This document shows, piece after piece, positions 1 to 64,000 of a DNA stretch of 64,000 nt (the stretch's first letter is position 1; each line of letters opens with the position of its first letter). Both the position numbers and the translations under genes were made by a program. The notes beneath the pieces were generated by a model. It did not search any database, was not told where the DNA came from, and was given only the letters and a program-made list of their open reading frames with translations. Source of the DNA: Mobula hypostoma (Eukaryota); the NCBI RefSeq assembly GCF_963921235.1, contig NC_086097.1, forward strand, positions 82,958,001 to 83,022,000, in the 5' to 3' direction.

Positions 1-830
1 GTTCCATTTCTGACCCAACTCTAAGAATGTGTCCTGAGTTTCCCAGTTGCTGGTCAGAAGTTTTAGGGCACTTGTCTTCCCTTTGCCTGCAAAAGTGCTT
101 AGTGCCATATCCTGTATATGCGTGCAACTCAGTGAGGGCCCTACAAACCTCTATGCTAACAGTGGCAGCAACCTTCCTGATGGTTGTACGAGCCTTGTAC
201 GGGTTCTAGTGCCACACTCCTGAAACAATGGGGCCTCAATCTTGTCACAAAATGCTAAAGACATGATAAAGACATCTGTGTCTTCTGAGCAGATCACGAC
301 ATTTGTTTACCATCAAGGACTCCATTGATGGACCCCTCTGCGACAATTCCAGCCTCTATGCATATGTCCTTTAGACCAGCATCCAAAAATCGCTTTTCTA
401 GGATGGGTAAGGCCTATAGTGTGGAATGTCCCCATCCAGAGAAAAATGTTGGAGAAGTGTTCTTTGTGCTTCCAGGCAATTTCAGTGGCTTTTGCATCGA
501 GTGCTTGATCCATGACTACCACAATTGTTTCTAGATGAAGTTCCTTCCTGATTAGCTCTGTTTGGTTCAGGATTTCAAATACTGTGGTCAACTCTGTGAC
601 TGGTGAATTGATGGAGACACCAAGCAGTATTGTTCTCTTCAAGTTGGGAGTAGGACAGCCCATGCCCAAGCCTGTTCAGTGTTTGGATGAGCTCAGTGTC
701 ACCCGTCAGTGTTTTTACTGCATTAAGAAGTAGAGGGTGCTTTGGTGGTTTATGTTGACCACATATCACAGCATATATTATTGCAGCTACCACTACAGCA
801 ATGCTATCACATTTTCTAGCACTAGGGGTG
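1..830 (-). mobile_element. Academ (AcademX-type) DNA transposon remnant, internally deleted and frameshifted
   Basis: Minus-strand translations: PPKH..LLNAVKTLTGDTELIQTLNRLGHGLSYSQLEE; IVVVMDQALDAKATEIAWKH..IFLWMGTFH; KRFLDAGLKDICIEAGIVAEGSINGVLDGK. These run straight into XPG/FEN1-like VVICSEDTDVFI (~265-300) and ALTELHAYTG..FAGKGK (~75-140). Confidence 0.7.
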
Positions 831-849
831 TATACCTTGCCAAAAAAAA

Positions 850-2300
850 AAAAATCACTATAGAATTATTCCCCCCAGATGGTACTGGTGGTCCAAATTT
901 GGGGTCCTGGCTCATGGACTAATGCAGACAAGTTCAGTGGGGCAGGACAAACAGAAACAATGGGTCTACCTGGACAAGCAGGTTTGTGGAACTTGGGTAT
1001 GACATAGAAACAGGAGACGTAGAGTGCGGGAGCCATGAGATTGGTGGCAGTGGATGGGAGATCACCAGAGCTAATAAGGTTGGTGATGGTGTGGGAAACA
1101 ATAGCCTGCTGTTCCTTAGTGGGGTCCTGTTCAAGGGGCAAGTAAAAGGTGGTGTCTGAGAGTTGCCACCTAGCCTCAGCAAGGTAGAGGTCAGTGTGCC
1201 AGACTACTACAGCACCCCCTTATCTGCGGGTTTGGTGGTGAGGTTAGGATTAGTGCTGAGGGAGTGGAGAGCAGACCATTTGGAAGGGGTGAGGTTGGAA
1301 TAGGAGAGAGGAGTGTTGAAGTCTAGATGGTTGAAGTCCTGTCAGCAGTCGGCAATGAAAAAGTCCAGAGCAGGCAGAAGACTGGGGGGTGGGCGTTGTG
1401 AGGCGGTTTGTCTAGGAAGAGGAGGAGAATTGAAGACAGGAGGAAGAATCACTGGTGCAGTGTGGAGATTTCTTGCTAAGAAGCAGGCTTGGAGAAGAGC
1501 TCAGTGTCATGGCGGGTGCAGAACTTGCTGAGGTGTGGATGCAGGGGGGAACAAAGATGAGGCCTTAACTGAGGACAGACCTGGCACAAAAGAGAGCTGG
1601 GATCAAGGTTGTGGGGGGAAGGAGCTGGTAGTGTCTGAGGAGAAGGGAAGTTTGGGGTGTTCAGGGAAGGTGGGGTGAGAGGAAGATGGAATCTTCAAGG
1701 GCCCAAGAGCTGATGGTGAGCATTGAGAGAGATGGAATTGTGGAGTAGTGGTGGAGGAAGATGAGACGCATGTGAAGACCCAGCCTGGAGGTCAAGGCCG
1801 GAGCAATTGCCACTTTGGAGATGTCCAAGGTCATTGGAACCTGCAACTTATATCTTTGGAGTCTGATCTTTGAATCTGCTTGGGATCATTACAGCCATTG
1901 AGCTCGGTAGCATGGGTCATGGTCTGGAGACATCCGGGCCTACCGGTGTTGGAGTCAGCAGATTCTGTGGACTGTAGATGGGCGACCTTTCAATCCTTGC
2001 ATGATGTGAGAAAGTCAAAGAACTGAAACGGTGGATCCAGCGGAGAGTAAAGTGGCAGACAGGCAGCAGAATGAGAATCCCAGTGGCAGTGAGAGAATCC
2101 TGGAGTTGTGGACGTGACTAGGATAGGGGCATCAAGTATCTCCTCATGGTGGAAAATGTGGTGCGTAGAACGTGGTGGGAGAAGTAGTCAATTAAATGTG
2201 AGTACCAAGAGTCCTCAAAGGGTCCAAATCAAGAAGCTTGAAAATGAATCTGGAAACTGTATGGTGCAAGCTGAAGGAGAGGACATGCTCCCAGGAAGGA
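850..2300 (-). mobile_element. Penelope-like element (PLE), N-terminal/RT region, degenerate
   Basis: Minus strand: TKPADKGGAVVVW (~1195-1235), LEQDPT..IVSHTITNLISSGDLP, FYVIPKFHKPACPGRPIVS (ORF 866-1141), and an SVLS.GL motif near 1560-1580. The upstream boundary is uncertain. Confidence 0.8.
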
Positions 2301-2779
2301 TACATGGCTGTGGTAGTAGGTCTGGGTAAGCGCATGGTCAAAGGGTTGGAGAGCAGCCAGGATCACAGAGGGGGAGCAATGAGATTTTATTAGTTTGTTA
2401 TATTTTAATTGTGTTCAATTAAAGCTGGGTTGACAATTAAATTAGTTCAGCGTTGAGCTCATGTAGAGCCTTGGTAAAATGGTTAGAAAAGTTCTCTGCC
2501 AAATAATGTGTCAAAGGGCATATTCTTGGACCCAGTATTTCCAAGGCTGTTTAATCAATTGCTCAGCCATATTTCTCATGAATGTAGTTTCATATGATTT
2601 TTTAAAATGATAGACAGGCATCCAGCTAACAACTTGGAAATTATATTATTATTTAACTAGATATTTGTGTATAAATCACTTGAAAGAAAGTGGTGTGTTA
2701 TGATACAGGCCCATGGGTGAACAAAGAGTATTTCTGAATGATTTTTTATAGAAATTAATTATGAAGTCCCTTAGATGTG

Positions 2780-3653
2780 CTTTCAGTGGCCACTTTATTA
2801 GGTGCAGCTGTATCCCCTGCAAATATCTAATCAGCCAATAACATGGCAGCAGCTCAGTGCATAAAAGCATGCAGACATGGTCAAGAGGTTCAGTTAGATT
2901 AGATTAGATTAGATTAGATTCAATTTTATTGTCATTGTGCTGAGTACAGATACAAAGCCAATGAAATGCAATTAGCATCTGACCAGAAGTGCAAAAGAAT
3001 AGTAGTATTTACAAAATAACTGAATAAAAAGTAACTGCTACAGCATACAAATATAAAAGTACTGAGACAGTCCAATATGGGTGCAATACTGCTTAGCACT
3101 GTGATGTGAGGTTCAGCAGGGTCACAGCCTCAGGGAGGAAGCTCTTCCTGCGCCTGCTGGTGCAGGAGTGGAGGCTCCTGTAGCACCTACCGGATGGGAG
3201 AGTTATTGTCAGACCAAACATCAGAATGGGGAATAAATATGATCCAATTGACTTCGACCATGGAATGATTCTTGATGCCACACCAGTTGGGTTGAATATC
3301 TCAGAAACTGCTGATCTTCTGGGAATTTATTTTATTTTAAAAAACACCCAACAGTCTTAAGTCTACAGAGAAAGGTGAAAAAAAAAACAAACAAAAAAAC
3401 CATCCAGTGAATATGACAGTTCCTTGGGCAAAAACACCTTGTTAATGAGAGGTGTCAGAGGAGACAGGCAGATTGGTTCATGACGACAGGAAAGTGACAG
3501 CAACTCAAATAACCGTGTGTCACAACAGTGATGTGCAGAAAAGGATCTCCAAATACACAACACGTCGAACTTTGAAGTGGACGAGCTACAGCAGCAGAAG
3601 ACCATGAACACGCGTTCAGTGGCCACTTTATTAAGAACAGATGATACCTAATG
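2780..3653 (+). mobile_element. Non-autonomous Tc1-like DNA transposon (TIR plus N-terminal HTH transposase remnant)
   Basis: TIR-type motif TTCAGTGGCCACTTTATTA at ~2782 and ~3615. Decayed frames read MG..YD..DFDHGMI, ISETADLLG, KATVTQIT-like and TTRRTLKW.SYSSRRP. Split by a LINE tail at 2897-3200. Confidence 0.8.
2897..3200 (-). mobile_element. Rex1/Babar-like LINE 3' end with (TCTAA)n tail
   Basis: (TTAGA)n at ~2894-2920 next to TTTATT (AATAAA on minus). C-terminal LPSGRCYRSL..TSRRRKSFLPEAVTLLN. AGTTA duplicated at 2892-2896 and 3201-3205. Confidence 0.8.
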
Positions 3654-4169
3654 TTTGATGGAACATTCATGAGAATGCATATCCTTCTTGTGACTATTAT
3701 AATATTGACTTTCCTCCCCTAAATTGCATTACCTCTGAGAGAAGAAGGCCTTTAGTCAAACAAGCTGATGTCACCATATGTATCACAAGATAGATCACTC
3801 ACTATGCAGGTAATACCAAATGATTAGACAACATTAGTCATTCACCAAGTTCAAGATAAATCAAACTATTATTTATACAGTAATGGAATATTATGTGTTC
3901 GTAGAGTCAGCTAATGACTGTGATTTGCTTTAAGATTATAACATCCATCTTTATTCATCCTGTCATTGTTTATCCTCCCAAAGATTTAACTACTCCAATA
4001 TAGTATCTAATATTTTCAATGAGATGTTATATCAGAGATTTCTGTCTCCATGAAAATATATATATTAATAAAATAATTATCAATAAGCAGCATTTATGTA
4101 TTTCTGTAGGAAAACTGATTCAGCTGTCAATCAGTCAGATCCTCAAGTCTTTTTGTAATTCAACACAGG

Positions 4170-4425
4170 AGTGTAGTGGTTAGCACAATGTTTTACTACC
4201 AGTGACCAGTGTTCAATTTTTGCCACTGCCTGCAAGGAGTTCTCTCTGTGACTGTGTGAGCTTCCTCGAGGTACTCTGGTCTCCTCACACAGTCCAAAGA
4301 CATATTGGATGGTAGGTTAATTTGTCATTGTAAATTGTCCCGTGATTAGGGGAGGGTAAAATCGGGGACTGCTGGGTGTCATGGCTCAAAGGGGTGGAAC
4401 AGCCTATTCCACTCTGTATCGCTAT
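4170..4425 (+). mobile_element. V-SINE (HE1-like), degenerate
   Basis: tRNA-like head GTGTAGTGGTTAGCAC..GTTCAATT, V-domain-like CTTCCTCGAGGTACTCTGGTCTCCTCACACAGTCCAAAGAC, then TAAATTGTCCC and a LINE-like tail. Confidence 0.7.
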
Positions 4426-6999
4426 CAAAAAGAATAATCAGAATTTTAATCAAATATTTCATTTTTATTCATATCTTTAACAAATAGATTATCTCAATCT
4501 TAATTTTTTTTAAATTTACAGCTCAACATCTTTTAATGTCACACAAAACTGACTAGTTCTAATTTTGCGTTTTTTTCCAACCAGAGGAAACACATTTCCA
4601 CCATCTCCCTCTAATTACCTGAATTAGCTCATCTCATAATGTATCATTTAGTGCACTCTAACCAAGGCCAGAGATTCAGCCCAATACTGACTACAGCTTT
4701 ATGTAATACGAGATTATTTCAGCCACCTTGTGGCAAGGCCAACAAGTCTGTTAGCCTTTTTACTTCTTTGATCTGGCCTGAAATAATATCAGATAGGAAA
4801 CTGGGCACCAGCACCTTAAATGTACAGAATAGGTTGACTATTTGCGAAGAATAGATTTGTTCCTGCACACCTTTCAGAACTGAAGGTTGAAGGTGTTCCT
4901 TGTTAGGAACTAATTAGTCTTTATATGAAAACCACAGGAACAAATTGATGCAATTTTTGACTGATTTAAAAAAAGTGTTTTAACATTTTCACCGCTTTCA
5001 AAAAAAAAATCAAAAAAGTTGAATCGGTAGAAAATACTTCAAACAGATTGATAAAGCAAAGGAGTGAACCAGTGATCTGTTATCTGTTGAGGATATTTCA
5101 GTTAGAATAAATTTTTATTAACCGGAAATTTTATCTTGTTACTTTCCTCAAGCCCTCAACATTCCTGCTAAATGTTAAAACATTTGTCCCTACGTATGCA
5201 TTCCAGGGCAAAGTGAATCCCTATTTAAATAGCTTCTTTGCAGGAAATTGTTTGAATAGTTAGGGAATGTTGCCAATTCTTTGAAACAAGCAAAACTTTA
5301 TTGGATTTCTGTCATTTAAACTCAGCATCCATGTGGAATTGAAACTCAATGTATGCCTCCAAAAACTGTTTGGAGAGTCTTGCCCTCGCTATGTGACATC
5401 CAGCCAGATGGTGGATGGCTTGAAGCAGAAAAGCTCAGTTGCACAGCTAATACTGCCAAGCAATTTTCAATGACAGTCACAGCTCAAAATGACACAAGAT
5501 CTAGCTCTCACTTTTTTGGTTTCTCCTTGTAACTAACTGTGCTCTAGTAGTGTGGCTGAGACTACGCAAGCAAAATGGAAAATCCCACAACCCAAGAGTG
5601 TGCAAAACAAACGTGAATGATTCAAGGAAACAATAAAGTTATGCAGAATATTTGCGGAAATTTTAAGGACTAAATTTTGTTTACCCCTTAGTATTTTACT
5701 TTTCTTAATACAAAATTATACTTTACTTAGAAGTCCGTAAGGGGCACCGTGCAGCCAGTTTTCATATTAAGCAAACCATTTAGAACTATATATCTAATGC
5801 TCTTTCGTAAGAACAACATGGGTGTAATTTTAATCAATCTGTACCTTAGCAAGCCTCTTTGAAGAGATCCAGTTCCATATGTTGCTGTTAAAGTTCCATC
5901 CCTTTAAAATCTCTTGTAAAAATGTTGCTTTGAAGCCTACACCAGAATCATATTCTGCCAGCCTCTTGGGCAAAAGGAATTTCATTTCTGAACGCTAAAT
6001 TTTTCTGATTGCTCTTTGTTGCAGCAACATATTTAAAGCACTGAATGTAAACAGCCCTATGGTAAGCAAAATGTTCCCTTTATCTCAGCATTTCAAAGTA
6101 AAGGCCATTAAAGGAATATGCCTCTAATTGGCAGTAAAGGATGTTGTTAAGCTCCCTAAATATGTACCATTACTAACAGCTGGTTTGCGTTAGGTGATAA
6201 GGCTGTAAAAACCTGCCCATTAAGTTCCATGAAACCAGCGGCCAGGTTTTATAGTCAAAATAATGGTGAGGTTAATGGGGCACAGTGGTACAGCAACTTC
6301 AGGTGAGAGGCACGCATCGAATAAAAGGCCAATATCAGAAAGTTGCTGTCTGAATTGCAATCCCAATTACCTGCATGTAAATAGTATCTTCCTATCAATT
6401 TTACCACTAAAATTCACGGTTTGTAGTTATTGAGTTTGTATTATAGATGTGAACTAAGCCTGCTATGGATTTCGCACTTTGTCAAGTCTGATCATCCGAC
6501 TGTACTTCTGCCCCTAGCATGTAGCCAGAGATTGAGGACTGCAGTGGTATGAATAAGGACAGTCAAGGATTAGTCAAGGGAGGGAGAGGAGCACTTACAG
6601 CACTGCTTTGAATCAGTGGACTGGACCGCATTCAGGGCTTCGAATCTCAAATAAATATGCCACAGCCATTTGACTTCATCAAGATGTGTGGATGCAAGGG
6701 TGCCTTTTCATTGTCCATGTGTGACCTACGGAAGGCCATCATGAGAACAAAAAGGCAAATCTGTCTGAAATTAATGACAGAGTCAGATGCACACAGCTGT
6801 ATCTCCTTCCTTCACTTTCTGGGTGGGAGAGGTCAGATATAAGGGAGATGCTGTTGTCAAGAGTTCTATAAGTGTCATGGATTTGCAGTGAAAGGCAACC
6901 TCCATCCCTTGTGCATGTACATATAGGAAAAGACTAAAGAGTAAGGTACCAAAGATGAGGATGACAACGAGGTGGTCATGGGAGCAGAGGGGTGGCTAT

Positions 7000-9450
7000 G
7001 GGATTTCTTTGAGTCAGTGGACTGCTATGTTTAAAAGACTCATCTGGGGACCAGAATAGTAGTCATGGACTTTATAAAGTCAGTCATGGATGAGTGCGGC
7101 CCCACAAAATCATTCAGAGATTTTCCCCAATTGGAAGCACTGGATGAACCAAGAGACTCACGTTCTGCTGAAGGCTAGATAGGTAGTGCTCAGGTCTTGT
7201 GATCCAGTGAAGTTGAAGAGGTCCAGGGATGACCTCCAAGAAGCCACCTCACATGAGAAGTGGCAATTTCAGACCAAACGTGAATCACAGAAGGATACTC
7301 GAAAGCAGTGGCAGGGCCTGAGTGTTATCACCTCCTACAAAACAAAAGAAAGCAACACGAATGACAAGAAGGGTTCATTCCCAGATGGACTCAATGCCTT
7401 TTATGCTCACTTTGACCATTAGAACTTGGAGGAACCTTCAGGAGGGTGATTCCACAGAAAGCGCCTAGCCCAGAGGGATTACCTGGCTGAGTTCTGAAGA
7501 CCAGAGTTAATCAACTGGCTGAAGTATTTACAGACATCTTCAACCTCTTGCTTTGGCAGTCTGAGGTATCCGTCTGCTTCAAGCAGGTTTCAATCACACC
7601 AGTGCTCAAGAAGAATGTGGTGACCTACTTCAATGACTATCATCCAGTAACACTTACATCCAGTGTGATGAAGTGCTTTGAGAGGTTGGTCATGAAGAAT
7701 ATCAACTCCTGGCTAAAGAGTGACCTGGATCTGTTCTGATTTGCCTACTGTCACGATGCCTTTTCATCAACTCTTTATTCAGCTCTGGAACATCTGGACA
7801 ATGAAGATGCTGCTCTTAGGCTGCTCTTCATTGACTACAGCTCAACATTCAATGCTATCATCCCTTCAAAACTAATCACTAAGCTCCAAGACCTAGGTCT
7901 CAATACCTCCCCGTACAACTGGTTCCTCAATTTCCTCACTTGCAGATCCCAGTCAGTAAGGATTAGTACCAACATCTCCTCCATGCTCACCATCAGCACA
8001 GGTGCACCATGAAGCTGTGCACATAGCCTCCTGCTCTACTCATTTTACACCTTCAATTGTGTGGCTAAGTATAGCACTAACGCCATATTTAAGTTTGCTG
8101 ATGACACCACTGTTGTTGGCCAAACCAAAGGTAGGGTCAAATTGGCAAACAGGAGGGGGATCGAAACTACAGCAATCTCTCACTCAACGTCAGCAAAACC
8201 AAAGAGCTGTTTCTTGACTATAGGAGGAAGAAGCCTTTCCTCATTAGGGGACTGGAGGTGGAGAGGGTCAGTAACTTTAAAATCGTGGGCATTATCGTAT
8301 CAGAGGATTCGTCCTGAGATCAGCAGATAAGTGCCATCACAAAGAAGGCATGCAAGCACCACTACTTCCTTATAAGTTTACATAGATTCAGCATGTCATC
8401 TAAAACGTTCTCAAACTTCTAAGGATGGAGTGTGTAGTATCCCGACCTATTGTGAAAAATGTCTACAGAAACTGATGTATACAGCCTACTCTATCACAGG
8501 CATAACTGTCCCCACCACTGAGCATATCTACAAGGAGTGCTGTCACAAGAAAGCAGCATCAATCATCCACCATCCAGGCCATGCATTCTTCTCATTAATA
8601 CCATCATGCAAGAGGTAAAGGGGCCTTAGGTCCCACAGCACCATGTTCAGAAAAAGTTATTGCTCTACAGCCATTAGGCTCCTGAACAAGCGTGGATAAC
8701 TTCACTCACCTCAACTTTGACTTCATTTCAAGGACTCAATAACTTTTGTTCTCAGTATTATTTATTTATTTATATACTCGTGGGGTGGGGGGGGGGGAAT
8801 GATAAGTTCATGGCCTAAGGTGGAAAGAGTCAATTTCAGAAAACCTAGCACATTTATTTTTCAACATAGTCCCCTTCTATGGATCTTGGACCTCCAGAAA
8901 GTGGTCCACAGTGGGGGTGATTGATAAGTTTGTGGCCTAAGGTAGAAGCGGATGATTTATACAGCTCTTGTTACATGCATGTGCAGTTCAACTCTTTGAG
9001 TGATTATGCAGAAAGTTTGAAGTTAATAACTCATCTCCTTCTACCTTAGGCCATGAACTTATCAATCACCCCGGCTGTGGACCACTTCTGGAGGTCCAAG
9101 ACGCCGACTTCTACAAAGAAGGGATCCGTATGCTCCATGACCGCTGGACTAAGGGTGTAAATGTAGGAGGGGACAAGGTTGAAAAATAAATGTGCTGGGT
9201 TTTCTAAAATTGACTCCTTGTACCTTGGGCCATGAACATATCAATCACCCCTCGTACTATATCTCTTTTTATTTGCACAATCTGTCTTCTTTATCACATT
9301 GGTTGTTCGTTAGTCTGTGTTTATGTATGTTTTTATAAATTCTGTTGTATTTCTTTACTTTACTGTAAATGCCCCCAAGTAAATGAATCTCAGGTTAGTA
9401 AATGGTGACATGTGCATACTTAGATAATAAATTTACTTTGACTTTTGAAC
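7000..9450 (+). mobile_element. Rex1/Babar-like LINE, 5'-truncated, degenerate RT and 3' UTR
   Basis: FESVD, FPNWKHWMN, ITPVLKK..NDYHPVTLTSSVMKCFERLV, LFIDYSSTFN, FKFADDTTVVG and HPGHAFFSLIPS motifs. 3' end AATAAATTTACTTTGACTTTTGA at ~9428-9450. Confidence 0.85.
8777..9254. mobile_element. Mariner-derived MITE (copy 1) inserted in the LINE 3' UTR
   Basis: Right end ..ATCAATCACCCCTCG|TA and internal repeats of GGGGTGATTGATAAGTT. Mariner C-terminus FYKEGIRMLHDRWTKGVNVGGDKVEK* at ~9109-9189. Same family as 35581-37300. Confidence 0.85.
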
Positions 9451-12400
9451 AATACAAATTACACTTCATTTCTTGGGAGCCACTTTCCAGTGAATACTGA
9501 CATTCGTGATGGTATTTATCACTACCTCCAATGTACCAGCACAAGCAGTGGCCATGAGAGGAAAGTAGGTTCAAAGGTCAGGACCTCAAACCCAGCATAA
9601 GGCTCATTGTCCATATCAGGCAGTCGTGATCACTGATCTTCCTTGCTTTGGAGATGTGGACCACCTACAGTCAACACATGAAGACACTGGAGTACTCATA
9701 GCCATTACTGCAATATTCTCCAAATCCAGAGGTGAATCTGTGCTGACCTCCAATCACAAGCCAACATCTCCAGAATCATCATTCTGTTCATGCTCCCCCA
9801 GTTCTGATGAATAGGCCATGCCAGAAAGCCAAAAGAGCCTGTGGGCTCTGTGCTCTGGCCATGAAGAGGATTATTAAGAAGACAGAGAAGGATGCTTGTA
9901 AAGTCTTTTTTTTTGGAAAATGTGCAGCATCTCCACTAATGTCTGGGAATCTCTGGCTCATGATCACTCAAAGTGGAGAAGAATGTTTTGGAATGGTGTT
10001 GAGAAACATAAGGCTATGCTTTGAAGGCACGTAGACCCCACATAAACGGCAAGAGGTATAAATCACCTTACAAAACTTCCCACCCACACCCTGCCAACAA
10101 TGCCCTCTCCATCTGTGGTAGAGTCTGCAGTTCCCATGTTGGCCTCATCAGGAATTTCAGACCCAGAGAATGAGAGAGGAGCAGCAGTGTGGTTAATGAT
10201 TAGAATTGAATACCTAAGGTGGTTGATTGCAAGGTACACAATTTTACAACATTGTAAATTACCAGAAAAATGCAGAAAAGGAGAATTGCAAAGTGTTTTC
10301 AACATTTGAGAAGGATGGAATAATGTAGTCCGAATTTGCCTTTTAATTTATAGAAATGATCCATAGATGGCAGTGTAGACCGAGGTTCAGATCTTCAAGC
10401 CACAATGACAGACAAATCAATGACTCAGGTGTGTTTAGACTTTAAAAAAACACACAGCTTGATTTTCAATCCCACTGCAATTACTTGTATTTATGTACTG
10501 TCCCCACATAAAGGAATGTCTCAGAGCCCTTTGAAAGGGGATTGATAAATACCAAGTCAGGAAAGTGGATGTTTGAGGGAAGGGTGTGAAGCCAAATGGT
10601 TTGGGAGGGAATTCCAGAGAACAAGGAACAGTGGCTGAGAGATCATCCTCTGGAGGAGCAATAGGCTAGAATCAGAGCAACTGAGCTTGTGGGCGAGGAC
10701 ACATGGCTGGAGAAGAATGTGGTCCTGGCAGATGACCAATGGGAGATTAAAGAGCTCATTTCACAGCTGAAAGAAAACAACATTTCACTCTCACTGTACC
10801 AAGCCTGAGCTCACATTGAGGAGTTAAAACCTAGGTCAAAAATGTTGGCAGAAACCAAACAGGTGGCTGAAGGAATGAGATGGTGTGGATTCTTTCACCT
10901 ATCACCTTTAGTCTGTGAGGCCTGACTCTTTCTCCTCTAACCCTGTTCCCAGATGCTAACTAGCAACTTCACTTTCCAGTCCTTTTTCAGCTGTTGACCT
11001 TACAGATCTTCAGGGACATTTCCCATCTCTTTCAAGAGTGCTTGTTGTTAACACTTTGCTTCAAATGTGGTATTGTAGCCCCCACAAACAGGGAAGACAT
11101 TAGCTTCTGTTAAATTCAGGAAATTTATGTCAAGATGGCCAGTGTTCACCCACACAAACCTACTAGAAAGGAGCCCCTTCTATGAAAAAAAAAGGCAGAA
11201 GGAATAGATTGCACCCAATGAATCAGGCTTAAAGACTTGAGACAAACTAATCACATCCCTGCAGCTCCTTCCTCACCAGTTTTAAATAGTTTATTTAATC
11301 CCTGCCTAAATCAATGAGTTGGCCAGATATCCCTCATGATATTGATTGTCTGCTTTCTGTATAATATACCCATTCCAATGGCATTTAATATCTTCTGCTC
11401 ATTATAATGCATTGAACTATAATCAATATGTAGTTTATAAAATGCAGTTATATTTGATTTTTGTTCTTGGAGGTAACTTATTTCACCTTTTCTACCTTAA
11501 CTCCATTTATGATAATGTACTAAGTTATTTTTGTTTATCTAAATGCAGCATAGTTGCAGGTACCAACAGGCCCTTGGAGGGTACCTTGCCATTTATCAGG
11601 CTGTTCTGTCAGAGGTATTCTTGTGATATGTCAAGGGACAATTAAGCTGTTAATAGTTTCGTTCTGTTTTGCAAAGCTTGGTCAGAAGAATGTTTTCAAG
11701 CCAGATGTTGTAACTCCAGGCTAAATGTGACCCCGTTTTATATGCAAAAACATCAAAATAGCCAGACTACACCTGTTGAACTTCAGCCTCAAGCTAAATG
11801 CATCAATTGTTGCTGACATGATAATGTTATTTTTCTGAGCACATTTCACATTTTGTCTGTTTTGCTGTTAGCTTCATATCTGCATTGTCATTAACATTAT
11901 TCCTTTCTTGTTCTCCAGTAGCAATGCAGAAATGCAAGGCCTTTATGACTGCTCAAGATAGTTCTGTTTTGCTAAATTTGCATTTCCTAACAATCAGCAA
12001 TCATTTGGTGCGTTCAGTGAGGCATGTCTGACATGCTGAATGAAGGGTAGTTTCAATGTTAGCATTGTAATTTGAAGGTCATGTTCAGGCATCAACACCA
12101 TCCTCATTAATTGTGCAATGGAATTCAGCATTTCAAATCCCAGATGTCCCCGGGAAAGACATCAGTTAGAAACTCTTATCAGCATGCTTCACTATCTGCA
12201 CAATGCTTTCAACTGCTAAAATAGAACAATTATGCAAGAACATTCTAGAATATGTATGATCACATTCACACGTGTCTGGAATGATCATTTTCATGGAATC
12301 TGAATTCTGAAATCTTTGTGTCAGTGTATAAGAACACATTTAAGAGGTTCTTTGCTGCTTTTTATTCAAAGTTCAAAGTGAAGTTATTATCAAAGAACGT

Positions 12401-12937
12401 ATATGTCACCATATACAACTCTGAGACTCGTTTTCTTGCGGGCATACTCAGTATATCTGAGAATGAAAATAAAATCAATGAAAGACCATGCCCAACAGAA
12501 CAGGCAAACAACCAATGTGCAAAAGACAAGATGTGCAAATACAAAATAAAAAAGAAATAATAATAATAATAAATACAGAATCAATCGATATCAAGAACAT
12601 CAGGTATGTCCTTGAAAGTGAGCCCACAAGTTGTGAGAATGGTTCAGTGACGGGACAGGTGAATATGACTGAAGTTAACCCCTTCTGGTTCAGGAGTAAT
12701 GACTGTTGAGGGGTAATAACTGTTCCTGACCCTGGCAGTGTGAGTCCTGAGGCTACTGTATCACATTTCTGATGGCAGCAGCAAGAAGGGAATATGACCT
12801 GTGTGGTGGGGGCCTCGATGATGGATGCTGATTTCCTGCGACAATGCTGCATCTATGTGCTCAATAATGGGAAGGGCTTTAGCCATGTTAGAATTGACTG
12901 TATCCACTACTTTATTGTAGGATTTTCCATTCAAGGA

Positions 12938-15900
12938 CATAAGGCCATAAAACATAGGAGCAGAATTAGGTCATTCAGCCCATCGAGTCTGCTCCACCAT
13001 TCCATTATGGCTGATTGGCTGATCCTGGATCCCACTTAACCCCATACACCTACCTTCTCTCCATATCCTTTGATGCCCTGACCAATCAGGAAACTATCAA
13101 CTTCCGTTTTAAACATACCCACGGACTTGGCCTCTACCACAGTTTGTGGAAGAGCATTCCACAGATTCACTACTTTCTGGGTAAAAAAATTCCTCCTTAC
13201 CTCTGTTCTACAAGGTGGCCCCTAAATTTTGAGGCTGCGCCCTCTAGTTCTGCATACCCCCACCAGAGGAAGCTCCTCTCCACATCCACCTTATCTAGTC
13301 CTTTCAACATTCAGTAGGGTTCAATGAGATCCCCTCTCATTCTTTAATTTCCAGTGAGTACAGGCCCAAAGCTGCAAAACGCTCCCTATATGTTAACCAC
13401 TTCATTCTCAGAATCATCCCCGTGAACTTCCTCTGGACTCTCTCCAAGGACAACACATCCTTTCTGAAATATGGGGCCCAGAACAGTTGACAATACTCCA
13501 AGTGCAGCCTAACTAGTATCATAAAGCATTATCTCCCTGTTTTTATATTCTATTTCCATTGAAATAATTGCCAATATTGCATTTGCCTTCTTTGCTACAG
13601 ACTCAACCTGTAAATTCACCTTCAGGGAACCTTACAGGAGGACTCCTAAGTCCCTTTGCAACCCTGATGTCTGAATTTTCTCCCCATTTAGATAATAGTC
13701 TGCACTATTGTTCATCTTACCCAGATGCATTATCATACGTTTCCCTGAACACTGTATTCCATCTGCCACTTTTTTGCCCATTCTTCCAATTTGTCTAAGT
13801 CCTGCTACAATCGCCTTGCTTCCTCAGTACCACCTACCCCTCCACCTATCTTTGTATCAGCCACAAAGCCATTAATTCCATTATCTAAATCATTGACAAA
13901 CAATGTGAAAATAAGTGATCCCAATACTGACCCCTGAGGTACACCACTAGTCACTGGCAGCCAACCAGAAAAGGCCCCCTTTATTCCCACTCACTGCCTC
14001 CTGCCTGTCAGTCACTCCTCTATCTATGTCAGTATCTTTGTGCAATGCCTTGGGATTTTATCTTGTTAAGCAGCCTTATGTGTGGCACCTTATCAAATGC
14101 CTTCTGAAAATCTAAGTAAATGACATCCACTGCCTCTCCTTTGTCCACTCTGTTTGTTAATTTCTCAAAGAACTCTAACAGTTTTGTCAGGCAAGATTTA
14201 TCTTGACAGAAACCATGCTGACTTTGAATTATTATATCATTAGTCTCCAAGTACCCCAAAAACAACATCCTTAACAATAGACTCCAACACTTTCCTGACC
14301 AATGAGGTTAGGCTAACTGGTCTATAGTTTCTTTTCTTTTGCCCTCCTCTCTTTAAAGTGTGGAGTGACATTTGCAATTTTCCAGTCCTCCAGGACCATG
14401 CCAGAATCAAGTGATTCTTGAAAGATGATAACCAATGTATCTGTTATCTCTGCAGTAACCTCTCTCAGGATGCTGGGATGTAGTCCATCTGGTCCAGGTG
14501 ACATCCACCTTAAGACCTTTGACTTTGCTGAGCACTGTTGCCTTTGTAACAGCAATGGCACTCACTCCTGCTCCCTGACACTCATGGACCTCTGGCACAC
14601 TGCCAGTGTCTTTCACAGTGAAGACTGATGCAAAGTACTCAGTAAGTTCATCTGCCATTTCTTCATTCCCTATTACTACCTCAGCAGCAAAATTTTCCAA
14701 TATCTACTCTGACCTCCATTTTATTCTTTATATAACTGAAAAAGCTTTTGGTATCCTGTTTTACATTATTGTCTAGTTTGCCCTCAAATTTCATCTATTC
14801 CCTTCTTATAGCTTTCTTAGTTGTGTTTTGTTGGATTTTAAAAGCTTCCCAATCATCCAACTTCCCACTCACTTTTGCTACCTAATATGCCCTTTTCTTG
14901 GCTTTTATGCAGTCCTTAACTTCCCTTGTCAGCCACAGTTGCCTACCCCTGCCATTTAAGAACCTCTCCTTCTGTTAATTCTGCGCTTTGTGAACTATTC
15001 CAGAAACTTCAGTCGTCTCTGTTCTGCCGTCATCCCCAGCAGAATCCTTCTCCAATCCATCTGGGCAAGCTCCTCTCTCATGCCTCTGTAATCCTTTCAT
15101 TCCATTGCAATACTGATACATGTGACTTATGCTTCTCCCTCTCAAACTGCAGTATGAATTCAATCACATTACGATCACTGCCTCCTAAGGGTTCCTTTAT
15201 GCTGAGCTCCCTAATAAGATCTGACACCCATTTAAGATAGCCTTTGCCCTAGCAGACTCAAGCACAAGCTGTTCTAAAAAGCCCATCTTGTAGGCATTCA
15301 ACGAGTCCTCTCTCTTGCGATCTGACACCAACCTGATTTTTCCAATCCCCTTGCATATTGAAGTCCCCCATTACAATTGTGACATTACCCTTATTACATG
15401 CCTTCTCCAGCTCCCTTTGCAATTTCAACTCAACACCTTGGCTACTATTTGGAGGCCTATATATGCTTCCCATAATGTTTTTTTTTTCACTTTTGCAGTT
15501 TCCTAACTCTGCCCATAAGGATTCAACATTCTCTGACCCTATCACAAACAAGGGAAAATCTGCAGATGCTGAAAATCCAAGCAACACACACAAAATGCTG
15601 AAGGAACTCAGCAAGCAGGGCAGCATCTATGGAAAAGAGTATAGATGACATTTCAGGCTGAGATCCTTCAGCAGGATTCTTTGACCCTATGTCACTTCTT
15701 TCTAAAGATGTAATTCTATCTCTTACCAACAGAGCGACGCGACCACCTATGCTTTCCTGCCTGTCGTTTTGATACAATACAAATTATATCCATTGAAGTT
15801 AAGCTCCCAACTATGGCATTCTTTCACCAACTACTCAGTGATGCCCACATTATACCAACCAATCTCTAATTGCACCACAAGTTTGTCCACCTTATTCTGA

Positions 15901-16392
15901 ATGCTACTCACATTTAAATACAGCTACTTCAGTCCTGCATTCTTTGCCCTTTTAAATTTTGCCTCTGTGGTACAATTTAACTCTTTGCTCTGTCTGCATT
16001 TGTACCCAATCATTGGCTTGTAATTCCTTACATCCATGTTACACCCATCATCTACCTGCTGGCTCATCCTCAACTCTATCATCCTGTCATATTAGTTTAA
16101 ACCACTCCCAAAAGCTCTAGTAAACCTGCCCACAAGAATATTGCCCCCCGCCCTCGGATTCAAATGCAACCCATTCCTTTTGTACAGTTCACACCTACCC
16201 CAGAAGAAGTCCCAATTATCCAGAAATCTGAATCAATCCCTGCCCGTTGCTCCAATTCATCAGCTACGCATTTGTCGGCCACTTCATTCTATTCCTATCC
16301 TCACTGTTGCATGGCACAGGCAGTAATTCAAAGATTACTCCCCTTGGAGTCCAGCTTCTTAGCTTCCTTCCTATCTCCCTGTATTCTGTTTT
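12938..16392 (-). mobile_element. CR1 LINE, 5'-truncated in ORF1, degenerate ORF2
   Basis: IYRPPNS..IVMGDFN, SPGPDGLHP..WKIANVTP, QHGF..SCLTKLLEFF..DVIYLDFQKAFDKVPH, SGVPQGSVLG and VRLHLEYC motifs. CR1 3' tail at ~12938-12985; ORF1 C-terminal remnant at ~16100-16390. Confidence 0.92.
15543..15675 (-). mobile_element. Solo PLE terminal-repeat (pLTR) unit with degenerate hammerhead
   Basis: Sequence AAAATCTGCAGATGCTG..CACACAAAATGCTGAAGGAACTCAGC..GCAGCATCTATGGAAAAGAG. Flanked by ATTCTCTGACCCTAT (15528-15542) and ATTCTTTGACCCTAT (15676-15690). Confidence 0.8.
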
Positions 16393-16704
16393 CATTGGTG
16401 TTTCCAAACCAGGCTGTGATGCAACTAGTCAATATACTCTCCACCACATAGCTCTTGAAGTTCATTGAAGCTTTAGATGTCATGCCGTATCTTTGCAAAC
16501 TTCTAAGGAAGTAGAGGCATTGCTTCATAAATGCACTTGTGTGCTGGACTCAGGACAGGTTCTCTGAAATGATAACACCAAGGAATTTAAAGTTGCTGAC
16601 CCTCTTCACCTCTGATCCCCCAAAGGACCTCTAGTTTCCTCCTCCTTATGTCAGTAATCAGCTCTTTGGTCTTGCTGAAATTGAGTGAGAGGTTGTTGCT
16701 GTGG

Positions 16705-16793
16705 CAAAATGCTGGAGGAACTCAGCAGGTCAGGCAGCATCTATGGAAGTTAATAGACAGTTGACAATTCAGGTCAAGACCCTTCTTCAGGAT
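16705..16793 (-). mobile_element. PLE pLTR fragment at a deletion junction in the Rex1-like LINE
   Basis: CAAAATGCTGGAGGAACTCAGCAGGTCAGGCAGCATCTATGGAA..GACCCTTCTTCAGGA; same repeat as 15543, 22077, 57495 and 61320. Confidence 0.75.
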
Positions 16794-18009
16794 GCTTCAA
16801 CTCGCTTCTCATGCAGGGCTTGATGTGCTTTATCTCCAACCTCTCAAAACACTTCATCACAGCGGACAATAGTCATTGAGGGAAGTCATTACGTTCTACT
16901 TAGGCACTGGTGTAATTGAAGCCTGCTTGAAACAGGTGGGTACCTCAGAATGCCAAAGTGAGACATTAAAAATATTTCTGAACACTCCAGCCAGTTGATC
17001 AGCACAGTATTTAGTACTCGGCCAGGTATCCCATCTGGACCAGATACTTTCTGTGGGTTCACCCTCCTGAAGAATGCTCTCACGTCCGACTCAGAGACCA
17101 AAATCACAGGATCATTGGGGGCTGTAGTAGTCAGTGAAGATTCTTCTATATTTTGACAGTCAAAGTGAGCATTGAGCTCATTGGAAGTGAAGTCCTGTTG
17201 TCACCTTTTCACCTGATTTCACTTTCTAAGAGGTAATATCATTCAATCCCTGCCACAGCTGTTAGTATCCTTTGTTCATTCAAGTTTGGTCCATAATTAT
17301 CACTTTGACCATGAGATGGCTTTCTGGGGATCATACCTGGACCTCTTTATCTTACTTGGTCACCAGACCTGAATGACTCTGATCTGGCCCTCAACAGGTT
17401 GTGGATATCATGGTTCATGAGCGGCTTCTGGTTGGGGAAGACTGAATGATTTTGTGGGTGCCAACCATGGTGTATTCATTCAGATTCACTGATGAATCCT
17501 TGAACACAGCCCAGTCTACTGACTCGAAACAATTCTTTAGCCGCTCCTCGATCTCCCACGACCACCTCTTTGTTGTCCTAATCTCCAGACCCTTGTTCTT
17601 TAACTTCTGCCTGTATTCAGGTAGGAGTTGGACAGCCAAGTGATCAGATTTCCTAAAATACAGTCTCAGCATGGAAGGTAGGCATTCTTTATCATAATAA
17701 AGAGTAGTCTAGTGTGTTGGGACCTCTGATGCTAGAGGTTATATGCTGATGGTAATTGAGCAGGGCTTTCTTCAATCAAGCCTGGTTGAAGTCCTCCACT
17801 AAGATTTTGAATACATCAGGATAGACTGTTTCTTGTTTGGAGATGGCATCATGCAGTATCTCAAATGCTTGATTATATTTGGCCAATGCTGGTATGTAAA
17901 TTGCAGTCAGGGTCATGGAGGAGGGCTACCTTGGTAAATACAACAGACTGCATATGATCATTAGGTGTCCCAGGTCAGGGAAACATGAGTACAACAAAAC
18001 TGCTGCATT

Positions 18010-21000
18010 ACATAAGAACTAGGAAAAAAAGAAATAGGAGCAGGAGTCGGCCATCTGGCCCATTAAGCCTGCTCTGCCATTCAATAAGAACATGGCTGAT
18101 CTGACAATGGACTCATCTCCACCTACCTGCCTTTTCCCCATAACCCTTAATTCCCTTACTATGCAAAAATCTATCCAGCTTTGTCTTAAATATATTTACT
18201 GAGGTAGCCTCTACTGCTTCATTGGGCAGAGAATTCCACAGATTCACCACTCTCAGGGAAAAGCAGTTCCTTATCTCCATTCTAAATCTACTCCCCCGAA
18301 TCTTGAGGCTATGTCCCCTAGTTCTAGTCTCACCTTTATACTTTATACTTTATACTTTTATACTTTATACTTTATTGTCGCCAAACAATTGATACTAGAA
18401 TGTACAATCATCATAGCGATATTTGATTCTGCGCTTCCCGCTCCCTGGATTACAAATTGATAGTAAATATTAAAAATTTAAAATATAAATCATAAATAGA
18501 AAATAGAAAAATAGAAAGTAAGGTAGTGCAAAAAAACCGAGAGGCAGGTCCAGATATTTGGAGGGTACGGCCCAGATCCGGGTCAGGATCCGTTCAGCAG
18601 TCTTATCACAGTTGGAAAGAAGCTGTTCCCAAATCTGGCCATATGAGTCTTCAAGCTCCTGAGCCTTCTCCCGGAGGGAAGAGGGACGAAAAGTGTGTTG
18701 GCTGGGTGTGTCGTGTCCTTGATTATCCTGGCAGCACTGCTTCACCTACCAGTGGAACCAACTTTCCTGCCTCTGTCTTATCTATTCCTTTCATAATTTT
18801 ATATGTTTCTATAAGATCTCCTCTCATCCTTCTGAATTCCACTAAGCACAGTCCCAGGCAACTCAATCTTTCCTCATGGTCTAAAACCCTAATCTCTGGA
18901 ATCAACCTGGTGAAACTCCTCTGCACTGCCTCCAAAGCCAGTATGTACTTCCTCAAGTCAGGAGACCAGAACTGCATGCTGTTCTTCAAGTGTGGTCTCA
19001 CCAGCACCCTGTACAGTTGCAGCATAGCCTCCCTGCTATAAAATTCAAACCCTCTAGCAATGAAGGCCAACAGTCCATTTGCCTTCTTGATAGCCTGCTG
19101 CACCTGCAAACCAACCTTTTGCGATTCATGCACAAGCACTCCCAAGTCCCTCTGCACAGCAGCATGTTGCAATTTTTTTTTAACCATTTAAATAATAATC
19201 TGATCTTCCATTTTTCCTTCCAAAGTCGATGACCTCGCATTTACCTACATTGTACTCCATCTGCTAGACGCTTGCCCATTCAATTAACCTATCTATATCT
19301 CTCTGAAAACTCTCCGTATCCTCTGCACAATTTGATTTTCCATTCAATTTAGTATCATCAGCAAACTTAGATACACTACATATGGTCCCCTTTTCCAGAT
19401 TGTTAATGTATATATTGTGAACAGTTGTGGGTCCAGCACCAACCCCTGCAGCACACCACTCACTACTGATTGCCAACCAGAGAAACACCCATGTATCCAT
19501 GTATCCTAACTCTCTGCTTTCTATTGGTTAATCAATCCTCTATCCATGCTAACACATAACCCCCAATTCTATGCATCCTTATCTTATGGATAAATCTTTT
19601 ATGCGGCGCCTTATCAAACACCCTCTGGAAATCCAAGTAAATAATGTCCATCTGTTCCCCTCTATCCACTATGCCTGTTATATCCTCAAGGAGCTCCAGT
19701 AAATTTGTCAAACAGGACCTGCCTTAGTTGAATCCATGCTGGATTTGCCTGATGGATCCATTTCTTTCCAGAAGCCTCACTATTTCTTCTTTAATGATAG
19801 CTTCAAGCATTTTCCCAACTCCAGATGCCAAACTAACTGGCCTATAGTTACCTGCCTTTTGCCTGCGTCCTTTTTTGAGCAGAGGTGTAACATTCGCCGT
19901 CTTCCAATCTGCCAGGACATGCCCAGAGTCCAGAGAATTTTAGTAAATTATCACCAAAGTCTCTACTATAACTTCTGCCATTTCTTTCAGTACCCTGGGG
20001 TGCATTCCATCAGGACCAGGGGACTTGTCTATCTTTAGGCCCACAAGTTTGCTCAGCATTACCTCTTTTGCGATAGTTATTGTATCGAGGTCCTCACTTC
20101 GCACCACATCCATATCATCTCTCTTCGGCATGTTAGACATTGTCTCCACCGTGAAGACTGACACAAAATAGTCATTCAAAGCCTTGGCCATTTCCTCATT
20201 ACCCAATATCAATTCCCCCTTCTCGTCCTCCAAGGGACCTACATTCATCTTGGCCACCCTTTTCCTCTTTATACAATTATAAAAACTTTTACTCTCTATT
20301 TTTATATTTTTTGCTAGTGTAGTTTCATACTTATCTTCCATTTCTTTATTGCTCACTTAGTGGTTCTTTGTTCCCATTCTTCCAGTTTCTCACTATTCTT
20401 GGCAATTTTGTACACATGATCTTTTAGTTTGATGCCTTCCTTTATTCCATTAGTTATCCAAGGCTGGCTCTCCCCACCTTTAATGTCCTTGGTTTTAATT
20501 GGAATATACTTTTGTTGAGCACCACGAAAAATCTCTTTGAAGGTCTTCCACCGTTCCTCAACCATCCCACCATATAGCCTGTGTTCCCAGTCTATCCTAT
20601 CCAACTCCTCCCTCATCCCATTGTAGTCTCCCTTGTTTAGGCATAATACACTGATTTTAGATTGAACTATTGCACGCTCCAATTGTATGAGAAACTCAAT
20701 CATACCGTGATCACTCTTTCCAAGAGGATCCCTAACTACAAGATTGCTAATTTTACATATCTCATTGCACAGGACCAGATCCAAGATAGCATGTTCCCTT
20801 GTAGGTTCAGTAACATGCTGTTCAAGAAAGCCAACGTGCGCATTCTGTGAAGTCCTCCTCAAATCTGCCTTGTCCAAATTGATTCACCCAATCTATGTGC
20901 ACAATAACTGCTGTTCCATTCTTACATGCCTCAGATATTTCTCAGTTTATTGCCTTTGCCACTGTAAAGTTATTAGTCGGTGGTCTATAGACAACTCCCA

Positions 21001-21250
21001 CCAGTTATTTTTTTCCCTTTTCTATTCTTAAACTCTACCCAGATGGATTCAATATCTGCTCCTTAGATCTTATATCATCTCTCATTATCACCCTGATCTC
21101 ATCCTTCATTAAGAGTGCTACCCCACCTCCCTTACCTTCCTGCCTATCCTCCTGTATTATCTGATATCCTTGTATATTTAATTCACAGTTCTCTCCACCT
21201 TGCAACCACATTTCTGTAATGGCTACTAAATCATACCCATCGTACTAAAT
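18010..21250 (-). mobile_element. CR1 LINE (second subfamily), ORF2 degenerate
   Basis: FLEQHVTEPTREHAILDLVLCN..LGKSDH, KSPGPDGMHPRVLKE, SKFADDTKL, QRDLGVLVHES and MRGDLIETYKIMKG motifs. Tail CATAAGAAC..ATAGGAGCAGGAGTCGGCC at ~18011. CATT at both junctions (18006-18009, 21251-21254). Confidence 0.92.
18336..18741 (-). mobile_element. Rex1-like LINE 3' end with (GTATAAA)n tail, nested in CR1
   Basis: (TTTATAC)n at ~18335-18370 followed by TTTATT. TSD TCACCT at 18330-18335 and 18742-18747. Confidence 0.88.
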
Positions 21251-22076
21251 CATTGGAGCACGCAGAGAGTTTATCATGGAACACACACTCCCACCTTTTG
21301 CCTTTTCTGAATCAGCAGTTCAGTCCATCCTGTGTATCCAGAAGCCTTCATGTCTGGTGTGCTCAGAGTAAGCCATGCCTCAGTAAAACACAGAACACAA
21401 CAACTCCTCATTTCCCTGTGATACAGCAATCTTGACCTCAGGTCCTCTATCTTGTTTTCCAGTCACTGGACATTTGCTATGTTTCTAAATTGCTGGGTAG
21501 AGGGGGCCTCATCCCTCTGCATTTCATCCTGGCTTGGAGTCTCCCCCTCTTGCCTCACTGCTAGCTGTGGCAATGAACCTTCATGGTGTCATACCTGTTT
21601 GCTTTAGAGTTAAGTCCGCCTGAGTCCTTCAGAAGATTGTGAAATCTGCAGTTAAGCCAGTTCAAAAGTACATTGCTTAAAGAGAAATTACACGCTGCAA
21701 ATTGCAGTGAGAATAATTCAAAAGAGGTATATTTAGAAGTTTCATTAGCAGCCTGCGGAACGTTGCCATGGTTCACCGGCGCCGTTTTGATGTTGTACCT
21801 CACCACTGCCACATGTCCTATCACAGTGATTACATTTCATTAGTTCACTCCTTCAGGACATCTGTGAGCTGGGAAGGGCACTTTACGAAGGCAAGCCCCT
21901 CTTTTGCATGGGAATTGATGCTATTTTCTTTTCAGCTGAGATGGATGATTTCAGTGTAAGCTCAGTAGCATCAGTGTATTTATTCACCACGAAGGGAAAT
22001 GCTTCACGTTTAATCCAACACTTTTAAAGGACATGAACAGTCAGTGAAATCTGATGCTACTGCAGAAACAAAATCA

Positions 22077-24965
22077 CAAACACAAGAAAATCTATAGATG
22101 TTCAAAATCCAAGCAACATGCACAAAATGCTCGAGGAACTCAGAAGGCCAGACAGCACCAGGGCCGGATTGTAGTAGGGCCGGAGCCCCTGGGCTGGAGG
22201 CCCTGGTGGGCCCCTGCTGACACTGTAAAATGCTGCTGTACCAAGCAAAAAAAGGCAAGAACAAGTACAAAGGTTGTACTGGTCTAAATATCAAAGCTGT
22301 GGACCAAGACATTGGTTTAGTACAATACGTAGGCTATAAACTTACAGGCCTTAAGGGGGAGGACAGAAAGTAATGCAGATTCTTAGTCTGACGGACAACA
22401 TCTAAAGCACTCAAAAATTGACCTAGGCTTATTTGGCTTAGTAAAGTCATGAGGGAACAAAGTATTATGTACCCAATCTTAAATCTTTATTTAGCTATTG
22501 CTGCACATTCCATAGGCCTTATTCCTCAAACAATGCTAAAGCAATTTTATCCAGGTATTTTTCTCAACCGTGTGTTCTGAGAAAGTAAAATGGAAATGAG
22601 AGACAAAAAGGCCAAGAGAGGTGGCACTATGGCAAATTAGGAAACTTGACAATATTCCAACAATCTTTTTGAATAATGAGATCTAGCACATACTAACCTA
22701 TTGCTGTACTGTGTGGCTTGCAGAGTAAAGACCACTTATTACTTACTAAGTTTGTAAACAGTCAACTATTAGCCTATTGCCACAAAAACAGGAACAGCAC
22801 TGACACACAAGCCCAGATATTTACAAAGTCAGATGCTTGTTTTTCAAAATTAAAGCCTAGTTCTTCTGGATTTCTTCGCAGCAAAGTCCTTGATCAGATC
22901 ACTAAAATCCAATTTCTGAATAAGATCACTTTCAAGTGACATCAGAGTAAGATGACTCAGCCTGTCCTGTCCCATTATGGATCTGAGCCTATGTAGCTGC
23001 CATTATCAGGCCTGCCAAATATGTCACTGGAGCCTCGGATAGTCAGTCCCCTCTCGACCAAAAACTTCACAACCACCAACACTCTTCTTAATACGTCGGT
23101 CCAGTAGACACACTCTGATTTCGAACTGTTTCTGCACTTCTGCATCTATTCTTCCACTGTCAGACGAAAGTATAACGTAGGTCAGTATCGTTTTCCTGCA
23201 GTGTTGGCTATTTTCATGCTCTCCTATGCGCTCAGTGGCATGTTTCCAGTCGTTAAAGCCAGTTTCGAAGATGGACTAACAGTTACCATCACTGAAGATG
23301 CAGCATGCACAACAAAACACACAGCAGGTGGAAGGGGAGTATAAGAGCCATTGCCTTGATAATGTACTCCCATTTACGAGCTTGCGTTTGAAGTGAAATT
23401 TGGAGAAAAAACGTCTCTGCTGTTTGTATACTTGTTCCAAAGCTTTGATATCTACATCCTTATTCTGGCAGGACTCCGGCCCTTTCTTAGCCCAGTATGC
23501 CCGGACTGAATCATTTAACGTTTCCTTTCCCCAGCGAGCAGGATCAGTGCTGTAAGGATCCTCAGTAGCGGTAACTTTAACATAAATGGCGACCCGACTT
23601 GGTTGTTTGGAGGTCTTTGTGGTCGGGAATCCCAAAGTCATGCTCTCTGCCTCTTCAACGTTAGCTGCTGACTGTGGCAAGGACAGTAGTTCTGTGCTAA
23701 CGCTGGTGCTAACGCTAAACTGTTGAACAAGTCTTCGTTTGTCCACCGGTCCCAGACGGTGACAAGAGCGATGGTACTGCTGCATCATCGAGAACAGGTT
23801 TAAAAGATTCTGTCAATTTCAATGTCTTTTTTACTGCTTCCTTCTCATGGTCCTCTTTTTCTTTTTTCTTTTCTGTGCTCCGCTCTCATATTTTTTTTTG
23901 TCCGCCATGATGATAGCTACCTATTTTGGGCCCCTCTGCAGCTCGAGCCCCTGGGCTGCAGCCCAGCCTAGCCCTGCCTAAAGTCCGGCCCTGGGCAGCA
24001 ACTATGGAAAAGAGTAAACAGGTGACATTTTGGGCCAAGACCCTTCATCAGGACTGGAAAGGAAGGGGAGAAGTCAGAATAAAAAGGTGGGGGGAAAGGA
24101 GGAAGAAGTACAAGGTGTTAGGTGAAACCAACAGAGGGAGAGGGGGTGAAGTAAGAGCTGGGAAGTTGATTGGTGAAAGAGATAAAAGGCTGGAGAAGGG
24201 GGAATCTGATAGGAGAGGACAGAGCACCATGGAAGAAAGAGAAGGGGGAGGAATGCCAGAGGTAGGTGATGGACAGGTAGGGAGATGGACACCACGTCAC
24301 CTGCAAGTCTGTTGGGGTCATCTACTGTGTCCAGTGTTCCTAGTGTGGCCTCTGGTATACCGGTGAGACCTGTTGTAAATTGGTAGACTGCTTCTCCAAG
24401 CACCTTCGCTCTGTCTGCCAGAAAAAGCAAGATCTCCCCGGCTACCCATTTCAATTCTACTTTCCATCCCCATTCCGACATGTCAGTCTATGGCCTCCTC
24501 AAGGAGGCCACACACAGGATGGAGGAATAGCACCTTATATTTCATCTGAGTAGCCTCCAATCTGATGACATGAATGTCAATTTCTCAAAATTCCAGTATT
24601 TGCTCCTGCCCCCCTTTACCATTCTCCATTCCTATTTCCCTCTCTCACCTCATATCCTCTGCTGCTCCTCCCCCTTCCCTTTCTTCCATGGTCTTCTGTC
24701 ATCTTCTATCAGATTCTCCCTTCTCCAGCCCTTTTTCTCTTTCACCAAGCAACTTCAAATCTTTTCTTCACCCCCTCCCCTCTCCTGATTTCACCTATCA
24801 CCTACCACCTTGTACTTCTTCCTCCCCTACCCCTACCTTCTTACTCTGACTTCTCCTCTTTTTTCCCCATCCTCATGTAGGGTGCTGGCCCAAAACATTG
24901 ACTGCTTTCTCTTTTCCATAGATGCTGCCTGGCCGGCTGAGTTCCTCCAGCATTTTGTGTGTGTT
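22077..24965. mobile_element. Truncated PLE with inverted pLTR arm; GIY-YIG remnant on + strand; left arm interrupted by hAT
   Basis: Minus-oriented pLTR/3' arm at 22077-22158 plus 23994-24290. Plus-oriented HVTCKSVGVIYCVQCS*CGLWYTGET..FSKHLRSVC (~24292-24418) runs into a plus-oriented pLTR ending CATTTTGTGTGTGT at ~24964. Confidence 0.85.
22159..23993 (-). mobile_element. hAT DNA transposon (ZMYM1-like/TTF-type Zn-finger transposase), internally deleted
   Basis: TIRs CAGGGCCGGA (22159) and TCCGGCCCTG (ends 23993). Degenerate 8-bp TSD GACAGCAC/GGCAGCAA. ORF 23276-23788 contains TDPARW, RFFSKFHFKRKLVNG..RQWLLYSPSTCCVFCCACCIF, followed by GFNDWKH..HENSQH. GGGCCC subterminal motifs. Confidence 0.88.
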
Positions 24966-25682
24966 ACTGCAGAAACAGAAGGTTGGAATAAATTATTACT
25001 ATGAGGAGAAGAGATTTGGTCCTTAACTGTCACTCCTTGTGCTAGTTTCTCCAGGTTTGTGCTAGTTTCTCCAGGTGCTATCCACATCATGAGAATTCTT
25101 TATTGTTTCACCAAGTTTTGTAGTAATTGTCAATGCATGAATATCAGATGCTTTCACAAAACTGTAATAGAGTGCAGGCTAAGAGTTACTACAGCTTCTT
25201 CACTACCAGAACTCCTGCACCTTTGCATGGGTATATCTCTTTGTTGATTGGGTAGTATCACATTGCTTTATGAACTTCAATATTAATGCGGAAATCACGC
25301 TCTGATATGTATTGGACATGGGTATTATTAGATGAAGAGTAAATACTTCCCAATTAGGACTATGAGCTTAAAACATTATACTTTCCCTAGCATTGTTTTT
25401 GTTGACAAGTGAATTCTAGAGTGTATTGGAAATAAATGCATTTAATTATTCCCTACAGTAATATAACTGTTTATGTTAAAAGTTCTATTTCCAGAATTAA
25501 ACACATTCGCTCATCACTATTATCACTCTTGTTCATCCGCCACAATGCCTCTAAATTTTTATCACATTGAAAGCCTTTTAATGAAGTCCTTTGAAAGGCT
25601 GGTCATGTCTTTTACCAAATACATAATTCGAAATTTTCTATATCAATTGCAGTTCGCCGACACAGCGAATAGCTTGATAAAT

Positions 25683-27240
25683 TATCACTGGGACCAGACG
25701 GGATGTACCCCAGGCTACTGTGGGAGGTCAGGGAGGAGATTGCTGAGCCTCTGGCAATGATTTTTGCATCATCAATGAGGATGGGAGAGGTTCTGGAGGA
25801 TTGGAGATTTGTGGATGTTGTTTCCTTATTCAAGAAAGGGAGTCGGGATAGCCCAGAAAATTATAGGCAAGTGAGTCTTACTTCAGTGGTTGGTAAGTTG
25901 ATGGAGAAGATCCTCAGAGGCAGGATTTATGAACATTTGGAGAGGCATAAAATGATCAGGAATAGTCAGCATGGTTTTGTGAAAGGCAAGTCGTGCTTTA
26001 CGAGCCTGACTGAATTTTTTGAGGATGTGACTAAGCACATTGATGAAGGTAGAGCCGTAGATGTAGTGTATATGAATTTTAGCAAGGCATTTGATAAGGT
26101 ACCCCATGCAAGGCTTATTGAGAAAGTAAGGAGGCATGCGATCCAAGGGGATATTGCTTTGTAGAACCAGAACTGGCTTGCCCACAGAAGGCAAAGAGTG
26201 GTTGCAGACGGGTCATATTCTGCATGGAGATTGGGTGACCAGTGGTGTGCCTCAGGGATCTGTTCTGGGACCTTTACTATTTGTAATTTTTATAAATGAC
26301 CTGGATGAGAAAGTGGAGGGATGGGTTAGTAAATTTACTGATGACACAAAGGTTGGTGGTGTTATGGATAGTGTAGAGGGCTGTCAGAGATTACAATGGG
26401 ACATTGATAGGATGCAAAACTGGGCTGAAAAGTGGCAGATGGAGTTCAACTCAGATAAGTGTGAGGTGGTTTATTTTGGTAGGTCAAATATGATGGCAGA
26501 ATATAGCATTAATGGTAAGATTCTTGGCAGTGTGGAGGATCAGAGGGATCTTGGGGTCCAAGTCCATAGGACACTAAAATCTGCTACGCAGATTGACTCT
26601 GTGGTTAAGAAAGTATACGGTGCATTGGCCTTTATCAATCATGGGATTGAGTTTAAGAGCCAAGAAGTAATGTTTCAGCTATATAGGACCCCGGTCAGAC
26701 CCTACTTGGAGTACTGGGCTCAATTCTGGTCATCTCAATACTGGAAGGATGTGGAAACCATAGAAAGGGTGTAGAGGAGATTTACAAGGATATTTCCTGG
26801 ATTGGGGAGCATGCCTTATGAGAATAGGTTGAGTGAACTTGGCCTTTTCTCCTTGGAGCAATAGAAGATGAGAAGTGACCTGATAGAGGTGTACAAGATA
26901 AAGAGAGGCATTGATCATGTGGATAGTCAGAGGCTTTTCCCCAGGGCTGAAATGGCTAGCATGAGAGGACACAGTTTTAAGGTGCTTGGAAGTAGGTACA
27001 GTGGAGTTGCTAGGGGTAAGTTTTTTACACAGAGAGTGGTGAGTGTGTGGAATGGTCTGCCAGCGGCGGTGGTGGAGGCGGACACGATAGGGTCTTTTAA
27101 GAGACTCCTGGATGGCTACATGGAGCTTAGAAAAATAGAGGGCTATGGGTAAAGCCTAGGTAGTTCTAAGGTAGGGACATGTTCGACATAGCTTTGTGGG
27201 CCGAGAGGCCTGTATTGTGCTTCAGGTTTTCTATGTTTTC
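25683..27240 (+). mobile_element. CR1 LINE 3' part (RT to tail)
   Basis: ORFs 25703-26164, 26136-26774 and 26868-27152 carry QHGFVKGKSC, FSKAFDKVPH, SGVPQGSVLGPLLF, SKFTDDTK and FFTQRVVSVWNGLP. TAAAT duplicated at 25678-25682 and 27241-27245. Confidence 0.93.
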
Positions 27241-28260
27241 TAAATGATGCAGTTAGCATCAATCTGGACTTCATATTAGAGCATTTCGACTCTCTGGGTA
27301 CATATGTCAGGGCTCTCTTTGCTGATTCCAGTTCTGTCTTCAACACCATTATCCCTGAAACTCTCCATATGTAATATGTCGGGTCCTATCTGCAGGTGGA
27401 TCACAAACTTCCTCTCTCTGACAGGAGGTAGTATATGAGGTGCGGCAAACACATGCCCACATCCTGCTCAGTCGGCAATGGTGCACCACAGGGGTGTTTT
27501 CTCTCCCCTCTCTTATTTTATCTGTACACCAATGACTGCATCTCCAGTGATCTATCGGTTAAACTGATAAAGTTTGCAGAATACACCACTATCGTTGGAC
27601 TAATCGCCAAAGGACACAAATCCTGGTACCACCAGGAAGTAAATAAGATAGTGTCCTGGTGCAATCACAGTAAGATGGAGCTGAATGCCCTCAAACATTG
27701 GAGATGTTATTGACTTCAGGAAAAGCATGTCTGGTCTCTACCAATTCATCATCAATAACTCTACAGTTAGCATCATCTCAATATTCAGGTTCCTGGGTAT
27801 CATAGCTTCACAGGATCTCATGTGACAGAACCATATCTCCTTCATTAACAAAAAGGCTCATCTGAGGATCTACTTCTTGCAGCAGTTGGTAAAATTGCTC
27901 TTCCCCAGAACATACTGGTGCAATTTTACACTGCCATCACAGAGAGCGTCCTCACATCAGCCACTGCTGTCTGGTTTGGTTCAGCGTCCTGTCACAATAT
28001 AGGAAAACTACAGCAAATCGTCAGGTCAGCAGTAAGAGTTGCAGTCTACCATCAATATTGGACTTGTATGTGTCCAGGAATATCACTGCAGACCCCACGC
28101 ACCCAGCAAACTGCTTCTCCCAAGGTTCCCTTTTGGAAAGTGCTGTAGGACCATTAAAACAAAAAGCTCGTGGTATTTATGATATTGATGCACGTTTTAT
28201 TTCATATCTGTACTTTATCTAACCTTTAACTTTATTTTATATAATTCTTTATTCTTTTTA

Positions 28261-28480
28261 GGCCAGCTGGTGGCGTAGTGGCATCAGCGCCGGACTTTGG
28301 AGCAAAGGTTCCCAAGTTCGAATCCAGCTGGCTCCCTTGCACACTTTCCATCTGTGCTGGGTTGAGCGTCGAGCTAGCAACTTGGCCTCGTAAAAATAAG
28401 AAAACCTGCTTAAAAATCGCCGTCATGACGGTGTCTTGATGACTCCACTTGGAGTTAAGACCTTTCTTCCTATTATTATT
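28261..28480 (+). mobile_element. tRNA-derived SINE (copy A)
   Basis: A-box TGGCGTAGTGG, B-box GTTCGAATCC, body CTGGGTTGAGCGTCGAGCTAGCAACTTGGCCTCGTAAAA. Possible TSD ATTCTTTATT at 28244-28253 and 28481-28490. Confidence 0.8.
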
Positions 28481-30102
28481 ATTCTTTATTATCATTGAAT
28501 GTTGTTGATATTTGTTGAATGTTGTGCCACTACACCAAAGCAAGTTCTAAATTATGTAAATGTATATTGAAAATAAAGTTGATCTTTGACCCTTGATTGG
28601 AATTATTTGGAGAAGTCAACATGTTATCTGGAGTAGAGTAGAAAGGAAGTATGTGAGAAATGTATCTATTTGGACAAAGGAACTTGTAGTAGTGATCCAG
28701 AAAGACAAATTGTCCATTTTTCTATCATTGGATTAGAGACAAATGCAAAATAAACATTAATTAAACAATTTAAGGTTAGATCCACATGAACAAAATGGAT
28801 TTGTGACTAACCAAATGTACTTTTTTTATTGCTGAATAGTAAAAGTTTAATCACAGGAGGCAAAAGGACAATAAAAATATTTCAACTTCTGGCTGAACGG
28901 AGGAAGATTGTTTGAAATATGTGTCACAAATGATTTTCACTGATGCAGTAAGAGATCACTATGTCTAAGGTATGAAGGAAGTCTCAGTACTGAAGAAATT
29001 ATCGGTTGGAGTCTACCGGATGTAAAAAGTAATACTTGGGGTGAAGACCTCTGTCAGGCATACCAAGGAGTCCATCCAGCTCCAGTTTGGATAAAGTCAC
29101 TCAACCACTGCAGTGAAAATAATAATCATCCTGACCCAAAGTTTCAGTGGGAACTGCATGAAATCAGGCAACTTAGTTAAAGTTGCTGAAAGCCAGGAGA
29201 TACTGCTGTGTTGGTGTGGGAATGTGAAAGGTCAGATTGTCACACTGAAAAGTATCAGCAGAAAAGAAAGAAAATATTCAGGGTCCTCTGCAAGAATTTT
29301 ACTGAGCCTCCTTACCTGGATAGAGAGTATTATGTGTCACTCTTAATTGGACCATGATGTTATCAAAACTACCATAAATAGATCTGGAAAATGACCATGT
29401 AACAAGAATAAAGTTTGTTTAAATGTTTTTTTAAAATTTCTGGACAACTATTCTTAACTCTTGCAAATTACAAAGGTTCTAGAAAAATACAAAAATCAGG
29501 TGAAAATTTTATCGGTAAATAAAAATCAAGAGCCAAAGTCTGCAGCAGAGGCTAGTTTCAAAGCCTGGATTGAACTATTCCAGTAGGAAGAAGGTCAGAC
29601 CAGCAGATTTCTGCACGTTTTCATGGAGTAATGGGGATCCTTTTCCAGTTCAACAAGGGTATCCAGATGCAGCTTAACGTAAAAGAGGAGGTGAAGACCC
29701 AAAACATATACAATGTTCAAAATGTCAGGAGCTCTCGGGTTGCTTGTTGAGCTTCTGGGGTTCTCAAGCACCTGTATTTACTAATTGCAATCTTAACTAG
29801 AGCCATTACGTCCTTGTGCTTTGGGTTTAATCTTGTCAAGTTAATTGGCATGGCTTTTCCCCACATTCTATAGTTATTGAAGGAGGACTCTCAATTAGTG
29901 CCTTAATGGAGTCATTGTGTTGGAGAGAATGATTTGTCCTGTGGTGTCGCTCAGTCATTCCTCCAAGGCTCTATTGGTATTCCGAAGTCTATCCTCTTGT
30001 TTCCATCTCTTTGTTGGGGAATCTGCCGTCTTCTGCTCCTGGGGTTGAGTCATTGTCAACGCTTCCTGTGACTGGGGCAGCCTTCCACAGCATCTGGGTT
30101 GG

Positions 30103-30445
30103 AAACATAGAAAACCTGCAGCACAATTCAGGCCCTTTGGCCCACAATGCTGTGCCAAACACATACTTATTTTAGAAATTACCCTGGGTTACCCACAGCC
30201 CTCTATTTTGCTAAGCTCCATGTACCTATCCAGGAGTCTCTTAAAAGACCCTATTGTATCCGCCTCCACCACTGTTGCCAGCAGCCGGTTCCACTCGCTC
30301 ATCACTCTCTGCGTGAAAAAACTTACTCCTGACATCTCCTCTGTACCTGCTTCCAAGCACCTTAAAACTGTGCCCTCTTGTGATAGCCATTTCAGCCCTG
30401 AGAAAAAGCCTCTGACTATCCACACGATCAATGCCTCTCATCATC
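30103..30445 (-). mobile_element. CR1 3' end
   Basis: MRGIDRVDSQRLF, FFTQRVMSEWNRL, TIGSFKRLLDRYMELSKIEG and a CR1 tail; same subfamily as 25683-27240. Confidence 0.9.
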
Positions 30446-31964
30446 TGATATGGTGGATGTATAAGTTGAGTCGGTGTCAGCAACAGCTGTGACAGAGGGA
30501 GTCTGATGTTCCTCTGCACTTGGGTCCAGTCCCGTGAGCACGTATAGTGACACAAACAAGAAGGCCATAAGTTGAATTTTCGTCTATGTAGCAGTGAGAA
30601 CATTATTGAGAAAGGTGATCACAGCTGATGGCTAAGCCTTAATGTGGCTGAGAAATAGCTTGAACAGAACTGTTCAGGATAAGTTGCTGAACCAAGACTA
30701 GCATCAAAGGAATCTAGTGATGATCTAGTACATGATCTCAGAGACAAACTGTGAATATTCCTCATTCCAAGAGCCAGGAAGCTGTGATAAGGATTATCTT
30801 TTTTTAATTTTGTAACTGTAAGACATAGCAAATGAATTATTTCCTTATTGTTTCTTAGTGGTTTATTGAGCTCACCTTCTGGATGATTCAAAAAAAAAGT
30901 GACATTTCTGAATTGCATTACTCGGGGGTAAATGTCAGAAAGCATAGTTTCTGTTGACGGTTTCTGATCTGAGCATTACATGGCCCACCAGCTGAAGTAA
31001 CACATTGCAGCAACACTTTGGTTACATTTTGTTATTCTTAATGAGATACATTTTGGAAGTAAACCAACTTATGTGGAAAAACACCTTAACCAAGTATAAC
31101 ATTGTCCCTAATCTGGAATTGACTTAGTATTCAGTATTATGTTCAGTATTTCGTTGTATGACAAACCTAAATGTTGGGGAAAAGGCAGTCAAAGAGCATG
31201 AGCCATATGATGAAGCCATTGCATTCACTTCTTATAATTATGGTGGGGTGACTGAAAATCAGCTATATCTGAAACCAACGTGACCCAGCGAGACATCTTC
31301 AAAACAATAGGTTCAGTGAACCATCAGGAATCAAGTATTGCACATTATATCAGGGAAAGGGATGGTGATTTACCACCAGCAGAACTGTAATACTTAATTA
31401 CTAGAAGATCATGAAGAATCTGAATTACATACACTTCATCCAGTCCATATAGAAACTGAGCAAGTTTTTTTAATGAGATTCAAATTCTGAGAGCTTCTGT
31501 GAGGTGTGCTCTAATAGGAATAGGCTACTTACAGAGTGCAGAGACCTCCATGACTGTACTTCTCTTATACAGTACATGACAATATTAATGGTTGACCACA
31601 TTTTGGCAATGTACTGTGGTATATGGTTATCTGCAATCTCATTTCTGTTACAGGCCATGAAGAATGCAGCTTGACTTGCACTAATATTATTTGTCCACCC
31701 TGTAAACGTTCACAAGCACATTTTACGAAGACATTCATTTTCATTGATGCAACAACAAAATTGTGCTGACAAGATTTATGATGTTTTAGCACAAAGTAAT
31801 TTCTAAATTATAAAATACATTTGAAATGCTGGCACTTTTCCACAAGGTGGAAAACTACCCTCGTATACACTGTGTGAGAAAAACAGGACAACTCCTACTT
31901 GGTCATAACCACCCCATGAGTCTTTTTTCCCATATGGTGGCCACATGGAAAAAGCACCAACAGC

Positions 31965-32175
31965 AAATTTCCTTCCGTGTCACACACTGCCCTGACTTGG
32001 AAATATATCACTGATCTGTCACCATCATTGGGTCCAAGCACAAAGAGTCCTGACTCAATTGCACAGTGAGAGCACCTTTCCCATAAGCTATTCAAGATGA
32101 CATCCACCACCACCTTCTCAAGGACAATGAGGACAAGGGCAAAAGTGTCCACCTCTCCTGCATCCTATGAAAGGA
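31965..32175 (+). mobile_element. Old CR1/L2-type LINE 3' end
   Basis: CACACACTGCCCTGACTTGGAAATATATC..CACCACCACCTTCTCAAGG resembles an old chondrichthyan LINE 3' terminus (recognised from memory). Confidence 0.5.
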
Positions 32176-32349
32176 CAAAATAATATCAAATCAACCATTA
32201 GTTCAGCTGTAATGGCAACTGAAGAAAAAGTTTTCTCTATTGTTTAAAGTTTTTCAGACCTGATTTTATTGCAGTTAAACAGAGAAGGCACAAGTGGTGG
32301 AGCTCCTGCATTCCACTTCCAAAAATGCTATTCAATGCTGAGCTGTGGT

Positions 32350-32615
32350 ACCACCAGAGTGGTCTACCATTCTCCCTGTGACTACCTGAGTTTCCTTTCG
32401 GTGCTCTGGTTTCTCCCCACATCTGAAAGATATGTGGTAAGTAGAATAATTGTCCACTTTAAATTGCTCCTCCTGTATAAGTGAAGAGGAGAATCTGATA
32501 GGACTGTGAGGATTAATAAAGAAGTATTGATGGAGAAGAATTGTAAATGTGTGTTTAATGGTTCAACGCATTAGGCTGAAGGGATTGTTTCTGTGTTGTG
32601 TGACTCCGAGTTTCT
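32350..32615 (+). mobile_element. V-SINE remnant
   Basis: GAGTTTCCTTTCGGTGCTCTGGTTTCTCCCCACATCTGAAAGA..TAAATTGCTCC, with a CR1-like tail GGCTGAAGGGATTGTTTCTGTGTTGT. Confidence 0.65.
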
Positions 32616-33647
32616 ATATATTGCCTTGAATTGATTAATAACCAACAACTGAGTCAACTTAATGGAAAACGATTGCTGATCAAGTTCAGCATAAACGATT
32701 AAGATCATCAAATTCATTAGCCAAAAATCCAACCTGTTGCCCTTCTGTGAACCGATGGTTTTTTCTTTTCACTAAATATGAAAGTAGTTAGAATTTTGGA
32801 TCATTTTGTTTTAAAAAATACTGATTTCATCAGTAAGAAGTGATGGAGTTTATCTCACACACAAAATGCTGGAGGAACAAGAAGAGTTATTATCTGTATT
32901 GTTCCTTTTTGATTTGCACCAATTTAATATTTGATGAAACCCTGACTAAGTTCTTTAGGGATTACCCCAACAGGCTATCCTAGCAGGTGCTTATTGAGTC
33001 CAGATGGCAGAAGCTGCCACATTTTGTCCCCTCAACACAACATAAATATAACAACAGATGCTCTATGAAAGGCCGATTGTCTTTTCACTAATAATGTCAG
33101 GTTTCCTTTGTTGTTATAGTCTGACCAGCAGACTAAACTCCTATTTTCAGTTGCCACAATCATCCGAGCCAGCTGCTGTTTCAGTTAGTCTCCATATACC
33201 CTGCAGTTCCATCATTGAGTTTTACAGTTCTTGTAGAACAGCCCGAGGTCTTTCATTCATTCTGATATTTGTTCCTGATAAAAGTTATTTCCAAAAAGCA
33301 GTTGTTACTTTCCAGCAATCAGATGTGTTCAATTTTTTTCCTTAGAGATTTACACCTTTCTCTGGATACACATCTGTTTCCAATTACTAATTAAAGGAAA
33401 AGCAAAAATGACCCGATTGAAGTATACTTCATGAACCCCTTTGCAGTTGTGGAACGTGAACATGTGTTCTATGTGATGGGTTCCGAATGGGTTTATATAG
33501 CTTTCCATAAATCCATCCTGGCTCTTCGAGAGGCGCATTACTTTTGACTTGTCTGAAGTGGTAGCCCAGTCCTTGCTTTGTTGAATGAAATAATCGGTTT
33601 TCCCATCCATTCTGCGATTGTTTCAGCATATGACTTAGCCTTAGAAC

Positions 33648-35543
33648 CATAGTTCCCTCTAAGCTGTGCATGTGTGTGCGTGCACACACGTTTTTCAACC
33701 AGCGCACAAAGGAAATTAACGTGCGCACAAAAGGTTAATTACCTAAAATAATGTAGTGGTTAATAATTATACCTATTGAAAATAATCTTTTAGCTAACTG
33801 TTTCTGTTAACTAGTTAGTCAGTTTTTCAAATACCACAATGCAGGTCACTAATTTACGTCACCTCACCTATCCTGTTCTGGTTTATACAGCTGCATCACG
33901 GCGGCAGCCAAGTTTGGCGGACAGTGTTCATATCGTAAAGTTTACAAAGATCTGTTTCAAATCCTGTAGATAACTTACTTTTTACTGGAAAAAATATTGA
34001 TTCACTATGTCGAATTCAAAAGAAGTGAAGGGCGTGAAGTGCAAAGGAACTGCAAATTTGTTTAAAGTTGAAAGGCTTAACAAAATAGTAGGAACCGTTA
34101 CACCTAAAGCTCATGAGGTCATGAACGTTCAGCTATGAGAAATATTTATGTATGATTCAGAAACTGGAGTTATCTGTTTGTATTGTCGAGATGCAAAAGT
34201 TGCTGGGGAAATTGCTAGTGGAAAGAAGTGGGATGATATTTGGAAACTTGACTTTTTGAAGCGTCATTTGGCAAGTAAATCACATTTGGATGGTGTGCAA
34301 AAGCTCAGGAAACAGAACCCGTCATTACCCGTTACAGGAGTGCTACGCATGTTACGGTTGAGTGCAGATGAGCGAGAGCGAAAACAATCAAACTCAGAGG
34401 AGATCAAAGTTGAGGTGAAGAATGGTCAGCTTTTGATTTCTCCGCAATTGCGGATTGTGACTTCGCATTTGGCGATGAACAAGTTAATGCCTTATGTCTA
34501 AAATATCATGATTTTCTAGTTGAAAATATTGTAATAGTTAGACAGTTTAATGATTTCAAATTTTCTGTGCAAGAAAAAAATAAATCCAAACCGATTTCAA
34601 ACTTTTCTCAAATGGTGGCATTTGTACTTCAAATTGAACAGTTTTGCAACTTTGCACAGTTGATGGACATTGGGGGAACCTTTCTTGCGTCTAGTGTGGA
34701 CTGTGAACAAGGTTTTAGCCTAATGACTCAACTCAAAAACAAGCTGGAAACCGTTTCGGTGAAAGTCATTTGGATATGTTAATGAGAATCAAAAGCTATC
34801 AATGCGATGGAAGTTCTATTAGTCGAGATAGAGTTTACAAAGAATGGGTAAATGCCAAAGACAAGAGAGAAAAAATAGCTAAGTGACTTAAATATGATAA
34901 AAATTAAATATCTCCAACCTGATGGCATGAACATTGACTTCTCTAACTTCTGTTAATGCCCCTCCTCCCCTTCGTACCCCATCCCTTATTTATTTATTTA
35001 TTATTATCATTTTTTTTTTTCTTTCCCCTTTTTTCTCCCTCTGTCCCTCTCACTATACTCCTTACCCATCCTCTGGGCTTCCCCTCCCCCTCCTTCTTGC
35101 CAGCCCTCCCATCCCATAATCCTCTCCCTTCTCCAGCCTTGTATCCCTTTTGCCAATCAACTGTCCCGCTCTTAGCTCCATCCCTCCCTCTCCTGTCTTC
35201 TCCCATCATTTCAGATCTCCCCCTCCCCCTCTACCTTTCAAATCTCTTACTATCTCTTCTTTCAGTTAGTCCTGACGAAGGGTCTTGGCCCAAAACTTCG
35301 ACTGTACCTCTTCCTATAGATGCTGCCTGGCCTGCTGTGTTCACCAGCATTTTTTTGTGTGTGAATTAAATATGTATGTTATTTTGTTGTTACTCTGTGC
35401 AGTTTTATGTCAAATATTTTGTAAACCTACATAAACTGTCTCATGCGTGCATTCAGTGAGCACATACTTTTGTCACAGGAAAAAAATTTGCACAACATAA
35501 GATTTTTGCGCACACTGACTATTAAAAATTAGAGGGAACATTG
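33648..35543 (+). mobile_element. hAT DNA transposon (ZNF862/Tip100-like), internally deleted
   Basis: TIRs CATAGTTCCCTCTAA and TTAGAGGGAACATTG. 8-bp TSD CTTAGAAC (33640-33647) / CTTAGAAT (35544-35551). N-terminal YDSETGVICLYC..WKLDFLKRHLASKSH and C-terminal dimerisation-like FLASSVDCEQGFSLMTQLKNKL. Confidence 0.88.
34912..35363 (+). mobile_element. PLE 3' fragment with pLTR (mutated hammerhead at 35268-35303), nested in hAT
   Basis: CTCCAACCTGATGGCATGAACATTGACTTCTC (PLE C-terminus), a pyrimidine tract, then AGTCCTGACGAAGGGTCTTGGCCCAAAACTTCGACT. TSD AATTAAATAT at 34902-34911 and 35364-35373. Confidence 0.88.
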
Positions 35544-35580
35544 CTTAGAATTACTCTATTTATTACATAAACATAAAATA

Positions 35581-37300
35581 CGAGGGGTGATTGATAAGTT
35601 CATGGCCTAAGGTAGAAGGAGTCAATTTTAGAAAACCTAGCACATTTATTTTTCAACATAGTCCCCTCCTACATTTACACACTTAGTCTAGCTGTTGTGG
35701 AGCATACGAATCTTGGACCTCCAGAAAGTGTCCACAGCAGGGGTGATTGATAAGTTTGTGGCCTAAGGTAGAAGCAGACGAGTTATACAGCTCTCGTTAC
35801 ATGCACATGCAGTTCAACTCTGAGTGATTATGCGGGAAATTTGAAGTTAATAACTCATCAGGCATGATTGATAAGTTCGTGGCCTAAGGTAGAAAGAGAT
35901 GAGTTATTAACAGACAACCTACAGCACAATACAGGCACTTCGGCCCACAAAGTTGTGCCGAACATGTCCCTACCCTAGAAAATATTAGGCTTACCTATAG
36001 CCCTCTATTTTCCTAAGCTCCATGTACCTATCCAAAAGTCTCTTAAAAGACCCTATCATATCCGCTTCCACCACCTTTGCCGGCAGCCCATTCCACGCAC
36101 TCACCGCTCTCTGAGTAAAAAAAACACCCTTGACATCTCCTCTGTACCTACTCCCCAGCACCTTAATCCAGTGTCCTCTTGTGGCAACCATTTTAGCCCT
36201 GGGAAAAAGCCTCTGATTATCCACACAATCCATGCCTCTCAACATCTTATACACCTCTATCAGGTCACCTCTCATCCTCCGTCGTTCCAAGGAGAAAAGG
36301 CTGAGTTCATTCAACCTATCCTCATAAGACATGCTCCCCAATCCAGGCAACATCCTTGTAAATCTCCTATACACCCTTTCTATGGTTTCCACATCCTTCC
36401 TGTAGTGAGGCAACCAAAACTGAGCACAGTACTCCAAGAGGGGTCTGACCAGGGTCCTATATAGCTGCAACATTACCTCTCGGCTCCTAAATTCAATTCC
36501 ACGATTGATGAAGGCCAATACACCATATGCCTTCGTAACCACAGAGTCAATCTGCGCAGCTGCTTTGAGTGTCCTACGGACTCAAACCCCAAGATCCCTC
36601 TGATCCTCCACACTGCCAAGAGTCTTACCATTAATACTATATTATGCCATCATATTTGACCTACCAAAATGAACCACTTCACACTTATCTGGGTTGAACT
36701 CCATCTGCCACTTCTCAGCCCAGTTTTACATCCTATCAACGTCCTGCTGTAACCTCTGACAGCCCTCCACACTATCCACAACACCTCCAACCTTTGTGTC
36801 ATCAGCAAACTTACTAACCTATCCCTCCACTTCCTCATCCAGGTCATTTATAAAAATCACGAAGAGTTAGGGTCCCAGAACAGATCCCTGAGGCTCTCCA
36901 CTAATGACTGACCTCCATGTTGAATATGACCCATCTACAACCACTCTTTCCCTTCTGTGGGCAAGCCAGTTCTTGATCCACAAAGCAATGTCCCATTGGA
37001 TCCCATGCCTCCTTACTTTCTCGATAAGTTATTAACTTCAAACTTTCTGCATAATCACTCAAAGAGTTGAACTGCAAGTGCATGTAACGAGAGCTGTATA
37101 ACTCATCTCCTTCTACCTTAGGCCACGAACTTATCAATCACCCCTGCTGTGGACACTTTCCGGTCCAAGATCCATATGCTCCACGAACGCTGGACTAAGT
37201 GTGTAAATGTAGGAGGGGACTATGTTGAAAAATAAGTGTGCTAGGTTTTCTAAAATTGACTCCTTCTACCTTAGGCCACAAACTTATCAATCACCCCTCG
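35581..37300. mobile_element. Mariner-derived foldback MITE (copy 2), TA TSD, interrupted by CR1
   Basis: Ends TA|CGAGGGGTGATTGATAAGTT and AACTTATCAATCACCCCTCG|TA. The arms 35581-~35860 and ~37027-37300 are near reverse complements. Confidence 0.92.
35912..37026 (-). mobile_element. CR1 3' part inserted into the MITE
   Basis: ORF 35991-36542 (LYRTLVRPLLEYCAQFW..MRGDLIEVYK..FFTQRAVSAWNGLP). TSD AGTTATTAAC at 35902-35911 and 37027-37036. Confidence 0.93.
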
Positions 37301-38219
37301 TAAAACAATTTCTAAGACAGGTATTTTCAAGCTGTTTAAAGTGTTTAACTTGGGCACTTCAAATCTAATTCACCGTGCAGCTTATGTATATGAACTTTTT
37401 AATTCAAGACCCCTTTAGCCTTGTCTCTTTTGTTTATGAAGCAGTTTCTTCTTCTTCCATTAAGACTTTCCGGCCACAGTCACTGACCACTGCCGTTTCA
37501 CATCTAACGAGAAGCATAAGGAAACTGTGTTCAAATAAAAGAAGTCATGAAAAGCACAGAACTGAAAAAAAATGACATTCAGGTGCGTCGAGACCTGCCT
37601 TTTGCTGGTCCAAAGGGTCGTGGCACGTCCACTCTCCGCTACTACACCTCCACCTGTTACCTCACACACCAGATCAGAGCTTGTCAGATTCTATAAATCT
37701 GACTGCAGTATCGAGGTTGCCAAGTGAATTCTAATCTCCTTCAATTGATTTTGAAGAAGTTTGAAATCTATGTTTGTGTTTATTTAGATTGTAATCAACA
37801 AGAGTTAATGCAAATATTAAAACATCTTTTAAACAATTGCAGCTTTAAATAGCCCACAAAAGAAGTTTGTGGAGTGTACTCTTGGCTCAAGCTTTACTTG
37901 TTCCTGACTGATTAAAGAATACTCCCTGGTGTGAGTACAGGAACTGGTTTCTATCCACCGGTGGAATTAGCCAGTTTTGCAAGTAAAAATCAGGGTTGCC
38001 TTCTTTGTGAGGTCTATTCAATTTAAGTAAGTAATTTTAGACTCCTCAGATTTATGATTTCATTACAGTATGCAGCTGTGCAATGCAGGACAGCACATCA
38101 GCTAATTTGTGCTCGTGAGGATGGGTAAGTGGTTGGGTGGTGAGGGAGGGGCGGCGTATCAGGGCTTGGGTATTTTGCTGTGTCTGTTTGTACATTGGAC
38201 TACTTATGATTTGTGTTAC

Positions 38220-38655
38220 AGGCTTCACAAGTTGGGTCTTTATTCTTTGGAACGTAGAAGGTTGAGGGGGGACTTGATAGAGGTATTTAAAATTATGAGG
38301 GGGATAGATAGAGTTGACGTGGATAGGCTTTTTCCATTGAGAGTGGGGGAGATTCAAACAAGAGGACATGAGTTGAGAGTTAAAGGGCAAAAGTTTAGGG
38401 GTAACATGAGGGGGAACTTCTTTACTCAGAGAGTGGTAGCTGTGTGGAACGAGCTTCCAGCAGAAGTGGTTGAGGCAGGTTTGATGTTGTCATTTAAAGT
38501 TAAATTGGATAGCTATATGGACAGGAAAGGAATGGAGGGTTATGGGCTGAGTGCAGGTCGGTGGGACTAGGTGAGAGTAAGAGTTCGGCACGGACTAGAA
38601 GGGCTGAGATGGCCTGTTTCTGTGCTATAATTGTTGTATGGTTATATGGTTATGT
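38220..38655 (+). mobile_element. CR1 3' end with (GGTTATAT)n-type tail
   Basis: LGLYSLERRRLRGDLIEVFKIMRGIDRVD..TRGH..FFTQRVVAVWNELP; tail GTATGGTTATATGGTTATG. Confidence 0.92.
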
Positions 38656-38719
38656 TAACGTCCCATTCTTACAAAAGTATAACTCAAAAAATTAGAGCAC
38701 ACCACTTAACAGGGAAATA

Positions 38720-39160
38720 GGTGGATTAGTTTATTATCATCGGGTGTACTGAAGGACTGTGAAAGCATGGGTTTTGCATATTTCATTACAACATTGCTAC
38801 CAGGGAAAACAATGCCAGAATGCGGAATAAAGTATTACAGTTAGAGAGAAAGTCAGCACAGGCAGATAACAAGGTGCAAGGCTGTTGCAAGCTCAGAGGT
38901 GAGGTGTTATATAGGAGCTAGTCTTAGAACAGTGGCGTAGAAGCTGCCCTTGAGCCTGGTGCCATAGGTTTTCAAGCTTTTGTATTTTCTGCCCCATTGG
39001 GAGGGGGAGAATAAAGCATGCCCCAGGTGGCGGAGTCTTGGATTCTCCTGGCTGTTGTACCAAGGTAATGAAGTGTAGACAGGGTTCCTGGAGGGGAAGC
39101 TGGCTTTCATGAAGCACTGAGCTTTCGTTAGTAAAGTGAAACATGAAGAGGGATATTGAT
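38720..39160 (-). mobile_element. Rex1-like LINE 3' end, degenerate
   Basis: HLGHALFSPSQWGRKYKSLKTYGTRLKGSFYATVLRL (ORF 38907-39257); TTTATTATC at ~38730. Confidence 0.7.
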
Positions 39161-39192
39161 AGTGGAGAAGAATGTACTGGATTTCTCCTCTT

Positions 39193-39360
39193 GAAGTGAA
39201 CAGATAGTTGACATTTTGGGCTTCAGGACTGAGAAGGCTCTCAGCCCAAAGTGTCAACTATCTATTCATTTCCATAGATGCTGCCTGAAACTGTCGAGAT
39301 CCTCCAGCATTTTGAGTGGGTTTCTTTGGATTTCCAGCATCTGCAGAATTTCTTGTGTTT
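39193..39360. mobile_element. PLE pLTR with short inverted duplication (30-bp arms)
   Basis: 39193-39222 versus the reverse complement of 39243-39272 match at 27/30 positions. Followed by CCATAGATGCTGCC..CCTCCAGCATTTTG..CAGCATCTGCAG. Confidence 0.8.
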
Positions 39361-39592
39361 ATAAAGGCTAAAGGGTTTTTATTTCAGATTTATAACTAGC
39401 CACCGGTTGAAAAGCTGATGCATTGTGGGTTCTAAACCAGTGTGAGAGTATATTAAACAAAACGTCGCACATTCTGTGGAGGACCTCAAGCCAGATTCCC
39501 CACACAATACATTCCATAACCTCATGCTTATCCCCACTTGAGTAAATGTAGCCTTCTGCATTACTGCAAACCATTGGCTGATGTACATTTTG

Positions 39593-39804
39593 TTTGTTGT
39601 TGTTATTCCACTCCACGCCTTGTGGCACATTGGGCGACATCCTTGTTGTTTCTTCAGCATTTTGTCTGTCTTTTACGAGGCCAAGTTGTTCACTTGACAC
39701 TCAACCCAGCACAGATAGAAAGCATGCGAGGAGCCGGCTGGATTCAAACCCAGGAACACTCACCTCAAAGTCCAGTGCTGATGCCACTACACCACCGGCA
39801 GGCA
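39593..39804 (-). mobile_element. tRNA-derived SINE (copy B) with (AAC)n tail
   Basis: Minus strand GCCGGTGGTGTAGTGGCATCAGC..GTTTGAATCC..CTGGGTTGAG..AACTTGGCCTCGTAAAA. 14-bp TSD TGATGTACATTTTG (39579-39592) / TGACGTACATTTTG (39805-39818). Confidence 0.85.
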
Positions 39805-41738
39805 TGACGTACATTTTGACACCTGACTTTTCAGATTTTCTCTACACTTTGATTTCTGTAAATTACTTCTTCACTTTTCAGTAAGGATGGTTGTTAGGTA
39901 GTGTGGTGGGAGTGAGGTGGGGAAATGGGGGGAAGATGAATAGAGCAACAGACAAATTTTCATTAGTGTATCATGTCTCCATTTTTTCTTATGACTTTTA
40001 CACTCCTGTTTTAAATATGGAGAAAGCTAAACCAGTTCATGCCAATTATTACCATTGGAAAAAAAATGCTTTCTAATAGGGCCAACTGCTTGACTTATGG
40101 GCACAGTTCTCGGCTGCATCTTTGCTGAAGAACTCTTTGTTTCAGTGGGGAAACCACATAGTGTGTCATATGTTATATAGTTTGAAGACAACCTGAGCTC
40201 ACCCTTAATCTCCACTCATCTACATTTCCAGCAATGGGCAACATTCAACAGAAGCAAATGCTAACTCAATTACAGCCAGCAAGCAAGAGATGAGATGAAA
40301 TCAGTACCCAGACTTGAAACTTCTTGAGTCCAAGTGATTCAATTTTTGAAAACGTACCCCAGGTGAGCCACTCTGGGATGCTTGCATCCAATTGAGGGAT
40401 TCTTGCTGTAATGCCATGCTCAATCAGTATCCAGCATGATGGAACGTCAGTCAGATAACATCCTTTTCTGTCATGTTTCAAATATAGAGATATGCAAAAA
40501 GATATTGATAAACATCTACGTATTTAGGGGATTATAGGGATAAGGGAAGGAAAGTCGCTCTGAAGTTAAAATCAGCTGTGATTATATTGAATGAAAGAGC
40601 AGGTATGAGGAGATGAATGGAATACCTTTGCTTTTATATCTTGTGCTACAGTTGATCAGACATTTAAAAAAAGCAATTCATATCTGCAATGACAATAAAA
40701 CATCTGGTGACTTGGGAAATTGATATTGAGAGATGTTTTTGAATTCCCCAGATTAGGTTGGAGAACTTGCAGTTGTTGCTTAGATTTATCCTTCATTTGG
40801 ATTCTCCTTGGATACTTTGGATACTTTCAGTTAGATTCTTCCAGAAGTAACTGTCTCTGGCATTCAATGTTATAGCCTCCAGATCCCTTGCAATTCCCGA
40901 TGAAAAGTGGTTAATTGTGTATCTGCAGGAGGAGCATTAAATCAGAGTGAAAGCCACTAGTTCCTGAAATAATGGACATAATTTATCAAGTTACTCAATG
41001 ATACATCCAGTACTAAATCAGGTTGTACCTAAATTGTGGGCTGAGCTGTGGACAGTGTAATCAAAATTGCAGAGAGGAAATATTTACTGTCTTAATTGTA
41101 ATAATTCAATAATTTCACTTGGCATATAATTTTTGAGGAAGAGTACAGCTTAAAGTACAAAGTCAATAACCATACTTTAAAATATTTAAATTGGGTCCTT
41201 AAATAATGTCAGTAGTATATTTTACCTCGGTAACTGTTTAATTTATTCTTGTTTTACTGCCGTTTATTGCTTCCTTCCAGGTCCTTGACCGGTTTAGTTC
41301 ATGGGGCCTGTTACCGAAGCAGGTGACAATGGAGTCTGGGATTGGAAGGGCTGAAGGCAACCCTTCAGGGAAGTGAGAGAGCCCAGGCACAGCTGAGGTG
41401 GAGATCAGAAACATTGGGAGTGGGCAAGAGGGAGCACAGAGCAGGTTAGATGATCTTGTCTATACTGTCGAGGCTTGCTATTGTGGAATTATTAGCTATT
41501 GTGTAATATATCATTGTAGGTGCAGCCTCGTCATTATGACAAATAAAAACAGTATATGCTGTTCAGTTAGGCAGCATTTATACAGAGGGAAACAATTCAA
41601 AACATTAACTCAGTTTCTGTCTTCACTGACGTTGCTTAAACTGCTGAGTGTTTCGATCATTTTCTGTTTTTAACAAGGTGTCACCATCTGCAGTATTTTG
41701 CTGTTGAAAGACAAACCTTCAACTGTGGCTTTCAACTA

Positions 41739-42187
41739 CAATAAAACCGTATTAATCCGATACACTTTGGACTTTGTCAGTGCTGGACCAACAGATTTTC
41801 ATGGATATAGGATGTTTTCTATTTATACTCCAATACACAGTTAATTCTCTTTTCTTTAAATGTTATACAGTGGAATTATAAATATTCTAGTAATTTCAGT
41901 AAGTTTAAAGAGAGCACTGTACCTGGAGTTCTGCTGAGTTTTAATGGAATGGCGGTAAGTGAACCAGGTGAACTTCAAGAGAGTGTTGGAATCAGGAGCA
42001 CAATGACTTTGAAATGCACGAACTGGAATAGTGACTTTCAAGGACCACAGTAATCAGGCCCCACAGTAAGTTCATAAAAAGCAGAGCAACCAAGGCCCTA
42101 GTGAGTTTAAAGGGGGCTCAGGAATAACAGCAGAAGGGAGCATAAGGTTTACAAATAGTTGAGTAACATATTAGCAGAATTTTACTG
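41739..42187. mobile_element. Possible old Tigger/pogo-like MITE
   Basis: Ends TA|CAATAAAACCGTATTAAT and ATTAGCAGAATTTTACTG|TA form imperfect CAGTAAAA-type TIRs with TA flanks. Confidence 0.45.
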
Positions 42188-42544
42188 TATATAGGCACTT
42201 TATTTAAACAGCTGAAGAAAAGTCACTCAACATTGGGGAAAATAGAAAGTAATGTATCGCGTTAGAGGGGTGTCATGGTTTTTCATTTTCTTTGGAAAAT
42301 AAATTAAATATTATGTTTCCTTTGTTTGATATGCTTCAAAATGGTCTTACTTTCTAGTCTAAGTAATTTATACAAAAAATCCTCTGCTTAATTAGCTTCA
42401 AATTGGCCAGTTCACTGAAACTGCTTCAGAAATCTATTCAAACAAAAATTGGTCATTTAGCTGTGGGGAAGAGTAGTGTGACGAGATCACTGCCACTAGA
42501 CACTCGCACTTTTATTTTACTTTGAGATGACTGCCTGTAATGCT

Positions 42545-42840
42545 GGGCTGGAGATAGCACCTTTGAACCAAAAGGTCCTGAGTTCAAATCCCACGTCAGA
42601 GTCATCATCAAGCATTGCACCTCTGGCCAATGCTAAGGCAGTTGCATCAACATATAGTATTTCATTTAAGATGTTTAATGGAGGCCACATCTGCCCCCTC
42701 AGATAGAAATGAAATATCCTGCAGCACGGAATAATTTTCTCAAGGATCCTGTGAACACCTACGGTATTTCTCAACAAATATCACTCAAATGAAATGATTG
42801 ATCACTTAACACTGCCATTGAATGACTTTGGGTGCATTAA
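42545..42840 (+). mobile_element. Deu-SINE (SacSINE1/AmnSINE1-like) relic
   Basis: B-box-like GAGTTCAAATCCC, then AGATGTTTAATGGAGGCCACATCTGCCCCCTCAGAT resembling the Deu core (recognised from memory). Confidence 0.55.
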
Positions 42841-44969
42841 TGAGTTAATGCTATAATAGGGACAGACTATAGATCTTAAGTACAACTCCATATGAGTTGT
42901 AATCTTGGTTCCCTGGCAAAACTCAAGAAATCTTTATGCCGTAAAATACTTCGCTGAACTAACAAAACTAAAGGTACCTGAACTTTGGAATAAGATTGAG
43001 ACTCTGACTTCATAGTGGAGGTTACTCATGTAGTCATTGTCCACTAGGTTAACACCTGTTGTGAGGTGTTTTTGAACATGTTGTCTGAAAAACTAATCCA
43101 GCTAGTCTCTTCAATAGAGGAGAGGTCTCATGCTTTGAATATTTTCTTCACATAAATAGTTTTGGGACTGAATTATATTCGAGGATAATGTTTTAAAACT
43201 AAATTAATCCACAAAGATTTAAAGAAGTTGTAAATTTGAAGATTATACATTAATGTCACAATCCACAATATGCTTCAAACTAACCTGAAAAGGATCTTTG
43301 GCTTCTCTCAGCCTGAGTAATTCGGATGATGAGAGCTATGAAGTAATTTGTCAGCCTTCCAGAGACAGCCAAGAGAAAACAACATTCAACATAGTGAGGA
43401 TTTATGTGTGTGGCAAGGTTTCTATTGACAGTATATTCCTGGGAGAGAGGGAGTTGGTTTGATTGGCAGGTGATGGCAAATCCCTGCCAAGGAGGGTGAC
43501 AGGAACAGAACCTCGGCCTCCCATCATTAGATGCCAAGGGACAATTCAGTTTCAGATAGCAGAAAGGTCTTAAAATGTTTCGGCAATAAATTTTTGGCCC
43601 AGTTCATAGAGCTAAAAATATTATGGGCAAGATCTTTCGATTAGAAGTTATATAGAGTGAAGACCTCACAGCATGAAGTATGCACAAAATTTTATCCTTC
43701 CTTGCTCCTCACTACCCACCATACTTTTCAAGGGAATCTGCAAGCCAGGGTTGTTTATGTCACCTGGAATGTTCCTCACTATTTAGGCCGCAACATGCAA
43801 AGCAGACCTGAAACATGGAGAGAATTTGTTTCAATGAGAAATTTTCTCTTTGCTGTGATAAATATCAGGGACTGAGAGTGTTAACCTTTTTAATCTGTCT
43901 CTTTGTGCCCTATGCTTCTACTTCTGCATACTCTAATTTTAGATATCATTAAAATGTGATGCTGTTTCTGTTCCCAGGTTATGTATAGTCCAAATTGAAG
44001 CCATGATGGATCAACAGCTCCTCGTTTCTTAGACAGAGACGTGTGATTGGCTGCTAGTTGCTATGCGTGACTGGGAGCAGGAGCTCCTCTGTTATGCTGC
44101 TACTGTTGCCACAGATCATTTCCATTTTTAGTTCTTGAGGACTTGAGTTTGCAGTTTGGAGAATAGAAATAACTTGGTATGGGAGATTGGAAAACATTCA
44201 GACCATGCTCAAAGATTCTAATTTACCAAATATCAGAAAGGTACCTTAAAATTTATGATTGAGTTTCTGTTGCACCTCTTCTCAACAGTCATTGCATCAA
44301 GGGTTGACTCATGGCAGCAACCTTGTAATTCCTCTTCACCACACTACATAAATCATTGAAATGGTTTATGTGAAAACAAAGGGGAACCTCATTAATTTAA
44401 TTGTATCACTTAAAAGTAGCTTTTAACTACGGGTACGAATATCTCCTTGGGACTTTACAATATTGAGTAACAATTGACTCTAGCATTGCTACAAAGCAAC
44501 TAGGAAAGTGAAAACAATTGCTTGCTTCATGAGAACCTGTTTGGGTTGATTTGGTTATTATTTTCTCAGCTGCTGGTTGCAGCCCCAAAACTAATTACAC
44601 TGGGAGATCAGGAACCTCTCATATTTTCAAAATAGTCACTTTCTCCTTGGAGTGTTCAAACTATTTCCACTTTCTAAATATCTCTACAATGGATAGTCAT
44701 TTAAATAGTTTATACATTTGCTCATAACTTAATATTTTGAACAGTCAATTGAATAAACCAGCCAACTTTCAGTACTGTTTGCTCCCAGCCGTTGCAGAAT
44801 AACCTGAGCTCCCATTTATATGTCTATCTTCCTTGGCTCAGGCTGAGATAGCATTCAGAGTGAATCACAGTTTATAATGAGGGCTGTACCAAGTTTGTTC
44901 ATATTCCAGGAAGTATTAAGTTGTCTTTCCAGTGTGTTAAGTGAGCTAGAGTTCTATGCAAGGGATCTC

Positions 44970-46328
44970 TTAGTACTCTGGAGGGAGTACTAAGAGATAG
45001 GATCTACAAGTATTTGGATAGACAGGGACTTATTAGGGAGGGTCAACATGGCTTTGTGCATGGTAGGTCATGATTAACAAATCTATTAGAGTTTTTCGAG
45101 GAGGTTACCAGGAAAGTGGATGAAGGGAAGGCAGTGGATGTTGTCTACATGGACTTCAGTTAGGCCTTTAACAAGGTCCCGCATGGGAGGTTAGTTAGGA
45201 AGATTCAGTCGCTAGGTATACATGGAGAGGTAGTAAATTGGATTAGACATTGGCTCAATGGAAGAAGCCAGAGAGTGGTAGTGGAGGATTGCTTCTCTGA
45301 GTGGAGGCCTGTGACTAGTGGTGTGCCACAGGGATCAGTGCTGGGCCGATTGTTATTCGTCATCTATATCAATGATCTGGATGATAATGTGGTAAACTGG
45401 ATCAGCAAATTTGCTGATGATACAAAGGTTGGAGGTGTAGTGGACAGTGAGGAAGGTTTTCAAAGCTTGCAGAGGGATTTGGACCAGCTGGAAAAATGGG
45501 ATGAAAAATGGCAGATGGAGCTTAATACAGACAAGTGTGAGGTATTGCACTTTGGAAGGACAAACCAAGGTAGAACATACAAGGTAAATGGTAGGGCACT
45601 GAGGGGTGCAGTAGAACAGAGGGATCTGGGAATACAGATACAAAATTCCCTAAAAGTGGTGTCACAGGTAGATAGGGTCGTAAAGAGAGCTTTTGGTACA
45701 TTGGCCTTTATAAATCAAAGTATTGAGTATAAGAGTTGGAATGTTATGGTGAGGTTGTATAAGGCATTGGTGAGGCCGAATTTGGAGTATTGTGTACAGT
45801 TTTGGTCACCAAATTACAGGAAGGATATAAATAAGGTTGAAAGAGTGCAGAGAAGGTTTACAAGGATGTTGCCGGGACTTGAGAAACTCCATTACAGAGA
45901 AAGGTTGAATAGGTTAGGACTTTATTCCCTGGAGCGTAGAAGAATGAAGGGAGATTTGATAGAGGTATATAAAATTATGATGGGTATAGATAGAGTGAAT
46001 GCAAGCAGGCTTTTTCCACTGAGGCTAGGGGAGAAAAAAACCAGAGGACATGGGTTAAGGGTGAAGGGGGAAAAATTTTAAGGGAACATTAGGGGGGATC
46101 TTCTTCACAAAGAAAGTGGTGTGAGTGTGGAATGAGCTGCCAGATGAAGTGATAAATGTGGGCTCACTTTTAACATTTAAGAAAAACTTGGATAGGTACA
46201 TGGATGAGAGGTGTATGGAGGATATGGTCCAGGTGCAGGTCAGTGGGATTAGGCAGAAAAATGGTTCTGCACAGCCAAGAAGGGCCAAAAGACCTGTTTC
46301 TGTGCTGTAATGTCCTATGGTTCTATGG
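44970..46328 (+). mobile_element. CR1 3' part (RT domain to tail), relatively young
   Basis: 268-aa ORF 45275-46081 with SGVPQGSVLG, SKFADDTK, QRDLG, LVRPNLEYCVQFWSP and TRGH; tail TCCTATGGTTCTATGG. Confidence 0.93.
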
Positions 46329-48235
46329 ATCAGCGGGAGGTTTGCCAGGATTGATGATAACGGCTGATTCCTGTGATCTCGGGGGGTGGGTGTAGAATGC
46401 TGGAACAGTTGAGAAATATGTGTATTTAAAACATTATATTTTGCTGTAATTAATCATGGATTGGTGGGCCTATCATCTACATCATTTTACATGTTGGAAT
46501 TCATTAACTTGCTCAAGTTACAACTGGCTATTCAAACTAACTAGAGGAATGATTTAGAAGTTAATTAAATGGTACTAGTCATAAAAGTGTGACAAGCCAA
46601 ACTCACAAATGTCTGTTTATTTCAATATAGCACTAGATAAAAACCAGAAACTACTGGCTGTGTCTGAGTCCACTAAAACAATAGCTGAACTGTGCATTAG
46701 AACGGGAGTAAAGCTGAAGATTTGCCATTTCTCAATAAGAATGTCTGGCTCCCATTCATATTTTATTCATCTTTTATGTTTGCTTCTTAAATGATCAGAT
46801 TAGAAACTCTGTAAAAATGGGAAGTTTCTGTTGTACCCTGTGACTGTGCAGTGATCCATTTCTGCAAATTAACGTTGCGTTAATGCCCCCAATCTCCTTG
46901 GGTATTTATGTGGGCAGGCAATACGAGAAATCCAAACCCAACTGTCGTCACTGCAGACTGGCTCCCAGGTTGTCGCAACACAAAATGAGAGACCCAACCC
47001 TTGCAGAGCCAGCAGCATTTTGGTGAAATATGCCAGGTGTGAGATTCGCCTGGATGTTGCTTTGCATTCATTGTGTTTGCAAGGAAACAAGCTTGAGAAA
47101 AGATCACTCATGATAGATGTCCAAATAAATCAGAATGGATGAGCAGTCGCTTCAAGTTCAACTTTGCATTTATTATCATTCAACCATACACATATGTACA
47201 GTATTAACTGCAGCAAGGCAGCTACTACCAGTTACTCTTATCTATGTTGTCATATTGTAAAATAAAATAGATACTCTTCTAATATATATTAGGCAGAGGT
47301 TGTTTCACATACCAACTTATTTGCCAGAACTTGACAAAGTGCTTCTTTGCTTCTTCAGATCTGTCGACTTTTCAGCACTTAACAGAATTGAAACTTGACA
47401 CTATTGGATTTAGACTGAAGTTTAGCCTTCTGCTGAAGTTAACAACCAGCCCTTAGTAGACTCTCAATGGAGGTCAATGTGATAGTGAAGACTTTCATTT
47501 TCCCATGTCTCAGGCTGGTGCAATTTTCCATCTCAAAATAAATGGGCAATTTTGCTTGTCTCAAACCAATAAGGTTAAATTTTCTAATGTTCTGTATTTG
47601 TCTTACAAAGAAAAAGATGCCTCATGCGTTCTTTGATTTCCTATTTTATTTATTTTACCATCTTTTCATATCCTACATATAATTCTATGATACCTTGAAA
47701 TTGTGAAGCACAGTATATTGTTCTACATTAATTTGAGATACGGCATAACATTACTGTGTTATCACTGACCTGTAAAATTAACTGTTTTTCTTTTCACGGA
47801 TGTTGCCCACATTTCCCACATTTTTTGTTCATATTCTACATTTCAGACTTCCGCGTTGGTTTCCTTCTGTAGTAATTCTTTATCAGGTGAACTGGGCAAT
47901 GTCTTAGATTGGCATAGAATCATTAAGGACAGGTGCATCAATTAAATACAGTATATATTGTACGTGATAATGTGAAATGTCGATTTATAATCATGGTTCC
48001 ATGTGGAATATTGTTCAGACAATGATATCAATTACTAATAAAACTGTCCTTGGATACCATGACTTCAGAGTCTCAAAAAGTCTAAATGTAAACAGATCAT
48101 GTTATACAATGTTCTGATTCCAATTAGTGTGAATCCAAGCAATGAAAAACATTTGTAATGAAATACAAGTGAGGTTATTGCAGATTAGCGTAATAATTGT
48201 AATTAATTTTCATTCAGCACTGAGTGCAGACATCC

Positions 48236-48570
48236 AGGTGGAACGCAACCTTGTCATAGGGTTTGGAGGCTTGTGTGCCTCAGAAACATTGCTGCACTAA
48301 TACTATATTATTTATTGCATTGAACTGCTGCTGCTAAGTTAACAAATTTCACAACATATGCTGGTGATAATAAACCTGATTCTGATTCTGAGATCTATAT
48401 CTGCTGGAGTCTGGGCCTTAATCTCTGACTCTTGGTAGGGTCACCCAAACCAAACAGGTCAAAGGGTAGAGGACGGACAAAGTGTGGCCTACTGGTTCCC
48501 CCCGGTTCCGGGGTTCAGCTCAGGACTAACAAACCTAATACGTCAAAAGAAAATTTGTTACGGAAACAGT
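48236..48570 (+). mobile_element. RTE (BovB/Rex3-type) 5'-UTR-derived repeat, interrupted by a Rex1-like tail (~48283-48390, AATAAACCTGATTCTGATTCTGA)
   Basis: AACCTTGTCATAGGGTTTGGAGGCTTGTGTGCCTCA..GGTAGGGTCACCCAAACCAAACAGGTC..CTAACAAACC resembles RTE 5' ends. Confidence 0.55.
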
Positions 48571-48594
48571 GCTGCGCTACTGGAGGCTTAGGGA

Positions 48595-48868
48595 GGCCTG
48601 AGATTCCCCCCCCCTCCCCCTTTCTTTCTCCCTAGGCCTCCCATCCCATGATCCTCTCATATCCTTTTTGCCAATCGACCTTCCATCTCTGAGCTCCATC
48701 CCTCCCAACCACCTGGCTTCTCCTATCATTTTGGATCTCCCCTCCCACTTTCAAATCTCTTACTATCTCTTCTTTCAGTTAGTTCTGACGAAGGGTCTCG
48801 GCCCGAAACGTCGACTGTACCTCTTCCTATAGATGCTGCCTGGGCTGCTGCATTCAGCAGCAATTTTT
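48595..48868 (+). mobile_element. PLE 3' fragment with pLTR
   Basis: Collinear with 35080-35363: pyrimidine tract, hammerhead, CCTATAGATGCTGCC. Confidence 0.85.
48781..48816 (+). ncRNA. Minimal type I hammerhead ribozyme (intact core) in PLE pLTR
   Basis: AGTT-CTGACGA-A-GGG(TCTCGG)CCC-GAAAC-GTC-GACT: stem I AGUU/GACU, CUGANGA and GAAA core, 3-bp stem II, palindromic ACGU stem III, GUC cleavage triplet. Confidence 0.8.
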
Positions 48869-49239
48869 AAGAGAGAAAGCAAGTAAGTTTTAAGTTGAAG
48901 TAAAGGGGGGGGGGGGAATTGATGGGAAGGTCTCACTATCAAAGTTTATTAATCTATTCACCTGCATAGATCGATTTTATGAGATATTGAAAGGCACGTA
49001 GGTTCAAGTACTGCAATGTTCACTCCAAAGCAGCAAAACAGCCCAGAGACCAACATTTATGATATGAAAGTAGGACAAAGCATCACAAAAGCCTGCAAAG
49101 TTTAGGCATTGATGGATATCTAGCTTATTAATTCTTTCCAAATGCCAAAAAGAACCCAGATTAGCAGGAAAAATATAGCTTCAATATTGATTATTTGTGA
49201 TAATAAATGTTTGTAATGCAAATAGAACATTGTACTTAA

Positions 49240-49480
49240 TGAGAGCCTTTCACATTACGATCATGTCGCAAAACATGTTGTACTAAAGAAAAAGATGTTG
49301 CAATGTAGACAATGTTCTCATGTGTTCATTGTTTTAATGTTGCCAAATATTATTACTATTCTGTTTCCAGCAAGAACCAACAAATAGCAATGGCATAAAC
49401 AAAAGTAAAATTGCTTTAGATAATAATTGAGAAAGAAATACTTGTCAGGATATTTGGAGAAGCTTTGTACTAGTGTTGTG
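49240..49480 (-). mobile_element. Deu-SINE-like relic
   Basis: GCCTTTCAC..CAGCAAGAACCAACAAATAGCAATG..ATACTTGTCAGGATATTTGGAGAA resembles the reverse complement of the Deu-SINE 3' half; highly diverged. Confidence 0.4.
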
Positions 49481-49509
49481 CAAATGCCCAGTCAGGCCGA
49501 CAGACTCTA

Positions 49510-50566
49510 TATAAGACCATAAAACATAGGAGCAGAATTCGGCTATTCAGCCCACTGAATCTGCTCCTCCATCCCATCACGGCTGATCCTGAATCCAGCT
49601 TGATCCCATACACTTCCCTTCTCACCATATCCTTTGATGCCCTGACCGATCAGGAAACGATCAACTTCTGCCTTAAATAACCTGTGAAATTGGCATCCGC
49701 TGCAGTCTGTGGCAGAGCATACGTCAGATTCACAACTCTCTGGCTAAAAAACTTCCTCCTTACTTCCATTCTAAAGGGTTGCCCCTCAATTTTGAGGCTG
49801 TGCTCTCTAGTTCTGGATACCCCCACCATAAGAAACATCCTCTCCAAACCACCCTATATAGTCCTTTCAACATCTGGTAGGTTTCAATGAGATCCTCCCA
49901 CATTCTTCTAAATTCCAGTGAGAACAGGCCAAAAGCTGCCAAATGGTCCTCATATGTTCATCCCTTCGTTCCCAGAATCATCTCTGGACTCTCTCCAATT
50001 ATAACACCTCTCTTGAGATATGGAGCCTAAAGTTGTTGATAATACTCCAAGTGTGGCCTGACTAATGTCTTATAAAGGCTCAGCATTATCTTCTTGCTTT
50101 TATATTCCATTCCCCTTGAAATAAATATCAACATTGTATTTGCCTTCCTTACCACAGACTCAACCTGCAAATTAACCTGCTGGGAGTCTTGAACGAGGAC
50201 TCCTAAGTCCCTCTGCACCTCTGATACCTGAACCTTCTCTCCAATTAGATAATAGTCTGCACTATTGTTCCTTTTACCAAATGCCTTATCATACATTTCC
50301 CAACACCATATTCCATCTGCCACTTTTTTGCCCATTCTTCCAATTTGCCTAAGTCCTGCTGCAATCGCATTGCTTCCTCAGCACTACCTACCCCTCCGCC
50401 TATCCTCGTATCATCTGCAAACTTTGCCACAAAGCCAACAATTCTGTTATCCAAATCATTGACAACCAATGTGAAAAGTGGTGGTCCTAATACTGACTCC
50501 CGAGGAACACCAACCAGAAAAGGTCCCCTATATTCGCACTCACTGCCTCCTGCCTGTCAGCCATAT
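49510..50566 (-). mobile_element. CR1 3' part
   Basis: VAKFADDTRIGGG, QRDLGVLVQDS, LYKTLVRPHLEY and FFSQRVVNL motifs; tail ATAAGACCATAAAACATAGGAGCAG at ~49511. Confidence 0.9.
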
Positions 50567-50770
50567 CTGATGCAAACACTGTGGAGGACAGGTCATTGGG
50601 TGTACTTAAAGCAGAGGTTGATAGGTTCCCGATTAGTCAGGGCACGAAAGATTACAGGGAGAAGACAGGAGAATGGGATTGAGAGGGAAATGTATCAGCC
50701 ATGATAAAATGGTGGACCAGACCCGATGGGTCAAATGGCCCAATTCTGTTCCTATTTCTTATGGTCTTAT
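50567..50770 (+). mobile_element. CR1 3' tip in the opposite orientation
   Basis: GTGGAGG..TCATTGGGTGTACTTAAAGCAGAGGTTGATAGG..GGTCAAATGGCCCAATTCTGTTCCTATTTCTTATGGTCTTAT. Confidence 0.8.
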
Positions 50771-53574
50771 AAAACCTGCAATAATTTAACACTTCCTTGC
50801 ACAGCATTGAATGCAGCCTTCTCTCAGAGCAGATGGTTTCTCACTCCTGAAAGGCACTGTCAAGAAAATAAGAGCCCTAATGAGAGAATAAATCAAACCC
50901 TCCTGGCCCTCGTAATACTTTTCTTAATCAGGACTATAAAACAAAGCTTTTACTCAGACCAGATTTTATTTCATTAATAAAATTTCAACAAATGCCTGTG
51001 TAATTTCATACGCAAATTCGCTTTGAATTCATATAAATAGATCAGACAAGGTAAAGATAATTTATTCTCAAAAAGGTATCAGTGAATTAGGTGCAAAAGT
51101 TTAACTTCACTATTACTGATGCTGGCTTTACAATTAAAACAAAATTGAAGTTTTGAATTTAAGTTTTCCATCTGTAAGGCCAGGGTTTGAACTCAAAACC
51201 TGGTCTGAGTCACAGAATTATTTATCTCGTTGTTACTGCAGCCCTAAACCTCACGAAATATCAACTTCCACTTCACTGCCCAACCCTTTCATAAATCTGG
51301 GAATCGGCAATTTCACTTTTACTACATATAATAACTATAAATCCCCAAAACCTGGTTTTCTGAAGCTTCCCTGACTGTGTTATTAGGTTGCTATTAAGGA
51401 TAATGTGTTAATGAATAATACCAATTGGAAATGATATGTATGTTAGAGTAGATAATCACACATTTTATGACAGTCACAGTAGGAACTATATGCGATGCTA
51501 GCTTATGTCCTAATGAGATGCACTAACTGGATCTAATTTTGGATATGCAAATTCAGAAAGATTTCTGAAATGCAGCATATACTGGCTTAAATGCTGTGGA
51601 GTGGTTTGCTTTGTTAAAGATTATGTTTGTTGTTCTGAGCAATATTCTGGAGGATCTCAGCAGGTGAGGCCGTATCCATGGTGGGAAACGAATTGTGGAC
51701 TCTTCGTCAGTATCTTCATGATGTAGGATCTCGGACAGAGGTGTCGACTGTTTATTTTCCTTTATATCCACTTCCTGCTTGTCAACCGCAGGGAGGAGAG
51801 AATGTAAAGCAGTGCTTAAATGAATTCTGTGCTAACAAGACAGAACTATGTAAAAGTCCATTTTAAGCCCACGATGTTGAGACTAATTGGCGATTACGAT
51901 GATTTTTATGCCTCTAGTTATGAGAACAGAAACTGCATATTTAGTGTGAATGCTGAATGGGAGCAGTTATCACAAAATTGTTTTTGTAGCCTCCCTTGGA
52001 GTTCCTATGGACTTCCCTTGCCAGTAGGCAAGGTAGATATTGGGATAGGTCAGAGATCAAGATAGCAGATTCTTGCCTCAAGTTTAATGTCAAAAGAGGC
52101 TATCTGGCCTATTAATCCATAAGGCCATGGACCATAAGACAAAGGAGCAGAAGTCAGCCATTTGGCCCATTGAGTCTGCTCCGCCATTTTATCATGAGCT
52201 GATCCATTCTCCCATTTAGTCCCACTCCCCCGCCTTTTCACCATAACCTTTGATGCCCTGGCTACTCAGATACCTATCAATCTCTGTCTTAAATACACCC
52301 AATGACTTGGCCTCCACTGATACACGTGGCAACAAATTCCATAGATTCACCACCCTCTGGCTGAAAAAATTTCTTCGCATTTCTGTTCTGAATGGGCGCC
52401 CTTCAATCCTTAAGTCATGCCCTCTCGTACTAGACTCCCCCATCATGGGAAACAACTTTGTCACATCCACTCTACCCATGCCTTTCAACATTCGAAATGT
52501 TTCTATAAGGTCTCTCCTCATTCTTCGAAACTCCAAGGAATACAGTCCAAGAGCGGACAAACATTCCTCATATGTTAACCCTCTCATTCCTGGAATCATT
52601 CTAGTGAATCTTCTCTGTACCCTCTCCGACGTCAGCACATCCTTTCTTAAATAAGGAGACCAAAACTGCCCACAGTACTCCAAGTGAGGTCTCACCAGCA
52701 CCTTATAGAGCCTCAACATCACATCCCTGCTCCTGTACTCTATTCCTCTAGAAATGAATGCCAACATTGCATTCGCCTTCTTCACCACCGACTCAACCTG
52801 GAGGTTAACTTTAAGGGTATCCTGTACAAGGACTCCCCAAGTCCTGTTGCATCTCAGAACTTTGAATTCTTTCCCCACTTAAATAATAGTCTGCCCGTTT
52901 ATTACTTCTGCCAAAGTGCATAACCATACACTTTCCAACATTGTACTTTATTTGCCACTTCTTTGCCCATTCTTCCAATCTATCCAAGTCTCTCTGCAGA
53001 CTCTCAGTTTCCTCAGCACTACCGGCCCCTCCACCTATCTTCGTATCATCAGCAAACCTAGCCACAAAGCCATCTATTCCATAATCCAAATCGTTGATGT
53101 ACAATGTAAAAAGAAGCGGCCCCAACACGGACCCCTGTGGAACACCACTGGTAACCGGCAGCCAACCAGAATAGGATCCCTTTATTCCCACTCTCTGTTT
53201 CCTGCCAATCAGCCAAGGCTCCATCCACGTATGTAACTTTCCCGTAATTCCATGCGCTCTTATCTTGTTAAGTAGCCTTATGTGTGGCACCTTGTCAAAG
53301 GCCTTCTGAAAATCCAAATATACAACATCCACCGCATCTCCTTTGTCTAGCCTACTGGTAATTTCCTCAAAAAATTGTAATAGGTTTGTCAGCTTTACAA
53401 CTCCTTCCTTGGAGGGTCAGATACCCTGAGCCGATAGGCTGGTCCTGGACTTAATTTCATAATTTACTGGCATAATTTACATATTACTAGTTAACTATTT
53501 ATTACTATTTTTCTGTTACTATTCTATTACTATTTATTATTTCCATGACTATTACTATTTACTATTTAATAATG

Positions 53575-54127
53575 GTTGTTCGTCCATCATTGACGTCGAT
53601 GAGGACCTCGACACCATTATGATGGTGTCGAGACTAGCGCGTGATTTGGATTTAAGTGAGGGAGAGTTGCGCAGCATCAGCCTCACTCTCTCTTCCCAAT
53701 TCCCATCTGGATCCAGTGGCAAGACAGAGTCTAGACGGCTGGAGATGGGACTAGGCGCAGTGGATGACCAGAACGTCTTCTGTGTCTTGTCCTGCTCTAC
53801 ACGTTCCACGACGCTTGCAGAGACCGCCTTCTTCACCGTTGGACCTTCCATTGGTCTCGTCCGCTCAATCTGCCGGAGTCTGTCTTCACATGCTGGGATA
53901 GACAACTCTTTATCTCACCGAGGGTTTGAGACCCGTCGGCTACCCTCACCTGGTTTAGCCGGCTTGTCGAAGCCGTTGCCCGGGGTGTGGCCGCTGTTGC
54001 ATGCAAACAGCTACGGGGAGCCACAGGTGAGAGCTGAGTGCCAGGTGGGGACCAAAGGTGGACTAACCGCCCTGAAAAGGACACGACATGTTCTCCCACC
54101 AGAGGTGCTACCCCTCCCTGACACCCC
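53575..54127 (-). mobile_element. Non-autonomous RTE-type retroposon (5' UTR fused to 3' tip), CpG-rich
   Basis: Abrupt GC/CpG-rich island in AT-rich flanks. RTE-like 5'-UTR phrases (GACAGACTCCGGCAGATTGAGCGG, TGGAAGGTCCAACGG, CATCCACTGCGCCTAGT) and a 3' end ..GATGGACGAACAAC. No RT motifs. Confidence 0.65.
53945..54127 (-). ncRNA. HDV-like self-cleaving ribozyme at the 5' end of the RTE-type element
   Basis: P1 GGGGUGU (54127-54121)/ACACCCC (53988-53982); P2 CUCACCUG/CAGGUGAG; P3 GGC/GCC; L3 begins UCC and can pair with the GG after P1 (P1.1); GGGCAAC junction; P4 CGGCUU-CGAC-AAGCCG; J4/2 GCUAA with catalytic-position C at 53958. Confidence 0.8.
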
Positions 54128-56061
54128 ATACACCATATACTAATAGTAGTATTACTATTACTATTTCTATTACTATTTATTATTTATGGTGCAACTGTAA
54201 CAAAAACCAATTCCCCCCAGGATCAATAAAGTATGACTATGACTATGACTATGACTATGTCAGGCAGGATTTTCCCTTAAGGAATCCATGCTGAGTTCTG
54301 CCTATCTTGCCATATGCCTCCAGATACTCTGTAACCTCGTCCTTGACAATCGACTCCAGCAACTTCCCAACCACAGATGTCAAGCTAACAGGTCTATAAT
54401 TTCCTTTTTGCTTCCTTGCCTCCTGCTTAAATAGCGGAGTGACATTTGCAATCTTCCAGTCCTCCGGAACCATGCCAGAATCTATCGACTTTTGAAAGAT
54501 CATCGTTAATGCCTCCGCAATCTCCACAGCTACTTCCTTCAGAGCACACGGGTGCATTCCATCTGGTCTGGGTGATTTATCTACCTTTAGACTATTCAGC
54601 TTCCTGAGTACTTTCTCTGTCATAATTGTGACTGCGCACACTTTTCTCTCCTGCCACCCTTGAGTGTCCGGTATACTGCTGATGTCTTGCTCAGTGAAGA
54701 CTGATGCAAAATACTCGTTCAATTCCTCTGCCATCTCCTTATCTCCCATTACAATTTCTCCAGCATCATTTTCTATCGGTCCTATATCTACTCTCACCTG
54801 TCTTTTACCCTTTATATACTTGAAAAAGCTTTTAGTATCCTCTTTGATATTATTTGCTAGCTTCCTTTCATAGTTAACCTTTTCCGTCTTAGTTTCCTTT
54901 TGTAAGCCTTTAAAATCTTTCCAATCCTCTGTCTTCCCACTAATTTTTGCTTCCTTGTATGCCCTCTCTTTTGTTTTAACTTTGGCTTTGACTTCTCTTG
55001 TCAACCATGGTTGCATCCTTTTTCCATTCGAAAATTTCTTCTTTTCTGGAATATACCTGTCTTGCACCTTCCTCACTTCTCGCATAAACTCCAGCCACTG
55101 CTGCTCTGCTGTCTTTCCCGCCAGTGTCCATTTCCAGTCAACTTTGGCCAGTTCCTCTCTTATGCCACTGTAATTTCCTTTACTCCACTGAAATACCGAC
55201 ACATCAGATTTCGGCTTCTCTTTTTCAAATGCCACAATGAACTCAATCATGTTATGATCACTGCCTCCTAAGGGTTCCTTCACCTCAATCTCTCTAATCA
55301 CCTCCATTTCATTACACAATACCCAATCCAGTACAGCCGATCCCCTAGTGGGCTCAACGACAAGCTGTTCTAAAAAGCCATCTCACAGACATTCTACAAA
55401 TTCTCTCTCTTGAGATCCAGTGCCAACCTGATTTTCCCAATCCACTCGCATGTTAAAATCCCCCACAATTATCATAACACTGCCCTTCTGACAAACCTTT
55501 TCTATTTCCTGTTGTAATTTGTAGTCCACATCCCTGCAGCTGTTTGGAGGCCTATAAATAACTGCCATCAGGGTCCTTTTACCCCTGCTATTTCTTAGCT
55601 CAACCCATAAAGATTCTGCACCTTCCGATCCTATATCACCTCTTTCTAATGATTTAATATCATTTCTTACCAATAAAGCCACACCTCCCCCTCTACCTAC
55701 CTTCCTATCCTTCCGATACACATTGTATCCTTGGACGTTCAGCTCCCAGAGACATGCATCCTTTAGCCAGGTCTCAGTGATGGCCACAATATCATACCTG
55801 CCAATCTGTAGCTCTACGACAAGATCATTCACCTTATTCCTTATGCTGCGTGCATTTAAGTATAACACCTTAAAACCAGTATTTGGTACTTTTCGCTTTG
55901 ATTTCACTGCAACTTTATTGCACTGCAACTCATCCCAATGGCTACAAATTTGCCCATCACCTGCCTGTCTTTCCTGACATCTTTACTGCTCACTATCTTA
56001 GATTTATTTCTGTTTTCCCCTTCCTCCGCTCTGTCATTCCGGTTCCCATCCCCCTGCCAAA

Positions 56062-56997
56062 TTAGTTTAAACTCTCCCTAACAGCTCTATTAAACTTTCC
56101 CGCCAGGATATTGGTCCCCTTCGGGTTCAGGTGTAACCTGTCCTTTTTGATCAGGTCATACTTCCCCCAGAAGAGATCCCAATTATCAAAGAATCTGAAG
56201 ACCTGCCCCCTGCACCAGTCTCTCAGCCACGCATTCATCTGCCTGATCCTACTATTCTTGCCCTCGCTAGCACGTGGCACAGGTAGCAATCCCCAGATTA
56301 CTACCCTGGAGGTCCTCCTTCTCAGCTTCCTTCCTAACTCCCGGAAATCTCTCTTCAGGACCTCCTCCCTTCTCCTATCTATGTCATTGGTACCAACATG
56401 TACCAAGACAGCTGGCTGTTCACCCTCTCCCTTCAGAATATTCTGGACCCGATCCAAGACATTCTGTACCCTGGTACCTGGGAGGCAACACACCATGCAG
56501 GTATCTCTATCAGGCTCACAGAATCTCCTGTCCGTTCCCCTGACAATGGAATCCCCTACGACTACCGCATTCCTCTTCTCCCTCCTTCTCTCCTGCACAA
56601 CAGCGCCAGGCTCAGTGCCAGAGACTCGGCCACTGTGGGCATCCCCTGTCAGGTCATTCCCCTCAACAGCATCCAGAACAAGATACTTGTTGCTGAGGGG
56701 GACAGCCACATGGGTGCTCTCCACTATCAGGGCATTTCCGTTCCCTCTCTTGACAGTGACCCAGTTTTCTGACCCCTGTAGCCTCGGCATGACTACCTCC
56801 CTGTAGCTCCTGTCTATCACCTCTTCACTTTCCCTGATAAGCAGTAGGTCGTCAAGCTGCAGCTCCAGATCCCTAACACGGTCTCTGAGGAGCTGCATCT
56901 CAGTGCACCTGGCGCAGATGTGGCCATCAGGGAGGCTGGAGGTCTCCCAGGATTCCCACATCTGACACCCTGAACAAAGCACTAACCCTGCAGGCAT
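56062..56997 (-). CDS. CR1 ORF1p: zinc finger/leucine zipper plus SGNH (GDSL-like) esterase, 311 aa, uninterrupted
   Basis: CSGC..HICARC followed by a heptad (LLRDRVRDLELQLDDL). SGNH blocks VVVGDSIVR, CLPGTR, LVHVGTND and DRLHLNPKG. Confidence 0.9.
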   Translation of the reverse strand: MPAGLVLCSGCQMWESWETSSLPDGHICARCTEMQLLRDRVRDLELQLDDLLLIRESEEVIDRSYREVVMPRLQGSENWVTVKRGNGNALIVESTHVAVPLSNKYLVLDAVEGNDLTGDAHSGRVSGTEPGAVVQERRREKRNAVVVGDSIVRGTDRRFCEPDRDTCMVCCLPGTRVQNVLDRVQNILKGEGEQPAVLVHVGTNDIDRRREEVLKRDFRELGRKLRRRTSRVVIWGLLPVPRASEGKNSRIRQMNAWLRDWCRGQVFRFFDNWDLFWGKYDLIKKDRLHLNPKGTNILAGKFNRAVRESLN

Positions 56998-57284
56998 GCT
57001 ATCTAATTCTACAGGAATGAAACAGGAAAAATAAGTCTACTCACCCACTTACCTCGCCAAACAGACGAACTTTTTAAACCGTTAGCTGTGAGAGCCCTGC
57101 TGTTCCTGTCTGTCCGGGCCGATTCGCGAAAGGGGGAAGGGAGAGGAAGAAAAAAAAGAGTTGGTGCTTTACTCTCGCCTCTTCCCATTTACCACCGAAG
57201 CCCATTGAAGCCAAAGCCCGACACTCTCCTCCCACTCACTCCACTGCCCACTCCGACAGCCGCCCGCTGTATAGGGTGGTCTCC

Positions 57285-57330
57285 TTTTTAAACTCTCCAC
57301 GCTGTCCTGTTGACGTCACTCGCCTGCGCA
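57285..57330 (-). promoter_or_regulatory. Putative internal promoter of the CR1 5' UTR
   Basis: On the minus strand, TGCGCAGGCG (57330-57321), CRE palindrome TGACGTCA (57311-57318) and TATA-like TTTAAAAA (57292-57285) lie in order upstream of ORF1. Confidence 0.45.
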
Positions 57331-57494
57331 GTCTCGTTCTTCTTGCACTCGAAGAAGTTTTTTAAAAAAAAGTGCCTTCCTTCAGAATTCAGCTCCCACG
57401 ACGCTCTGTAGTCCCGATCCCTTTCCAGGTTCTCTCTCACCTACCTTCTGCTTGCCCTGGCTCTCCTGCCATCCATCGACATAAAAGATGGACA

Positions 57495-57945
57495 TATACA
57501 CACAAAATGCTGGAGGAACTCAGCAGGTCAGGCAGCACCTATGGAAATGAATAAATAGTCGACGTTTCGTGCCAAGACCTTTCTTCAGGACTGGAAAAGG
57601 AATGGGAAAGATACCAGAATAAAAAAGGTGGTGGTGTGGGGGTGGGGGGTGGTGCAGAGTAGATAAAAGATGATAGGTGAAGCCAGGAAGCCAGGTGGAT
57701 GGGAAAGGTAAAGGACTGAAGAGGAAGAAATCTGATAGGAGAGGAGAGTGGACCATGGGAGAAAAGGAAGGAGGAGGGGAACAAAGGGGAAGTGATAGGC
57801 TGGTGAGAAGCAGTAATAGGCCAGAGTGGGGAATAGAAAAAGAGGGGAGGGGGCAGGATTTATTTTTACCGGAAGGAGAAATCAATATTCATGCCATCGT
57901 GTTGGACGCTACCCAGATGGAATACAAGGTGTTGCTTTTCTACCC
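57495..57945 (-). mobile_element. PLE 3' fragment with pLTR; hammerhead at 57557-57592 (core intact, stem II weakened)
   Basis: Minus strand AGTC-CTGAAGA-AAGGTCTTGGCAC-GAAACGTC-GACT; PLE C-terminus HLVFHLGSVQHDGMNIDFS. Confidence 0.85.
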
Positions 57946-58095
57946 TGAGACACAAAAGGTGATTCACACTGGCCAAGAAACCAAACGACACATCTTTGGG
58001 ATGCAACAGGAAACTGGAGGACTTGGGGGAAGGTGGGGGTGCAACCCACCCAAGCACACAAAGGCGGCACCCAAGGCCAGGTCACAGACATTTTC
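57946..58095 (-). mobile_element. V-SINE remnant
   Basis: Minus strand ..CCCCAAGTCCTCCAGTTTCCTGTTGCATCCCAAAGATGTG.. resembles the V-domain. Confidence 0.5.
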
Positions 58096-58724
58096 ATTCT
58101 AGCATTCTAACACTTTTTTCCTGTTTTAAATGATTTTTTGCCACCCATCAATTACAGAAGAATCCTGTCTACAGTCTGTAGTATTGTTTGCGTGCCTCTT
58201 CAACCACCTGTCATTCCTTGCAAGCTCATACAAATCTGGATGTAGATTATAAGGCTTCAGACCAGTCAAAATCTTAAGGAGCTTTTTTTCATGGTGTCAG
58301 CCAAGCAGAGCAACCAATAATCAGACAGCTTTCTCTCTGGTTAAACAAATACCCCTCTTTTTGACACTTGGCACCAGTTATTTAAACACCACTTCACCTG
58401 AGACCATTTAATTCAGGGTCGGTCACATTACACCACCTGGTAAAGACTGCTCCATTATATGTGGAGAGGCATAGAATTTATGCTTATTATTTAAAATGAC
58501 TCTGCAAAACTGAGATAACTGCATCCTTAAAAGAACTTACCTATGCACCACTTATGAATCAAATAACACGGGAGATGAGCACACACCTGGACGGTTTAGA
58601 CTTCTGAAATTTAAATACATTTTGGTGATTATTAAAGGATAGGGCATATGTTGGAATCAAATCAGCTGCAGTTTTAGAAGTTCTTGCAATTTCTGTAAGG
58701 TACTGATGATGCCCAGTAAAAAGA

Positions 58725-59030
58725 GGCACAGTAATACGGTAGTTAACTCCAATGCGTCACAGCTATAGGGTGATGCTATCATTCTGATCTTGACTCATGC
58801 ATATTCTCTTGTTGACTACATGAGTTTCCTCTGGCTGCTCCCGTTTCTTCTCATGTTCCAAGATGTGTCAATAGATTAATTGGCAATGGCAAATTATACA
58901 TTAATTTAGGCTACAACAAACAAAATTCAAACTAGAGTGGATGGGAGAGAATAGGTTTCAGGGGGGAGATATGGAGAATGGCACTGCTGGGGGTCAGCAC
59001 TGATCTGACGGGCTGAATGGCCTCCTAATA
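58725..59030 (+). mobile_element. V-SINE remnant
   Basis: GGCACAGT.. head, GAGTTTCCTCTGGCTGCTCCCGTTTCTTCTCATGTTCCAAGATGTG V-domain, and tail GGGCTGAATGGCCTCCT. Confidence 0.6.
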
Positions 59031-59034
59031 AATA

Positions 59035-59640
59035 GGTAACGCTTACAATATCATTTCAGGGTATAAAACTAGATAAATGGGATAAGTTCCCAAGACAGCA
59101 AATGCACAAGTGAGATTTAGTAGAAGTATTTAAAGTTATGAAGAGATTTGAAACAATAAATAAGGAAAAACACTGTCGAGGGTCAATTTTCACCTGTTTC
59201 ATAAAATGAAACACAATAAAATCCAGAGGGAGATGAAACACTTTTTAACGCAGAGAATAGTTTTGATCAAGAATACCCTGCATGTGGAGTGGTGCTGGAA
59301 GAGAACTTAATAGCATGTTCAGTGGTGAGCTGGGGACTATGTGGAAAGACGAAAGGAGCTGAACCAAGTTGTTGGCTCTAGACCTCATGCTATAGGGTTC
59401 ATTGTCCTCCTTCTTTATTGTATTTGGACATTTTACACATTTCTAACTGCTAAACCGTTTCATATTATCAATGGATATTTCTGCCTCAGTGGTTTTGAAT
59501 TTACATGTGCCCTTTCACCATTAAATTTTATGGGGACTTTCATGTTGCACACATGGGAATAGGCCGTTTAAATGGTTTCAGCATGGACTAGATGGGCTGA
59601 GGGGAAAGTTTCTGTGCTGTACTTCTCTCAGACTTTATGA
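59035..59640 (+). mobile_element. Old CR1 3' fragments
   Basis: GATTTAGTAGAAGTATTTAAAGTTATGA (DLVEVFKVM), TTTTTAACGCAGAGAATAGT, and tail GGGCTGAGGGGAAAGTTTCTGTGCTGTA. Confidence 0.55.
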
Positions 59641-61319
59641 CATAGTGTATACGTCAGAACAAAGCTCTCTCCTTACATATAACTGCAATTCTACTCAGAG
59701 AAATCTATTTTTCGAAATCTGCCATTGATCCTGCATAATTTAGAAATTATTGTTTTCACTCCTTCAGTAGAAACATTCTTAAGACAGATTAAGTAAATCA
59801 GAAAATGGAATAAAGTACTTAGCAAGTAAGGCAGTGGATGTGGAAAGAGAAATGGAGTCAGTATTTTGGATCATTAGCCTTCCATTGGGACTGGCACAAA
59901 GAAAAATCTACTTCGCTTTATGTCAACAGAGCTTATGGGATAGGTGGATAGGACTTGAAATATCTCCAATAGGGGAGTCTATGGCTTTCTAGGTGACTCC
60001 AGTATTTACTGGGCTATCTAGCTAATAGGTTAATGAGGGAACTGTAGCAGTGGTGGAGGTAAGAGTCCTGACCATTATCTGCTGAGAACATCTAATGCAA
60101 TCATTTGAGAACGCAGTAATTTCTTGGTAGATATCATGAGAGATCATGAGAGATCTCATTCTTTTCAACATCGAGTCTTTCCACATTTACATCTTCGGGA
60201 TACCATAATCTTGAGATCTGTGAAGATGAAATTCAGTTTCAATGGGCATGGTCTGTGTTTGAATTTCTGCTACATAAATGCAGGTAAGGGCAAAAGTCAG
60301 CAGGATAAAATAGCAGAAAAGGGAAAATTACATCGAAACGTTTCTTCCATATTGATTTGAAACAGACAAAATTGTTCAAAACTTTATGGAAGTGAACAGT
60401 CTAAGCTGTAATACTGGATTTGAAATGGGAATCAGTGCAGACAAAGGAAGTAGACATGGAAATTTCAAAAGCAATGTTACAAATTATTGCTCTGCAGAGG
60501 ATAAAGTCCCACAAGTTGTGGTCAACAGCAAACTATATGCCTTTGCTGCTGAGCTACAAAAGAAGTCAATAGATACCATAGATTTTTCATTCGACAAGAA
60601 ATTGATCTGAAGAATAGATTACGTTCAGTTTTTGAACTGAGTTCATGTGCCACTAGGGTCCTTGGCAACATGATGGGGCATGAACAAGGTTCACCAACAA
60701 AACCAAGAAAACATTTTAATTAGCCAACCATCAAAGCTGGAAAAAGTTTTTTTAAGTTTCCAAATGGGTTTGACATTCAAAAAATATTGAAAATTCAGGA
60801 GTTTTGAAAGTTGCTTTGAAATTTTAAGAAGATAACAAACCACAAACATTTTAAATTACTTGATTAAAGGAAATCTAAGAATATTCTCTTCCTTTACAGC
60901 CTTTCTTCTTCATCTTTTCCTCGTACACATGACTTCACTGGGGCAGGAGCTGGTGTATGTGTAGGGAGAGTAGGTGATGCACTATTTGCCCTTTCAACTA
61001 CATGGTTTGCTATAAGAGACAAGAAGAGTAAACCAAGTTAGTCAGCATAGAGTCACATACAGATCAGACTTGGTAAGGTTGGCAGTGCTTCTTCCTTCAA
61101 GGGCTTCAATGAATAAGATGGGTTAATATGACTATCCAGTATTTCCTAGCCATTACTGGTATCTGCCATTTACTTTCATATGTATTTAGTTATTTCTATT
61201 TGAATTTCCTGGCTATTTATACTGGGATTACATTAATATCCTTAGATCAATAACCCAAGCTGTTGGATTCCAGTCCAGGAATTTAACAAATATGTCAGAA
61301 AAATAGTTCTTCACAAATT

Positions 61320-62268
61320 AAAGAAAATCTGCAGATGCTGAAAATATCCACAAAACGCTGGAGGAATTCAGCAGGCCAGGCAGTGTCTATGGAAAAGAGT
61401 AAACATCGATCAGACTCTTCATCAGGACCGGAAAAAAGAGATGAGAAGTCAGAGTAAGAAAGTGGAGGGAGGAGAGGAAGAAGTACAATGTATTGTGTGA
61501 TAGGTGAAACCGGGAGAAGGGGAGGGCGTGAAGTTAAGAGCTGGGAGGCCTATTGGTGAAAGAAATAAAGGGATGGAGAAGGGAGAATCTGATAGGAGAA
61601 GACAAAAAGCCATGGAAGAAAGGGAAGGGAGAGAAGCACCAGAGGGAGGTGATGGACAGGTAAGGAGATAAGGTGAGAGACAGAAACGGGAATGGGAAGT
61701 AGAGAATGAAAAGGTGGGGGGGGACAATTACCGTAAGTTCAAGAAGTCGATATTCATGCTATCAGTTTGGAGGTTATCCAGACCGAATATAAGGTGTTTC
61801 TCCTCCAACCTGAGTGTGGTCTCATCACGGTAGTAGGGGAGGCTATGGACTGACATGTCAGAATGGGAATGGGAAGTAGGATTGAAATGGGTGCCCACTG
61901 GGAAATCCCACTTTTACCAGCAGATGGAGCGGAAGTGCTCGGCGAAGTGGTCTCCCAATCTACGGCGGGTCTCACCGATATACAGGAGGCTGCATCGGGA
62001 GCACCAGATACAGTAGATGACCCCAACAGACTCACAAGAGAAGTGTCACCTCACCTGGAAGGACTGTTTAGGGCCCTGCATGGTAGTGAGGGAGGAGGTG
62101 TAGCACTTGTTCCGTTTGCAAGGATAAGTGGCAGGAGGGAGATCAGTGGCTAAGGGATGAATGGACAAGGGAGGTGCATAGGGAGCAATCGCTGCAAAAG
62201 CGGAAAGTGGGAGTGGGAAAAATGTGCTTAGTGGTGGGATCCTCTTGGAGATGGCCTTCATCCACTGG
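61320..62268 (-). mobile_element. PLE 3' part with GIY-YIG remnant and pLTR
   Basis: DPTTKHIFP, TYPCKRNKCYT..QGPKQSFQVR and GVIYCIWCSRCSLLYIGETRRRLGDHFAEH (~61935-62025); pLTR at 61320-61430. Confidence 0.88.
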
Positions 62269-62434
62269 AAATGGTTCTTCAACCAAATTCCTTAGTGGAT
62301 GTGATGAGGAATTAAAAAATTTTTGCCAAATGTTAGCCCCAAGGTTCCCCTCACCTGACGTACAAACTCCTGGTATTTCCACTCAAGATTCCAATTTTTT
62401 CTCAAGTTAGTAGTTGCTACCTTCTCAGTTGGTA

Positions 62435-62700
62435 GCGTTCTGAGGGAAGCTGAACTGTTACAGGAGCTGACTTTAAAACACAGCCATATCTGGTCTCTCA
62501 GGTGAGCATAAAATCCAATGGAGCTATTTTAAAAGAGAATAGGCATATTTGTTTCCGGCAACCCACTAATTATTCTTCAGCTAATGCTATTAAACCAGTC
62601 ATCAGTATTTTTATGTTACTGTGGAGTTTAAATATTAGTTCTCACAAATACGTTATAGGATACAAAGTACATTGGGATGTATTGACTCCATAAAGATGTT
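62435..62700 (+). mobile_element. Deu-SINE-like relic
   Basis: CTGAGGGAAGCTGAACTGT..TCTCTCAGGTGAGCATAAAATCCAATGGAGCTATTTTAAAAGAG resembles the Deu core. Confidence 0.55.
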
Positions 62701-62758
62701 GAACATCATTAATTCCCAGGTCAGGACTTTACCATTGTTTCTCCGTATCTAACTATCT

Positions 62759-62828
62759 GATAGTCATAGTCATAGTCATAGTCATACTTTATTGATTCCA
62801 AGGGAAATTGGTTTTCGTTACAGTTGCA
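62759..62828 (-). mobile_element. Rex1-like LINE extreme 3' tip, (GACTAT)n family
   Basis: (ATAGTC)4 ATACTTTATTGATT..GGAAATTGGTTTTCGTTACAGTTGCA is the reverse complement of ~54190-54257. Confidence 0.85.
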
Positions 62829-64000
62829 AGAAAAGTAAGAAAACTATACGGAGTAACTGTAACAGGCTGCATGCATGACCGGCGCATGCGCACATAAAAC
62901 GACCAGTCCAGCAATTAGTTGTAATGAATATCAGACACTGTTATCTCCCACGTTCTCTCCTTTCAGCAAAAAAGTACTTGAAACACCAACAGACCGATTT
63001 ACTCATTGCACAAGGAAATTGCAAAAGATGTTCCTGAGAACTTTATTTCACTTTTGACTCTGTTACAAATGCTATAGATATTACAGGATTTCAAGCAATT
63101 CATGCATTTAACAAGTACAGCCAGAGAGAAAGAAGTAAGGATTTGATGATGGAACTGGATGAAGAAGGAAGGGAAGAAGCTGATTTGAAATATCAACAGT
63201 TCTATAATGTGCTGGGATAAATGGTTTTATATATTACATCTGCTGCTCCCCTTTGTGCACCCTACTTTTTTTGCATCCTCAAAGAATTCTTGCAAATTTG
63301 ACAAAAGGTGGCTTGCTTTTCACTAAACTCTGCTTGATTGCCCTATGGCTTTCCAAACACCCGGCCATTACTTCCATAATAATGGATTCCAGCAATTCAC
63401 AGTCATATATTTTAGGTTGATTGCCCAAAATATACCATAGGCTCAAATATGTTTTCTGCTTTCTGCCTCTCCTTTCCTGAACTGACCTGTCGTTTATCTG
63501 ATTACTGTTTATGGGATATGGTCAGCCAAAAGAATGACTGCTATATTTAAGTTATGCTTAAGAGAAAAAATGCTTTAAAAGCATGCTGCTGGGTAAATTA
63601 TTTTCGGTAGGGTATTAGGACGTTGGGTATTATGTAAACAAAATACTTATGAATGATCTGTGATGATTGAGTCCATTTTTTCATCCTTTTGAGGAAACAA
63701 TTTGCTCATTTAGGTAAAACAAAATCTCCAACTACTGAGTGAAAAGGATTATACCACAGCAACAGTAAGTGAGTAGTTGTAGATGATCTGCACTTTGATG
63801 GAGAACTGAATCTAACAGACATATTATTTCCCATACAACATGAATGTACAAGTAATTAGCTGATATATAACTAAAATCTCTAGGTATGAGAAGCCATCAT
63901 GAAAATACAGGCAAAATGTTCTACTTTTTATCAGAATGTGGAATTTGCATAGTTGTTTTCTCAGCAGAATATTGCAAAACTGGTTTGGCAGTAACAGCAC

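What the first reader, a model, noticed from the sequence alone, without database searches (positions are those of the whole stretch)
53945..54127. Complete HDV-like ribozyme with a hairpin-expanded L3 marks the 5' end of a non-coding retroposon
Seen in sequence: the minus strand folds into the nested double pseudoknot. P1 is 7 bp Watson-Crick (GGGGUGU/ACACCCC). An 89-nt J1/2 (54120-54032) leads to P2 CUCACCUG(U)/(A)C-CAGGUGAG and P3 GGC/GCC. L3 starts UCC, with GG available for P1.1, followed by the HDV-like GGGCAAC, a 6-bp P4 with a CGAC loop, and J4/2 GCUAA. The GC-rich element begins exactly at G1 (54127). L3 is 28 nt (53992-54019) rather than the usual ~7-8 nt and holds its own hairpin GCUGUU-UGCAUGC-AACAGC. 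Established: HDV-like ribozymes process the 5' ends of R2, RTE and L1Tc retroelements. Inference: this element frees itself from read-through transcripts by self-cleavage instead of using a Pol III promoter, and the L3 insertion may define a structural subclass. I cannot tell whether this family has been described.
Basis: partly seen in the sequence, partly recalled or inferred. Interest (0 to 1): 0.85.

Follow-up and report, generated by a model that had tools for sequence, protein, structure and literature searches.

The report
Delta-type ribozyme heading a short retroposon

Summary
They lie at the 5' end of a ~560-nt TSD-flanked, (AAC)n-tailed, non-coding retroposon: 2,382 exact hits to an internal 29-mer in this 3.48-Gb genome.

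- **Chance.** A strict helix descriptor finds only this site in the window and none in 19 shuffled windows.
- **Second family.** An older related family has 454 exact hits. It keeps P1, P2, P3, P1.1, J4/2 and the whole 19-nt L3 hairpin unchanged. All 26 non-CpG differences fall in J1/2, L3 positions 4-5, J1.1/4 and P4, and pairing is kept by compensatory changes in P4 and J1/2.
- **No short L3.** No copy has a normal short L3 (0 hits).
- **The element does not begin at 54127.**
  - 1,643 of 1,693 copies have T at -1.
  - 980 carry a second copy of the P1 strand 9 nt upstream.
  - TSDs abut that upstream heptamer.
- **Not shown.** Catalysis is untested, Rfam models do not reach threshold, and no partner LINE was found.

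Verdict: probable HDV-like ribozyme of a new structural variant.

The parts
53575..54134 (-). This copy of the ~560-nt non-coding retroposon. The 5' end is near 54134 and the 3' end is ...GACGAAC AAC near 53575. It sits inside an AT-rich (AATAGT)-like repeat.
   Evidence: BLAST extent against 29 other copies is ~1497-2056 of the oriented locus. The tail 30-mer lies at window 53578-53607. Sequence read.
54130..54136 (-). Position of the upstream heptamer, the family's probable true P1 5' strand (GGGGUGU in the majority). It is incomplete here: AUGGUGU, with only 54134-54130 matching. The probable family cut site is 5' of the base equivalent to 54136.
   Evidence: Constrained folds favour upstream P1 by 8.2 kcal/mol on the full-length copy L027.
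54128..54129 (-). AU spacer between the two heptamers. Some copies of the older family read GU.
54117..54126 (-). 5' strand of the helix that closes the J1/2 domain.
   Evidence: MFE fold. Duplex of -18.3 kcal/mol in 10 of 13 younger-family rows, and kept in the older family with changed sequence.
54046..54116 (-). Interior of the structured J1/2 insertion. It is the most variable part between the two families.
   Evidence: 14 of 71 columns differ between the family majorities. One interior pair covaries, GC:13 and AU:9.
54036..54045 (-). 3' strand of the J1/2 closing helix (CCUGGCACUC).
54024..54031 (-). P2 5' strand (CUCACCUG).
   Evidence: Unchanged between the families.
54020..54022 (-). 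P3 5' strand (GGC).
54012..54019 (-). L3 5' part, UCCCCGUA. The CC at 54018-54017 is the P1.1 partner. Positions 54016-54015 read AA in the older family.
53993..54011 (-). Extra hairpin inside L3: a 6-bp stem with loop UGCAUGC, which contains the self-complementary GCAUGC.
   Evidence: 99.0% of cells paired in 50 copies. 0 non-CpG differences between the families. No copy lacks it.
53992..53992 (-). Last L3 base, G. It is a candidate partner of the first L3 U, like the U-G reverse wobble of HDV.
   Evidence: Sequence. The HDV feature is described in PMC3774820 (passage). The assignment here is inference.
53989..53991 (-). P3 3' strand (GCC).
53982..53988 (-). P1 3' strand (ACACCCC).
   Evidence: Unchanged between the families.
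53976..53981 (-). P1.1 3' strand GG (53981-53980), followed by J1.1/4 GCAA. J1.1/4 reads UACA in the older family.
53960..53975 (-). P4 hairpin: 6 bp with loop CGAC.
   Evidence: Compensatory swap G-C to C-G between the families (GC:12, CG:5).
53953..53959 (-). J4/2 GCUAAAC, with the candidate catalytic C at 53958.
   Evidence: Matches the GGCUAA of the Rfam RF02682 consensus. Unchanged between the families.
53945..53952 (-). P2 3' strand (CAGGUGAG).

Best explanation
The 5' ~190-200 nt of this retroposon family encode an HDV-like self-cleaving ribozyme of unusual build.

**Order of parts along the RNA**
- P1 (GGGGUGU), then a 2-nt spacer.
- A ~95-nt structured J1/2 domain. Its closing helix uses a second copy of the heptamer.
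- P2, then P3.
- L3, opened into UCC-NN-GUA plus a 6-bp hairpin plus G.
- P3', then P1'.
- GG of P1.1, then a variable J1.1/4.
- P4.
- J4/2 GCUAAAC, carrying the catalytic C.
- P2'.

**Inferred mechanism**
- The element has no promoter of its own and is transcribed as part of longer host or neighbouring transcripts.
- The ribozyme cuts 5' of the first G of the upstream heptamer, giving a defined 5' end.
- A LINE reverse transcriptase, not identified here, recognises the 3' hairpin and tail.
- That enzyme copies the RNA into a new site by target-primed reverse transcription, leaving 7-13-bp TSDs and an (AAC)n or (CAAC)n tail.

**Status of each step**
- Shown: the fold is encoded, the core is conserved, the peripheral helices covary, and 5' ends cluster at the upstream heptamer.
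- Inferred: catalysis, co-transcription and the trans-acting enzyme.

The window's own copy lacks the first two bases of the upstream heptamer, so it is probably a dead copy for that cut site.
For: **1. Fold**
- All helices are present.
- The strict helix descriptor gives 1 hit in the window against 0 in 19 shuffled windows.
- The J1.1/4-P4-J4/2 stretch aligns to the Rfam HDV-F-prausnitzii consensus (GGCAACGG...CCGGCUAA).

**2. Position of the 5' end**
- Of 29 copies sampled with an internal query, 20 reach the 5' region.
- 15 of those have a clear TSD. In 10 of the 15 the TSD abuts GGGGTGTAT or GGGTGTAT, sometimes with 1-4 extra bases. One has GGTATAT and 4 have short other additions.
- Genome-wide, 1,643 of 1,693 exact 24-mer copies have T at -1, and 980 have GGGTRTAT upstream.
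- Both older groups also carry the doubled heptamer.

**3. Which heptamer is P1**
- The downstream heptamer forms a 10-bp helix with the end of J1/2.
- Enforcing the upstream P1 gives -66.8 kcal/mol against -58.6 for the downstream P1.
- In the older family this helix is kept, although one strand gained a C and the other changed to match (-21.3 and -21.2 kcal/mol in the two best-kept of the 11 older-family copies aligned).

**4. Conservation between the two families (13 and 11 copies)**
- There are 26 non-CpG differences in ~204 nt.
- None falls in P1 (either strand), P2, P3, P1.1, J4/2 or the 19-nt L3 hairpin.
- 14 of 71 fall in the J1/2 interior, 3 in J1.1/4 and 3 in P4.

**5. Covariation**
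- One P4 pair reads GC:12 and CG:5.
- The covariation score is 0.106 against 0.086 in shuffles, with 0 of 500 shuffles reaching it.
- One J1/2 interior pair reads GC:13 and AU:9.

**6. Other observations**
- No copy has a short L3.
- The element is non-coding: no Pfam family at threshold and no homologue.
- There is no tRNA head.
- The family is also present in contigs of runs from other organisms.
Against: - No cleavage assay exists. No raw RNA reads were on hand, since all runs laid were contigs, which cannot show RNA ends.
- Rfam finds nothing at gathering score. In E-value mode there is only a 13.2-bit partial match, E = 6.6, against a threshold of 44.
- L3 is 28 nt. HDV and CPEB3 have 7-8 nt (10.1101/2022.09.22.508989, passages). 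In R2, P1.1+P3+L3 total fifteen conserved nucleotides (PMC3774820, passage). I know of no active HDV-like ribozyme with a helix in L3.
- The pair at the cut site is G-C, not the G-U wobble of HDV (recalled, not from a call).
- The HDV-like GGGCAAC is not kept in the older family (GGUACAC), so that resemblance may be chance.
- Within the young family there is no covariation at all (observed equals shuffled).
- The covariation between families amounts to about one event each in P4, the J1/2 interior and the J1/2 closing helix. None lies in the pseudoknot helices P1, P2, P3 or P1.1, which never vary.
- The older-family copies were picked with a 22-mer that covers P3, the L3 5' part and half of the hairpin. 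Per-copy identity there is therefore forced.
- 713 of the 1,693 copies lack the exact upstream 8-mer. These are mutated, shortened or otherwise joined.
- No partner LINE was found.
Confidence: 0.75

Rival explanations
1. One reading: the ribozyme uses the downstream heptamer (54127-54121) as P1 and cuts 5' of 54127. The nine bases upstream are added anew at each insertion.
For: - The downstream heptamer is complementary to P1' in the same way.
- A few copies have a TSD directly against G1: L076, and L062 by eye.
- Some junctions carry short unrelated additions: TCT, GCT, GACAT.
- In this window copy only the downstream heptamer is complete.
Against: - T at -1 is present in 1,643 of 1,693 copies, and the same 8-mer in 980. 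Untemplated additions would not be this uniform.
- Sequence upstream of a cut site is not inherited (PMC3774820, passage).
- Most of the 30 inspected copies with a non-T at -1 are point mutants of the same 9-mer.
- The downstream heptamer is held in a helix that is kept by compensating changes between the families.
- The fold with the upstream P1 is 8.2 kcal/mol better.
Confidence: 0.07
2. The 5' domain is a conserved structured RNA that does not cleave. It might be an internal promoter, a binding site for the mobilising protein, or a stability element. The precise 5' end would then be a transcription start.
For: - A sharp 5' end and a conserved structured head are also expected for promoter-bearing SINE-like elements.
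- L1Tc combines a promoter and a ribozyme in the same 77 nt (PMC3383444, abstract in the listing).
- The L3 size and the G-C cut-site pair depart from known active ribozymes.
- The helices that define the pseudoknot show no covariation.
Against: - The first base of the family's RNA is the first base of a 7-nt strand complementary to a site 149 nt downstream. That site lies in exactly the HDV topology: P3' directly before it, GG for P1.1 directly after it, and a C-N-A-A junction before P2'.
- The strict descriptor gives 0 hits in 19 shuffled windows.
- No tRNA-like head was found.
- The unpaired J4/2 heptamer and the UCC of L3 are invariant between the families, while neighbouring unpaired stretches changed.
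Confidence: 0.15
3. The HDV-like pattern is a chance look-alike in a GC-rich repeat.
For: - The relaxed descriptor hits about once per shuffled window (7 hits in 8 shuffles).
- The MFE z-score is only -1.84.
Against: - Strict descriptor: 0 hits in 19 shuffles.
- Local shuffles: 1 of 3000.
- The pattern coincides with the retroposon's 5' end.
- The core is unchanged between two diverged families, while the periphery changed with compensation.
Confidence: 0.03

Closest known systems
HDV-like ribozymes at the 5' ends of non-LTR retrotransposons (R2, R4/Dong, baggins, RTE, L1Tc)
   Same: - Nested double-pseudoknot topology.
- Position at the very 5' end of the element.
- A long J1/2 insertion; R2 J1/2 loops reach 216-498 nt, and part of one is needed for activity (PMC3774820, passages).
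- Variable junction additions upstream of the cut site.
- The presumed role of freeing the element from a co-transcript (PMC6765202, passages).
   Different: - L3 is 28 nt with its own helix, where known ribozymes have a closed 7-8-nt loop.
- The P1 strand is duplicated, and the second copy is built into the J1/2 closing helix.
- The cut-site pair is G-C.
- The host element is non-coding and dispersed.
- No Rfam model reaches threshold.
- Activity is untested.
SIDEs (R2 and R2/R1 short internally deleted elements) and NARTc (the non-autonomous partner of L1Tc)
   Same: These are non-coding elements that keep a 5' HDV-like ribozyme and a 3' end recognised by a LINE enzyme (PMC3414825 and PMC3383444, abstracts in the listing; PMC6765202, passage).
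   Different: - Those elements are evident deletion derivatives of a known LINE that shares both ends.
- Here no LINE sharing the ribozyme or the tail was found. 0 of 26 tail hits were non-family. Only 2 genome hits join the ribozyme to another downstream sequence; one is a mutated copy and one a single fusion.
- Insertion is dispersed, not rDNA-specific.
Genomic HDV ribozyme
   Same: - L3 begins UCC.
- P1.1 is two G-C pairs.
- In the young family J1.1/4 reads GGGCAAC as in HDV (recalled).
- The J4/2 C is followed by N-A-A.
   Different: - HDV L3 has 8 members (10.1101/2022.09.22.508989, passage).
- HDV has a G-U wobble at the cut site (recalled).
- HDV has no J1/2 domain.
- The GGGCAAC motif is not kept in the older family.

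Membership tests
HDV-like self-cleaving ribozymes | Nested double pseudoknot: P1, P2, P3 and P4 in the order P1-P2-P3-P3'-P1'-P4-P4'-P2', with P3' directly joined to P1' | tested here: met
   Descriptor scan. 91.6-95.2% of cells paired in 24 and 50 copies.
HDV-like self-cleaving ribozymes | P1.1: two pairs between L3 and the two bases after P1' | tested here: met
   CC of L3 with GG. 97.0% of cells paired in 50 copies. Unchanged in the older family apart from CpG decay.
HDV-like self-cleaving ribozymes | Catalytic C in J4/2 followed by purines (C-N-A-A) | tested here: met
   GCUAAAC at 53959-53953. Invariant between the families. Aligns to the RF02682 consensus GGCUAA. Its catalytic role cannot be tested here.
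HDV-like self-cleaving ribozymes | Short closed L3 of about 7-8 nt | tested here: not met
   L3 is 28 nt with an internal 6-bp hairpin. There are 0 copies with 2-12 nt between GGCUCC and GCC. Known sizes are taken from 10.1101/2022.09.22.508989 and PMC3774820 (passages).
HDV-like self-cleaving ribozymes | G-U wobble at the base of P1 (the cut-site pair); this feature is recalled, not from a call | tested here: not met
   The first G pairs with C. In one search this pair reads GC:29, GU:2, AU:1 and 18 unpaired among 50 copies.
HDV-like self-cleaving ribozymes | Score above the gathering threshold of an Rfam HDV-type model | tested here: not met
   No hit at gathering score. RF02682 gives 13.2 bits against 44. 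The genome search with RF02682 gave no match, with only 62 of 137,875 candidates scored.
HDV-like self-cleaving ribozymes | Site-specific self-cleavage 5' of the first base of P1 | not testable with these tools
   There is only indirect support: TSD-defined 5' ends at the upstream heptamer.
Non-autonomous non-LTR retroposons (SINE-like or SIDE-like) | Target-site duplications, 5' truncations, and a simple-repeat 3' tail | tested here: met
   - TSDs of 7-13 bp, and tails of (AAC)n or (CAAC)n.
- 9 of 29 sampled copies are 5'-truncated.
Non-autonomous non-LTR retroposons (SINE-like or SIDE-like) | No coding capacity of its own | tested here: met
   - No Pfam family at threshold.
- No homologue among longer proteins.
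- Open frames without stops do exist but match nothing.
Classical SINEs | Pol III head derived from tRNA, 7SL or 5S | tested here: not met
   - ARAGORN finds no tRNA in four loci.
- Rfam gives no hit.
- 7SL and 5S were covered only through Rfam.
Non-autonomous non-LTR retroposons (SINE-like or SIDE-like) | A partner LINE that shares the 3' end | tested here: inconclusive
   All 26 of the first tail hits on contig C1 are family copies. Only the exact 30-mer was searched.

The most novel reading that the evidence does not exclude
This may be a structural subclass of HDV-like ribozymes in which L3 is opened and capped by an extra helix. That helix would be more than a tolerated insertion. Its 19 nt, including a loop with the self-complementary GCAUGC, are unchanged across two families that differ at 20% of J1/2 interior positions. 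It could therefore serve a second function: loop-loop pairing of two element RNAs, or a handle for the mobilising protein. The doubled P1 strand would let the J1/2 domain and P1 form at the same time. If this is right, descriptor and covariance-model searches with a fixed short L3 have been missing ribozyme-headed retroposons in large animal genomes.
Probability: 0.3. Interest if true: 0.78.

Novelty: new variant of a known kind. Interest (0 to 1): 0.62.

Why it matters
- Ribozyme-headed retroposons are an established kind.
- All described HDV-like ribozymes that I could find have a small closed L3, and search tools assume this.
- A highly successful family (thousands of copies, two diverged lineages, also seen in other organisms' runs) with a helix inside L3 and a duplicated cut-site strand would widen the known sequence space of this fold.
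- It would give structural biologists a natural test of how much the active-site loop tolerates.
- It would suggest that such ribozymes are under-counted in vertebrate-sized genomes.
- The case is directly testable with one in-vitro transcription experiment.

Tried and rejected
- **Rfam.** The gathering scan of the window gave nothing. The RF02682 scan of the genome gave nothing, with few candidates scored.
- **Covariation within the young family.** None; observed equals shuffled.
- **RNA evidence.** All 24 runs offered are kept as contigs. The four laid show that the family is present in other organisms, but they cannot show RNA ends or expression. Near-fixed differences in one organism were listed only in part (34 rows not shown), so I draw no count from them.
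- **Partner LINE.**
  - Tail 30-mer against body 29-mer: no non-family tail among the first 26.
  - Same J motifs with another P4: 31 of 32 hits are point mutants of this family and 1 is unrelated.
  - Ribozyme joined to another downstream sequence: 2 hits.
- **Coding potential.** Pfam and a search among longer proteins gave nothing.
- **tRNA head.** None.
- **A canonical short-L3 subfamily.** None.
- **Alternative P3 using the hairpin stem with a 7-nt loop.** Rejected, because that loop has no CC for P1.1 and would leave long unpaired joints next to P2 and P1'.
- **Literature.**
  - Searches found no description of this family or of an L3 helix.
  - Subscription papers (Webb 2009, Ruminski 2011) were not readable here.
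Full report
**What is in the window**

- A heptamer at 54127-54121 is complementary to 53988-53982.
- P2 has 8 bp: 54031-54024 with 53952-53945.
- P3 has 3 bp: 54022-54020 with 53991-53989.
- L3 is 28 nt (54019-53992). It starts UCC and contains a 6-bp hairpin (54011-53993).
- GG follows directly after P1'.
- P4 has 6 bp with a CGAC loop (53975-53960).
- J4/2 is GCUAAAC, with the candidate catalytic C at 53958.

Rfam finds nothing at gathering score in the whole window. In E-value mode the only relevant match is a 13.2-bit partial alignment (E = 6.6, threshold 44) of the J1.1/4-P4-J4/2 stretch to the HDV-F-prausnitzii model.

**Is it more than chance?**

- It hits this site and nothing else on either strand of the window.
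- It also gives 7 hits in 8 dinucleotide-shuffled windows, and 1 of 3000 local shuffles. The relaxed pattern alone proves little.
- With the helix lengths actually present (7-bp P1 without G-U, 8-bp P2, 6-bp P4), the window has 1 hit and 19 shuffled windows have 0.
- The MFE of the region is only mildly better than shuffles (z = -1.84).

**What the element is**

The stretch is the head of a repeat.
- A 231-nt query gave 2,066 first-look candidates in the 3.48-Gb assembly.
- Exact-pattern counts are 2,382 for an internal 29-mer, 1,693 for a 24-mer at the head and 515 for the CpG-rich tail 30-mer.
- Copies are ~555-560 nt and end in ...GACGAAC followed by (AAC)n or (CAAC)n.
- They are flanked by 7-13-bp target-site duplications and are often 5'-truncated: 9 of 29 in a sample drawn with an internal query.
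- There is no tRNA-like head, no Pfam family at threshold and no protein homologue.

It is a non-coding, non-LTR, trans-mobilised retroposon.

**Where the element starts**

That query included TAT, so I drew a second sample with an internal query.
- In that sample 20 of 29 copies reach the head, and 15 have a clear TSD.
  - In 10 the TSD abuts GGGGTGTAT or GGGTGTAT, sometimes with 1-4 extra bases.
  - One has GGTATAT.
  - Four have short other additions: GACAT, TCT, GCT, TAT.
- Genome-wide, the base at -1 is T in 1,643 of 1,693 copies.
- GGGTRTAT lies directly upstream in 980 of the 1,693. Of the 100 listed there, 83 read TGTAT and 17 read TATAT.
- Most of the 30 inspected copies with a non-T at -1 are point mutants of the same 9-mer.

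The R2 work spells out the relevant logic: what lies upstream of a self-cleavage site is removed from the template and cannot be propagated (PMC3774820, passages). The inherited RNA therefore begins at the upstream heptamer.

In the window copy the family sequence ends at about 54134 (GGTGTAT). This copy lacks the first two bases of that heptamer.

**Which heptamer is P1?**

- The MFE fold pairs the downstream heptamer plus CAGG with CCUGGCACUC at the 3' end of J1/2. This 10-bp helix closes the J1/2 domain.
- On a full-length copy (L027, 5' 155 nt), enforcing P1 with the upstream heptamer gives -66.8 kcal/mol. The downstream heptamer gives -58.6, because only the former lets the closing helix form.

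**A second family gives the comparative evidence**

- Contigs of another organism showed CC to AA at L3 positions 4-5 in about half of the depth.
- The same variant has 454 exact hits in this genome.
- The 14 copies I could fetch belong to an older, clearly diverged family.
- I aligned 11 of them with 13 copies of the young family (A2). The other three were left out: L125 and L127, whose 5' parts do not align with the family, and L131, whose first ~40 nt also fail to align there.
- The two family majorities differ at 26 non-CpG positions in ~204 nt.

| Region | Non-CpG differences |
|---|---|
| J1/2 interior | 14 of 71 columns |
| J1/2 closing helix | 4 |
| L3 positions 4-5 | 2 |
| J1.1/4 | 3 |
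| P4 | 3 |
| P1 (both strands), spacer, P2, P3, P1.1, 19-nt L3 hairpin, J4/2 | 0 |

Pairing is kept where sequence changed.
- One P4 pair swaps G-C to C-G (GC:12, CG:5). A second P4 pair goes from U-A to U-G.
- One J1/2 interior pair goes from G-C to A-U (GC:13, AU:9).
- The closing helix keeps 10 or more contiguous pairs, although its 5' strand gained a C and its 3' strand changed to match.
- On A2 the covariation score is 0.106 against 0.086 in shuffles, with 0 of 500 shuffles reaching it.

Cautions on this evidence:
- It amounts to roughly one event per helix.
- None lies in P1, P2, P3 or P1.1, which simply never vary.
- Related sequences can beat shuffles without any structure.
- The older copies were chosen with a 22-mer that covers P3, the L3 5' part and half of the hairpin.
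- Within the young family alone there is no signal.
- A ~690-nt older subgroup of the young family (180 exact hits) has the same head.

**The L3 hairpin**

- It is present in every copy. A pattern allowing 2-12 nt between GGCUCC and GCC-P1' has 0 hits.
- Known L3 loops have 7-8 members (10.1101/2022.09.22.508989, passages). In R2 the P1.1, P3 and L3 regions total fifteen conserved nucleotides (PMC3774820, passage).
- The first L3 U and the single G after the hairpin could form the U-G reverse wobble described for HDV-like ribozymes (PMC3774820, passage). That assignment is inference.
- The hairpin loop contains the self-complementary GCAUGC. The CPEB3 crystal structures show L3-mediated dimers through a 4-nt palindrome (same preprint). 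A kissing dimer here is speculation.

**What remains against the ribozyme reading**

- There is no assay, and no raw RNA reads were available (laid contigs only).
- L3 is far outside the known range.
- The cut-site pair is G-C instead of the G-U wobble (recalled).
- The HDV-like GGGCAAC is not kept in the older family.
- No partner LINE was found.
  - All 26 first tail hits are family copies.
  - The same J motifs with another P4 return only family mutants plus one unrelated hit.
  - The ribozyme joined to other downstream sequence occurs twice.

**Comparison with what is known**

- Ribozyme-headed LINEs (R2, R4/Dong, baggins, RTE, L1Tc) and their non-coding riders (SIDEs, NARTc) are established (PMC3774820, PMC3414825, PMC3383444). 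A review states that some SINEs use HDV-like ribozymes (PMC6765202, passage).
- This element works like those.
- As a member of the HDV-like family it meets the topology, P1.1 and J4/2 tests. It fails the L3-size, cut-site-wobble and Rfam-score tests.
- I therefore file it as a new variant, with activity unproven.
- Four literature searches found no description of this family or of an L3 helix. Subscription papers could not be read.
I saw it only after forming my own reading, and I tested its claims here.

**Verdict**

This is probably (0.75) a genuine HDV-like ribozyme of unusual build that defines the 5' end of a very successful non-coding retroposon. The cut site and element start are 9 nt further upstream in the family, and the window copy is incomplete there.

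Noticed in passing
L066, L068, L072 (about 520-660 nt into the oriented element): An older ~690-nt subgroup carries a ~130-nt insert in the loop of the 3'-terminal hairpin. The insert looks like a tRNA-derived SINE piece, with A-box-like GGCGCAGTG and B-box-like GAGTTCAAATC. ARAGORN calls no tRNA there.
   Followed up: partly
window 53577-54143 (+) and 53558-53914 (-): - The strand opposite the element is free of stop codons over its whole length. This holds in the majority string (186 codons) and in 26 of 43 copies.
- The sense strand has a 113-codon open frame that runs into the tail, open in 30 of 38 copies.
- There was no Pfam hit and no homologue.
   Followed up: partly
L007, L034, L074, L081 (5' junctions): Some 5' junctions carry short inverted copies (TGACAC..., GACA...) or direct copies (TGTCAGG) of the element's first bases. 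This looks like snap-back or template-switch products at the end of reverse transcription.
   Followed up: no
listing; L003, L010, L019, L021, L036, L047: About one in six copies with the upstream 8-mer read GGGTATAT instead of GGGTGTAT (17 of the 100 listed). That puts an A-C mismatch in the upstream P1 with no compensating change in P1'. I could not tell whether this marks a subfamily or a recurrent change.
   Followed up: no
L119 (G000:C5:77071280-77071800): One locus holds only the ribozyme module (bases 3-192 of the element query). From the first base after P2' it continues in unrelated sequence. It could be a fusion or a later insertion.
   Followed up: partly
TSDs: By eye, TSDs mostly start with A and often end with T. 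This suggests a target preference of the mobilising endonuclease, or priming by the AAC tail. I made no count.
   Followed up: no
window 54262-54400 (-) and 54150-54260: Just upstream on the same strand lies a fragment that, read by eye, encodes a LINE reverse-transcriptase-like peptide (YRPVSLTSVVGKLLE...). It is cut off by a (CATAGT)n run and an AT-rich (AATAGT)-like repeat, and the retroposon sits in that repeat. I did not run it against Pfam.
   Followed up: no
L103, L105, L106, L111, L114, L115: Six of the 23 copies aligned share CCTGGAAC in place of CCTGGCAC in the 3' strand of the J1/2 closing helix. This weakens the duplex to -11.8 kcal/mol in the two such copies folded (L105 and L115). 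The helix is therefore not kept perfectly in every lineage.
   Followed up: partly
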